From the NCBI GenBank assembly GCA_025558095.1, contig JAIVFI010000012.1, positions 1 to 64,000 of the forward strand: 64,000 bases of DNA, in the 5' to 3' direction. Under the pieces are notes generated by a model. That model did no database searches. It saw only the letters and a list, made by a program, of their open reading frames with translations, and was not told the DNA's origin. The position numbers and the translations under genes are program-made. Below are positions 1-64,000 of the stretch, piece by piece. Each line of letters begins with the position of its first letter. The first letter of the stretch is position 1. This DNA is from Hyaloraphidium curvatum SAG 235-1. Taxonomy: Eukaryota > Fungi > Monoblepharomycota.

Positions 1-503
1 TCGAAAGCACCCGGCCGGAGCATCTGCACGTCGTCACGGCGGAGCTTGGCCCACTTATGGCCCAGCGCCGAGACGGCGACCACGCGGGCTCGGCCGGCCA
101 GGAGGACAGGGAGAAGAGCGTGGGTCAATCGGGCGTGGCCGAGGTGGTTGGCTGAGAAGGTCTTTTCGCGGCCGGCGGCGTCGAGCTGCGGGCCCGAGCC
201 CCCGGTGGCGTCGCCGACGTGGGCCGCGTTCAGGATTAGCAGGTCGATGGCGGGGCTGCGGGCGGTGACAACGGCGGCAAAGGCGTCGACGGATGCGTCG
301 TCGCAGAGGTCCAGCTTCAGGGCTTCGGTGCCTGGCAGGGTGGCAACGGCGCAGGAGCCCTTGACCACGTCGCGGCAGCCGATGATGACCCGCCAGCCCG
401 CGCCTGCGAGCTCCTTGGCGGTAGCGAGCCCTACACCCGCGGATCCGCCGGTGATGACGGCCGTCCTGCCACGTCCGTCCGCGGCGGTCCCTTCGGTGTT
501 CAT
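1..503 (-). CDS. Short-chain dehydrogenase/reductase (retinol dehydrogenase/WWOX-like), 5' part; runs off the window
   Basis: ATG at 503 gives MNTEGTAADGRGRTAVITGGSAGVGLATAKELAGAGWRVIIGCRD...LDLCD..V..F...IDLLILNAA...TNHLGH, with the TGxxxGxG Rossmann motif. This frame is absent from the ORF track. Confidence 0.85.
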   Translation of the reverse strand, partial: MNTEGTAADGRGRTAVITGGSAGVGLATAKELAGAGWRVIIGCRDVVKGSCAVATLPGTEALKLDLCDDASVDAFAAVVTARSPAIDLLILNAAHVGDATGGSGPQLDAAGREKTFSANHLGHARLTHALLPVLLAGRARVVAVSALGHKWAKLRRDDVQMLRPGAF

Positions 504-982
504 GGGCGGGCACGGAACCATGCTCGCGGTTGGAGCGCTCTGGACTGCCGCACCCTCGGTGGCCGCCTTGCTGGCCCTTTATGTGGCGGATTCCCGCGCT
601 GCTTGCGCATTGGGCCCTGGGGTCGGGCATAGCGCGATCGGGCGCAATGGCGCGCTATCGGAGGGTCGCCGGGCCGCGGCGAAATCCCCCGCGCCCCGCC
701 GTTCCAGAGCCTCATCGCGCCCGCTTCATGTACGATGTATCCGGGTTGTCGTTCTTCCGCGTCCGCAGTCGGCTGCTCGGTCCACATTCAATCGCGGGGA
801 AATGGGTGCGATCGATCGAGCGGCACAAGCCCTCATCTCGCCGCCCGACCGACCCACCGTTCGTCTTAGGACGCGACCAGCGGCATGCAGCAGCAGCTCG
901 CTGATGGCGATTGCCACCCCTCTCCCGCATGGCCCGCTGCCCTCCGAGCCGGCAAGGGACTTCCGCTCCGAACACCACGTAA

Positions 983-2521
983 ATGATGACCCCGCAAGAG
1001 CTGCTCGCCGTGCTGCCTCGGATTTCCGAGCTCCCTCCCTCGCTCCCAGGGCTTCCCACCGAGCCCGATGCGGAGACGCGGGAGGCGCTGGAGCTCGCCC
1101 GCGCGACGCCGCCCACGCAGAGGGACCTCGTCCGTGCCGCCGCCCGCGCCTCGCGCCTCCTCGGCGCCCTCGCCAAGGTCGCGCTGCCGCTCGCCGCGCC
1201 GTCCCGCCGCTGGCTCTTCCTTCTCGGCATGTGGCTTTTCGTCCCCGGCACGGTCCTCGCCGCGGCGCTCTACCCGGTGCTGGCGGCCGGATCGCCGGAC
1301 GACCCGGTCGCCGCGTTCGGCAGTCTCCGCCTGGGGATCGGGGCCGCGGGCATCGCGTGGTTCCTCATCGGATCGCGCGCGATCATCTCCCTCGGCGACA
1401 ACTACGCCGCGAACTTCGACCTCCGGAGGCACATGCTGGCTGCCCTGGCGAGGTGGTCGGACGTCACCCTTGTCGGGGACTTGCGCGAGCCCCTGGCAAA
1501 GGCCGAGGATGGCGGAGCTTCAGACGGCGGCCTCACGGACCACGTGGAGGGCGACACCGAGTGCGCGTGCGCGCGCTGCAACGGGAGAATCGGGACCCGC
1601 GCCGTCCTGTACGTCCTAGCCGAGGCCCTCGTCAGGGGCCCCGCCGTTTCTCTGTGCTTTGTGTTCTTTCCGATGTGGACGCCGGCCTTCTCCGGCGCCC
1701 GCCTGCTTTGGACGACGTGGTGGGGCGCGCTCCTCGGCGCGTCCGCCTTTGCCGGCTTGGCCCTCAACTTCGTCCTGCTCGTTTCCTACTCGCTGCACCA
1801 CTGGAGGACGCCCATCATCGCGCTCTCGGGCCGCCTGCAGCGCCGCGCCGTTTCCCTGCGCCTCTCTGCCCTGGTTCTCCGCTACCGCGCGCTGCTTCTC
1901 CCCCCGGACGGCAGCACGGCCCCGGCGCCGGTCCCGTGCCCACCGTACGAACCCCTCCTGCGGCAGTTTTCGTACTCGTGGAACCTGGACCTGCGCGCCC
2001 GGGGCGCCACCGTGCAGCGCTTGTCCTTCATCGCCCTGCTCCTCCTCCCCCCCACCCTGGCCAACCTCGCGCTCTCGTGCATCCCGGCGTGGGAGCTCGC
2101 CGCGCTGGGCTGGTGGGCTCTGTTTGTCCTGCAGTTCCTGCTGGATGCAGCGGCGGGCAACGCGAGGATCGGGGGCGTCGAGGCGGCGATCCGCGCCGCG
2201 CGGCAGGAGATGCTTGCGCTGCTCGCCGAGGCCGCCGGGGAGGATCCCCCCGCGGAGCCAACCGCCGACGGAACCGGCCATTCCCCAGCCGACACGTCCG
2301 ACCGCGCGCGGGAACGCGCCCGCGCCGCCCTCGCCGCGCACGCGTCCCGCCTCGGCGCGTTCCTCGGCACCGCCGAGCCCGCGCGCTTCTTCGGGTTCGC
2401 GGTCGGCTACGGCACCGCGCGGACGCTGCTTGTGACGCTGCTGACGCTGGTTTTTGCCGCGTGGGGGGTGCTGAGGGCGCTGGGGGTGCGGGCGGTGCTC
2501 GAGTCGTACTGCCCGCTGTGA
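983..2521 (+). CDS. Multi-pass membrane protein, paralogue 1 of an expanded family (possible 7TM ion channel/GR-like)
   Basis: 512-aa intronless ORF with about 7 hydrophobic segments. Motifs HVEGDTECACARC, CIPAW and RFFGFAVGYG...WGVLRALGV..LESYC are shared with three other genes in the window. Confidence 0.8.
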   Translation: MMTPQELLAVLPRISELPPSLPGLPTEPDAETREALELARATPPTQRDLVRAAARASRLLGALAKVALPLAAPSRRWLFLLGMWLFVPGTVLAAALYPVLAAGSPDDPVAAFGSLRLGIGAAGIAWFLIGSRAIISLGDNYAANFDLRRHMLAALARWSDVTLVGDLREPLAKAEDGGASDGGLTDHVEGDTECACARCNGRIGTRAVLYVLAEALVRGPAVSLCFVFFPMWTPAFSGARLLWTTWWGALLGASAFAGLALNFVLLVSYSLHHWRTPIIALSGRLQRRAVSLRLSALVLRYRALLLPPDGSTAPAPVPCPPYEPLLRQFSYSWNLDLRARGATVQRLSFIALLLLPPTLANLALSCIPAWELAALGWWALFVLQFLLDAAAGNARIGGVEAAIRAARQEMLALLAEAAGEDPPAEPTADGTGHSPADTSDRARERARAALAAHASRLGAFLGTAEPARFFGFAVGYGTARTLLVTLLTLVFAAWGVLRALGVRAVLESYCPL

Positions 2522-2651
2522 GGCCTTCTGGGGGAAAGTGCGGACCGACGTCGAGACTGCTGTAAAAGAGGATGCATCTACATCGGGTGTCCGTACGTAC
2601 GAAGCTTCTGCGGAGGCTGTGCCCGCCACCTCCCCTCCCCCACGCACCGCA

Positions 2652-4097
2652 ATGTCCGCCGCCCCCGCCCCGGAGCCGGAGCCCCACAAACGCGGCTTCT
2701 TCACCGCGGAGGACTGGGCGGCCGCGTTCCCGCAGCCGTGCCCGGCGCCGCAGTCGCTGTCCGACGCGCCGCGCCCCGCCGACCCCGCCGCGGCTCGCCT
2801 TCCCGGCGTCTCAGCCGCCCCTCCCGACGCGGCAGCTCGCGGGCGGCTTCGCCGTCCTGGCCTTTGCCTGCGCCGCGGACCCCTTCGTCTGGCTCGGCGG
2901 GCAGATGTCGCTGAACCGCAGCCTGGGCACGTTCGTCGGCACGGTGATCTTCTTGCGCAGCGTCGCTTCCTTCTGGATCCGGCCCGCGGTGGGCGCCCGG
3001 TACATGGCCGCCGGCTTCCTGCGGCAGCTCGCCCTGCTGCCCGCCTGGTTCCGCAGTGTCGGCCCCCCGGGCGGCTCGGGCCTCCTCCCCGGCAGCTTGC
3101 TCGGCCACGAGGAGGGCGACGACGAGTGCCCGTGCTCCGGCCCGGGATGCTGCGGCGGGCTGCTGCATGCGGCCCCGGTACAGTGGCTCGGCGCGCGGTG
3201 CCTCTATGCGTTCCTGTTCACCGTCGCGGGTGTGATGCTCCTCTGGACGCCGCTCTTTGCAGCGCCCGAGATCTGGGCGCACTGGTGGAGCATTCTTCTG
3301 GCGGTGCTCGCATGTGCCCTCATCCCGACCGTGGCTCTGGAGCCCTTCACCGTCCAGCAGGCCGACTTTACCCTCGTCAAGATCGAGGGCCGCGTCCGCA
3401 GGAGGCTGCTCCGCCGCGCCCTCGGCGCCCTCCTCGCCCGCGCGCGCCGCGCCAACGTCGACAAGGCACCCTTCCCCGCTCCCGGCGACCTCTGGGGCTC
3501 CGCGGAACCCTACATGCAGTTCCACGCCGAGCTGCGCCCCCGCTGGCGCCTCGAGTTTGCCTTCTTCAGCCTCTCCCACATCTTCCCCGTCTTCATCGGC
3601 CTGTACACCGCACTGGTGGCTCTCAGCATCGTGAGCTGCCCCACCACCGCATCGCCGCGACGCCGACTGACCGCCCCGCCCGTTCCCCGCAGGCCATCGG
3701 CGGCTGCGTCCCGGCATGGACCGTCGCCTTCCTCGCCTACTACCTCGCGCGCCTCCTCGTGGACCTGTGGTCCGCCGCCGCGGCCAACCGCGAGATCGCC
3801 CTCGCGGGGAAGCTCTACTCCCTCGCCCTCTCCGAGACCAGGGAGCTCCTCGTGCTCGCGCAGCCCCCCGACGCGCCGCAGCTCCCCCCCGCGGCGCACC
3901 TCGCCGCGCACGCGGGGTTCCTCGCGCGGTGCGTGGCGGAATCCTCGCGGGCACGGAGGAAGTTCCTGGGGTTCGAGGTCGGCTACGGGAACCTGAGGGC
4001 GCTCTTGGTGTCGCTGGCGACCGTTGCGTTCGCGGCGTGGGGGGCCGCGAGGGGGTTCGGGGTCGCGGTGGTTCTGGGGAGCGTGTGCCCGGGGTAA
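2652..4097 (+). CDS. Multi-pass membrane protein, paralogue 2 (intron 3631-3692; frame change near 2740-2830)
   Basis: Motifs FFTAEDWAAAFP, HEEGDDECPCSGPGC, CVPAW and KFLGFEVGYG...WGAARGFGV..LGSVC. The GT-AG intron 3631-3692 joins the frames. The N-terminal segment lies in a different frame from the TM core (unrecognised intron or frameshift). Confidence 0.7.
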   Translation: MSAAPAPEPEPHKRGFFTAEDWAAAFPQPCPAPQSLSDAPRPADPAAARLPGVSAAPPDAAARGRLRRPGLCLRRGPLRLARRADVAEPQPGHVRRHGDLLAQRRFLLDPARGGRPVHGRRLPAAARPAARLVPQCRPPGRLGPPPRQLARPRGGRRRVPVLRPGMLRRAAACGPGTVARRAVPLCVPVHRRGCDAPLDAALCSARDLGALVEHSSGGARMCPHPDRGSGALHRPAGRLYPRQDRGPRPQEAAPPRPRRPPRPRAPRQRRQGTLPRSRRPLGLRGTLHAVPRRAAPPLAPRVCLLQPLPHLPRLHRPVHRTGGSQHRELPHHRIAATPTDRPARSPQAIGGCVPAWTVAFLAYYLARLLVDLWSAAAANREIALAGKLYSLALSETRELLVLAQPPDAPQLPPAAHLAAHAGFLARCVAESSRARRKFLGFEVGYGNLRALLVSLATVAFAAWGAARGFGVAVVLGSVCPG

Positions 4098-4182
4098 CCG
4101 GCCGCCGGGACAGGGGATCCTTGGCCCGCGGACAGCTCGCACCGTCGACCATGTCATTTGAGGATCCCCGCGTTACAGGGAT

Positions 4183-4662
4183 CTAGTACGCGCACCACAG
4201 CCCGTTGCCCTCGGGACACGCCGTGTGGTCCGGCCCGAACCCCTCGTACGTCTTCAGCGGCCGCTGCGGACACCTTGCCGGCGCCGCATCGGTCGCGCAC
4301 CCCCGGTAGAACCACTTGGCGTGCCCCGGCAGGATCCCGTCCGGCAGCTGGCCCGGGTAGAACCCCGCCGCGGGGTCGACGAACGAGCCGCACCAGAACC
4401 CCCGCGCCGTGCCGCAATCCGCCGAGCTGCCGGCCGCAAAGTCCCCCGAGAACCACGGCGCCGCGGTTTGGCAGGCCGCGTTGATGTTGTGGTCGCGGGG
4501 CATGCAGCCGCCGCAGACCCATTCGACGTTGGGAGGGGGGCGGATTGGCGGGCCCGCGGCCGGAGACGGGGAAGGCGTGGGGCCGGCCAGGGGGGCTGCG
4601 GCGCTGCCGGTGGCCGCGGCGGCCAAGGCGGCGAGGCCCACGAGGACGGTGGGCACCTTCAT
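4183..4662 (-). CDS. Small secreted cysteine-rich protein A (159 aa)
   Basis: Signal peptide MKVPTVLVGLAALAAAATG, Pro-rich linker, then a Cys/Trp/Gly domain. Aligns by eye with 5139-5663. Confidence 0.8.
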   Translation of the reverse strand: MKVPTVLVGLAALAAAATGSAAAPLAGPTPSPSPAAGPPIRPPPNVEWVCGGCMPRDHNINAACQTAAPWFSGDFAAGSSADCGTARGFWCGSFVDPAAGFYPGQLPDGILPGHAKWFYRGCATDAAPARCPQRPLKTYEGFGPDHTACPEGNGLWCAY

Positions 4663-5138
4663 GGCGGCGGAAGTCCTGTTCCGCTGGTTCGACGGTTTCG
4701 GGTTCGAGCCGAGTCTTCCAACGCCGCTGCTGCCAAAGGTCCAATACGTTGGTGATCTTTGCTCTTCAGCCTTGCTGCAAGAAGCTACGCCGGTGGCCTG
4801 GAACCGGGGCTTGGCTCGGTGTGGAAGGTCGGTCCGCGGCGAAGCGGCTCCGCCTCGGGTCCAGACCCCGAGCGCCCGAACTCGGCCGCGAGCTGAAGGT
4901 CGTGCAACCGAAGGACTGGGCCTACACGATGCATGAAACGGTGCCCCACGGTCTCCCGGACCGCGTTCTCCTGTCGCCGCCTTGGAATCGCACGGGGAGC
5001 ACGGCCTCTGGTCCTGCTGTCCAGGCGGTCTTCTCGGCTGTGGCAGGGCAGGGACGCCCCGACGCAAATTCTGCGGAAACCCCTCTTCCATAGCGATAAA
5101 CGGGTCCCGTCAGCACGCAGCGCCCCCACCCGCCCGAC

Positions 5139-5663
5139 ATGAAGCTTCCAATTGGCATGTATTCGCTGCTCGCCGCCCTCGCGGCCATCGCTACCCTTGC
5201 CGCCGGCGCGTCCGCCGTCCCGGTCTCCGCCGCCAACGAGACGCCCGTCCATCCCAACCCGCATCCCCGCGCTGCCCTCGCCTGGTCCCCGCCCCAGCCC
5301 GCGCCGCTCAACGTCCAATGGACCTTCTCGGGCTGCTACACCGTGGGCGTGAACACCAACCAGGCCTGCTACCAATCCACAGCGGACCGCTTCTCGGGGG
5401 ACTGGTCCCCCGCGCTCACCCCCGAGGGTGGCGATTGCCCCGCGGCCCAGATCGGCATCTGGTGCGGGAAGTTCGTCGACCCCGCGCACACATACTACCC
5501 CGGCAACGACCCGGCCAACGTCCTCCCCACGAGCTTCGAAAAATGGACCTGGATGGGGTGCATCACGGAGCCATGCTTCAGCGGCACGCGGTATCTGACG
5601 GGAGCGCCGCAGCCGGACGGCACGCCGTGCCGGGGGCCGCCGGGACTGTGGTGCGCAAGCTAA
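5139..5663 (+). CDS. Small secreted cysteine-rich protein B (174 aa), paralogue of A
   Basis: Signal peptide MKLPIGMYSLLAALAAIATLAAGASA. Shares NVxW..GC, N.AC, FSGD, WCG.FVDPA..YPG, KW..GC and GLWCA with A. Confidence 0.8.
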   Translation: MKLPIGMYSLLAALAAIATLAAGASAVPVSAANETPVHPNPHPRAALAWSPPQPAPLNVQWTFSGCYTVGVNTNQACYQSTADRFSGDWSPALTPEGGDCPAAQIGIWCGKFVDPAHTYYPGNDPANVLPTSFEKWTWMGCITEPCFSGTRYLTGAPQPDGTPCRGPPGLWCAS

Positions 5664-5970
5664 GACCTCGGAGGTGTACCAGGGCGAGACCAACACCCAG
5701 GAAGACGCATCACTTCCATATGAACAAACAAAGAGACGCCAGTCAATTGCTGTACCCTCTCCATTTCCCGGCGGGAGACGGCCGACGTCGCGCGAAGGCG
5801 GGGGATCCTGCAGGTCCCTGGCGGCGCAACTCGCACGCAACACCATCCCACCGTTCGCCAACCATCGCCGCCCCGGGACACCACCGCGTGAGCGCCCTCC
5901 GCGCCGCGTCCGCGACCCCGCCGACGCTCCCCTGCCCCCCGCAGCGCCCCGTCTCCGACCAGCGCCCGCC

Positions 5971-6198
5971 ATGCCCGACGTCGTCGTAAAGAACTGGGGC
6001 AGCGACCGCTTGAAGGCAACCATTGCCGTCTCCAAGGCGTACGGCGTCGATCTGAAGGAAGCCAAGCACCGTCTTGACGACATGTCGTTCCCGCACACGT
6101 TCAAGAGCGACATCTCCCGCGCCGAGGCGGAGAACATCGCGAGGGACCTGCTTGCCAACGGGGCCGTCGCGGAGGCCGTCGGGTACGACGAGGAGTAG
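5971..6198 (+). CDS. Stand-alone ribosomal protein L7/L12 C-terminal-domain-like protein (75 aa)
   Basis: VVVKNWGSDRLKATIAVSKAYGVDLKEAKHRLDD..P.TFKSDISRAEAENIARDLLANGAVAE resembles the bL12 CTD pattern (GLKEAK, vSkeEAe.i...L...GA.ve). ATG is in a GCC-ATG context. Confidence 0.65.
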   Translation: MPDVVVKNWGSDRLKATIAVSKAYGVDLKEAKHRLDDMSFPHTFKSDISRAEAENIARDLLANGAVAEAVGYDEE

Positions 6199-6380
6199 GA
6201 TCGTGTCGGCGAGGAGAGCTGTCGGAGGCAGGCGCCATCAAGGCGACGACAAGCTGCAAGAGACGTTGCCGATTTGAAGTACATGTTCTGTTTTTCCCCA
6301 CTCTCATGATCGCCCCCGCCGGGCGCTCGCAGAAGTCCCATCCTGACTGTCCCGTTCCCCCAGCCAATCCCGCCTTCGGT

Positions 6381-9300
6381 TCAGTGCCGCGAGACGCCGT
6401 TGGCCCTCGCCGGCTCGGCCGCCACCGCTGCCCCCGTCACCCCCGCCGGCTCCCCGATCGCCGCGAGGTTCTCCTTGGACAGCTCCTTGACGTCCTCCAC
6501 CAGATCCTGCGCCAGCGCCACCACCTCGGGATCCTTGCCCGGCCCCGCAACCGGCAGCTCGATCTCGTTCAGCGCCTTCTCCTTGGGCGTAAGGGCGGTG
6601 AGCAGCTCCGGCCCGCCCTCCTCCTCCTCGTCGGGATGCCCGCGCTCGCTCGCCGCGTCGACCCCGCTGACGCTCAGCCCGTCCTCGTCGGCCCGCTCGC
6701 GCGCGTACTGCGCGTCCTCCTCGGCCAGAACCTCGTCGGGGATCGCGCCGGGGTAGTGCCGCCGCACGGCGAGCCACCGCATCTTCTGGTACTCGATGCC
6801 CATGCGCTTCCAGTCGAGGAGGTACGAGAGGCGCTCGGTGCGGTTGCGCTGGTTGATGCGCTGGCGGCGGGTCTTTTGGCAGAACTCCATCATGAAGCCT
6901 GGTGGGGCACGGCGATCAGCGGTGTCAGGCGGGCCGGGCGAGGGAGGCACTCACCGACGAGCTGCTCGACCGACTCTTCGGGGGATTTGAACCGGCGGTC
7001 GACGATGTAGATTCCTGTGGGCGCAACCGTGCAAGAACCGTCGTCAGAACAGCGGCGCGTCCCGACCCGTTGCCCGTGTCCGCCCACCGTAATCGCTCGG
7101 GTGCGAAATCAGCTGTTCCATGTAGTTGCCGAACCCGGACAGGTTCGAGGTGATGCTGGGCACGCCCATGACAGTGCACTCGGCGGGCGTGTAGCCCCTG
7201 TGGATGGCACGACCAGTTCAGCGGCCGTTGGGAACGGAGCGGACGGCCGCGGCCACCCACCAAGGCTCGTAGTAGGACGGGAACACGCCCAGGTGCGTCC
7301 CCCTCACGAAGTCGTCGTAGTCCATCGGCAGCACGGGGTTGTTGGAGTTGAGGAACTCGGGGTGGTAGATGACCTTGACCCTGTCCCACGAGTTGTTGAA
7401 CAGCTGGCACTGCCTGATCTGGTTCAGCACGGGGTCCTTTCCGTCGTCCACCATGTTGTGCGTCACGATCGGGGGCATCGAGTCCCGCTTGAGGGCAAAG
7501 ATGCGGCGCTTGAGGAGGACGAGGTCGTCGTCCGTGAGGAGCTCGCCCGGCTCGGGCATGGAGCGGCGCGCGGCCGTCTCGAGGATGCGCCGGCCGACGT
7601 CCTTGGAGATCTGCTCCACGGTTTCCTTGAGCTGCTTCATGACCGCCTGGCCCTTGAGCGCCTCGACGCCGAAGCCGCGGGTGGGGGCCGAGGTGACGAT
7701 GAAGGCGACCACCGTCATGGGCGAGCCCATGTTCTTGAGCCGCGCGTTGAGGCCTGGACGCCACTGGGGATCAGCTTCGTCCGGCGCGGCGCAGCAAACG
7801 CGAGACACCCACGCGCCAGCGCCTCGATGTACATGTCCAGCCCCTTGTTCCGGTGCTCCAGCCGCCCCGCGGTGAAGAAGTACAGCGTGTTGTCGAGGTC
7901 AAAGTCGTAGTGGCCGTACCAGTGCGCGCGGACGAACTCGTGGATGCGGTCCTTGGCCCGCGCGTGCAGGTTCTGGAACTCGTGCATGGCCTGGAACTTC
8001 TTGACGTTGAGGCCGTTGGGCACGATGCCGTCTGTTGATATCCCCGAGGGCGTTGAGTTGAGGTCAGCGGCAGCCAACCCTCCCGGCGCGTCGGACACCC
8101 ACCCGGCTTGCGCTTGAGCAGGTACTCTGCCTCGTACCCCGTGATCCCCGACACGGTGGCAAACACGGTCGACGCGTGTGCCGCCCCCCTCTCGATGCAG
8201 TACCGCTGGTAGATCTGCCTCCTCCCCGCCTCGTTGTCGCAGTCGAAGTAGGGCACGTTGTTGTAGAAGTCCTCCGCCCCCGCGCAGAGGTACCTCCCCA
8301 GCAGGGTGGCGTGGGTGATGAAGACCGTCGCCACGTCGATGCCCTTCTTCTGCACGAGGATGAGGCCGACGCCGACGAGCCACTCGTGGAACATGGCGAT
8401 GACCAGCGGGCGGCCGGGCTCGCCGGTGGGAGGCACGTTGCCGGCAAAGGTCGAGTAGACGGGGTGCAGCGCCGAGACGGTGGGGTTCTCGGGGTCCATG
8501 GGCAAGGTGTGGTGGTGCGCTGGGGGGGTGAGCCAGAAGTCCGACGCGACGGGCTTGGAGGACTTGAGGCGGTGCGTGAACTGGACATGGGGGGGAATGA
8601 CAATGGCGAAGTCGGGGGAAAGGACGAAGGCGAATGGCAGGCGGGTGGCGCGGAGGGGAAGAAAGCGGTCAGCATCGGCCGCGGTAGACAGTGCCGCGCT
8701 CGACCCACTTCACCCAGGAACCACTGGACGAGGTAGCCGAAGATGATGGCCTCGTCCGTCTCGAAATCGTCCGGCGGCGCCGGGATCTGGCTCGACAGCC
8801 AGAGATCCGTCTTCCAGTCCCCCAGCCACTTGCGCGCGCTCCCCAGGTCGAACAGCAGCACGCTCGGGCTCCCCTCCACGAGCCACTTGCCGTAGACCAC
8901 GTGCACGCCGGCCTGCCGCATGGTGTCGATGGCCTCCTTCATCGGCCGCGAGGGCGGCTCGTGGATGGGCTCGACCTCGACCTGGGCCTTGGCGTGGGCG
9001 TACGGGCCGATGAGGCAGTAGCGCTCGCCGTACTCGGCGACGGTGAAGGGGACCTTGGTCTTGATGACGGTGTAGATGCCGCCGACTGGTTGGCGTGGGG
9101 TTGGAGGGGATCAGGGCGATGAGGGGGTGGAGGGGCGGGTCGAGAGGGCCATCAAGCGGACCCAGTGTCATGAATGACAGTGTAGGACATGGGAGGAGGG
9201 CGAGATTGGTCAGTCAGGGTCCCCGGGTGGGCCACCAGAGGCAGCGGACGCGTCGCGGGCCAACGCGTCCGTGCGCCACGCACCCTTGTTCGCGACCTCC

Positions 9301-9468
9301 CAGCTATCACCCCCAACATGAAGACGTCAAATGAGCTCAGCAGGAGGGGCGGGGCCGGAAAGGAGAGACCCACGCGATCTCGAACAGCATGGGCAGCGAG
9401 TAGTCCGGCGGCGCCTGCGGGTTCGGCATCTGGTAGCTGATGGACCCGCGGTGGCCGCGGCCCGACAT
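6381..9468 (-). CDS. GSY: Glycogen synthase (GT3, fungal/animal type), multi-exon
   Basis: Spliced motifs [22 protein letters not shown] (20-nt micro-exon 9284-9303), [54 protein letters not shown] and the Arg cluster [15 protein letters not shown]. Confidence 0.95.
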
Positions 9469-10108
9469 GGCGGCGTCTCAGAAGGCGGAGGGGGCGGGTG
9501 TGGGTGTTGCGGGCCGGCGATGCCGGGAGGTGGCGGTCGCGGGGGGGACGGCGTCCGGGCCGCGGGCGGGCGCTATCCCGCGCTGCGGTCCTCGCGGCGC
9601 GGTCTAAGAGGCGCCGGCCGTCTGCTGCCGGGAAGCGGCGGCGGTGCGGCGGTGATGGGCCGGCACGGAGTTGGGAGTTGGCGCTCAGGGCTCGGGGCTG
9701 TTCGCGCTCATGGGAAGCCAAGGGTCCCGGTGCTTCGGCCGCTCGTCTCCCAGCGGGATGCCGGGATCACCGTCGCGTCAACGAATCAGGCGTAGTAGAT
9801 CCCGCTCGTTCCGGAGGATGGACGTGGAATCCGGTGGCGCCGGGCGAGAGATGGACCTGCGATCCCGAACCTCCTCCTCGAAGACCGCAAATGGGCGACA
9901 CTTCATACAATGGATCCATTCAAAGGCCAACAAGATCCTCGTGATGGCTTTTTGGCTCCTTCTTGGTCTCGCATGTCTTGGTAAACGGGCGTCCAACATC
10001 AGTGGCCCCCCGGGCGAGTCCGCGTTCACCGCATTCCATATACATACAAAGTTTGATTGACTGCGGATAAGCAGACTAGATATTATCCGATCCGCAAACG
10101 CGGGACGA

Positions 10109-11523
10109 TCAGTACCGGGCCCTCCCGCCGGCCGGGCGCAGCAGGACCATCCTGCGTTCCACGCCCTCCTCCCCCCCCCTTTCCCTCCAAAGCTGCACGA
10201 ACCTCTCGTCCGGATCGTCTCCCTCCCCGCGCGGGTCCCAGAACAGCACCGCCACCGGGAACTCTGCGCCCTGGTCGAACCGCCTGGCGGGGTTCCCGTA
10301 GGCCCGCCTGTTGCAGGCCTGGCAGGTGAGCGCGATGCCGAACAGCCATCCCCGCCCGCAGCGGGCGTACATGTGCGCCCCGGCCACGACCCTCGGGTTC
10401 CGGGACCGATCGGGGAGCGGGTGCCGCCCCTCGGCGTTGACGCACGGGCACAGCTCGGGGACGGGGCAGCCGGTGTCCGTGAGGTAGTACTTGGTCCAGC
10501 TCGACCATGCACGGACAAACTCTTCCTCGCTTGTCCCTTCGAGATGGTCGACCTCGGAGTAGGTCATCACGTTTCCGTAGGATGGGCCCAGTTCGAGATC
10601 CTGGGGGCGACCGTGCGACTCGGGTGATCCAGCGCCACCCCCTCCCCAGGAATCCTGCTTGCCGCCCCCGATGAATCCGGATCCGCCGCCGCCATGGGTG
10701 TCCCAACCGTCGTCCTCGTCGCCCGAGCAGGCAAGGACGCCGCACAGCACAATCAGGCCCGCGACGACCCAGTTGGTCACCACGTTCGCGAGCAGCGCGG
10801 CTCTCACGACGGCAGCAAAGGTCGCGGAGCAGCCGTTCCAGTCCCCGCATCCGTACTTGACGTCCTGTCATTCAGCGGGCGCGGCTCGCCGGAGCACGGA
10901 GGCCCACCTTGTCTTCGAACCAGGTCTGCGAGCTCGGCTTGAGGCCGTCCCAGACGGAAGCCGGGTAGCCTGTGGGATCCTTGTTGAAGGCGACGAACTG
11001 CGCCGTCGCTGCACGGTGGGGGAACACGAGTCACTGCCTTGCGGCGCTTGCCGGCGCCGCACTACCCACAGTATCCCGCGAGGACCAGCACCGAGAGGAG
11101 CGCGAAGGCGGGGAGGACGGCGCAGATGCAGAACAGGGCCTTTGGACGAGGAGGCGTCGGGCGGCGCGGCATTAGGCAACGGGGTCCGACGCCGCAGCGT
11201 GCACTCGAGCTCACCCCGTCGCGGTCCCGCGCACAAAACGAGAGCACCGCCGCGAGCGCGACGAGGCCCGCGGCAATTGCGGTGAGTATCCCGCCCACGG
11301 AGAGCGCGGCGGAGGTGCCCAGCAGGAGGCCCGCCTGAACTGCGGCGGAGGCTCCGTATAGGAGGAGCACGGCGACGAGGGCACGGCGGAGGGAGCTGCG
11401 GCGGCGCGTAAGTATGCGCGGAGACCGGAGAGGGTGTCGCGCACCCGAGGCACCCCATTCGGGCGCGATGTGCGTGTGGCGTTGTCGTGCGGCGTCCTTG
11501 TCGCAGTCCGTCGAATGTGTCAT
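10109..11523 (-). CDS. Tetraspanin-like 4TM protein with C-terminal Cys/His (HNH-like) domain; introns 11009-11069 and about 10856/10865-10907
   Basis: Exon 1 has three TM segments. The loop VWDGLKPSSQTWFEDK-YGCGDWNGC is followed by TM4, a Gly-rich linker, and then GTS..SW..YY...TG...CPC...GAHM...LTCQACN. Both GT-AG introns keep the frame. Confidence 0.65.
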
Positions 11524-11906
11524 TGAGCCCGGTCCCGATGAGCTGGAGGGCTCGACATTGCTTGCAAAGCTGAAACCGGCATGGATGGATGCTCATACGT
11601 TATTCGGATGAAGGGGCTCGACGGATCTTTGGATTTGGTATTGCAATGGGGCGTGTAACTCTTCACGCTGGACGGTCGCTGCTGGTGGTCGGTTCGTCAT
11701 CAGTTCGTCATCAGTGCTTAGCATCGGAGTCGAACTGCGTCAGGGTCGACACAAGGGGCGGAGGTTTCTCCCGGCCCTGATGTTCCTCCGTCCCTCGGCT
11801 CCGTGAGCGCACTTTGCGCCACGTCACCGCCGGGGCTCAACCACCACACGCCGACCCACGCTGCCCGCCTTCCCCGCCGTTCCTTCCTCATTTTCTTCGT
11901 CGACAA

Positions 11907-13693
11907 ATGACCAAGGACGAGCACCAGGCCAGGCCGCGCTTCGGCGACCGCGTCTCGGGCACCCTCCAGCGGTGGGCTTCCCGGGCCGTGGGCACCTGCC
12001 TTCCTCACCTCCACGCCGAAATGCCCTCCGCCGACATTACTCTCCATTCGACTTGCCCTTTCCAGCATCGCCGGATCCCTGGTTCGCCTGGGGCCGCCGC
12101 TTCCCGCCGTCCGCTCACTCTCCCGCTCCAGATGCCCGGAACCCAGCTCGGACACGAACTCAAAAGCTCCGGCGCCATGTGGGCCCCTCCCCGTCCCTCT
12201 TCCGCCGCGCATCGCTGACCACCGCACCGCCCGCAGCAAATCCGGCGCGTACGGCAGCGGCCCCACGAGGGAGGCGCGTGCCAACCTCCGCGCTCTCGAG
12301 GGCGAGCCCAGGGGGGAGGCGACGAGCGGGACGCCGGCTGCCGTGGGTTTCGCGTTCAGGGCTCCAATGGGATGGTGTCGACGCGTGGTTGTGGCAGAAA
12401 CCCGGCGAAGCGCGCGCGGAGGAGCGCGCGAGGAGTCCCGAGGCGACGCGGGGGTACGGAGCGCTTGGGACGGGGGCGGAGGACGGGGGACCGCCTTCCC
12501 AAGTCGAAAACCATTCGGACGAGGGAGGGGGGGAGGAAGGGGCCCGCGTTCCGGGGGCTTGGGAGTCCGAGGAGCACGTGTTCGCGCGGGAGAGCGGCGA
12601 GGAGGTGGTTGGGGCGGCGGGGCCGGTTCCGAGGGGGCAGGAGGAGGACGGGGATCGGTTGCCGGGGTCGTGGAGGTTCGCGCACGAGGAGAGGGAAGAA
12701 GCGGGGGACCTGGGCGCACCGACTCGGGAGGGAGGGGCGAACGAGGCTCAGGAACGGGAACACGGGGTCCGTGGGGGCCGTGCTTGTGCGTGTGCTCACT
12801 CAACTTCATACCATTCCGTACAGGCCTCCGAACCAACTAAGGCGTCGATTCCTGCCGCTCTTCCCGCCCCCGCCGACACCGCACCCATCCCTCCGGCCGT
12901 CACCGAGCACGGATCGACCCTACCTCTTCCCTCTGTGGGAGAATCCGCCACTGGTCTCGCAGCCCCGATCACGACGGGTGGGTCGGTGATCGAAGGTGGG
13001 AGCGGCGTCGGACAGGTGGGACCGTGGACCCCCGTTGAGGCCGCGGGCTTCTCACGGATGCTGACCTTTCTGGTCCCACAGCCCGGCCAGGGGGCACTCG
13101 CGGACATGTCCGGCAGCTCGACAAGCGCCGTCGGGCAAGTCATCGGGGACAGCGGGCCCGCGGACGGAGCTGGACTTGGACGGGTTTCCGAGATCGCGCC
13201 GAGCGCGCCGCCGCTGACTCCTTTTGGCCTTCACGAGGCCGAAGCCGAGAAACAGAATGCTCAGGTCGGTCCATGGGATCGGGGGCTGTCGCCGGTTCTT
13301 ACTAGCTAGCCCATTGTTGTTGCGGTTGACCCACAGGCCGCTTCCCGGATTCCTTCCGACGATACAAGCACCTTGACGAGTCCCACTTGGATCACCCTGG
13401 GCCAAGGCTCGACGGCAGCTCCGGCGCCCGAGCCCTCTCCCGCGCCTTTGCCCGATCCGACCGCAACTTCGACTGCCTCCCGTTCCGCCGCACCTGCCGC
13501 CCCCTTCACCACAACACCTCTCCCCACCTCCCCGTCCTCTACCGCACCCAACCCCTCCTATGCCAACCTCAAGCCCGGCGGCGCCGGCCCCGTGGACGTT
13601 TCCTCCTTCACCGCCGTCGACGCCCCGCCGGTCGAGTTCCCGGTCATGTACGCCGCGTCCGGGGACGAGGACGGACATGCGGGCAGGAGGTAG
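11907..13693 (+). CDS. Hypothetical low-complexity Pro/Ser/Thr/Glu-rich protein, exon structure uncertain
   Basis: Long open frames 11972-13309 and 13373-13693 with plausible splice sites. No recognisable domain. Confidence 0.35.
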
Positions 13694-13768
13694 CTAGCAC
13701 GGATATCGCATTGACGATACACTTCAGTTTCTGAAACCAGCTTGGACATCTTTTCGCCGCTGACGCTC

Positions 13769-15602
13769 TCAGGCCGACGGCGCCGCATCGCCCGCAGTCG
13801 CGAGCACTTGCCCCCAGAACTCGGCCCTGGCGTCCGCCAGCTCACTTTGCAGCTTCTTCCGGAGCTCGGCGCCTTCGGACTCCTCGGATCCGCCGTCGGA
13901 GCCCGTTCCCGACTCGGCGTCGCCGTCGTCGTCGGAGGCCGACCCCTCGCTTCCTTCCCAGCCACGGTTCCCGGCGTCGAGGTCCGCGATCTGCAGCAGC
14001 AGGTCCTCGAGCTCCTCGACCGGCATGGATCCCAGCTTCCCCTGAATCAAGGCGACAAGCTTGGCCTTCAACGCCTCGGAGGCTTCCTTGGCCTTCGCGA
14101 TCTCGAGATCGACCCCCGCCGCCTCGGCAACCTCGATCAGCTTCGAAAGGGGCATCTTCCTCGCCTTGTCCGCGTCGGGGAGCTCGACGGGCGGTGCCTC
14201 GATGAGCATCCGGTCCTCGATGCCCTCGTCCGCGGGCTCGCGCGGCCCGGCGTCGGCCGCGGCCTTGGCGACGGCCTCTTCGAACTCGTCGTCCATGGGG
14301 TGGCCGATGAACAGGATGCGGTTGTCGGTTCCGGCGACGATGGCGTGGGGGATGCCTTCCATGCCCGAGGGCTCGAAGATGGCTGCGGGATCGAGGGAAG
14401 GCGTCGGCGTCGGTCCGAGCGGGCGTGAGAGAGGGGACGCACCTTCCCGGGCCTTGAGGTCCTTGTCGATCGCGACGGTGTAGGCCATCTTGCGGCCCAT
14501 CTGCCTCACGAACCCGGCCACTTCGTCCTGCGGCCTCTCGTTGGTGATGCCGACGAAGAAGACGTTCCTGTCCTTGTACTTGGCCTGCAGTTCGCCCAGG
14601 TGCGGGATCGTGTCGCGGCACGGCGGGCACCAGGTCGCCCAGGCCTCGACGACGGTGGCCTGCTTGCTGTCGGCGGGCTCGCCGCCGATCGAGACGTCGC
14701 TCTTGCCGCGCACAAAGAGCAGCTCCGAAGCGTCGAGCTTGGGCAGGAGGTCGCCGACCTTGAGCGACTTGGATTCCGCGACCGTACCGTCCGCCATCTT
14801 GGACTCGATGCCGATGTCGGCCTCGGCGCGGGCATCGGCGTCCTCGGCGGCTTTGGCGACCGCCTTTTCGAAGGCCCTGTCCATGGGGTGACCAACGAAC
14901 AGGATGCGGTTGTCGACGCCGACGACGACGGCGTGCGGGATGCCTTGGCCTCCTGTGGGCCGGTAGATCACTGGAATCCGAAACATACGTCAGAATACTG
15001 ACTTGCGGCGGCAACCGGGGGTGCTCACGTCCGTTCGCCTCGCCCTTGGTGTCGACCGCGACGGTGTACGCCATCCGGTCCGCCATCTTGCGCACGAACG
15101 CCTCCGTCTCCTCCAGATCCTCGTCCGTGATGCCGACGAAAAAGACGTTCTTGTCGGCGTACCTGGCCTGCATCTCGCTGAGGTGCGGGATGGAACGCTT
15201 GCAGGGCGGGCACCAAGAGGCCCAGAACTCGACGACGGTGGCCTGCTTGGCGCCCCCGCCGCCGATGGCAATGTCGGTTTTGCCGCGGACGACGGCGAGG
15301 GAGGACGTGTCGAGCTTGGGTAGGAGGTCGCCGACCTTGAGCTCCGCGTTGCGCTGGCCGGGCGAGTCCCCGTCGTCGTCGCCGTCGCCGGCCCCTCCTT
15401 GCGCCAGCGCCATGAGCTCCATGAGCAGCGGGAGCCCGTTGGAGCTGTCGGCGGCGACGAGCTCGCGGATCATGGCGCGGGCCGCGTCGAGCGTGGCGCC
15501 GGCCTTGCGCGGGGGCAGAGCGCACGCGTCGCCCTCGCACTCGGCGCCGTCCGCCGCCGGAGGAGCGGCAGCAACCTTGTCATCGTTGTCGCTGGCGAGC
15601 AT
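13769..15602 (-). CDS. Tandem TlpA/redoxin (thioredoxin-fold) protein, two WCPPC domains, two introns
   Basis: VVEFWASWCPPCKRSIPHL and VVEAWATWCPPCRDTIPHL, each followed by FFVGIT and GIPHA....GHPMD. N-terminal CEGDAC and an acidic helical tail. Confidence 0.9.
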
Positions 15603-15903
15603 CGTGTTCTGAAGAGGTGCGGGTTGGTTCCTTGGAAGTGCTGCGACACCAGGGTCCGCGGTGGCTGGGTGTCCGGGTTGAGACCCGCTCTCAAACCAAG
15701 CTGAGAACCTCGACGCGAACGACCTCTTGTCTGACGGTACTTCAGTCTAGGCATTGGATCGTACGCCCGTTTGAAAGTGAAGCAGATATCGACCAGAACT
15801 TCTGGAGCGGGCTTTCATTGGATCCTAGGGGCCATCCATCGACAGTGACCCAACATCAGTCCCCTGTTAGCTTGCACCGCTTACCCAAGCCGTTTGTCGC
15901 GTA

Positions 15904-16572
15904 ATGTACCAAGTTCCTCTGTCCTGTGCTGATGCGTGCCCAGCGAGCGCCAAGCAGCCGCCTCGCCGAGGCGCGCGGCGGCCAAGGACGTACAAGGGCT
16001 TTCGGTCGCGCCACCCAAACAATGCCCCCAGGCGGCGGCCACGGCAAATTCACGGGGTGGACGCGTACCTTGCCCACGGCGACCCGCGGGTGCGCATGCG
16101 GCTGGCGCCCGAGCTCGACGCCGAGGTCGCACTGTGGGGCGTGCAGGCCCGCTTCCCCTCCGTCGTGCGGTCCGGCGCCGTCTCGCCGGGGACCAAGATC
16201 GGCAGGGGATGCTGGATCGGGGAATACGCCATAATCGGCGGGGGCTGCACCGTCGGGGACTTTTCCTTCGTGGGGGGGCTCTCGGTGCTGGGCCACGACG
16301 TCGACGTGGGGCCGTTCGTCCACCTGAGCGCCAACGTGCTCGTAGGAGGGTTCGTGGAGATCGGGCGGGGGAGCACGCTGGGGTTGGGTGCGATCGTCAG
16401 GGACCACGTGGACGTGGCCGAGTTTTCGGCGGTGGGGATGGCGGCGGTGGTGACAAAGAGCATCAGCGAGCCAGGGCAGGCGTGGGTGGGGTCGCCGGCG
16501 AGGAAGCTGGAGAAGAGGGGTGGGAGAGATGGAGAGGCCGGAGGCCGCAAGGGAGGCGGGAGCTCGCTGTAA
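15904..16572 (+). CDS. Hexapeptide-repeat acetyltransferase (NeuD/PglD-like); true 5' end uncertain
   Basis: AHGDPRVR, left-handed beta-helix repeats (IGRGCWIG, VGDFSFVG, LGHDVDVG, IGRGSTLG), AAVVTKS and WVGSPARKL. Confidence 0.75.
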   Translation: MYQVPLSCADACPASAKQPPRRGARRPRTYKGFRSRHPNNAPRRRPRQIHGVDAYLAHGDPRVRMRLAPELDAEVALWGVQARFPSVVRSGAVSPGTKIGRGCWIGEYAIIGGGCTVGDFSFVGGLSVLGHDVDVGPFVHLSANVLVGGFVEIGRGSTLGLGAIVRDHVDVAEFSAVGMAAVVTKSISEPGQAWVGSPARKLEKRGGRDGEAGGRKGGGSSL

Positions 16573-17109
16573 GCTCGGGTGCCGCGCGCGGGATGACTGG
16601 ATGCTGGCATAATGACGATGCTGACGGGCCACTACGGCGCCCTTCCCACACTCCGCTGGCCGGCCGCGCGTTCTTTTCGGCGCGCAAGTCTCGGTCCGAC
16701 TCGCGGTACCCATGGATTCGTTCGCAAACTCGGACGTGCGGTGCGATGCACAGACCGCACCACCGAGCTCGCGATTTCTTCTGGAGCTCAAACATTCCCT
16801 GATCTCGCACCGGTGGCTCTGCAGCTACGGGAGCGATGGACGAAGAGCCGGGATAGGTGGCTGGGGTTAGGCGCGAGAAGCAGCTCCGAACCGCCAATCC
16901 GGGTAGCTCCGACGGCCCAGCATTTCAGGCTTTCGTCGGCACACCACCGGAACCAAAGCCGAGGCATTACCCCCCCCCCCGAGAACAAGCTGTTGCGGGG
17001 CCTTTCGAGGAAGGGATGGCGCGATCGCGATCGTATTTCGCCCGGCTGACCGCGCCCAACCCCCCGCAACGCCGCCCGCCCGTCAGCCCTCCATTTCCCG
17101 GCTGCCGAA

Positions 17110-19035
17110 ATGCGCCTCCTCGCGCTCGCCGCCCTCCTGCTCGCCGCGTCCGCCGCCGACGCCAAGGCGTACTGCCGCCGCGGGCAGCCGTGCTGGCCGA
17201 CGGCCGCCGACGTCGCGGCGCTGACCGCCGCGCTCGACCCGGCGCTGCCGCGGCCGCTGGCGTGGCAGGCCGGCTCCCCGCGCGTGCTCGCGGTGCCGGT
17301 GCAGTCGCCGGGCGACCAGCCGCTGTACGGCGTCGGCGTGCCGGGGCTGAAGCCGGTCTACGCGCTGGCCGACGCGGACGCGAACAGGACCTGCTTCGTG
17401 GACAACTTCACGCCCGGTGAGATGCCCATTCGCACCCTTCCTGGCCGGATCAGCGCTCACTCTCCTCCATTCTAAGAGTTCTGCCTCGCGTCGGTCGTCA
17501 ACAACCCGATCCAAGCCCAACCCGCGTTCACCGTCTTCCCACTCACCACGGCCCACGTCGTCGAGGCCGTCAAGTTCGCCGAGAAGCACAACCTCTGCAT
17601 CTCCGTCGCCGGCACCGGCCACGACTTTCTGAACCGGCACTCGTGCCCCGACTCGCTCTTCATCCGCACCGGCCTGCTCAAGAACGCCTCCGCGAACCTC
17701 GCCGATCCCCGCTGGCCCGACGGCAGCATCGAGTTCGGCTCGGGCGTCACCTTCGACGAGGCGCACAAGGCCGCCGCCAGCGCCGGCCGGTTCATCGCCT
17801 CGGGCTGGGCGTCCACCGTCGGCATCGCCGGGTGGTCGCTCGGCTCGGGCCACGGGCCCTTCAGCCCCGCCAAGGGCGTCGGCGCGGACAACATCCTCGA
17901 CGCCGAGGTCGTCGGCGCGGGGGGGAAGGTGCTGCGTGCCAACGCCGGGGAGAACGCGGACCTGTGGCGGGCGCTGCGCGGCGGAGGGGGCAGCACCTGG
18001 GGCGTGGTGACCAAGCTGACCGTGCGGGCGCACAGGATCCCCGCGGGCGGGTTCACCCGCGCCGGGGCCTCGCTTGGCGCACCCCTGTGCGGCGACGGCC
18101 CCGCCAATATCGCCGCTTTCGCGCGGCGCTGGCAGGCATGGGCGGCCGAGCGCGACACCAAGTGGGGCGGCCTGGTGCACTGGTCCCCGGCAAAGCTCTC
18201 CGCCGCGCAGGCTGCCGCCGCGGGCTGCACGCACGGCATCGAGGTGTCGATAAGCTATGTCTTCCAGGGGCCCAGCACGGCGGACGAGTTCACGAGGACC
18301 TGGGGCAACCTCACCACGGCCACCAACCTCACCGTGCTGGACGTCTCCGTGCGCGGCTTCAACGACTGGGCTGCGCAGCTGGCCCAGCAGGCCGTGGAAC
18401 CCATCATCCCCACCGCGTGGCTGGCTCCGTCCCCGTCCGCGGGCTTCGCCGGTGGCCTCGACTCGACGATGCTCGCACGCGACGTAACGACCTCCAAAGA
18501 CCTGGTCGATACCCTCGTCGCCGGCCTGCTCTACTGCAAGGACACGGACCAGTGCTTCCGCCAGGAGTTCTACCAGGACATCACCGGCAACGTCGGCTCC
18601 CCCAAGGAAGGCAACGTCACCATCTCCGAGGGCTACCGCAACGCGATGGTGCACTACCTCCACCCCGGCATCTGGAACGCCCCGCTCAAGGCCAAGTTCG
18701 AAGCACTCGGCAACGCGTCGTACTTTGGCGAGAGCAGCTACTTTGGCGAGTCCTCGTACGGCGGCAGCGACTGGCAGAAGGTGTACTGGGGATCCAACTA
18801 CCCGGCCCTGCTGGCGACCAAGGAGCGGTACGACCCGAACGGCACCTTCTGGTGCAGGCACTGCGTCGGCGACGAGGCTTCGAATTCCACGACGGTGCCG
18901 ACGGGGACGACGGCCGTGGGCACGCCGACGCCGACGGGGTCGGTGACGACGTCCAGGCCCAGCGGCGCGGGGGCCTCGGGTCCGATTCACTGGGCGGCGA
19001 TCTGGGCCGTCGTGGCGGCCCTGTGCGCGCTCTGA
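17110..19035 (+). CDS. Secreted FAD-linked oxidase (berberine-bridge-enzyme-like), probable GPI anchor; intron 17417-17476
   Basis: Signal peptide, CRRGQPCWP, VAGTGHDFLNR (covalent-FAD His), TVGIAGWSLGSGHG, LWRALRGGGGSTWGVVT, YWGSNY..L...K.RYDP...FWC, Ser/Thr stalk and hydrophobic C-terminus. Confidence 0.9.
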
Positions 19036-19320
19036 ACTTGGTGGCATAACATTGGCGAGTCGGACGAGCGGTGCGGAGAGATGGCTGTTGTATTCGGATA
19101 CGAGGTTCGCGGTGGTCTTTGCCACTTGCGGGGCGGGGAAATGCGCGCGGGTCGGGGCTTTGCCCAAAACCCCGCGACCGCTCCAAATCTCCAAACACCC
19201 CACGGCGCGGCCAATCTCCACAACGTCCGGCTGCGGTATTTGAAGACGAACGGAAGACGACAGGACGCAATCGCAACCCTTTTCATCCTCGCTCTCGTGC
19301 ATCGCTCGATCTGCCCGCCG

Positions 19321-19812
19321 ATGGCCGCCTCCCTCCCGCCGCCGCACTTCCTCGAAGCGCGCGTGTTCCCGCCCGCGCTGACCGCCGCCCTCGCGCTGGC
19401 CAACTACTTCCTCGGCCGTGCGGACCCTCCCCCGCTCGGCTTGAGAACCGAACCGAACCGCCCGCTCGGCGCCGGCCTCGCGCTGGCCGGCTTGGGCCTC
19501 TTCGCCGCCGCCGCGCTGCGCTTCTCCTCCCGCAGGACCACCATCAACCCCTTCGAGCCCTCGGAAGCCGCGTCGCTGGTCACCGACGGCATCTTTGGCC
19601 TCACTCGGAACCCGATGTACCTCGGGATGGCGCTCATCGTGGCGGGGCCGGCGGCGTGGCAGGGGCAGCCGCTGGGGGCGCTGGTCGCGGCCTGCTTCGT
19701 GGGTTACATCACGAGGTTCCAGATCGTGCCGGAGGAGAGGGCGCTGTACGGCAAGTTCGGGGACGGCTACGCGGAGTACGCGGCGAGGACGGCCCGATGG
19801 ATCATCTTCTAG
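19321..19812 (+). CDS. Isoprenylcysteine carboxyl methyltransferase/PEMT-family membrane methyltransferase (bacterial-like)
   Basis: TTINPFEP..ASLVTDGIFGLTRNPMYLG and RFQIVPEERAL..KFG..Y.EY...T.RWI. Intronless. Confidence 0.85.
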   Translation: MAASLPPPHFLEARVFPPALTAALALANYFLGRADPPPLGLRTEPNRPLGAGLALAGLGLFAAAALRFSSRRTTINPFEPSEAASLVTDGIFGLTRNPMYLGMALIVAGPAAWQGQPLGALVAACFVGYITRFQIVPEERALYGKFGDGYAEYAARTARWIIF

Positions 19813-20305
19813 CGCAATCGAGGCAGGAGCAGAATGTTCGGGGCGGCGGACCCGGCCGGCACTTTTCGATTCCGATCGCCACGGAGCCGTCCTTCGACTT
19901 CGAGCTAGAAAGCTGCAGTCCGTTTCCCGCGGGGTCTCGAAATCCGAAGGGACCGCGGACCGGGCGGATTCAGGCGGCGAGCCTAATGCTCATGGCGCCG
20001 AAAGTACCGTTCATGCAATCGCGGGTCGAATTGCTTCGTATCTTCCGCTCTCCACAACCGACATGTGTGCTCCGGGCCGCCAGATTTTCTTCAAGGCGGT
20101 CGGGCGGACCGTTCTCTGGGACGGCACGGGGACCGCGAAAAGGCGGACAAGGGTTCAACTCACGTCCAAAGAGGTTCTTCTGTCGTCCATCCCCCGGCTC
20201 ACGAAGGGCAAGTCAAGACCTGCGATCACGTGAAGTCATCGGGAGGACCTGTTGAGCCGACCGCCGAAGATAAACAACACTTTTGACTCCCCAATCCTGC
20301 CCGCG

Positions 20306-21480
20306 ATGGCCGCCGTCTCGGCGCCGTTGGACGTCGAGGCGCTTCTCCGACGCGGCGGCTTCCGCTTCGACCGCTCCTTCGATGTCTCGCCCGTCGCGCA
20401 CGCCGACGGGACCCCCTTCACGAAGGAGCGCCCGCCCACGCGATTCCGGGGGGCCATGTCCTCGGGCTGGATCGGCGGCAACGGGCGTCTCATCGGATCC
20501 TACGTCTACTGCTTCGCGCTGCGCTGCATGTTGGCCTACACGGCCCCGCTGGGCTACCCGGACCCGGTCTCGCTGCACACCGACTTTTACGCCTCGGCCC
20601 CGGCCGGCGCCGAGGTCGAGGTCGTCCTGAAGGAGCGGAAGCGGGGCAAGAGCTACGTCTTTGTCGACGCCGAGCTCCTGGTGCTGCCGCCAAAAGACGG
20701 GAAGGAGCTGGTTTCTGCCACGCTCTCGAAGAAACCCTTGAAGGCGGCTGGGCCCGTCCCCATTGTCGGCTGCCACGGGGTCTTTGGCAATCTGCTGCCG
20801 GAGGGCGAGGGCCGCCAGGTGGTCACCACCCGCTACAAGGCGCCCTCGGTCATCCCGCCGTTCGACCAGTGCGTCGACCCGTACCGGCTTTTGGCCTACT
20901 CGCGGCCGGACACGATACACCGGCAGCCCTCCGACACTGCCATAAACGTTCGGGATACGGTGGTCCAAAGATCAGATCCCGCTGCCCTCATCAAGGCCTT
21001 CAAGAAGGCCGAGGCCGAGATCAAGGGCGGAAGCGCGACGTCAGTCCTCGATTATGGGGAGGCCGAGCAATGGGTTTCGATGTCGGACAGCCGGCCCAAC
21101 GACGCCTTGAGCATCGCCTACTACTGCGATATGCTGTGAGTTCGCCTTTTCTCAACGCTTTCAATCGAGTCCTTACATGTTTGAACAGCCCACCCAACTA
21201 CGTCCTCCAGGAACGCCTCGAGCGAGCCCGCTACGGCGTCCGCAAGCTCCCCACCACCATCTCCCTCTCGATCCACTTCTACTCGCTGCCCAAGACCGTC
21301 CTCCTCCGCCGCTCGGTCGTTGCGAGCCTGTTCTCGGCCGGCAGGGGCGGCGCGGGCCTCTCGGACTTTGAGATCTGCCTATGGGACGAGTCGGGGGAGC
21401 ACGTCGTGGCGCTGGCGAGGCAGACGGTCCACCTGCTCGAGATCCCGGACCGGAAGGCGGGTTCCAAGGCCAAACTATAA
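20306..21480 (+). CDS. Double-hotdog acyl-CoA thioesterase-like protein with PTS1 (-AKL); intron about 21136-21188
   Basis: W.G....IGSY, PDPVSLHTDF, DALSIAYYCDM, PTTISLSIHF, LWDESG..VALARQ, ending SKAKL*. Confidence 0.8.
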
Positions 21481-21681
21481 GCTCGGCCGCGATTAGAGCC
21501 GCAGCCTCGGCACGAATCGATCCAGAGTCTACATCTGCCGTGTGCGCACGATCGAGTGATTGGAGGGCAGCGGGTAATCCACGGGTCCCCGAGCAAGGAT
21601 CTTCCACTCGTCAAACGCCACGACGGGGACCCCGCTTCCTCCCCTAAGAGAACCAGCCACGCCGCGGAAGACGGTACAGAG

Positions 21682-22554
21682 ATGCCGCTCTTCTCGCTCC
21701 CCGAATCTCCCTCGTCCCGCCTCGCCCTGGGCCTCGCCGCCGTCGCCGGCGCCGCGCTCCTCGTCGTCTTTCCCCGCAAGCTGCTCCTCATCCCCCAGCT
21801 CATTTACCTCTCCCTCGGAGCCCCTCGCGACCCGAACGCGGCCTGGGACAAGTTCTGGTCCGGGATTTCGCGCACGGGCAAGGGCGGCGAGGTGCTGTGG
21901 GATGCGGCGGACGAGGGCGAGCTGGCGGACGTTCTGGCCAAAGCGGCCACGCGGATGGACGGGACCCTGCCGGTCATCGATGTCGGGTGCGGAAACGGGA
22001 GATTCGCGAGGGCATTCGCGGGAAAAGGGGCGCGGAAGGTGCTCGGGGTCGATGTCTCCCGGGCCGCCGTGGCAAGGGCGAAGGAAGAGTCCAAGGAAGC
22101 GACCGGCGTCGAGTTCAGAGTCATGGACATTGCGAAGGAGGGAGCTGGCGAATCGCTGGCTGCCGAGCTAGGCCCAGCCAACGTCTTCATGAGGGGCGTG
22201 TTCCACGTGCTCAACAAAGAGCAGCGAAAGGTTGCCACGAGGAACCTGGCGCTCATCACCGCCGGGAAAGGGGCGGTTTACTGCTCCGAGACGAGCTATG
22301 GCGGCGATCCCCTTGACCATCTGGTGGCACAGGGCGCGACGCCAACGTACATGCCTGACCCGGTCAGGAGGCTGATCGCCGCTGGCCTTCCACCACCGAC
22401 GAGCTTCAGCCGGAAGGACCTGATCGACGTCTTCCCCGAGAATGAGTGGGAGGTGCTGGAGTGCGGGGAGATTACGATGAGGGGTCTGCCGCTGACCGGC
22501 AAAGGGGAAACGGAGCCCATCCCGGGCTACTATGGCATTGTCCGACTCAAATGA
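21682..22554 (+). CDS. Class I SAM-dependent methyltransferase with N-terminal membrane anchor
   Basis: VIDVGCGNGRF, VLGVDVSRAAVARA, FMRGVFHVL. Intronless. Confidence 0.85.
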   Translation: MPLFSLPESPSSRLALGLAAVAGAALLVVFPRKLLLIPQLIYLSLGAPRDPNAAWDKFWSGISRTGKGGEVLWDAADEGELADVLAKAATRMDGTLPVIDVGCGNGRFARAFAGKGARKVLGVDVSRAAVARAKEESKEATGVEFRVMDIAKEGAGESLAAELGPANVFMRGVFHVLNKEQRKVATRNLALITAGKGAVYCSETSYGGDPLDHLVAQGATPTYMPDPVRRLIAAGLPPPTSFSRKDLIDVFPENEWEVLECGEITMRGLPLTGKGETEPIPGYYGIVRLK

Positions 22555-22756
22555 GCAAGGCGACTGCAAATGAACGAATGAATTCATCAATACACATACA
22601 CTTTGCGGGTACAGAACGGATATACAGCTCCGCGCACTCAAGACTTGCCTCGCTCTCCACACACACGTTCCTTTGAGGTCCATGCCTTCACACCATGCAG
22701 ACAATCAACGAGATACACACCACGACGAATGCAGTTCCGGGACCGCTTCAAGCCGT

Positions 22757-23338
22757 TCAGTCAAAGTCCATGAACATGAGGTCCGACTCGGCCCGCGGGC
22801 CGCTTCCGCTCAACATTTGCGCAGGAGAGACGCCGCTGAGGCCCGTCAGAGTCCTTTGAAGTGAGTCAGTGAGAACGGTAGTCGGTTGTCGGGGCGTTCG
22901 GGGTGCTTACGAGTAAAGCTTCAGAGACGAGTCACGAGTCGTGGGGGAGCCGACCGAAAACGTGGGAGGCGAAGCGACGACTTTGGGCGGAGCGACGACC
23001 GGCGGCACCCAAGACCGCGCCTGGCCGGCGACCGGGCGTGGCCCTTGCGACTGGGTCGGCAGGGAGGTCGAGAGCGCTGCGGCCGGGCGCGGAGCCTTGC
23101 TGGCAGCCGGCTCTGGCAACGGCTCCGCGGGCGCCGCCAGGCGGTCATCGGCATCCAAATCTTCGAAAAAGAACATGGCGACGTCGTCGCCGTCGGCAGC
23201 GGAAGGCGCGGGAGACATCGGAGTGTTTGGAAGCCCGCTTTCCTCGGATCGGCTGAGGTCACGTGAGCTCCCGCCGATCACGACACTTGCGACGGTGGAA
23301 GGTGGCTGCGCAGTTACTTTATGGCAGCTTTTCGTCAT
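22757..23338 (-). CDS. Small Ser/Pro-rich disordered protein; intron 22854-22910
   Basis: ATG at 23338. A GTAAGC...AAAG intron joins LYS to TLTGLSGVSPAQMLSG...DLMFMDFD*. Contains acidic-hydrophobic motifs MFFFEDLD and LMFMDFD. Confidence 0.5.
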
Positions 23339-23606
23339 CGTACTGCGGGCAGTACAAATTCGATGGAGAGCTGCTGATTGCGGCAAGGACGGCTTGCGAC
23401 CGTCAGCCGCGGTCGGATTGAGATCACTGGGGCAACAACGGTCGTCAGCTTCAATCCTGAGGCATCCTACGTTTCGGGTTGTTTTCTCATTCTCGGGAGT
23501 TTTCTTGGCGAGGGCCAGTCGTTCTGCTTGGGCTTGGGCGCGGTCTTTGCCACCTCTGAGACGTCGGAACGCGTTTCGCCGGAGTTCCGACTCTTTGAAG
23601 CCGGCA

Positions 23607-26600
23607 ATGAAGGTCTCATGGGGTCCCAAGGGCCCGAAAGGGCCGGTCAATCAGCCTCCGACGGGAGTATCTTGGGGACCACCCGGTTCGGGAGCGGCGA
23701 ACGCAGATGTTCCGGCGTCCCGGGTCAGCGCGATTGCTAGCCACCTGGCGAAAGTGAGCTCTCTGCAACGCGTTTTCTTCGGTATATTCTGACAGAGCGC
23801 TCCTGGTTTCAGGACGGGGCTCGGCCCGCCATCCTCATCGCCAACCGAGGGGAAATCGCCATCCGGATTGCCGACGCCGCCGCGTCCCTCAACTTGAAGT
23901 CAATCGCCGTGTTTTCGGAAGACGACGCCCAGTGCCTCCATGTCCGGAAGGCGGATGAGGTGAGGATCGTCGTCGCGGGCTCGCTGGACTTCTGGCGGTC
24001 CCGCATTGGCGCGGGAGACATGCTGACCGTGCCTGTCCACCGCCAGGCTTTCCCCCTGAAAGGAACTGGAGCTGCGGCGTATCTGGACGTGGAGCAGATT
24101 GCCAACGCCGCGCGTGAGACGGGAGCTGCTGCGGTTCATCCCGGATATGGCTTCTTGGCCGAGTCTCCCGCGCTCCCTCTCGCGCTCGCGAAGCGCGGCA
24201 TCGCCTTCATCGGACCCACGGCTCCGGTCCTCGAGCTCTTTGGAGACAAGCAGTCCGCCAAGGACCTCGCAGCCAAGACGGGCGTCGCGACTGTCCCCGG
24301 GACCAACGGAGCCATTCGGTCTCCCGACGAAGCCGTGGCCTTCATGAAGTCTCTTGTCGGGCAAGGTGTCTACGAGGGTGTCATGGTCAAGGCGGTCTAC
24401 GGTGGCGGCGGACGCGGAATGCGGGCAGTGACTTCGGTCGACGCCCTTCCGGACGCGGTGGCCCGGTGCCAGTCGGAAGCTCGTGCCTCGTTCGGGCGGG
24501 ACGAAGTCTACTGCGAAGCTCTGGTGTCCAACCCCCGCCACGTGGAAGTTCAGCTGCTCGCGACCGCGGCAGCACAGATCACGTTGGGGACGCGGGACTG
24601 CACGCTGCAGCGGCGGCACCAGAAGATCATCGAGATCGCCCCGGCCCCCATGCTCGATCCCCGCGTCGCCAAGGAGCTGGAAGAGGCTACCGTGAAGATG
24701 GCCAAGGCGAGCGGGTTCGTTGGCCTCGGGACGTGGGAGTTTCTCGTCAAGGGGAACCGCTGGTGGTTCATGGAAGTGAACGCCAGAGTGCAAGTCGGTC
24801 GGTACAGTCGCTTTGCCTTCGTCTCCCAGCCTATCTGATTCATGTGTTTCAGAGCACACGGTGACGGAAGAGGTGTTCGGCGTCGACCTCGTCGCTTCGC
24901 AGATTCGGATCGGCTTGAACCCCAAGATCAGCGTAGAAGAACTGGGCTTGGTCGACTACGCCAATGGTTCCGTCCGTCCTAGGGGCTGGGCCGTGCAGCT
25001 TCGCGTCAACGTTGGTCCAACGCTCGCCGTTTGGCCCCGGAATGCTCACTTGGCTTCCCTAAACAGATGGAAAAGGCCGAGTTCCTGTCGCCCACGGAGA
25101 GCATATGGGTCCCCACTTCCGGCGGAACTCTCCTCGCTTTTGAGCCGCCATCGGGCCGGGGCATTCGTGTCGACACCTCCGGCTACTCGGGGTACAGGAC
25201 CAACGCCAACTTCGACCCGCTGCTTGCCAAGATCATCGTCTCTTCCCCGTCGGGCAGCCTCGCCGCGGTCTTTGCGCGCTGCAGGCGCGCCTTGGAGGAA
25301 ACCCGGATCGAGGGCGTCGAGACCAACGCGGCCTTCCTCAAGGCCATCCTCGAGAACGGCGACGTCGAAGCGTTTGGCGCCGGGCAGCCGCGGGGCCTCG
25401 TTCTCCACACGAAATGGATCGAGGACAAGATGGACGAGCTGTGCGTCATTGTCGGCTGGAAGGAGCCCGAAGGCCGGCCCCAGGGAGCCCTCTCTCGGGC
25501 GGCGTCTCGGCCGCTCTACTTCACCAGCGCGGACCTCGGGTCCGCCGTCGTTGGCACCGCCGGAACTTCCGCGGATGCGGCTGTTCCTTCCATCCCCGCT
25601 CCGCCCGGCACCACCGCCGTCCCGGTGCCCATGCAGGCGACCATCGTCAGCATCGACGTGTCGGTCGGCCAGACGGTCAAGAAGGGCCAGCAGATCGGCG
25701 TGCTGAACGCGATGAAGATGGAGCACGTGATCTCGGCCCCGTTTCCTGGCGTCGTGAGGATGATCTCGGCTGCTGTGGGGCAGACGCTGCCGAAGTCTTT
25801 CCCGTTCGCGTTCGTGGAGCCGGCCGGCGCGGGAGCGGGCGAGGGCGACGAGGAGGCCACCAAGACTCAGGATCCGGACCGCATCCGCCCGGATCTCGCG
25901 CTGTCGATCGAACGCCACGAGATTACCTTGGACCACAGGCGACCGGACGCGGTTGCTAGGAGGAGAAAGCTCGGACATCGCACAGCGCGGGAGAACGTCG
26001 AGGACCTCATCGACAAGGGTTCGTTCATCGAGGTGAGACACTTTGAGGTTGCTCTGTGGTTCCTGTTCTCACGTTCCGTGGAGTACGGGCCTTTAATGGT
26101 GGCCGCTCAGCGGCAGCGTCGGTCGTTCGAGGATCTGCTGAAGCAGACGCCCGCGGACGGCTTGGTTGCCGGGTGGGCGCATGTCAATGGAGATCTCTTC
26201 GACGACGAACTGCGGACCCGAGTGATGGTCGCCTCCTACGACTACACGGTTCTTGCGGGCACGCAAGGAGGTTGGTGGAGTGCGTGTTCGGGCATCGATT
26301 ATGTGCCTGACGTTTGTCGTGATAGCTCTGAACCACAGGAAGAAGGACCGACTTTTCTCCCTTGCTCTCGAGCGCCGCGTCCCCGTGGTCTTCTTCTGCG
26401 AGGGCGGCGGCGGGCGCCCGGGTGACACGGACATCTGGGGTGCCAGTGGTGGTCTCGACATCATGACGTTCCGGATGTGGGGCCAGCTCTCCGGGCTCGT
26501 GCCCATGATCGGCATCACGAACGGGTACTGCTTTGCCGGCAACGCTGCGCTGCTGGGTTGCTGCGACGTCATCATCGCGACCGAGAATTCGAACATTGGA

Positions 26601-27790
26601 ATGGGCGGCCCGGCCATGATCGAAGGTGGCGGCTTGGGCGTCGTGAAGCCCACCGAGGTCGGCCCCGTGTCCGTTCAAGCTCCAAACGGGTGCGTTTGTC
26701 GACGGGGTCGCGGCTTCCGGGCACGAACTGACCGCCGCCCTTCCTGACCAGCGTGATCGACATCCTCGTCAAGGACGAGGCCGAGGCCGTGCGTATGGCG
26801 AAGAAGTACCTCAGCTACTTCCAGGGACCTCTGAAGACGTGGACCTGTCCGGACCAGCGGAACCTGCGGCACATCGTCCCGGAGAACCGTCTTCGAGCCT
26901 ACGACATTCGCAAGGTCATCTACGGAATGGCCGACACGGATTCGGTGCTCGAGCTCCGCGAGCAGTTCGGGCTGGGGATGATCACCGCGCTGATCCGCAT
27001 CGAGGGGCGCCCGATGGGGCTGATTGCCAACAACACGTGGCATCTCGGCGGCGCGATCGACGCCGACGCCGGGGACAAGGCGTCGAGGTTCATGCAGCTC
27101 TGCGACGCGTACGAGCTACCTATTGTGGCGCTGTGCGACACCCCTGGGTTCATGGTTGGCGTTGACCACGAGAAGACCGCGCTGGTGCGGCACGTCTCGC
27201 GAATGATGGTGACGGCGGGCTCCATTACCGTGCCATACATTGTCGTTGTGGCAAGTTCTTTCGCCCCGCCCTTCGGCAATCGCTAACGCCTGATCTGCAC
27301 AGCCTCGCAAAGGATACGGACTCGGCGCCCAGGCCATGGCTGCCGGCTCCTTCCACGGCCCGCACATGATCGTCTCCTGGCCGACCGGCGAGTTCGGCGG
27401 GATGGGCCTCGAAGGCGCTGTTCGTCTGGCCTACCGGTGAGCAGCGGTGTCTTCCGTGCCCATCTCGATCCGCTGACATTGCTGCGAAGGAATGAACTGG
27501 CTGCTATCCCGGACCCGAAGGAAAGGCTCGACCAGGAGAACCGGATGATTGCCGAGCTGTACGAGAACGGGAAGGCCATCCGCGCCGCCGAGTTCCTCGA
27601 GGTATGGATACTACCTGGCTTACGCTCTGTTCGGGCAGCAACCAACTTTCGCGATCTCATCCAGATTGACGACGTCATCGATCCCGCCGACACGCGCCGC
27701 TACATCATTGGCGCACTGAAAACTTGCACCGGCGGTCGCGGTTGGGTGCCGGGGAGCCCGAAGAAGAGGCCGATGGTCGACACGTGGTAA
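23607..27790 (+). CDS. Single-chain biotin-dependent acyl-CoA carboxylase (BC-BCCP-CT, long-chain acyl-CoA carboxylase type), many introns, N-terminal PTS2
   Basis: ILIANRGEIAIRI, HPGYGFLAE, GGGGRGMR, RDCTLQRRHQK, FMEVNARVQVEH, biotinylation site AMKM, CT motifs YDYTVLAGTQG, EGGGGRPGD, DTPGFMVG, RKGYGLGAQAM, ending KKRPMVDTW*. Exon 1 is 23607-23753. Confidence 0.9.
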
Positions 27791-27914
27791 AGGCCGTGTA
27801 GCCGATCTTTGGAGATAGATTCTTCTTCGTCCTGACATTATCTTTTGAACGTGGTATAACTACATTTTGCAAACGGCAGTCCATTCAAGTCAGTCTTTTT
27901 CGCACTGGAGCCCT

Positions 27915-30172
27915 TCACGGCATCGCATTTCTGTCCGACCTGCCCTGCGCGTCCCTCGCGGGTCCGATCCCGATGCTCGTTCCCGACCCCGCCACGGCTT
28001 CCGCCTGCGAGACCCGCGATGATTTGATGACCGCGAGATCGATGCCCACGGTGCTGCCGCTGGCGCTGGTCTGGGGTCCCAGGGTGGCAGACTGGGCCCG
28101 CTGCACGAGGAAGGTGCTCGAGCCCGAGGAGAGCGCCACGGTCTTCTGGCTCCCCTTCTCGGAGCTGCCCGCGGCGTCGTCGGCCTTCTTCAGGTGCAGC
28201 GATCCGGTCGATCCGATCCGCGACCCCGCCTCGCTTCCGATCGCAAAGAGGCCCACGCTCTGGGCGCTGCCGTGGGACGACCTCGTCCTGGGCGGCTTCT
28301 TGGGCGGCACGGCGGGGTCCAACACCACCATGTCGACCAAGCTCCTGACGGACTCGGAAGCTTCCCAAAGCCGCTCGTAGTACCCGCCGCCCTTGCCCGT
28401 GGCTTTCCCGGCCGACGCCATGCTCGCGGGGCCCTTCGCCCACACGATGCCGGCGAACATGGCGAGCCCGGCCAGGTTGACCGCCCCCATGATGCGGAAC
28501 ATGAGGTGCGGGCCGAACTGCTTGTACAGCGCGCCGCCGACCGTGCATCCGACCGCCGGCCCGAGCCCCGAGAAGATGGCGTTCAGGATGCCCTGCGAGG
28601 TCGCTTCCCTGCCGACGGGCGCGATCTGCCCCACGAACTTGACGCCCGCGGCCCACGCCGTCGCGAAGCAGGCTCCGTTGAGCGTCTCGATGGCCAGCAC
28701 GCCCCAGACCGTGCCCGGCGTGAGGAACGAGTAGGAGAAGACGCGTATGGACATGGCGGCCTGCGAGAGCATGATGGTGCCGGGTATGCCGAGCCGCTTG
28801 AGGATGTGCTTCGAAAAGTAGAACATCGGGGCCTCGGTGGTGATGCTGGCGAGCGAGGTGATGCCAAGAAGTGTGGTCGGGGCCCCGAGGGACAGGAGAA
28901 AGAGCCACTGGAAGGTGCTGATCACGACGAGCGTCATGCCGATGCAGAACATCTGTAATGGCGAGGCAGAGTTGGCGGATTGCATGAAGGAATCAAGAGC
29001 ACAAAGCTTACGGCAAAAAGGAATCCAAACACGTTCACGTTCAGCAGCCAGCCCCACCCCCCGGGCGGCGGGGCGGACGCCGGCGCCAGCTCCTTGATCG
29101 CGGGCGGCGCCGCCACCAACCTCGGGCTCGACACCGCGCTGGTCCGCCCGTCCAAGCTCTTCTTGAGCATCGCCATTCTCAGGTCCCCACCCGGCTTCAG
29201 GTTCGGGTCCGCGGTGCCGGGCGAGCTCGGAGAGGTCCCTTGCGAGGGAGACGCGGCCATCAAGGAGGGGTCGATGACCGAGAACATGCTGCTGTCGGTC
29301 GACGCGAGGCTGGGCCGGTGCTTCGCCAGGACCGCCGCGGGCCGGGCCGCTGCCTCCTTCGTTGCCTCGCTCGGGGGCGATTGCCGCTTCCAGTAGTTGG
29401 GAACCCGCCAGAGGAGCGCGCAGACCCCGCAGACCGCGACGGCCCGCACGTAGAACGGGAGGTGCAGGTTCTGCGTGTGCGAGACGAGCAGCGAGACCAG
29501 GAAGGACGTGGTGCCGCACGCGAGGGTGCCAAAGACGCGCTGTTGGCCGTACTTGTCGGATTCCTCCCCAAGCATGCCTGTCGGAAGGGGCCGCAGTGAG
29601 CCCATTGGAAGACAGCGAAAGAGAGGCATCGCATCCCACCAAGAACGAGGCTATCCGTCAGCGGGTTGACAGCGACCATGCACAGGGAATATGCGATGTA
29701 CATCCCGACCATGACGGGGTAAGTGGGCTTCAGGAACCTGGTCCGCGGCATCGGAAGGTCGGCGACGTGCCCGGCGCCGCAGCCGGCACGACCCACATCA
29801 GGTTCAGGAAGGTGCCCATCATGATGACCTGGAAGATCAGGATCGAGCGATAGCGGCCCGTTCTATCCGCGATGGAGGTCCATAGGGGCACGCAGAGGAA
29901 GGCGATGATGGGCTGGAGGGACGACAGCACGCCGATCTGCTCTTCGTCGAATCCGAGCACGTTCTGTCCGGGACTAGACGTCAGACGGGAGCACGTCAGA
30001 TGAAACGATTGTTGCACGCACCTTCCAGACGAGCGTGAAGTACGGGCCGGCGGAGCACCTGCGAGCCCGACCCGTGAGCCCGATACCCCGGCAAACACCA
30101 TCCCTTCCGACGGATCTCCCACCAGCCGGTAAACAGCAGCGCATATATCGCTTTGGCGTAGAGGAAACGCAT
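27915..30172 (-). CDS. MFS transporter (MFSD6/MFS_1-like), multi-exon
   Basis: QIGVLSSLQPII..LCVPLWTSIADRTGR, YGQQRVFGT, EAPMFYFS and ATSQGI..AIFSGLG..VG...GG, with multiple TM segments. Confidence 0.85.
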
Positions 30173-30642
30173 GGCCGGGCCCCGGCGGTCCTGTCACGCC
30201 GCGGCAAGGCACGGCCGGCGAACCCGCGGCCCGCTCCCCGTCCGCGTTCCCTCGTCCCGCTCCTCGACGCCGCCGGACGCCCGCGGGACGCGTCGTGGCG
30301 GGTGGCAAGGATGGAAACGGGCGGCTCCGGGTGCGATGGAAGGGTGCGGATGGCGGTGGAGCGGTGCTCGGGCTCCGCCGATCCCGGGTCTGATCCCGCG
30401 TCGGAGTTTCGTCGCACGGCCCCGGAAGGGTTCCGTGCTCGGAGGCTGTGCGCGGGCGACGCAACCGATGCCGCAGCGGTGGTCCGCCGAGGTCCAGATG
30501 GAACGCATCGCTGCGATGTCGCCGACGAGCGTGTGTCGGGCAAGCGCGGAGCTGCTGGCCGGGCCAGACAAACCTCGAAGCCCCGACTGCACCGGTCTAG
30601 TGACGAGGGTCTCTTCCAAGAAACAAGCTCCCCAGTTGATTG

Positions 30643-32154
30643 CTACTCTTCCACGACCTCGTTCTCCCACCACTTCATCGCGACCATCTCGACGATCTCC
30701 GCAGGCAACCCCGCCCTGCGCTCCCCGTCCTCCCCCGCCCGGGCACCCCAGCACCCCCTTTCGGCCCACCTCCCCGCATAGATCACCGCCTTCACGTCCT
30801 CGACCGCCCACGGGTAGACGCCGGGGGACAGCACCCGCACCGCCTTCCTCGCGGGCGGCCCGCCGAGGTGCATTGCCAGCCTGACCAGCCCGCGGAAGCC
30901 GTAGTACGCCCCCCCGATACGGCACGCGAGCTCCGCGGCCGCGGCGACGTCGCGCGCCTTGAGCGGGGTGTCGGAGCGGGCGACGGCGAGGCGCAGGGAG
31001 CGGAAGAGCTCGTGGCGGGTCGATTGGAGGTGGGTGTCGAAGAAGGAGTGGAAGCCGAAGTGGAAGGGGGGCAGGTCGAGGAGGCCCTGGATGGGGGAGA
31101 AGAAACCCTGCGGTGATCGGAGCAGGTCGCGGTCGAGGAGGTAGCGGAGCCAGGTCGGGGACTTGATCCGGTCGAGGTAGTAATCGTGCGAATAAACGAC
31201 GCGCCGCACGGCTTCGCGGCCCTCGCGCGATTCGAGGTCGTCGAGGAAGAACACGAGCAGCTCCGCGCGGTTCGCGTAGATGGGCTCGATCTCGGGGGCG
31301 ACCTGGTCCTGGGTGAGCACCGAGCCGTGGATGACGGCGTGGCGGCACCAGGCGACGGGATCCTGGAGGTGGTCGAAGATGTCCATGTCCGACAGGCCGG
31401 CGAGGAAGCGCAGCCAGAGCCTGCGCGCGGGATCGGCGCCGTGCCGCACGAGGAGGCGGGCGACGTCGGCGTTCTGCGCCCGGAACAGGAGGGGCGGGAA
31501 CCAGGTGTTTTCGTCGTCGAAATCGTACGACGGGATACCGGAGAGGACGGTGGAAAACAGCTTGTCCAGGTTCGATAGGGTTTCGGGGTCGCCCGTGTGC
31601 GTCCGCGCCACGACGTCGTGCGCCGCATTGAAGGCCAACGAGCTCTCCGTGAACTCCTCGACCAGGCTGTTGTCCCGAACAACCATGCCCTCGGGCTGCT
31701 CGTGGTCCACCTTCCAGTCGATGTAGCGGTACGTCCGGCCCCTGGTCTCCAGCAACCAATCGACGACCCTGCCGCTCCCGCCGTAGAAAGCGGAGATCAG
31801 CGCGTCTGTGCAGTCCATGGGCAGCTTCGCGACGTCGCGCCACCATTCTAGCCACTCCAGCGAGCCGTGGAACGCCGCGAGGTTGAACGCGTGGACGATC
31901 GAGTCGTCGCGCTCGCAGTCTGCCTTCCAGCGCTGCTTGATGGCGAGCTCCATGGTCTGCACGGCGTACAGCAGGCGCCCGCGGTCCAAAGCGGCGGCGG
32001 CGGCGGCGTCGTTGTCGACCGCCGAGACGCAGAGCAGCTTCGCGTCGGCCGGCAAGCCGAGCTCGTCGCATCGCCGCAGCACCGTCGCGAGGACGTCCGC
32101 GCGGTCGGCCCGCGCGGCGAGGAACTTGGTCGCCGCGAAGAACAGCTGCGCCAT
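30643..32154 (-). CDS. Hypothetical protein with degenerate ankyrin-like repeats and C-terminal LPxEIV motif
   Basis: 503-aa intronless ORF containing AAFHGSLEWLEWW, SAFYGGSGRVVDWLL and DVARLLVRHGAD, with tail GLPAEIVEMVAMKW. Confidence 0.6.
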   Translation of the reverse strand: MAQLFFAATKFLAARADRADVLATVLRRCDELGLPADAKLLCVSAVDNDAAAAAALDRGRLLYAVQTMELAIKQRWKADCERDDSIVHAFNLAAFHGSLEWLEWWRDVAKLPMDCTDALISAFYGGSGRVVDWLLETRGRTYRYIDWKVDHEQPEGMVVRDNSLVEEFTESSLAFNAAHDVVARTHTGDPETLSNLDKLFSTVLSGIPSYDFDDENTWFPPLLFRAQNADVARLLVRHGADPARRLWLRFLAGLSDMDIFDHLQDPVAWCRHAVIHGSVLTQDQVAPEIEPIYANRAELLVFFLDDLESREGREAVRRVVYSHDYYLDRIKSPTWLRYLLDRDLLRSPQGFFSPIQGLLDLPPFHFGFHSFFDTHLQSTRHELFRSLRLAVARSDTPLKARDVAAAAELACRIGGAYYGFRGLVRLAMHLGGPPARKAVRVLSPGVYPWAVEDVKAVIYAGRWAERGCWGARAGEDGERRAGLPAEIVEMVAMKWWENEVVEE

Positions 32155-32293
32155 CGCCCGCGGCGGCCCTGCAGAGCGAAGGACGGTACCGGGGGCGGAG
32201 CAGGTAACCCAGAAAGAGGCGGAGCGCGGACCAGCAGCAAGGGCTTGCCACCGCGTCCACTCGACTAGTTGAACAATTGCACCTTGCGACTAG

Positions 32294-33893
32294 ATAACCG
32301 ACGGCCGGCGTTTCAAGTGGACGTTCTCGTACACCTTCGACAACGGGCGGATCGTGAAGTGGGACCTCATCCCCGCCAAGGAGATGGACATCGAGCCGCG
32401 GGTGCACAACAACAAGTTCTACACCCGCCAGTACAAGTACCCGTCGGCCAAGGACCCCGCAGAGGCTAAGCGGAAGCAGCAGTCGCTTTCGTCGATCGAG
32501 TCCATCCGGGGCAACCTGTCGCCGGACAAGCAGCGGCAGCGACGGCGCCGCCTGGATCCCGGCGAGGTGCTCCCCTGCGACCTCACCGACCACCAGTGCG
32601 AGGAGCTGCTCGAGCAGCGCCGCGCCAAGTTCATCAGGGTCGCCGACAAGACCCAGGAGGAGGCCGACGAGATCTGGAGGAAGCTTGGAATGCTACCGGG
32701 CACGGCGCGCTACGAGCTGGAAAGGATGTGTCCGAGCGACTATGTGAGGCGTTCGAAAGGCATCCCGCGGAACAACAAGCGCCGCGAGGGGTGGCGGAAG
32801 GAGGCTGGGGTCCTGAAGGCGAGCACCATTTCGCGGAACGTGGCCTGAATCGATCTCTGAACTTCCCGTGTCGTGACAGGAGGCCTGCTTTTGGGATCCG
32901 GAGAAGAAGGACTATGTCACGCGCTCTTGTTCCGTCGAGGAGTGGTCGTCGAAGCTGCCGACGCCCCGGACCGCGGACCCCGAGGAGTTCGAGAGGCACG
33001 CAGTCTGCATGCTGCGCACGCTCCCCGGGCTTATCGGTGGGTCGAGCGAATCCTCTTCGTTGCAAATCGACAACGTTCTGACGACATTCTATTGATGCAT
33101 AGGTCACTACGGACGCTACCGTGAACGGTGAGCTTGTGACAACTGCCGTCCAATGCCGTGACTAAACCAGGGGATCCAACAGGCAGCTGCGCATGACAAG
33201 CAAGCGCCGTGGGGACCACACGATGGCCAAGATCGCTCAGGTCTACTTTGCGCCCAACGTGCTGGTCGAGCCGTATGATCCTGGAGGCAGCAAGCAAGTG
33301 GGCGCGCCGGGCGTGATCAGCATTATCCGTGGCGAGGACGGCAAGGAGTGGATCTCTTTTCAGAGCAATGTTGGGACCGTACTTCCATACGGCGACGCGA
33401 ATTTTTCGACCAGCATCCGGGGAAGGGCTCCCACTCCGAACCGTCAGGTGCTGTGGGAACGGGAAGCCTTCATTGGGATCACTGACGATCGATTCTTGCG
33501 CAGCTCGTCAAATCTCTTCGGCGCCTCGAGGAGGAAGGCAAAGACCCGCACAAGAACCAGCACCTGCCGGCTTGGCGCAAGGATCTGTGCCTCTCGTTCG
33601 TCCGCGAGTTTCGAACCTCGCGGATGTGCAGGGAGTGCCACATCACCGTGCTCAAGCAGGCGAAGGGCAGGGAGTGCGTGTTGCTGCAGAACAACAAGAC
33701 GATCTGGGGTGTTAAATGTGAGTTCGTCCGCCGCGGGAAACAGGGGATGAGCTGAGCGATCCTTGTAGACTGCGAGCTCTGCAACGTGATGTGGAGCAGG
33801 GACATCAGCGCGGCGTTCAACATCCTCTGGATCTTCTTGTTTACCATCCTCAACAACGGTGACAGGCCCGAGGGGTTTTTCGTTGAGGTTTGA
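32294..33893 (+). mobile_element. Fanzor (Fanzor1-like, eukaryotic TnpB/IS200-IS605 family RNA-guided endonuclease) gene, six exons, apparently 5'-truncated
   Basis: Exons 32294-32818, 32880-33036, 33103-33127, 33171-33447, 33504-33717 and 33769-33893 splice to about 440 aa without stops: ITDG, LDPG (D 32555-57), LPTPRT...HYG...LRM, YGDANFSTSIRGRAPTP, VREFRTSRMCREC (E 33606-08), CELC, WSRDISAAFNI (D 33801-03), RPEGF. Confidence 0.85.
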
Positions 33894-34050
33894 GAGTGTG
33901 GGTCTAGTGAGAGTGGCTGTATGCCTTGCGACGTTAGTCGCATTTTTGAGTAGTAGTAGAAACCCAACAGCGCTTTCGCCTTCCTTGGCCCTCTGTGCCT
34001 CAATCGGTGCGCGTCTATCCGTGCAACCGGCTCTAGGTGCCAGCCTGACC
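33894..34050 (+). ncRNA. Candidate Fanzor omegaRNA / element right end
   Basis: Immediately 3' of the Fanzor stop codon. Hairpins TGCGAC-GTTA-GTCGCA (33927-33942) and CGGTGCGCG-TCTATC-CGTGCAACCG (about 34005-34029). Support is positional and structural only. Confidence 0.35.
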
Positions 34051-34117
34051 GCCGTGGTGGCCTTCCGCGCCCCATTCGACGATGCAGACCCGTCTAGCCA
34101 ACGTCTCCCACGGAAGG

Positions 34118-35748
34118 ATGGCGAGCATCAAAACCCCGATCACGGACCTCTTCGGCATCAAGCACCCCGTGCTCCTGTCGGTGCAATCGCATCCCCTTCG
34201 TTCCGGGCCCGGTCGGCTGAGTCGCTTCCGTGGACAGGGCCGGGATGGGTGCCGTCGCGGGGCCGGAGCTCGTGGCCGCCGTTTCCAATGCCGGAGGGAT
34301 GGGGGTCCTCGGCGGCGTGTACTTTGCGCCTCCTGCCCGTCGGTATCCCCGCCAACGCGGTCCCTGCACGGCCTGACGGGCGCTCCCCGCAGTGCGCCGC
34401 CAGATCAAGGAGATCAAGGCCGACCTCAAGGATCCCAACCTGCCCTGGGGCATCGACCTCCTCCTCCCCCAGGTCGGACCAACTTCTCTCGGCCCCTTTG
34501 GCCGTGCTGACCGCCGGTCGGACAGGTCGGCGGCAACGCAAGGAAGACCAACTACGACTACACCGGCGGCCACCTGCCGGAGCTGATCGACATCATGATC
34601 GAGGAGAAGTGCAGGCTCTTTGTTTCGGCCGTCGGCGTGCCGCCCAAGTGGGCCGTCGACAAGGTCGGCCGGCGTCCGAAACCGCCGCGCGATCGTCGCT
34701 CACTTGCGTTGCGGTTCCGCAGCTCCACTCGGCCGGCATCCCCGTCATGAACATGATTGGGTGAGCATGTCCCTGTCCTGTCGCTCGTCCGGGTCACCGA
34801 TTGCTCCGCAGGGCGGCCAAGCATGTCGCCAAGGCCCTTGAGGTCGGCGTGGACATCATTTGCGTGAGTTCCCGTCCGGCGCCGACCTTTCCTTTCTGAC
34901 TCGGGGGCTTGGTCCAGGCCCAGGGCACCGAGGGGGGTGGTCACACCGGTGGGTAACGAAAACCCGCTCCGTTTGACCCATCTCTGATGCGTCCGCGTGC
35001 AGGCGAGGTCGCCACGAGCGGTACGGCACCGCGTTCCCTCCTTCCGCGGGGCCCATCTCACCCGCCCCGCAGTCCTCATCCCCAAGGTCTGCGACCTCGT
35101 CAAGGGCCGCACCTCCCCCCTCAACGGCAAGCCCATCCTCGTCGTCGCCGCCGGCGGCATCGCCGACGGCCGCGGGCTGGCGATGGCGCTCGCGCTGGGG
35201 GCGTCGGGGGTGTGGGTCGGCACGCGGTTCGTGAACAGCAAGGAGGCCGGGGCGAGCCCGAGGCACCAGCAGCACATCATCAAGGCCACGCACCACGACA
35301 CCATCCGCACGCTGATCTACTCGGGGAGGCCGCTGAGGGTGTTCAAGACGCCGTACGTGGCCAACTGGTGCGTCGCTCTCGCCGCCGAGCGTTCCACACG
35401 TCGTCCTCTGACCTTTTCTGGACTCGACAGGGAGGAGAACCGCCAGGAGGAGATCAAGCGCCTCACCTCGGCCGGCGTCCTGCCGCACGAGAACCACGTC
35501 AAGCAGATCGAAGCATCCGGCCGGGAGGTCACGGGCCAGGAGATGGTGGAGCAGAGCGCGATGCTGATGGGCCAGGTGCGTCCGCCTCCGCTGTCCGGCC
35601 GCCTCATTATGCTCATCCGCGAATCTAGGTCGCCGGCAACATAGACGACGTCCTGTCGGCAGAGACCATCATCAACAACATGGTCACGCAGGCACAGGAC
35701 ATCCTCGTCGGGGCGGCGGCGATGGTCAACCCGAAGGCAAAGATGTGA
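34118..35748 (+). CDS. Nitronate monooxygenase / 2-nitropropane dioxygenase family FMN enzyme with PTS1 (-AKM), many short exons
   Basis: ITDLFGIKHPVL, AAVSNAGGMGVLGG, PWGIDLLLPQVG, AQGTEGGGHTG, VAAGGIADGRGLAMALALGASGVWVGTRF, LMGQVAG, ending PKAKM*. Confidence 0.9.
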
Positions 35749-35936
35749 GGCGGCGGTTGCGCGTCGGCTTTCAAGACCATGATCTGCGGTAGCCATTGCT
35801 TGCGTAGCCGCCATAGGAGAGGGAGACGTCTCGTGTACGTTGCAAAAGTGGACGAAGAGGTGAATCGTGCGGGCGGCTGTGCGGGGCCTTCGAGGGTCGT
35901 CGGTTCCGCGCCACATTGAGTCCGGCTGCCCTCGCC

Positions 35937-37753
35937 ATGCCATCCGGGGAATTCGCCGCCGCCGACTTTGCCGCCCTCGCGGCGAGAATCAACGGGCGCG
36001 TCGTGCAGCCCGGCGATGCGGACTACGACGAGCTCCGGCTGTCGGTGTGGAACAAGGTGCTCGACGCGAAGCCGACGGCCATCGTGCTGCCCGAGACGAC
36101 GTCAGACGTGCAAGCCGCGATCAAGTTCGTCGCGCAGAACAAGCTCGAGTTCACCGGTGAGCGATCGCGGGAATCGCGCCCGCACGGCTCGCGATGTGAC
36201 GGTGTCCCCGAATTGTCCCCCACGCAGTCGCCGGCGGCCGCCACACCCTGCGCTGCTTCAAGACCGGCGCCGTGGCCATCGACCTCCGCAGGATGTGCGG
36301 CGTCGCCGTCGACGGGGAGAAGGGCGTCGCGCACGTGGGCGGGGGCGCGAAGCTGTTCCACCTCGACTCGGAGTGCGCCGCGCACGGCAACAAGTTCGCC
36401 GTGGCCGGTACCAACAAGACCACGGGCGTCGGCGGGTACATGATCGGCGGCGGGTGGGGATTCATGGCCCGCAAGCACGGCATGGCCGTGGACAACATCG
36501 TCGGGGCCGACGTCGTGACGGCCGACGGCAAGCTGCACACGGTCAGCGCCGAGAACGAGCCGGACCTGCTGTGGGCGATCCAGGGCGCCGGTGCAAACTT
36601 TGGCGTCGTCACCAAGGTCGGTTTCTTTGCGGTGCCGTGATTGCTTTTGTCCTTGGTGTGGGGAGATCGGCACGACGTGCATGCCCCGACGGGCGTGGCC
36701 TAACAGCTGCTAACGAGATTACGCGGATACAGCTGGTCGTCAAGATCCACCCGGTCAACGCCTGCGTCGGCGGCCTCGTCATCCGCCCCTTCTCCCCCGA
36801 ATCCGCCTCGCACGTGATCAAGAGCTACGTCTCGCGCTTCCACGGCCCCGGCGCCAAGCCCGACGACGAGGACGCCTCCTCGTTCGTGCTCACGTACGGC
36901 CCGCCCGGCCCGGACGGGAAGCAGCCCCGCGTGGCGATGATGCTCTGCAGCTGGGTCGGCGAGGGGACCGCGGAGCAGGCCAAGAAGGCGCTGGCGGACC
37001 TGACGGAGGACAAGGAGCAGAACGTGGTGGCCAACACGGTCGGGGAGATGCCGTACGCGGAGGGGCTGCAGCAGATGATGGCACCGGTGCAGCCGCCCGG
37101 GCTCTGGTGCGTCTTTGCCCGGCACCCTCTACCAACGAAACCGATTGACACTTCCCAACTCATCCAGGATCGAGAAGGCCATGTTCGTCGAGGGTGCCCT
37201 CAAGCCCGAATTCCAGCAGATCCTCATCGACACCTTTGCCGACTCGCCCACCGAGGGCTGCGCGATCGTGTGCCACCCCCTCGGCGCCAAGATCGCCTCC
37301 CTCCCCCCCGACGCCACGGCCTTTCCTCATAGGGTGGCCAATGGAAATTGGGTAGTGATGATAGGGCGGACGGACGACCCGGCGGTGTTCCCGAAGCTCG
37401 AAGCGTGGATGCGCAAGTGGTACGAGAAGTGGAAGGTCGTCATCGGCTTTGCTCGGTCCCGCCTTTGCTGTGCTGACGCCTTCCCGCCGCCGGCAGCCGT
37501 ACAAGACGGGCGCCTTCGTCAACGAGATCGGCAGCTTCTGGACCGAGGACACGGAAAAGGGCGCGCTCAAGGACGTCGCGGCGACCAAGGCCGACTACTG
37601 GGGCTCCAACCTCGGGCGGCTGGCCGAGCTCAAGGCAAAGTACGACCCGAACAACCTGTTCAGGGTGGGTCGCTCGCTGTGCGCCGGCGAGGAATGCGGG
37701 TTTGAGCGGTTGTGCCGCAGAACCACAACAAATCGCTGGCGACGACCAACTGA
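35937..37753 (+). CDS. FAD-binding oxidoreductase (6-hydroxy-D-nicotine oxidase/BBE family), multi-exon
   Basis: PGDADYDE...WN, AGGRH, TGVGGY.IGGGWG..ARKHG..VDN, DLLWAIQGAGANFGVVT, YWGSNL.RL..LK.KYDPNNLFRNHN. Confidence 0.9.
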
Positions 37754-37960
37754 GCGCGACGGAGCAGTTCGTGCGGCGAAAGAATCGAGTGTATCTTCAG
37801 TCCGTCAATCAAGTGGCAATCTATCGCTCTCTGCCTCCTCCGTGTCATCCAAATCCGTCAAGTGCCGAAAGACCAATTGTCCAGTCCATTCACGCGCAAT
37901 CAAGTCTGGTCCGAGCAAACCCGGCCGACGAACGATCCACCCGCTGCCCTCCCCGAGTCC

Positions 37961-39191
37961 TCACTTCCCCCCGCCCCCCTTCTCCTGCGCCGCAGCCGCC
38001 GCCGCGGCGCTCGCCAGCGTGGCAAAGTAGTCCTTCTCCCCCTCCTCGGCGCCCTTGGGTTCCCGCACCTGGACCTCGCTCTCCTCGCTCCCCAAATCGT
38101 CGCTCCCATCCCCGTCGTCGCTCTTGTCCTCCTCCTCCCCCCGCTCCGCGGCCGCGGGCTGAACCGCCTGCACCTGCTGCTGCTGCCCCCCGGCTTGCTG
38201 CGCGCCCTGCTGCGGCTGCACAAAGTACCCGACGCCGTACGGCTGGTAGTACACCCCCCCTCCCTGCGGCATCTGGTAGTACTCGTAACCCCCGCCGGGC
38301 GCCGCGACGAGCGGGACGGGCAGCGGCACCCCCGCGCGGGCGTAGAGCAAACCGTGCTGCGAGAGCAGCGCCTGCTGCGCGGTGGCGGTCGCCAGCGCCG
38401 TCGTGAGCTGCGCCGTCGTCGGCTCCGCGCTCACCGCCAGCGCGGGCGCCTGCGCGACCGAGAGCGGGACCGGCTGCGCGGCGGCGGCGGGCTGGGCGTC
38501 CGCGGGGACGACGGCGTCGGGGGGCGCGTTGGGGCCGAGCATCTGCTGCCGCCGCATGAGGCACTTGGAGCGGCCGCGCTCCGAGGAGAGGTGCCGCTTG
38601 AGGGCGTCGGAGCGGGGCCAGGAGGCGCCGCACTGCTGGCATTGGTAGGGGTTGACGCCGTTATGGAGACGCTGGTGGCGGTTGCGGTCGTGCTTGCGTG
38701 CGAACTGCAGAAGGGGCTAAAGGTCAGAACCCAATAAAATAAAGGGCCCGCTCCGACAGGCAACCGACCATCTGGTCGCAGAACTCGCACTTGTGGGCCT
38801 TTTCGCCGCCGTGGGTGAGTTCGTGCGAGAGCAGGTTGTGCTTGCGCGTGAAGGTGCGGTCGCAGTGCGGGCACTGGAACACGCGGCCCTTGCCCCTGCC
38901 CTGCGGCGGGTCGGGGATGTCGTGCGGCACGGCTATCGATGCCTGCTGCGGCGGCGGCACGGCGACGTGCGAGATGTGCAGGTTGGGTGCGGCCTGCTGG
39001 TAGTACTGGGCGGGGATGGCGCCCTGCGCGGCGAGGCCGCCCAGCGCCGCCTGGTTCTGCAGCAGCTGCGCGTACTGCGCCTGCGAGATGGACAGCGCGG
39101 TGCCGGGCACCTCAGGGTGCTGGATCAGCACCATCGGCGGCGGCGTGCCGCCCGTCAGGTGCGGGAACCCGGCGCCCGGCTGGCCGGCCAT
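37961..39191 (-). CDS. C2H2 zinc-finger transcription factor (three fingers, Crz1-like); 5' end uncertain
   Basis: FQCPHCDRTFTRKHNLLSHELTH-GGEKAHKCEFCDQM|FARKHDRNRHQRLH-NGVNPYQCQQCGASWPRSDALKRH, with Gln/Ala-rich and acidic regions and one intron at about 38707-38768. Confidence 0.85.
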
Positions 39192-39666
39192 GGGGAGCGG
39201 CGGCTGGGGCGCTGACAGGAAAACGTCACCACGTTGCCGTGCAGGGGCGCCGTCTCAGCGGCGGGCTGGGTGAGGGCGGGGGAGGGCGAGGGAGGGCAGG
39301 TGAAGGGCTGAGGCGCAGGAAGCGCGCGCGGCCATCCGTAGTCGTGCCCCCCGCACCCCACTCCGATCAGAGATCAATAATTGAAGGCAATCAAATTCAT
39401 CTCAAAACAAGCCGACGAGTGCGGACTGGTGCTCCGATTTACTTTTCCTCTGGAATTCGCGGGGCTGGGAGGTGGGTGTGACAGCTCGTGAGCCCGTGTG
39501 ACGATCTAGCCTCGAGAAAAACCCAGATCCAGCTTGCTCTGCCTTCCATCAGGCAGCCCAGTGGGTGTTTTGGGTTTTATTCGACGCCCAGGGGCCGGTG
39601 GAGGGCCGCCGCTTGCGTGTGTTTGCCCTCAGGCGGCGGCGCCTCCAATATCGCCACCGCCGGCCA

Positions 39667-42600
39667 ATGCCCACGCTGCCCGGCCGCCCGCCGCGCGCGC
39701 TTCGACCGCTCGCGTCGCTGGCCGCTCTGCTCGTTGCGGCTGCGCTGCCCGCCCGCGCGTGCCCGGCTCCCGCGTTCCTGCAGCCCTTTCTGTGCGCCCG
39801 CCGCGGCCCGGCCCGCGCCTTCTCCGCATCGCCCCCGCGTGGCCTCGCCGTTCCCTCTCAGCCGGCACACGCCATGGCCGCCGTCGCACAGGCCGCCTTA
39901 CCCACCCCGCCGATGCCCGACATCCCCCACGCCCCGACCACGCGGCTCATCACCGCCCCGGACGACAAGTTCGGCCTGCCCGTCCGCACGCCCTCGCTGC
40001 TCTCCCGCAAAACGCTCAAGATGGTGCTCGGAAACAGGATGAACGTCGTGCTCGTCTCGGACCCGCTGGCGTCGGCCGCTGGCGCCGCCCTGGCCGTCGA
40101 GACCGGTTCGTGGCGCGACTCGCGCGAGGGGCAGGAAGGGCTGGCCCACTTCCTCGAGCATATGCTCTTCCTGGGCACGGAGAAGTTCCCGCAGGAGAAC
40201 GCGTACGACGCCTACGTCGCCGCGCACAACGGCCAGATGAACGCCTACACCTCGAGCGACCACTCGCTGTACCACTTCGAGGTGGCGCCCGGCGCCCTCG
40301 AGGGCGCGCTGGAGAGGTTCGCGTGGTTCTTCCGCGGGCCGCTTTTCAACGAGAGCTGCGTCGATCGCGAGCAGAATGGTGGGAGCTGGCGGTATCGACT
40401 TTCGTTTCGCGTTTGCTGATCTCGACCTTCCCTCATTGCCTGCGCTTTCCTCGCACTGTTGACCTCTGTCGTCCTCTATTCACGCGACAGCCGTCGACCA
40501 GGAATTCCGCCGCAACATCGAGTCCGACCCGTGGCGCCTCCTCCACGTGCGCAAGGAGCTCTCCAACCCGTCGCACCCCTTCTCCCTCTTCAACACCGGC
40601 AACCTCCAGACCATGAAGCTCATCGACCGCCGCATGCTCCGCGTCTGGTTCGACCGGTACTACTCGGCCAACCTCATGAACCTGTGCGTCGTCGGCCGCG
40701 AGCCCCTGCGCGAGCTCGTCGCCATGGTCGAGCGCCACTTCGGCCCCGTGCGCGACGTCGGCGCCACCCCCGTCCCCATCCCCCCCGAAACCGGCCCCGT
40801 GTTCCCGCCCGAGGCAACGCACGGCAAGTGGGTCCGCGTGGAGCCCCTCAAGGACCTCCGCGAGCTCGGGATCACGTGGGAGCTGCCACCCCGCGCGGGC
40901 TTCGCGGACCTCGACACCAAGCCCGCCGGCCTGCTCGGCCACGTGCTGGGGCACGAGGGACAGGGCAGCCTGCTGAGCTATTTGAAGGCCAAGCTGTGGG
41001 CCGAGGAGCTGAGCGCGGGAAGGAGCGAGATGGGAGTTGACAACGACACGTTCGAGGTCAGCGTGAGCCTGACCGAGGAGGGATTGAAGCACGCGGACGA
41101 GGTGGTCGGGGCAGTGTTTGCCGCCCTGGAGCGGTTCCGCCGGCTGGGTCCCTACCCCGAGTACCTCTTCGAGGAGCTCAACCTTATGGCGCGGATTGGC
41201 TGGGACTACCAGCAGCGCGGCCGGGGTACCGCGACGTCGTACGCCGGCATGATGCGGCGTGAGGGCATCGAAACGTTCCCCGGGAGGCAGCTCTTCATCT
41301 CGAGGTTCGACCCTGCCGGCGTCGCGCGGCTCGCGGACTTCCTGCGGCCCGAGAGGGCGATGGTCACGCTGGTGGCCAAGGAGCACCTCGACGCCGACGG
41401 GCTCAAGATCGACCTCGACAAGACGGAAAAGTGGATGGGCGCCAAGTACGCCGTGCAGCCCTTCACCCCCGCGCAGCTCGCCGCGTGGTCCTTCCCGGAA
41501 CCGCTGGCCGAGGTCTCGTGGCCGGCGCCCAACCCCTTCATCCCGCGGGACCTCAGGCTGCTCAACGACCCCGACCCCGCCGCGCTCGCCGCGCTCGCCG
41601 AGGGCCGCCCGATCCCGCCCTTCCGCCACCCGCCCGAGCTGCTCCGCGACGGGCCCGAGGGGCGGACCTACCTCGCGCGCGACGACGAATTCTTTGTCCC
41701 GCAGTCGTCGTTCGGGTTCCACATCCTCACCCCGCGCATCCGCCCCGGCTCCGCCGAAGGCACGGTGGACGCGCAGCTCTATCTGCGGTTCGTCCACGAG
41801 CGCCTCTCGGAGCTCTCGTACCCGGCGCACTACGCCGGGCTGTCGTACGACGTCTGGGTGCACCAGAATCGCGGGCTCGGGGTCAACGTGACGGGCTACT
41901 CGGAGCGGCTTCCCGCGCTGCTCGACTCGGTGATGGCCGCTGTGGTGTACCCGCGCCCCACGCGCGGGGAGTTCGAGGTGTTCCGCGAGAGCCTGGAGAG
42001 GGGGTACCGCAACGCCGAGAAGGAGGGGCCGGTGAGGCAGGCGATGGAGGTGGCGAGCTCGGTGCTGTACAGGGACCACGTGGCGAGCCCGAGGCTGGCC
42101 GAGGCGGCGGCAAAGGCGACGTTCGAGGGGCTCGAGGCTTTTGTCAGGGGGTTGTTCGACAGGACGTACCTCGAGGCGGTGGTGGGAGGGAACGTGGATG
42201 CCGAGGCGGCCGAGAAGGCGGTGCAGACCGTGAGGGCCAAGCTTGGAAAGGGGACGGTGACCATGGACGAGGTCAAGAGGTGATATTGCTCGACCCGGTC
42301 GATCTGAACGTCGTGCTAACGTCTTCGTTCGGCAGATCCGAACTGATGCCGCTCGACGGCACGCGGCCGCTCGTCTTCCAGCCGCCGCCGCTCAAGGTCG
42401 CCGGCAACGGCTTCGTGCTGCTCGTCTCGCTGGGCGAAAAGACCAACGCCGCCCGGCTCTCGTCCGAGATGCTTTCCAAGCTCCTCAAGGAGCCCTTCTA
42501 CTCGGAGCTCCGCACGGTCCAGCAGACGGGCTACCTCGTGCACTCTGGTTCCATGCTCGCCGGAAACAGGGAGCTCTTCCTGCAGATGGCCATCCAGAGC

Positions 42601-43011
42601 AACTCGCACGACCCCCGCGACCTGCTCGCGCGGTGCGAGCTCTTCCTCGAGTCGTTTCTGCGCGGGCTGGCCGAGAACGCCGGGGAGAGGGAGCGGTTCG
42701 AGACGCTCAAGGCCGGCGTGGCGGAGAAGCTCAGGCAGCCGTACGACAACATGCAGGGCAAGGTCAGGTATCTCGAGCAGCTCGCGTTCGACGAGGACGG
42801 CGACTTTGACATGGTCGCGGAGCGGCTGGCGCTGCTGGAAAACTACACTTTCGAGGACCTGCAGGCGTTTGCCAACGCGACGCTGGGCAAGGGCAACAGG
42901 AAGAGGCTGGCGGTGCTGACGACCGGCAACGACCCCGAGAACGTGGCGGGGAACTACCTCCCCAGCGACGTGGCCGAGTATAGGAAGGAGAGGGTGCTCG
43001 CGAAGCTGTAG
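39667..43011 (+). CDS. M16A metallopeptidase (pitrilysin/insulysin family), two introns
   Basis: GLAHFLEHMLFLGTEKFP (HxxEH), NAYTS, HPFSLFNTGNL, YYSANLM, LGHEGQGSLLSYLK, PFYSELRT.QQTGYLV, ending VLAKL*. Alternative ATG at 39874. Confidence 0.9.
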
Positions 43012-43085
43012 TGGGTCGTCTAGTAGATCGCGTCTTGGGGTCTATCTATCTCTGTATCTCTCCCGCCCCTTCCACCCCCCGCCCA

Positions 43086-44828
43086 TCAGAGCTCGAAGCT
43101 CTCCCAGTGCACTCCAACGTCGCGCTTGGTGGACGAATCCCCGGCCATTTTTGCCCCTGCGTTGCGCACGTCCCGAACCAGGGACGACGGGCCGCAGACG
43201 CCGATCGCCAATGCACCCGGCGTCGCCGCCGCGATTTCCACCAGCACGTCACCGATGGCCGGCCTACCGGGCTGGGCAATGGCGGGCATCTTTCCGTCGG
43301 CGGCACGCGTGACGTAGCACCTCGCCTCCACCGAGCATCCGTTCTCCTCCGCACCGCCGGCCGCGTCGAGCAGCTTGCCCAGCTCCTCCTCGAACCAAGC
43401 CGCCTCGTCTCCCGTGCACACGTACCACACCAGCACCACCTTCCGCGTCGCCCACGCCAGCGTGCCAGATCCAAGCGGCGATCCCATGCGGGCGGCGATG
43501 TCGGCGGCGATCGACAGCATCGGCGACACGCCGATCCCGCCCGCCACGAGGATGACGGTATGGTAGCTCTCGAAAGCGATCCGCGGCCGGCCGTGGAAGC
43601 CATCCACGTACACGCGGAGGCGCTCGGAGCTCAGCGACGAGGCGAGGGCGACCGTAAAGTCTCCAGAGGCCTTGACGTGGAAGGACATTGTTCCGGAAGC
43701 ATCGGGGGCCGAAGAGGCCGAGAGCGGGTGGAAATCGAGCCTGGATCCGGCGCCGGGAATCGAGATGAATGCGTCTGAAGGCGGAGATGTCAGACAAACG
43801 GCGGATGGAGCCCATGTGCTGCGGTCTAATCCCACATTGGCCTGCATCGAATGCGCGGCTCCTCACGACCAGCTTGGAGCAGGTCTCCCCACCATCGCCT
43901 GCCGGCATGACCTTGGCGTCGAGCACGTTCGCCTCGCGCCAGCTTCTCCAAAACCGGATCGCCCGATCGCCGATCCAGGCGACGCCTCCGAGCGCGGAAA
44001 ACCATCCGAACGCGGGCCGGTGGAGAATACCAAAGAGAAGGAAGGGGAGGAATAGGTGATGTGCATAGTAGAAGAGTCTGAAGCGCAGCCTCCGCACGGC
44101 CGGAAGAGAAAGCATAGCGAGGACGACGAGGCAGATCCAAGCCGCGATGCCGAAGATGTTGACCGGTAGCTGCACCTCGCTAGAGAGCTTGCCGGTGTTT
44201 GAGAGATGCACAAAGGTGAGAACTGAGTGCAGAGTGAACTGAAAAAAGACAAGGTAGCCGATCCAGCGGTGCCAGAGGAGGGTGCGCTCAAAGGGCTCAT
44301 TGGCGATCACGGTCAGGAGCGAATTGCGGGTAGCAGCTGGAATTGATGCACTCAGAGATTGATACCAGTTGGCCCCGATCACCTACACATCAGGATAAAG
44401 AACATGTTGCCGCAGCCGACCCATGCAACCCTCTTGGAGACGGCATTGACGTTCCAGATCGCACCTGCCGCCACCTGATCCGGCGTGGGGTACGGAACGG
44501 GCACGATCATGAGCACCAGGTTGGCTGCGAGAATCAGAGCCAGTTGCAGTCCTTCGTAGTTGCCCAGTGCGGTGCCGAAGACGGGATTTGGAGGGGCCAG
44601 AGGTTGCGCGAGAAGAAGGCGTCGGACGAGCCGGGTCAACAGGGAAGGCGGCGAGGGTAAAACGATGCCGCGGCCCGAGAGCATCCTGTGCTTCATCGAA
44701 ATACGTCGCCAGTCTGCGATTCGCTCGGCGAGAGAGAGACCGGCCAGCAGCGCGAGCATGAACAGCACAAGCAGGGCGCCGGAGGCCTGCTGCGAGGAGA
44801 ACCCAGTCTTGACCGAGTAGACAGGCAT
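43086..44828 (-). CDS. Ferric reductase-like transmembrane flavoprotein (FRE/NOX family), two introns
   Basis: RNSLL, WHRWIG, FYYAHH...ILH (heme His), FHPLS (HPFS-like), VDGFHG, LVAGGIGVSP, VCGPSSL and HWESFEL. Confidence 0.9.
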
Positions 44829-45082
44829 CGCGACAGACAGGAGGCAGAGGAGGTCAATTGCGTTCCGAAATCTTAGTCCACTCTGTGGTCTTTTGGGGTT
44901 CCGAGTGCGTGGGTCTCGGTAGGTTACCGGGATTAGGCGAGGGACTGGACCCGACGCTTCCGACCGGCCGCCCGCCACCGAGGTCCCCGCATCCCCGCTT
45001 CCGAACCGGATCCCGTCGGGAACGAGCCGTACTGCACGTTCCGAGCTGCCTCCCATCGCTAGTTGTTCCTCCTACCTCCACC

Positions 45083-45598
45083 ATGCACGTCGAGCGCCAC
45101 CGTCGTGCGCGTGCGCCGGGGACCCTCTCTGCGCCACTGTTTGCTGGCGCCATCGGCATCATCGTTCTGTTCTTGGCCGCAACCGTATCGTGCGCGTCTG
45201 CGCCTGACGGCACTGTCCTTGCCGTGCGTGCTTCTCGAATGCTACCGTAAGGTGCCTCACCCTGAGCCGTTCGCCACGGATTCCAGATCAACGTCACACT
45301 CTCTCACAATGCAAGCTTGACAACCAATGCCGCCGGGGGGAACACCACCACCTCCCCAGCACGCCGTCGCATGGCGCCTTGGGAATCGTTCCTCGCGTCG
45401 GGCAACTTCTTCTACACGGCTTGGGCCGTCTTTGGCACCCTGGTCATCGTTGGTCTCGCGACTCGTTGGGCAGACATGGCCTGTGAAGCGAAGGCTAGGA
45501 GGATGACTGTCATGTCGAGAGGGGTGCAGATTGAGGTAGTTGCTGGAAAGGACGAGGAAGACAAGAAAGAAGATATCGTGGAGACGAACGACATCTAG
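45083..45598 (+). CDS. Small membrane protein (signal/TM segment plus second TM, acidic tail), one intron; divergent from the ferric reductase
   Basis: Hydrophobic LFAGAIGIIVLFLAATVSC, a GTAAGG donor near 45247, and a second exon with FFYTAWAVFGTLVIVGLA. Confidence 0.45.
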
Positions 45599-46045
45599 AA
45601 ATTGGTGCTTCCGTTCCTTACTGTCGCAAGATTGCTGTAACGTACCAGGACGTTTGGCTTAGCCAACGCCCTATCGCTACAGACTCCCGGGTTCTGGCCC
45701 CTGGCCGTGAGGCCTGGAGAGGACAAGGATCGGAGAGAGAAGGATAGGAGGTGGATACTTAGCTCAGGATCTGGGTGCTTGGACGTAGGTACGGGTCGTT
45801 GGATGTGGGGATGAGTGTATGGGGTTGCATGGGCACGGGGGCACCTCGGGCTGTGCCCTCTACATCAAGAGCTTATATAGTCCGAGCCGTAGATCATTCT
45901 ATCAGCTTCCCCGACATTCCATCAGCTTCCACGGGCTTCCCCAGAGGGTGTCGCTAGTTCTCGGGTAATCCCTCGAGCCCAAATAGAGATATTCCTAGTG
46001 CCAGGGTACTGGCACCCAACATTGCCCACAGCAAAGTCCTCGGCT

Positions 46046-48224
46046 TCATAGCTTGTGCCCGAACACGACCTCCTCCAGCTGCGACGCCCGCGTGTTCTGG
46101 TCGAACCGGTGCTTCCCCCACCGCTTCGCCAGCTCGAAATCCGGCTCCCGCGGCGGCCCCATCGCCGCCACCTTCTCCACGTCAGCGCCGAACGCCGGCT
46201 CGGGGATGGCGTTCAGCTTGGGATCGGCCATGTCGGAAAGCCGTGTGAGGGTGAGCTCCGAGTAGTCGGGCGAACGGATCTCGTCCATGTACGCGAGGGA
46301 GTAGCCGGGGTAGTGCGACACGAGGACGCCGCTTGGGTGCTTATACCAGCCACCGCAGTCGAGCTGGATTTCGGTTAGGTGGTGGATCTGAGGCGCCGCG
46401 GGCATAACGCTCACCTGCCAGATCGTGCCCTGCAGCTCCTGCTGGATGCGGTCGTTCCATGCCTTTTCCACGTCCCGCTTGGGATCGACGGAGACGATGT
46501 CGGTCATCTGCATCTTCTGTATCAGCTGGAAGGCGAAGTTGATCTGCTGCTCTTCGAGGCTGTGGATCGACTGCGCGGCCACGGGCGCGTTGGGTCCCTT
46601 GAAACGCAACAATCCAGGTCAGCCCAGCAGGGAGGGACGATCCACGGCGTCGACCGACCATGACGTGCAGGAAGTTGGGGAAGCCCGACGACATGACCGA
46701 CTTGTACGAGAACGGGTAGTCCGCCCAGACCTGCGCCAGCGTCTTGCCGCCGCGGCCCGTGACGGGGAACGACGGCTTGTAGTCGACGTTGAACCCGGTC
46801 GCCTTGATGATAACATCGCAGGGCCTCTCGACGCCGCCGGCCACGATGCCCCTGGCCGTGAACCGCTCGATGGGCCCCTTGACGATCGTGGTCCGCGGGT
46901 CCTGCAGCGCCTCGAGGTAGAACTCGTGCGGGGTCGGGCGGCGGCAGCCCACGGGGAAGGTCGGCGTGAGCTCCGCGCGGAGCTTGGGGTCGCGGACGAG
47001 CTTGTCGAGGAGCTTGCGCGCGAGCGACTCGGCGACCCGCGACTCCCTCGAGCCGATGCGGAACATGTTGTAGGACCGGTCCATCTGGCGGAAGTTCCAG
47101 CGCACAAAGTCGTGCGCGTACTGCCGGTCGGAGAAGAGCTCCTTCTCCCGCGGGGAGTACTTGTGCACGTCGATCTTGTCGATCCCGCCGAGCTGGTTCG
47201 AGATCCACGTCGGCGTGCGCTGGTAGCTGTGCAGCTCCGCAACCTTCTTGAAGATAGTCCCGATGGTCTGGATGCCCGACGAGCCGTTGCCGATGACCGC
47301 GACCCGCTTGCCCTCGAGCGGCACGGACCGGTCGAACCGCGCCGTGTGCATGACCTTGCCCCCCGCCGCCACGAACTCCTCCTCGCCCGGCCAGGTGGGG
47401 ATCTTGGGGCGGTTGAGGACGCCGTGCGAGTTGATGAGGAAGTGCGTCCACTCGGTGCGGACGGCGCCGTCGGGGCCGCGGACCTCGAGGCGCCAGGCCT
47501 GGCGGTCGTCGGACCAGGTGGCCGAGACGACCTCGGTGCTGTAGTGCGTGAAGGCGTCGACGTTGTACTTCTTGATCATCCTGGAAAAGTAGCTTTCTAT
47601 CTCGTCACTGCGAACGGAAGTGGGAAGTGGGAAGTGGTCAGACGTCGCGACGGGCGCTGCGAGGGAGGACACACCTCTCGACGTACTCGGCCGACCACAG
47701 CGGGTTCGGTTCCCATCTCCAGATGTAGTACGGTGCCGTGAGGTCGCAGCGGCAGCCGGGGTACTTGTTCTCGTCTGCGGAGTGGGAAGGTTGGTTGGGA
47801 GTTTGCCGGCGACGGCGCAGTTTCCGAGTACCCACACCACGTCCCCGTCGGCTTCGCGTTCTTCTCAAAGATCTTGAGGTTCACGTTACGCAACCTTCAC
47901 GACATGACCGTCAGCACGTCCCTGAACCCCTTCTGAAACAGAGACGCACCTCCACTGCGCAAACATCGCCACGGTGATCCCCCCCATCCCCGTCCCGATG
48001 GCCGTCACATCGAACCTCCTCAGATCCTCGTCCCGCGTGCCCTCGGGGTAGTGCAGCTCCGTGGCCGTGTGGAACTCGTCCACCTCGACCTCGGTCGGGA
48101 AGGCGAGGTCCAGCAGCGGGCGGCGGTCGTCCAGGGGGTCGTAGAACAGCTTGGGGTCGGTCCCCGCGAGGCCGCCGTTGGGGGCACGGGGGACGTGGTG
48201 CGGGATCGCCGAGGCGGGGGCCAT
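46046..48224 (-). CDS. Baeyer-Villiger/flavin-containing monooxygenase, multi-exon, ending -HKL (possible PTS1)
   Basis: AIGTGMGGI, ENKYPGCRCD, GKVMHTARF, VAVIGNGSSGIQ, YQRTPTW, VGCRRP, KATGF and FPNF...GPN. Confidence 0.9.
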
Positions 48225-48424
48225 GTCGTGGGGCGGGAGAGGGGGCCGGGAGGAAGTTTGCCGTGGGAGGCGGTGTGGCAAACTGCAGGCGCGCAAGGAC
48301 GCTACCTCGAATCGACTCATGGTTAGCTTCGCTTTGTCCGGCAGGACATCCACATTCTACTACTGTCCCTTTTCCATGTCACTTTCACAAGTGGAGAGGA
48401 GATTTGCACCCTGGGTTGGGTTGC

Positions 48425-50035
48425 TCAATGGACGTTCTTGGGCGCCCCGCACATGCAGGTCCCGTACCCCGGCGCGGCGAGATCGAGCTTGAACGCCCCG
48501 CACCCCGTACTAGGCGGCGGTCCATCAGCGCTCGACGGCGGTGGATGCGCCAGGGGAGCGACAGCCGGCGGCACCTTAGCCGCAATCTCCTTGGCCGTCG
48601 CAGCCCAACCCGACCTGCCCAGCTTCTCCGTCACCGCTCTCACCTCGAGCCGGCATCCCCCCTCCCCCACAGGCTTCGTGTTCCCCACCCCCTTCTTGGC
48701 CTGCCCCGCCGGTAGCTCGGCTGCCAGCTTCGATCCGCCTCCCTCAAAAGCGAGGTTGCTCCCCATGAGCTCGCACAGGATCCTGAAGCTCCCTTGCGCG
48801 CCGCCCGTGCGTTCCACGGAGAGAGAGAAGCGGCCGTAGCCCTCCCTGGCCGCCACCACCAGCTCGATCCCGTCGCCGACCGGGAGCCTGCGCAGGTCGG
48901 GCACGGCTTCGGCTGAAACCTGAAGCACATCATCAGTGGGTCCTTCGACCTCGATCGCGCGGGTCGTCTGGCCGGGCTTGGCGCGGATGCGCCTGACCAG
49001 GGGAAGCCCGTCCGCGGCGCGGATCCCAGGTGAGGCGGTCAGATCGAGGTCGATCCACTGCGCATCAACGTTCGCGTCCGTCTGCAGTGTGAGCACCGTC
49101 CTTGCCTGGGCACCGGCAGGCCCAGCGACGCTAGACTCAAGGAGCACCACGCCGGGCGCCAGCTCGCGCTCGCGCTTTCCGAGCACCGAAGCCCTGATGA
49201 CCGTCTTGACCGTAAAGTCGCCGTCCAAAGAATGCAGGGAGCACAGGTGGAACGCATCCGCTCCCGCAGAGACAACTGTGGTGGCCAATCTCGCCTCCGT
49301 ATCGGCCGTGCTACCCGCGGGAACCTCGAGCCGCATCGTCTCGGGCGTGCCCTTGAAATCGATCTCCACCCGCACCTCCCCCGCCCTCGCATTCGACGCA
49401 AAGTACTCGTACCGCGCAAACGTGCCGGCCACCAGCACCGCGCGCCTGACCACCTGCACGCCCTCGCACGCCTCGACGACGTCGTCCTCAATATGATCCG
49501 TGTGCAGCATCTGCGTGAAGCGCTTGAACCCCTGCCTTTCCTCGCCGGGCTCCAGCGGCGTCGTGCTGACCAGTTTGACTCGGAAACCCTTCCCGTGCGG
49601 CAGGACCGCGGAAAAGACGAAGGGCTGCGCCTGTTCCACCGCGACCCACTCGTCGGGCTCGATGGCCTCGATCTCCCAGCCACCGACCGCATCGGACAGA
49701 TCGGCACCGAAGCAGACCTCCTTCCCGGAGTGGGCACGGTTGGCAAAGAGGTACTCGAGGCGCCAGTACCCGTCCTCGCCGACCTCGTTCCGCACGTCCT
49801 CGCTACCGCACTCGCCGTCCTCCCACGAGAACGTCCCCGTTACTTCCATCGAACTGCCCGCTTCGCCTCCCTCGGGCGAGGACAAGGCGGGGGCGGCGGG
49901 GGCGGCGGGGCGCGCGGCGGAGGAGAGGAGGGCCTCGGCGCGCGAGACGGCCGTGAGCGGCGCTGCGGGGGAGGCGACCGCGGGGGTGAAGGTGGTGCGG
50001 TGGCGGCGGAGCGTGGCGTCGGACATTGCGCTCAT
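48425..50035 (-). CDS. Hypothetical protein with repeated beta-rich modules and C-terminal Cys/His motif
   Basis: 536-aa intronless ORF with recurring YxFxN..xxxVxxDF-like modules, ending CGAFKLDLAAPGYGTCMCGAPKNVH*. Confidence 0.6.
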   Translation of the reverse strand: MSAMSDATLRRHRTTFTPAVASPAAPLTAVSRAEALLSSAARPAAPAAPALSSPEGGEAGSSMEVTGTFSWEDGECGSEDVRNEVGEDGYWRLEYLFANRAHSGKEVCFGADLSDAVGGWEIEAIEPDEWVAVEQAQPFVFSAVLPHGKGFRVKLVSTTPLEPGEERQGFKRFTQMLHTDHIEDDVVEACEGVQVVRRAVLVAGTFARYEYFASNARAGEVRVEIDFKGTPETMRLEVPAGSTADTEARLATTVVSAGADAFHLCSLHSLDGDFTVKTVIRASVLGKRERELAPGVVLLESSVAGPAGAQARTVLTLQTDANVDAQWIDLDLTASPGIRAADGLPLVRRIRAKPGQTTRAIEVEGPTDDVLQVSAEAVPDLRRLPVGDGIELVVAAREGYGRFSLSVERTGGAQGSFRILCELMGSNLAFEGGGSKLAAELPAGQAKKGVGNTKPVGEGGCRLEVRAVTEKLGRSGWAATAKEIAAKVPPAVAPLAHPPPSSADGPPPSTGCGAFKLDLAAPGYGTCMCGAPKNVH

Positions 50036-50349
50036 CGGAGGCGGGCACAGTGCGATGAGGGGTGGGAAGGAAGTCAGTCAATTTCGTCAGTCAGTCAGTC
50101 AGGCAGGGCGACCTCCCGATCCGTTCCAGCCAGCCCGCGATCGTTGCTCCAACAACGGAGGGGCCGATAAGGATCGGAAGGAAGAAGGATTAGTACCGCA
50201 TCACGCCCTCCATCCGAGAACCAGGCAATCAAGTCCATTCACGTCTGACGCCCTCGGGCTCCGCAACCTCGCCCGGGTCGGCCAGCACCACCATCGCCTT
50301 CCAACATGCCCATCTATCCACGGGCCGCAACCATCCACCGCAATCCCCT

Positions 50350-52276
50350 CTACAGCCTCCACCACCCCCTCCCCCTCGCCCTCCTCCTCTCCTCCCCCAG
50401 CGTCCCCCAATCGTCCGCGGTATGCACCCCGTCCCAGTGCTCCTCCCTGCCCTTCCTCCGCGCGGGAACCCCCATGTCGCCGCAGAGGTCGTCGCAGAAG
50501 GGGATCCAGCACATGAAGGTGTCGCTCGCGTGCACCCTCCCGGCTTCGCGGGGCTTGGGCCGCCGCGGGTCGTCGTACTGCCGCTCGATCCAGCGCTCGA
50601 ACACGTCCGTCCGCCGCGCGGTTTCGCCGGGGGAGGGCAGCCGCATCGCCCTTCCGACCTCTGCGTTCCATGTCTTCTCCTCTTCCGTCTCTGGGCTGGC
50701 AACGACCGCCCCGGGCGCCCCGAGGAACGCCTCGTGGATCCAATGCGCCGCCACTTCCATCGCCACGCTGTTCACCGGCACGTTGAACATGCCGTTGAAA
50801 GCAACGTTGCGGTGCGGCCACGCTTCGGGCCCGTGGGGCGGTAGGATGCGGCGGTACAGCCGCATGCGGGGGTCGGAATCGGTGGGGAGGCCGAGGCGCG
50901 CGGCGAGGTCCGCGGTGAAGAAGGGGAAGGAGGCCTGGGACCAGCCGGTGGCCATGACGAGGGCCGAGACGGAGGGGAGGGAGGCTGGGCAGGTTCCGTG
51001 CAGGGAGTTCAGTGCCAGGGTGGGATAATCGCCGGGCGAACCGGGTGCCTCGAACCCGACGGGGGTGCACTTGAGCGCGAGGAGCTTGCCGGAGCGGATC
51101 AGCGGGAAAAACTCCACGGGGCACAGGCCCCCCGCGCTCGCGAACCGCGAGGACTCCTCCGGCAGCAGCGGGTCCCCGTCCGCAAGCTTGTACACCCTCC
51201 TCAGCGTCGCCTCGTACTTGCCCCTCGCCTCCTCGAGCCGCTTCTCGCCCCAGGGGGTGCCGAACAGCCATCGCGCCTCCCACGTGCGGTGCTCGTAGTA
51301 CGGCCGCAGCCGCTCCCACGAGCTGCGGGTGGCCATGGCGTACGAGTGGAAGGGCCAGAACCAGTGCGCGCGGCGGAAGAGGATGGCGACCTTGGTGGTG
51401 GGCGGGGCGTGTAGGGCGAGGTGGGTGGCGATGTCCAGGGCGGACTTGCCGAAGCCGAGCACAGCGACGGTGCCGGGGGTTTCGAGGACGCGGGAAAAGG
51501 TGGAGGGTTGGGAGAGGTCCGAGCCGTGCACGACGAGCGTCCTCTTGGTCCGGTCGTCCGGAGTGGCAGGGATGCCGAGGTGCGGGATCTCAGCATGCTC
51601 CGCGAGCCCACGGAGGCCGTCCAGCGGCATTTTGGGGATGCTGAAAATGCCCGTCGCGACGACGAGGTAATCGGCTTCGACGGTGATCCGGGCGCCGCCG
51701 CACTCGACAGTCGCGTGCCACACGGGCGGCGCGTCGGGGCCCGAGGGGAAGGAGGGCACGATGGATACGGCGCGGCAGCCGAAGGCAATCCGGTCCATGA
51801 CGCCGAAGCGACGGGCGTAGGTCTCCAGGTGGTGCACGATCTCCTCGGCCTTGACGAGCCGCGAGATGGGCTCCGTCGGGAGGTCCCACAGCGGGTGCCC
51901 GGCCAGGCCTGGAATGCACAGCAAAAAATCGGAACAATGGATCAAATAATGCCGATTTATGGTCAGAAGAGGAATCCCAGCAACGGAAGATACGCCTGGG
52001 AGACACACCGTACAGTCCCCGCGGCCCGTTCGAGGTCAGCCCCGGGTACGCCCTCCCCTCCGCCCACACGCCGCCCATCGAGCTGTGCTGCTCGATCACC
52101 AGCAGGTTGCGCGGCGGCAGCGCGGGCGGCGCGTGCAGGAACGTCTTTGCGGTGGCGATCCCGGCGACGCCCGCGCCGAGCACGAGCACACGGCGGTGCG
52201 GGCCGGTGCGCGGCGTGGCGCGCTCGGCAGCTTCAGCGGCATCGAATTGCCAGGATTTAAGCAGGTCTTTGGCCAT
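50350..52276 (-). CDS. Flavin-containing monooxygenase (FMO/dimethylaniline monooxygenase-like), one intron
   Basis: VLVLGAGVAGIATAK, MGGVW...YPGL, LVVATGIFS.P, VAVLGFGKSALDIA, VMATGW and LYRRILPP. Confidence 0.9.
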
Positions 52277-52381
52277 CCTAGCGGAAGGGCGGGTCGTGTT
52301 TGGACTGTGGCGCGGGGCCAACTTGCCACTCGTGCTCCTTCTCGACTTCCCCGGGCCTGCTTCCCCAGTTGTCGATCACCG

Positions 52382-53452
52382 ATGCGGCGCTGGCTCGCGT
52401 CGCCCGACGCGTCAAACGAGCCGGAGATCCCGACGTTCCGGGCGGTCACGTACAATGTGCTCGCGGAGACGTACTGGTCGCGCTCGCCCGAACGCGACTG
52501 CCTGGGGCCCGGCACGGAGTACCTGTTCAAGCCCGAGCAACGGATGGCCCGTATCGTCGATGAAATCAAAGGCTACGATGCGGACCTGCTTTTTCTCCAG
52601 GAGGTGGAATCGGACCTGTTTGAGCGCGTCCGCGGCCTGGGCTTCCCCGGCGTGTTCAACCAGCGGAACCGCGGCGAGGGCCTGTCCCTCCACTGGAACC
52701 CGAAAACATTCTCCTTCGTCTCGGCGCACTGCTTCAGCTTCCGCGCCTCGCAGCTGCCCGACTTTGGCTTCCCCGCCGGCGCCCTCGGCACCGACTTTTC
52801 ATCCCTCCCCGAGGTCTTTGCCGCCTGCCGCCTCGTGCACCTCCAAACCGGCCAGGAGCTCCTAGCAGCATGCACGCACCTCCACTGGAACCCCCGCAAG
52901 CCTCACCTCAAGGCCGTGCAGGCCCACGTCCTCGCCTCCTCCCTGGCCCGCCTGCGCGGTGACCCCTCCGTCCCCGTTCTGCTGGGCGGCGACTTCAACA
53001 GCCTCCCGCACAAGTTCCGCCCCGACGCGTTCGACCCCGTCCTCGCGCACCCGGGGCAGCCCAGCGGCGCCTATTCCCTCCTCACCGGCCACCCGCTGCC
53101 GCCGGAGCACCACGATCACCCCGCGCGCAGGGGTTTCGGCACACTCCGCGGGACCCTGCAGCCTCCCTTGCCGTTCGCATCCGCGGCGAAGGAGTTCCTC
53201 GGCAGCGAGCCGGCGCTGACCATCCGCAGCGGGGACGGGTTCTCCGGGACGCTGGACTACCTGTTCCACTCGGGCTTGGCTGTGCGGGGGTTCCTGGAAA
53301 TGCCTTACGACGTTGCGGTGGGGTCGGATCCGGCGGACGAGAGGACGATAGGGGTGTTGCCGGATGCGAAGTTTCCCTCGGATCATTTGGCGGTGGGGGC
53401 GGTGTTTGCCTTCTCCAAGGAGGGAGAGACACCGGCAGCCGACGGTGTCTGA
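52382..53452 (+). CDS. Endonuclease/exonuclease/phosphatase family (CCR4/nocturnin/PDE12-like)
   Basis: VTYNVLA, ADLLFLQEV, CTHLHWNP, LGGDFNSLP, GTLDYLF and FPSDHL. Confidence 0.9.
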   Translation: MRRWLASPDASNEPEIPTFRAVTYNVLAETYWSRSPERDCLGPGTEYLFKPEQRMARIVDEIKGYDADLLFLQEVESDLFERVRGLGFPGVFNQRNRGEGLSLHWNPKTFSFVSAHCFSFRASQLPDFGFPAGALGTDFSSLPEVFAACRLVHLQTGQELLAACTHLHWNPRKPHLKAVQAHVLASSLARLRGDPSVPVLLGGDFNSLPHKFRPDAFDPVLAHPGQPSGAYSLLTGHPLPPEHHDHPARRGFGTLRGTLQPPLPFASAAKEFLGSEPALTIRSGDGFSGTLDYLFHSGLAVRGFLEMPYDVAVGSDPADERTIGVLPDAKFPSDHLAVGAVFAFSKEGETPAADGV

Positions 53453-53720
53453 GCGATCTGCAATCGACGGATGGGTCCCCTGCGTCGGGCGCGCCGTGGT
53501 ATCGGGTGCTCCGGATCCGCGGATGCGAAGAGCTGCATGCTGCCCGGCGGATCCTTTGTTTCCCAAGACGCGCCCTTAAGCACTACCATAGCCCCCGGAG
53601 CTGCTTCCGCTTCTTGTCCGAAGGTGCGTGCGAAAGCGTGCTGGCGAGGCTGCGGCCGTGCGCCAATCGGCGCCACAAGGGCTCCGTGCAGCCACCTGCT
53701 GTCTCCCACCGCCACCAACC

Positions 53721-53978
53721 ATGTCCTCCTCCGACGCCGCCGCCGCCCCGCCCGCCTGGTCACCCGAGTACCGGGCGAACCACCCGGCGCCGACGCACAC
53801 GCCCACGCCCTCGGAGCTCGCGGACTACAACGCAAAATTCCAAGCTATTTTGGCCGAGGGCAACGCGCAGCCGTACTTTTCGGAGCCGCACCCCGAGACG
53901 GGGAGGAAGAGGGAGGGCCTGCGGTTCCCCGAGTACGATCCGGAGCAGGATGACACGCTGACGGGGGGGTCCAAGTGA
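53721..53978 (+). CDS. Small hypothetical protein (85 aa)
   Basis: ACC-ATG context and GC3-rich codons: MSSSDAAAAPPAWSPEY...LRFPEYDPEQDDTLTGGSK*. Confidence 0.5.
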   Translation: MSSSDAAAAPPAWSPEYRANHPAPTHTPTPSELADYNAKFQAILAEGNAQPYFSEPHPETGRKREGLRFPEYDPEQDDTLTGGSK

Positions 53979-54197
53979 GGCGGTTGCGGTCCGACGCCGG
54001 ATCGAATGTGCAAGCGCGTCGGCCCCCACCCGGTCCCAAAGTGGTGCTAATGGATAGGAAACTTCGTTCCAGGTGGGTCTCGTCACCGATGCGCTAGCAC
54101 ATTGTGACCCGGGTGTGTGGCAGGAGGATGGCGGGCTCACGTAAACAATCCGTGACCGCACGGAACTGTTCTGCCCCCCAACGCGTCTGTCCTGTCG

Positions 54198-55694
54198 ATG
54201 GAGCCCGAGGAACGCGAGCAAATGGAACTGCACCCGCCGCACAAGCCTGGGAATGCACCGGCGGAGTTTTTGGCCTTCACACCGCGCGAGTTCCTCGCGC
54301 TCTTTCCCGTCGCTCCGGTTCCGCCGCCCGACGCGCTGTGCCGCGACCCGCCGGCGGACCCCGCCGGAAAACTGCGGGCCTCCGAGCCTCTGGACCGCGA
54401 AAGCCTCCTTTCCGCGCTCCGACCGTCCCCGTTGCTCGCGGCGTCGGCGAGAGCGCAAGTGGCCCTCGCGCCGTGGGTGGTGCCGTTCCACGCGTGGAGG
54501 GCCGCCGCCTTTTTCGGCACCGGCTCGGCCCTGGTCTCGGTGCAGTGGGCGCTGCGGGATTCCCTCGGCCGTTTCTCGCCCGCCGAGTTGGCAGTCGGGA
54601 CCTTTGTCACCCTTCTTCACGCGGCGGCCACCGGCCTGGTGATGGTCTCCGCGCCCGCAAGGTTCACGCGGCGCTTTGCGATGCCCAAAGAACTGTCGAA
54701 CCACCCGCTGGCCGTGTTTGCCCGCTGGGCGCAGCTGGCCGCCGCGGAGCCTGGCTCGCCCCTGCTCCGCCACGAGCCCGACGACCCCCTGTGCCCGTGC
54801 CCAGCCAAAGCCTGCGCGGGCAAGCTGCTTGCCCGCGCGGGCGCCCTGCGGGGGCTGGAAGTAGCCGGACACATCGCGTCGGGCTTCCAGTTCTACTTCT
54901 TTATCTACCTCACCATGCCCGCGCTAGCTTACGCGAGCGTCACGTGGGCCACCCCTTGGGCGGCCGCGCTGACCGCACTTTATATCTTGCTGATGGTCGA
55001 GTACCATTGCCTGAGCCTCCTGGGTGCCGGGCGGACCAACGTTGGCGCCCTGATGCTCTCACTGCGCCTGCACCGTCGAGCGGCAGCACTGGCCCTGCGC
55101 GCCTTGCTGGCCCGGCAGCGCGCGGCGGCCGTCAACCCGCCCGAATTTACTGGCGCCGCCGACTCGGCTCCGCCCGACGAACCCTACCTCGTGCTGCTCG
55201 ACTCTCTTGGCCCCACCTGGCGCGCGCGTGTGCAAGCCCTCGGCGCGGCCTCGGGCCCCCTCATCCTCTTTGCCCTCCCTGTGTATGCAGTTATCGTCGC
55301 TGTGACCGGCATCGCTTTCGGCAACTGCCTCCCCTTTGGCGCCCTCGCGGCAGCCATACACACCGCCTTCCTCGTCACCCTCGACCTGGCCGCCTTCTCG
55401 GCCAGCAACGCGCACGTTTCCGTGGTCATTGCCCTCGTCGATGAGTGCCGCGCAGCCCTGCAGCGCACATCCCCTCCCTCGGGCCCCGCTTCCGATCAAT
55501 TGGAGCGGCACGACCGCCTCCTTGCCGCCTTCTCCCGCGCGCGCGACGCCTCCCTGGCCAAGTTCATGGGGTTCCGCGTGGACGCGGCGGTGGCGCGCAA
55601 CGTGGCCGCGACGGCGCTGACCCTTGCCGTGGGGCTGTGGAGCATACTGAGGGGGGGAGGGGTGAGGGTGACGCTGTACACTACGTGCGGGTGA
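54198..55694 (+). CDS. Multi-pass membrane protein, paralogue 3
   Basis: FTPREFLALFP, LLRHEPDDPLCPCPAKAC, CLPF and KFMGFRVD...LWSILRGGGVRVTLYTTC. Confidence 0.8.
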   Translation: MEPEEREQMELHPPHKPGNAPAEFLAFTPREFLALFPVAPVPPPDALCRDPPADPAGKLRASEPLDRESLLSALRPSPLLAASARAQVALAPWVVPFHAWRAAAFFGTGSALVSVQWALRDSLGRFSPAELAVGTFVTLLHAAATGLVMVSAPARFTRRFAMPKELSNHPLAVFARWAQLAAAEPGSPLLRHEPDDPLCPCPAKACAGKLLARAGALRGLEVAGHIASGFQFYFFIYLTMPALAYASVTWATPWAAALTALYILLMVEYHCLSLLGAGRTNVGALMLSLRLHRRAAALALRALLARQRAAAVNPPEFTGAADSAPPDEPYLVLLDSLGPTWRARVQALGAASGPLILFALPVYAVIVAVTGIAFGNCLPFGALAAAIHTAFLVTLDLAAFSASNAHVSVVIALVDECRAALQRTSPPSGPASDQLERHDRLLAAFSRARDASLAKFMGFRVDAAVARNVAATALTLAVGLWSILRGGGVRVTLYTTCG

Positions 55695-56118
55695 GGGAAT
55701 GGGGGTTCGAGTGGGGACCTGAAAAGTCGCCGCAGCGAGAGCTCACTCTCGATCTAGCAAGCAGTACCAAATACCCCGATGTCCGTGTAATGGATCTTCC
55801 TGGCGCCTTTCACGGCGCGTTGTGAACTCCCGCCGATGTGGCACCTGCGGAGGAGCGCCACCTACTTCGGGACCCGCAAATGTCCCCCACCGGAATCCCG
55901 CGCTGTTTCCGCCGAAACCACCGCGAAACATTTGCGCTGACGAGGCGGATCTGATGGTGTTGGGGAGGAACCCGTTCGAGGTGGACCCGGACGTACGATG
56001 CGAGGGACACGCAGTGATTCGAATGTGATGGAACGGCGCGGCACCGGAGACGCGCCCTTTAGCCCCCGCGAACTGTCGCACGACGTCACAGGTTTCGACC
56101 GCGAGCTCGCAGAAAGCT

Positions 56119-56442
56119 ATGCCCCAGCACTTCCAGACCCCCGCCACCGCTGGGCCAGGGATCGGAGCGCCCGCGGGGACGGCGCCCCTATCGGCCGCCC
56201 AGGCCTCTGCCTACCAAGCCGCCGCCGAGATCCTCGCGGCCCACTTCGGCACGGACCACCTTCTGGATTTCACGCTCGACGCCCTCCGCGGTGCCTTAAG
56301 CTACGGTCCCGCCGAACACCGGGACGACGCCGAGGCGATGGGAAAGGTCGCCTTCGCGCTCTTCAGATTCGGCGGGATGAGGGTCGTGGCGGACGAGCTC
56401 GAGGCGGCGAACGCGGTGGACGGACTGCTGCGGCTCATCTGA
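56119..56442 (+). CDS. Small hypothetical helical protein (107 aa)
   Basis: ORF with GC3-rich codons. No recognisable domain. Confidence 0.45.
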   Translation: MPQHFQTPATAGPGIGAPAGTAPLSAAQASAYQAAAEILAAHFGTDHLLDFTLDALRGALSYGPAEHRDDAEAMGKVAFALFRFGGMRVVADELEAANAVDGLLRLI

Positions 56443-56729
56443 CGTTGGTCCCTTGTCATTGAGCTCGGGCCCGTGGGCCGAACAGAAGAAGGTGCTCAGC
56501 ATGAACGATGATTCACCCGGTGAGGGTTGACAGAGGCGACGGTCGGCGAGCGACAAAAGCAGCAGCATTCCTTTACTTCAATATTTGTGTAGAATTGATC
56601 ATCCTCCGGCACCAGAATGGTCCCCTCCGAGATGAGCTCCGGCGCCCCACCCCAATGGCTCGCCACCGACCATCGTCCCCCGACTGATGTGTCGCGAGCG
56701 ATGAATAGTTGGTTTTCTTAACAATACGC

Positions 56730-57700
56730 CTACAGGACTACCTCCGGCGCCAGCATCGTCCCCTCCGAGATGAGTACCGACGCGCCACCCACGCGCACCG
56801 CCGCGACCTCCCCACCGCGCCTCTCCGCCTCTGCAGCGATCCTGCTCGCCCTGCCCATCTCGATCCCCTGCGCGATATCCCACCGATGAATGCCGTCCGT
56901 GGGTGCCCGCTTCGCGAGGTAGGCCGCCAGGCATGCCGCGGCGGAGCCCGTGGCAGGATCCTCGGGCACGCTGCTCTCCGGGATAAACACGCGGACGCGG
57001 ATGTCGTACCCGCGGACGTGCGGCGGCAGGTGGGAATCGTCCTCGTCGGGGTTGCGCAGGGCAAAGATCATGGGCCACGAGGCCCACTTGTCGGCGAGCA
57101 GCCCCTGCCAGGCTACAGTGTCCAGCCGGGCGCGCGAGACGGCCGCGGTGCTGGCCAGGGGGACGACCAGGAACGGCAGGCCGCAGCTGACCCCCGTTGG
57201 AGAATAGAGCGGGGAGAGGTCGCTTGCTTCTAGCGAGAGCATGCCGGCAATCGCCGCTGCGTCGGCGACCTCGACGCGCTCCTCGGGCGGCTGGGCGACC
57301 GTGAGCTGGCCCCGCAGCGGCTTCCCCTCATCATTTAGGGCGACCCGAACGCGCACCGGACCCACGCCCTCGCCCAGCACGAGCGTCATCTCGCGGGCAG
57401 CCCGCTCGGCGTCCGTTGGGTTCACTTCCCCCGTCGCGGCCAGCACGTGCGCGGCCTGCCGAGAGTCGGGTGGCCGGCGAAGGGAACCTCCACCTCCGGC
57501 GTGAAGATGCGCACGCGGCGGACCGTGCCCTCGGCCTCGGGCGGCAGCACGAACGTCGTCTCGGAGAGGTTGAACTCGAGCGCCACGGCCTGCAGCGCTG
57601 CGTCGGGCAAGCCTTCGGCGCCGAACACGACGGCAAGCGGGTTCCCGGAGAAGGCCGACGGCGTAAAGACGTCCGCGGTGACGAACCGGAGGCGGCGCAT
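56730..57700 (-). pseudogene. PhzF/DAP-epimerase-family isomerase with a 1-nt frameshift near 57456
   Basis: DVFT...FSGNPLAVV, EFNLSETTF, RIFTP..EVPFAGHPTLG, then a shifted frame AAHVLA...EDPATGSA...QGIEMGR.S...VGG. Reads GGC AG GCC where one base is missing, with no intron signals. Confidence 0.75.
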
Positions 57701-57781
57701 CGTTGACCCGTGGACGATCGCGTTGTTTACCGTTTGTTTACCGTCTCAGAAAACGGGGCCTCCCGCTTTGCTCGCGCTCCG

Positions 57782-59182
57782 ATGCGGCATGGCGCGCCGG
57801 GGCCCCCTTCCGGCCGCCGCGACCATCTGCTCACGATCCTATGGCTCCTTGTCCCCGCGCTCTTGTTTTCCCTGGGCGTGTTTGCGTGCTGGGAACCGCC
57901 GCCAGACCCCTGTGTTCCCCAACCGATATGGCGCCGGAGCTCCCCCCGGAAGCGGACCAGGCAGCACAGCGCGTGCAAGGACCTGCCCTACCTCGGGCAG
58001 ATCGAGAGGGACCTTGCACCCTATCCGAAATTCGCGGACATCTCCTTCGAGGCGCTCAACGCGAGCGTGCCCGACATGCCGGGCATGGCCCGCTTCGTCG
58101 TCGCCGGCCTGGACATCCTCGAGGTGCCCAACCCGCACCATTCGGGCCCGTGCCCGCGGTGCGCCGGCGTGCTGCGGTTTCTGGCCGTCGTGCTGGGCTG
58201 GTATGCCGCCAACGTCTCCCCGCGGGGCCTGCGCGCCGACCTGTTGTTCTACCTGCACGACGCGCCCGTCCTCGACCCGGACACCCTCGCCGTCAAGCGG
58301 TACTGGGAAGATGGCTGGTCTCCGCCGCCGCAGGCCGGCTCCAGGGTGCCCTACATTATGTTCTGCAGCTGGCCTGGGACCGGCGCCATCCACTTCCCCT
58401 TCTTCGACACCTACCTGGACTGGGACCGCCGCGTCCGTTCCATCCGGAAAGCCGGCGCGCGCGTCCGCTTCCGCGACAAGCGGCCCGTGCTCTTCTGGCG
58501 GGGCTCCAACACCGGCCCCTATGCCCTCGTCGGCCCGACGGACCCGCCGCGGAGCAGGCTCGTCGCGCTCTGCTCTTCCTCCTCCGCCGCGCGGGACCGC
58601 TGCGACGCCGGGTTCACCGCCTTACACGACGTCGGTTCCGCCCTCGCGGCCGAGATGAACCGCACATTCGGCACCCGCCCCTTTATACCCCTCCCTGACG
58701 CCGCAAAATCCTTCGCCTACCTCGCCGTCCTGGACGGCAACGCGTGGCCGGACCGGCTGTCTTCAGTGCTCGCCGCGGGGGCCGTGCCGTTCAAGCAGCG
58801 CTCGCCTTACACGGAGTTCTTTTCGTCGGGCCTGAAGGAGTGGGAGCACTTTGTTCCGCTCCGCTCGGACGTCGCGGACGCGCTGGAGAGGGTGGACTGG
58901 GCGAGAGCGCACCCCGACGAGGCGGAGCGGATCGCGGAGAACGCGAGGGGTTTCGTTGACGCCCACCTGAGGGAGGAGTCGGTGCACTGCTATGTCGCGG
59001 CGCTGCTCGAGGCCTACTCCGAGAGGCAGGGCGGGGATGGGGTGCCCCCCGGAGCGCTGCTCCGGGCCGCGTCGTGCCCGTTGCCGGGGCCGGGGATGGT
59101 TTGCCTCGCGGGCTGGGCGGGACCGGCGGCGGCCGTGTGGGGCGCGGTGTACTGGTTCTGGAGTCGGACCAGGGGATCGTGA
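57782..59182 (+). CDS. Glycosyltransferase family 90 (CAP10/KDELC/POGLUT-like)
   Basis: N-terminal TM, DKRPVLFWRGSNTG, VLDGNAWPDRL, EFF..GLKEWEHFVPL and WARAHPDEAERIAENAR.F. Confidence 0.85.
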   Translation: MRHGAPGPPSGRRDHLLTILWLLVPALLFSLGVFACWEPPPDPCVPQPIWRRSSPRKRTRQHSACKDLPYLGQIERDLAPYPKFADISFEALNASVPDMPGMARFVVAGLDILEVPNPHHSGPCPRCAGVLRFLAVVLGWYAANVSPRGLRADLLFYLHDAPVLDPDTLAVKRYWEDGWSPPPQAGSRVPYIMFCSWPGTGAIHFPFFDTYLDWDRRVRSIRKAGARVRFRDKRPVLFWRGSNTGPYALVGPTDPPRSRLVALCSSSSAARDRCDAGFTALHDVGSALAAEMNRTFGTRPFIPLPDAAKSFAYLAVLDGNAWPDRLSSVLAAGAVPFKQRSPYTEFFSSGLKEWEHFVPLRSDVADALERVDWARAHPDEAERIAENARGFVDAHLREESVHCYVAALLEAYSERQGGDGVPPGALLRAASCPLPGPGMVCLAGWAGPAAAVWGAVYWFWSRTRGS

Positions 59183-59457
59183 TGCGCGGGCGGGACAAGG
59201 GATGGTCATGTGTGTCGAAATATCAGTTTGCCTCTGAAACGAAGCATGTCGTAATCTATCTCCGCTCTACGTAGCACGAAAGGACCGCCTGAACAACGCT
59301 TTTCCGACGTCAATCGACACCGATCCACTCTCCTCATCACGTTCGCCAAGTTGTCCATGGACAGCCAGAAGTCCGCGGCCCTCGTCATCAGAGTTGCCGA
59401 GTCGCCGTGGTCGTCGGCCTGCGTGTCTTCGTCGCGGTTCTGGTGCGGGTTTTCTTC

Positions 59458-59645
59458 GTGGAGCTGGTGGAAGAGGGCGTCGCAGTCCTGCTACGGCTGC
59501 TCGACACTTTCTTTGTCGAGCTTGTTGACGACGGCGTCGCCGTCCTGGTGCGAGTGCTGGATACTTTCCTAGTGGAGCTGGTCGAGGACGGCGTCGCAGT
59601 CCTGGTACGGCTGCTGGACACTTTCTTTGTGGAGCTGGTCGAAGA
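59458..59645 (-). repeat. About 3.3 x 57-bp tandem repeat encoding SSTSST(K/R)KVSS(S/T)R(T/S)RTATP
   Basis: Units start at 59458, 59515, 59572 and 59629 (partial). Differences between units are mostly synonymous in the minus-strand frame 59388-59654. Confidence 0.85.
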
Positions 59646-60150
59646 TCTCGGCAATTGGTCTCCCCATCTCCCAAGACGTCACCACGAATCGCGTTGTGAC
59701 ACGGCCGGTGCGCACCGGCCGGAGCATACCCGTAACCCAGGCATGTAGGGAGGCGCTGAGCCGGCAACACCAGCGCCCGTATGTTCATCGCACAGGCCCG
59801 CTCACCGTGCCGTCATCGTGCCCGTGCCGCGCGCCGCCGTGAAGAAGGGATGCTCACCTGGAAGAAGTCCGGCGGGTGTCCCGCGTTGTCATTGCCATAA
59901 GCGCCGTAGTAGCCGTTGAAGGGGTTCATGAGGGCGTAGATCGTGAGAAGACGGTAGCACGGGCAGGCTTGGCAGGCACGCGGCAGAGCGACGAAGACGG
60001 GCGACGGCGTCGGTGAGGCGAGGATCGAATCGAAACCGCAGCATCTGGCATACATTCTCGGTCGGTGACCCTGGCTGCATGCCACGCATCTTGCGCCCGT
60101 GCTGATTCCGGGCCCTACTGGGTGGAAGCGCAGCCTACGGAACTGCCTCC

Positions 60151-61638
60151 TTACCCACCGCCCCCGGAACACACGCTCTCCAGGGTCACCGCCACCCCGA
60201 CGCCCCGCAGCACGCCCCATACCACCCCGACCACCGTCAGCATCGAGAGCACGACCACCCTGACGACGCCGTAGTCGACCCTCACGCCCAGAAACGCGGC
60301 CCTGTCCCGGTCGCCCTCGAGGAACCCCGACAGAACCAAGTCGTGCGCCGCCAGCGCGTCCACGGCGGGACCCGAGGGTGCAAAGGCACGGAGGCGGCGG
60401 ATCTCGGCGCGCGCGAGACGGAACAGGTCCAGGACGGCGCCGACGCCGGCGTTGAAGCGGGCGATCCCGAGAAGGTCCTCGACGATAAAGGCAAAGAGGT
60501 AGACGATGTTGGTGAGGACCCAGGCTGGGACGCAGGAGGAGCCCCCGGCGTAGATGACGCCGGAAACAAGGCTAGTAACGATGGCCCAAGCCCGGCTTTT
60601 CTGAAGGATCCGGTAACTGTGGAAGCGGCGCTGCCAAGCGGGGGCAAGTATGTTGTGGAGGGCGATGTACTGCATGTCGGATGAGTCCTTTAGTGGCTGC
60701 ACGGGCGGCGAAGGAGCATCTGCGAGGCGGTGGAGATGCGAGATCAGGTCCGACACGGCCAGCGCTGTTGCCCGCGCCTGTAGTCGCGCCTCCAGCGCGA
60801 CCGCACTGGGCTGGCTATGCCCGTACGAGAGGCCTAACATGGGGATACAGTAGCTGATGCAGGAGTTGAAGAGGAATAGTGTTGCCACGGTGGCGCTCCA
60901 CGCATGCGTCCATGTCTCGAAGCCCAGCGTGACAAAGGGCGTGTAGAACACGAGAAAGGTGCGGATCGTGGCAACCAAGAGGAGGATGACTACATTGCGA
61001 GCCGAGGACGACCACAGTGGAGCAGTTGCAAGCTCGCGTGCACAGTTCTCGCGAGGACATGGGCACACAGGATCCCCGTCTTTGTGCTTCAGGAGGGGCG
61101 AACCAGGAAAGTCCCCTGTGCCGTCGGCGCCCGACTCAAGGCCTCTGTCATTCCTTGCGCCCTCGCCCGATCGCTCAAGATACCCGACAATCAAGGCTGT
61201 GTCCCCAAAGCTCGCCAAATCGCCGACGCGGCTCGTGCGGAGCTTCCAAAGGCCCAGCCGGGCGATGAGGTAGTGTACAAGGACCATGTCCAGCACCAAG
61301 GCCGCCGTCGCCGTCGCGTTGTTGCGCGTACCGTACTGCCCAAACACCCACGGCACGGCGAGCAAAGGCACAGCCAAGAAAGGGAAAACCAACAAACGGG
61401 GCCATGTTGTGGCACGCCCGACCGCATCGGCCGCCAGCCGCATTCGCACCAACATGCGGGCGGCCGGGCGGCCGTGCAGCGCAGCGAGAAGGCGGCGCGC
61501 ATCGAGCGGCTCGCGTTTCGGCGGGACGGTCGCGGGTTCCGCCGGCGACCACGGCAAGGCGGGCGCGGGCACGGCCGTGGGCTGCAGGAGCGCGAGGTCG
61601 GCCGCGGAAAAGCGGCCTTGCGCGGGGGGCGCCGCCAT
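60151..61638 (-). CDS. Multi-pass membrane protein, paralogue 4
   Basis: FSAADLALLQP, LLKHKDGDPVCPCPRENC, CVPAW and AFLGVRVDYG...WGVLRGVGVAVTLESVC. Confidence 0.8.
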   Translation of the reverse strand: MAAPPAQGRFSAADLALLQPTAVPAPALPWSPAEPATVPPKREPLDARRLLAALHGRPAARMLVRMRLAADAVGRATTWPRLLVFPFLAVPLLAVPWVFGQYGTRNNATATAALVLDMVLVHYLIARLGLWKLRTSRVGDLASFGDTALIVGYLERSGEGARNDRGLESGADGTGDFPGSPLLKHKDGDPVCPCPRENCARELATAPLWSSSARNVVILLLVATIRTFLVFYTPFVTLGFETWTHAWSATVATLFLFNSCISYCIPMLGLSYGHSQPSAVALEARLQARATALAVSDLISHLHRLADAPSPPVQPLKDSSDMQYIALHNILAPAWQRRFHSYRILQKSRAWAIVTSLVSGVIYAGGSSCVPAWVLTNIVYLFAFIVEDLLGIARFNAGVGAVLDLFRLARAEIRRLRAFAPSGPAVDALAAHDLVLSGFLEGDRDRAAFLGVRVDYGVVRVVVLSMLTVVGVVWGVLRGVGVAVTLESVCSGGGG

Positions 61639-62118
61639 GGGCTGCCAAGGGGGGGCGATGAACGGGATGTTGGCGATGGAACTTTCCCTTCGATCGGCTG
61701 TTCGATCGGTCCGCACGCTCCACGAGCTGCCGTGAAGCAGCACGACTTCTCGGGTGGATTTCTCGGGTGGAATGGACGAAGAGGGCAACTGCGAGATGAT
61801 CGGGAGGGCGATGATGCCGTGAGGGCGGGACGGGAGGCGAAATGCCAAGTACGGGTCCGCCTTGAATGAAATGCCGAGTCCAAGGGGATCGACTCAAACA
61901 CCGGGCCACCAGAGCTGCGCGAAGCGACGCAGCATTCACAAATGTATTATATTCCCGAAGTGTCGTGCGCCCTCTGATAAGTGCGCCAGCGCGAGCAGCA
62001 GCCACGTCTCCGATGCACGCACAGCCGCACCGCGTCCCGCCGACAAACGCAACGGCACGCTCCCGCGAAGAGAAGAGAAACCGATCCCCCCATCCTGCCG
62101 CCCTCACTCCCCCCGGAA

Positions 62119-63045
62119 ATGCCCACCGCGCCCGCGCCCGACGCCATCGCGCTGCACCCGCTGCGCCCGGCGCACTACGCTCCCCCCGGCGCCCGGCCGC
62201 GCTCCGCGGCGGACCTGCCCGGCACGTCGCCGGTGCACGCGCTGCAGGCGCTCGCATATCCCGAAAATCCGGAGTACCACGAGACCAACGCGATACTGGC
62301 GTCGTACCCGGCCCGGACGGGCGCCAGGGGTTTCCTGGCGTCGGCTGTGGTGCGTTGTTCCACCCCCGAGGAGGCACGCGAATGGGACGCCGTGGCGATC
62401 GGGACCGTCGAGGGCATCGGGGTGCGGGTGGCCGTGGGGTACATCTACGGTTACCCGCTGGATCCGGAGGCCGCGATGCCAGAGCTGCACCATCCCGTGG
62501 CCGAGGTCGGGGTGCCGGCGTGGGCGGAGCCCGATGCCGGGGGTGGGGCGGCCGGGGAGGACAAGGTGGTGGCGGAGGAGCGGGAAGCGAGGCTGGAGTG
62601 GGCGGCATTCCGCGGTACCGGCGCCGGGGAGCCCGATGTGCCTTCCCACGGCTCCTCCGAAACTCTCGCCTCCTCCGAGCCCGCGAAGCTCGCCTTCTAC
62701 CTCGCCGACCGCACCGTGCACCCCGCATTCCAGCGCCGCGGGATCGGCTCCCTTCTCCTGGACGCCCTCGTCGCCTCGGTGGCGCGGACCAACGCCGCCG
62801 CAGCTCGACAGATCGGATCCCCGGTCTTTCCGAGGATGTGGGCGATGAGCGTCAACGCGGCGCAGGTGGCCAACCTCGAACGGGCGTACGGGTTCGCGAG
62901 CCCTCTTTCGGAGCGGTACAAGGAGCCGGAGGGGGGGTACTGGGGGAGGGTGGAGAGGGAGCGGGCGGGCAAGGTGCCAGATTGCTTCGACCACGGCGAG
63001 GACGGGGAGCAGGCCATGTTCATGAGCAGGGACCTGGCTTTGTGA
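62119..63045 (+). CDS. GNAT-family acetyltransferase-like protein
   Basis: FYLADRTVHPAFQRRGIGSLLLDALV (acetyl-CoA binding motif A), MSVN and YGF. Confidence 0.75.
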   Translation: MPTAPAPDAIALHPLRPAHYAPPGARPRSAADLPGTSPVHALQALAYPENPEYHETNAILASYPARTGARGFLASAVVRCSTPEEAREWDAVAIGTVEGIGVRVAVGYIYGYPLDPEAAMPELHHPVAEVGVPAWAEPDAGGGAAGEDKVVAEEREARLEWAAFRGTGAGEPDVPSHGSSETLASSEPAKLAFYLADRTVHPAFQRRGIGSLLLDALVASVARTNAAAARQIGSPVFPRMWAMSVNAAQVANLERAYGFASPLSERYKEPEGGYWGRVERERAGKVPDCFDHGEDGEQAMFMSRDLAL

Positions 63046-63148
63046 CGATCTGCTATTGATGAACTTGTTTCGGTGACTCTCGCCCTTGATCGAGTCCTAC
63101 TTCGAGCGGCCAAAATCGGTGAGAGTCCGGTGCGGGTAAACACGCACA

Positions 63149-63982
63149 ATGCCCTCCGATCCCGCTGCCCCGGACGCCTACTCGGCCCTCTTCTCCCACC
63201 TCTCCTCGCTCGGTGCCACGGGCCTCGACCGCGTGCGCGTGGAGGACCGCGGGCCGCCGCGCGGGCGGGGGCTTTTTGCCGCGGCGCCGATACCCGGCGG
63301 GTCGCGCGTGCTGTCGGTGCCATTGCACGCGTGCGTGCGCGTCGAACTGGCGGGCGATGTGCTGGGACAGGACGTCGTTGAGAAATTCGACGCGTTGCGG
63401 GGGCCGGGAGCAACGTCGGGAGCGTTTGCGGGGCTTGGCGAGGCGGACGGCGCGGCGCTGCTCGCGCTGCTCCTCGTCCGGGCGCGCGGCGAACTGCTGG
63501 ACGGCGAGTCGCACCTCGCGGACGACTCCGCGGATGCCGGCGAACAGGATTCCCGATCCCGGGCCCGCGCGCTGCTCCGACACTACCTCCCCACTCTGCC
63601 CCCAGAAGTCCAAGGCGGCTTCCCCACCTCCCCCCCCGCCCGCGCCCTCACCGCCTCCCTCGCCGCGCGCCTCCTCCCCCTGCTTCCCCCCTCCCCCTCG
63701 CACACCCCGGACCGCTTCCTCTGGGCCTACTCGTGCGTGCTTTCCCGCTCAATGACCTTTGCCCTGCCCGACGGGAGCCAGCTCCTGTTGATGGTGCCGG
63801 CGGCGGACATGGCGAACCACCACCCGTCGCCGGCGGACGCGAGGTACCACCTGTATGCGACGGAGGAGAGGGAGGTCAGCTTGTATGCGAGGTGGGAGCT
63901 GGAGCCGGGGGAGGAGGTGACGATCAACTATGGCAGGGGGGTGGGCGAGGGCACGCTGCACTACGGCTTCGTCGTGCGCTAG
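63149..63982 (+). CDS. SET-domain lysine methyltransferase (SETD3/RuBisCO-LSMT-like)
   Basis: GRGLFA...I..G..VLSVP, FLWAYSCVLSRS, VPAADMANH and GEEVTINYG...LHYGFV. Confidence 0.85.
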   Translation: MPSDPAAPDAYSALFSHLSSLGATGLDRVRVEDRGPPRGRGLFAAAPIPGGSRVLSVPLHACVRVELAGDVLGQDVVEKFDALRGPGATSGAFAGLGEADGAALLALLLVRARGELLDGESHLADDSADAGEQDSRSRARALLRHYLPTLPPEVQGGFPTSPPARALTASLAARLLPLLPPSPSHTPDRFLWAYSCVLSRSMTFALPDGSQLLLMVPAADMANHHPSPADARYHLYATEEREVSLYARWELEPGEEVTINYGRGVGEGTLHYGFVVR

Positions 63983-64000
63983 CCATGTACCGGGCTAATC

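Follow-up and report, generated by a model that had tools for sequence, protein, structure and literature searches.

A Fanzor1-derived gene piece in a probable deletion derivative of an IS630/Tc1-mariner-type transposon of Hyaloraphidium curvatum

Introns in Fanzors and the association of Fanzors with Mariner elements are already known (PMC10530073, PMC3627910), and the published Fanzor1 pattern places 120 to 280 amino acids (aa) between the RuvC-I aspartate and the RuvC-II glutamate (bioRxiv 2023.08.09.552727). The Fanzor1 proteins SpuFz1 (Spizellomyces punctatus), GtFz1, and PpFz1 (PMC10432273, PMC11423790) have a DPG motif at RuvC-I, as do two longer paralogues of the gene described here, C23 and C15, but not that gene itself. 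The family to which it belongs resembles these three proteins in having the glutamate six residues ahead of a C4 finger and an RD motif at RuvC-III, and also in the short conserved right end past the stop codon, with partial copies as well as solo right ends in one genome. PpFz1 likewise has a RuvC insertion.

The locus (32266-33961; 1,696 bp), hereafter the window copy, lies in the window, the 64,000-nucleotide (nt) stretch of the genome of the monoblepharid chytrid Hyaloraphidium curvatum that was analyzed. Its longer relatives in the same genome share 94% (C23) and 75% (C15) DNA identity with it. The window copy is non-autonomous and very probably derives by deletion from an IS630/Tc1-mariner-type transposon with a Fanzor1 gene at the right end.

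Exon structure and transcripts of the window copy

The preliminary description of this DNA joined six exons across five introns into one stop-free frame running from 32294 to a stop codon at 33891-33893 (440 aa), and this frame is confirmed when the phase is carried from exon to exon; database searches took each exon of the model separately. The gene is not hidden, as had been thought, since GenBank already has a model for it, KAI9024522.1, a "hypothetical protein" of 413 aa. The first in-frame ATG is at 32384.

Splice junctions were compared with assembled contigs of run X1, the sole RNA-like public run found, whose RNA nature is presumed. Contigs from this run are 100% identical to the window over a neighboring gene, indicating that they come from the same strain or a very close one. 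The contigs contain joints at introns 1 and 2 and a joint of 33126-33182 at intron 3, and at introns 4 and 5 they have loose ends equal to the next exon, such that all five introns receive support. The ends originally given for introns 1, 2, 4, and 5 stand, but the acceptor of intron 3 is at 33182, where KAI9024522.1 also has it, and not at 33170; the corrected intron (33128-33182, 55 nt) leaves the frame unchanged and makes the product four residues shorter. The donor of intron 1 is GC in the window copy and GT in the expressed paralogue C23, so the RNA proves the position of this intron and not the GC-AG splicing proposed for the window copy; GenBank uses as its donor a GT 21 nt downstream. 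The 25-nt microexon of the original model is also supported by the contigs. The gene and its neighbors have the following features.

30643-32154, minus strand: host neighbor gene, intronless, weak ankyrin match, transcribed (RNA contigs); gene start 110 bp from the insertion
32298-32818, plus strand: 3' remnant of the RuvC-I exon, covering the RuvC insertion and the helix after it, without the catalytic aspartate (homologue alignments)
32819-32879, plus strand: intron 1, GC-AG here and GT-AG in C23 (RNA contigs for position)
32880-33036, plus strand: exon 2 (frame and RNA contigs)
33037-33102, plus strand: intron 2 (frame and RNA contigs)
33103-33127, plus strand: microexon, 25 nt, protein identical in C23 and C15 (RNA contigs and paralogues)
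33128-33182, plus strand: intron 3, acceptor corrected (RNA contigs and GenBank model)
33183-33447, plus strand: exon 4, with YGDANF motif (RNA contigs and homologues)
33448-33503, plus strand: intron 4 (frame and RNA contigs)
33504-33717, plus strand: exon 5, RuvC-II glutamate six residues ahead of the first zinc-finger CxxC (homologue alignment)
33718-33768, plus strand: intron 5 (frame and RNA contigs)
33769-33893, plus strand: exon 6, second CxxC, RuvC-III aspartate (SRD), and stop (homologue alignment)
34118-35644, plus strand: host neighbor gene (part), nitronate-monooxygenase-like, spliced, transcribed (RNA contigs)

The element sits between two divergent, transcribed host genes. Elsewhere in the window, a 28-bp segment (63449-63476) matches C23 Fanzor DNA at 93%, probably by chance.

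Among the exonic variants listed, 28 of 28 carry the C23 allele in the RNA, and the main RNA contig extends upstream into C23 sequence, indicating that the window copy is not seen expressed; because contigs from a single run drop rare variants and 35 further variant rows fall outside the listing, its silence is unprovable from them. The exons of the window copy and C23 differ by 22 synonymous and 14 nonsynonymous codons among 431, and their introns are 75 to 91% identical. As far as these codon counts go, the synonymous excess reflects selection on the lineage and says nothing of selection on the deleted window copy, and the open frame across five introns reflects that the copy descended recently from a full-length gene under selection. 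The earlier reading of the conserved frame as recent activity or selection therefore holds for selection on the parent lineage and fails for activity of the window copy.

These data also bear on co-option, under which a dead Fanzor fragment of 406 to 413 aa, or a guide RNA, would be expressed from the adjoining divergent promoter and have acquired a role. Such a role is very improbable: the window allele occurs at no listed exonic site in the RNA, introns 1 and 4 have weaker donors than their C23 counterparts, and the synonymous excess, which might be counted in its favor together with the lack of stops and frameshifts, the in-frame ATG, and the insertion between two transcribed genes, is accounted for by the history of the parent.

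Catalytic residues and Fanzor1 membership

The window copy had been credited with an intact D-E-D triad, its first aspartate being that of an LDPG motif. In C23 and C15, the same exon continues upstream into a RuvC-I motif, F-I-x-A-T-D-P-G-N-K-A-I-T-T-S-V, whose ATDPG precedes the first homologous residue of the window copy by about 55 residues and is absent from that copy; the rest of the window holds no RuvC-I remnant. This aspartate is kept, after a hydrophobic strand, in six of six full homologues (ATDPG in two, GVDPG in two, GSDPG, and GTDIG), namely both paralogues and the four outside loci extending as far as RuvC-I; a profile of the RuvC-I exon gave five outside proteins. Homologous exons with identical exon breaks are present on the outside contigs L060 to L063, the last of which has DIG for DPG. 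The LDPG segment aligns to RRRA--PG in C15, which lacks the aspartate, and in the alignment none of the outside homologues has an aspartate at that position. The isoleucine and threonine of a further motif of the original model, ITDG, are encoded by transposon left-end DNA. The triad is thus not intact, and the two caveats with which it had been proposed, the odd RQRRRRL before DPG and the missing N-terminal region, pointed to a real loss of RuvC-I and the N-terminal part.

The RuvC-II glutamate (VREFRTS), the four-cysteine finger, and the RuvC-III aspartate (SRD) are present and conserved, giving the window copy two of the three catalytic residues, as opposed to all three in C23 and C15. The RuvC-II motif in exon 5 (E-x-x-T/S-S-x-x-C) is invariant across the homologues and a sister family, which upholds the assignment to a spliced Fanzor1-type gene with its RuvC-II glutamate shifted to the zinc finger. 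Profile evidence is weaker: the two halves of PF07282 match exons 5 and 6 with E values of 0.098 and 0.22, although the C15 GenBank protein carries a precomputed PF07282 label, and the Atlas matches the C-terminal part of a paralogue's GenBank protein to TNB-domain clusters with a score of 0.95. These last two results come from multi-exon GenBank records of the paralogues, one of which closely overlaps the product of the window copy; the assignment itself is based on the exon-wise searches.

An AlphaFold2 model of the RuvC-I exon, built on the exon alignment, has a pLDDT of 60, with values below 50 in the first 34 residues. In this model, a predicted strand terminates at ATD, after which come a turn and another strand. 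Searches with the exon model by Foldseek, VIA-align, and Atlas gave no match, nor did PDB sequence searches, and solved Fanzors were matched neither in sequence nor in fold; Atlas with the first 100 aa of the exon gave no usable match. A single-sequence AlphaFold2 model (pLDDT 38) was unusable, and no model was good enough to position the three acidic residues. Of the HMM and structure searches suggested at the outset, those with PF07282 gave weak matches and those with Foldseek and in PDB found nothing.

An intact, compact Fanzor whose RuvC-I aspartate is that of LDPG would have an open frame and a spacing of 271 to 278 aa to the glutamate, inside the published range, whereas the 410 aa of C23 is outside it. 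Even so, this reading can be virtually discounted: the LDPG aspartate is missing from C15 and from all outside homologues, follows RRRRL, and falls in a low-confidence, unresolved loop of the model in which ATD ends a strand, and the recognition lobe is absent and the deletion junction visible. The 410-aa spacing in C23 and C15 results from an insertion inside RuvC-I. On sequence grounds, the window locus is a genuine piece of a spliced Fanzor1-derived gene and a dead copy; having neither the first catalytic aspartate nor a recognition lobe, its product would be incapable of cutting DNA. The locus cautions that a DPG may resemble RuvC-I by chance.

Element ends, longer relatives, and the candidate guide RNA

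The boundaries of the window copy and its internal junction are marked by the following features.

32264-32265, no strand: 5' copy of the target-site duplication, AC, 2 bp (compared with C15, GC/GC, and six of six sister pairs)
32266-32300, plus strand: transposon left end, 35 bp, common to the C15 element and a C21 fragment (sequence match)
32298-32300, plus strand: CCG microhomology at which the internal deletion is joined, about 18 kb of the C15 element being absent here (sequence comparison)
33894-33961, plus strand: right end conserved among the copies, a candidate omega-RNA scaffold that includes an invariant 5-bp hairpin (copies compared)
33962-33963, no strand: 3' copy of the target-site duplication, AC; by analogy with known Fanzors, the flank that follows would be the guide (sequence)

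The 35-bp left end is fused at CCG, in the middle of a Fanzor exon, to the last 1.66 kb of an approximately 19.8-kb IS630/Tc1-mariner element. Both element ends, the 2-bp duplication, and the microhomology junction are observed, as is the loss of the transposase, the N-terminal part, and the RuvC-I aspartate; the five introns occupy positions inherited in common with the paralogues. The left end precedes an IS630/Tc1 transposase in C15 and C21, and its exact 20-mer occurs at only three places in the genome, two of them ahead of a DDE_3 transposase. The C15 transposase is an HTH-DDE protein of the IS630/Tc1/mariner type (PF13358, E = 7e-14); the C21 copy (C21:582045-582606, minus strand) is a 538-bp left-end fragment that includes the transposase start and is 93% identical to C15. 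The right end, to 33961, is common to four loci, beyond which the flanks are unrelated.

The target-site duplication is AC in the window copy, GC in C15, and TG, AC, CC, TG, AT, and CC in six members of the sister family. With a probability of 1 in 16 each, eight matching pairs of eight are not due to chance. The sequence of the duplication varies among the eight pairs and does not follow the TA target-site rule, and neither family has terminal inverted repeats, the left and right ends being non-complementary. Duplications of TA, of CTAG, and of 6 bp were rejected, as none fits both the window copy and C15. It is exceedingly improbable that the locus is a Helitron-like 3' fragment with a terminal hairpin and TAG-rich end, comparable to the Chlamydomonas Fanzor1 elements: 5'-truncated Helitron2 Fanzors are known (PMC3627910) and a hairpin lies near the right end, but the left end belongs to a DDE transposase element and every duplication measures 2 bp.

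The deletion derivative combines a left end of the C15 type with a Fanzor gene of the C23 type, and no direct parent with both is in the assembly, suggesting either a parent that the assembly lacks or a recombinant origin of the window copy. A microhomology-mediated deletion, of the kind seen in aborted gap repair, would have produced the window copy, either ahead of its insertion between the host genes or afterwards.

Searching the genome for full-length copies and an associated transposase, as had been recommended, recovered two longer elements that carry a transposase and a Fanzor gene.

C23:297187-~315270, minus strand: probable full-length element; transposase with one stop; Fanzor triad-complete and expressed
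C15:359057-378820, plus strand: element of 19,764 bp with GC duplication; transposase without its last helix

GenBank covers only the last 593 aa of the C23 Fanzor, and its C15 record (456 aa) begins after RuvC-I. A spliced C23 RNA contig of 7,725 nt extends about 6.7 kb upstream of the point at which the window copy starts. A simple splice-site model threads about 2,815 aa through 31 exons of C23 without a stop, and as many as 3,300 aa through C15. All C23 exons above 5 aa in length are matched collinearly in C15, 12 of C23 exons 11 to 31 are collinear over 6 kb of one outside contig, and strong canonical introns number five on the sense strand versus none on the other. One giant spliced Fanzor open reading frame is, on these models, somewhat favored, with the caveats that GC-rich DNA eases path finding, that the scores of about four introns are weak, and that a single contig may cover two genes. 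The upstream C23 exons, in the region expected for the WED/REC lobe, are conserved in homologues; a Pfam search of ten of them gave nothing significant, and no domain in the extension could be named.

C23 and C15 share a 4.1-kb block at 89% identity, next to the Fanzor region at 73%. The transposase frames of C23 and C5 run about 500 aa beyond the DDE domain and are followed by several kilobases without clear coding signal. A ubiquitin-like stretch ending in HVRIRGRGG, suspected by eye in C23 exons 3 and 4 (L033:4490-4969, minus strand), was rejected for want of exon-wise Pfam support; it coincides with the edge of the 89% block. Tandem repeats lie between transposase and Fanzor in both elements (three 39-nt units at L034:1622-1738 in C23 and GC-rich 20-nt units at L036:8658-8947 in C15).

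The sister family comprises ten near-identical 8-kb IS630-Fanzor elements (on C3, C5, C6, C7, C11, C15, C28, and C35) with a transposase frame open for 784 aa. Further PF07282 matches occur at C2:397554, C2:426655, C5:336026, and C14:724943, three of the four above the cutoff and those on C2 about 8 kb from transposase fragments; another transposase family has five more copies, on C4, C5, C16, C25, and C36.

The conserved right end (62 to 68 nt) folds no better than shuffled sequences (z = -0.4 to -1.0), its hairpin shows no covariation, and Rfam gave no match. Its 62 nt at 33900-33961 are 100% identical to a solo copy (C29:418170-418231), a possible ghost guide locus. The six sister-family left flanks share no motif, such that a TAM is not evident, and all nine complete right ends of that family have a pyrimidine at the fifth position of the right flank. 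By known Fanzor biology (PMC10432273, PMC13565253), the full-length protein would use the right-end RNA, whose 3' part would be the flank; by analogy with other Fanzors, the C23 protein would cut emptied donor sites and thereby restore the element. The window copy, unable to cut, would retain ends and a candidate scaffold in the manner of a ghost locus, and its only likely remaining activities would be mobilization in trans and provision of a right-end guide RNA to a full-length protein.

Comparison with described Fanzor systems

The interest lies in the C23 paralogue and the element ends rather than in the window locus, itself ordinary transposon debris. C23 carries an expressed, triad-complete Fanzor1 that annotation had split and profile searches nearly missed. 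Fanzors have about 600 aa (PMC10530073), as opposed to about 2,800 aa in the modeled full-length protein, with its 410 aa from aspartate to glutamate, making it apparently four to five times the usual size. It is conceivable, though rather unlikely, that these genes represent an undescribed lineage of giant (2,800 to 3,300 aa, about 30 introns), catalytically complete Fanzor1s in IS630-type elements without inverted repeats or TA specificity, in which the nuclease needs little or no TAM or the N-terminal part ties guide recognition to transposition. A slight or absent TAM requirement is suggested by the insertion flanks, which share no obvious motif. Within incomplete coverage of the literature, no report was found of these elements, of Fanzors this large, or of variable 2-bp duplications with such a transposase.

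The Mariner-associated Fanzor1 elements PGv-1, PUl-1, and PUl-4 (PMC3627910) also have a Tc1/mariner-type transposase on the left and Fanzor1 on the right, and have non-autonomous and chimeric derivatives. Unlike the 8- to 20-kb elements described here, they have terminal inverted repeats and TA duplications; the present elements have neither, with duplications of AC, GC, TG, CC, or AT. This departure from the described Mariner-Fanzor elements raises the question of how the nuclease distinguishes an emptied from a filled site. Chlamydomonas Fanzor1c (CRe/Helitron2; PMC10530073, PMC3627910) also has spliceosomal introns, and many of its copies keep an intact 3' end in spite of truncation or internal deletion, but it belongs to another transposon class, with duplications of 7 to 19 bp as opposed to 2 bp. 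The ghost Spu-1 loci (PMC10432273), like the window copy, have kept the ends and the guide-RNA region and lost the nuclease; the window copy differs from them in retaining the 3' end of the spliced gene.
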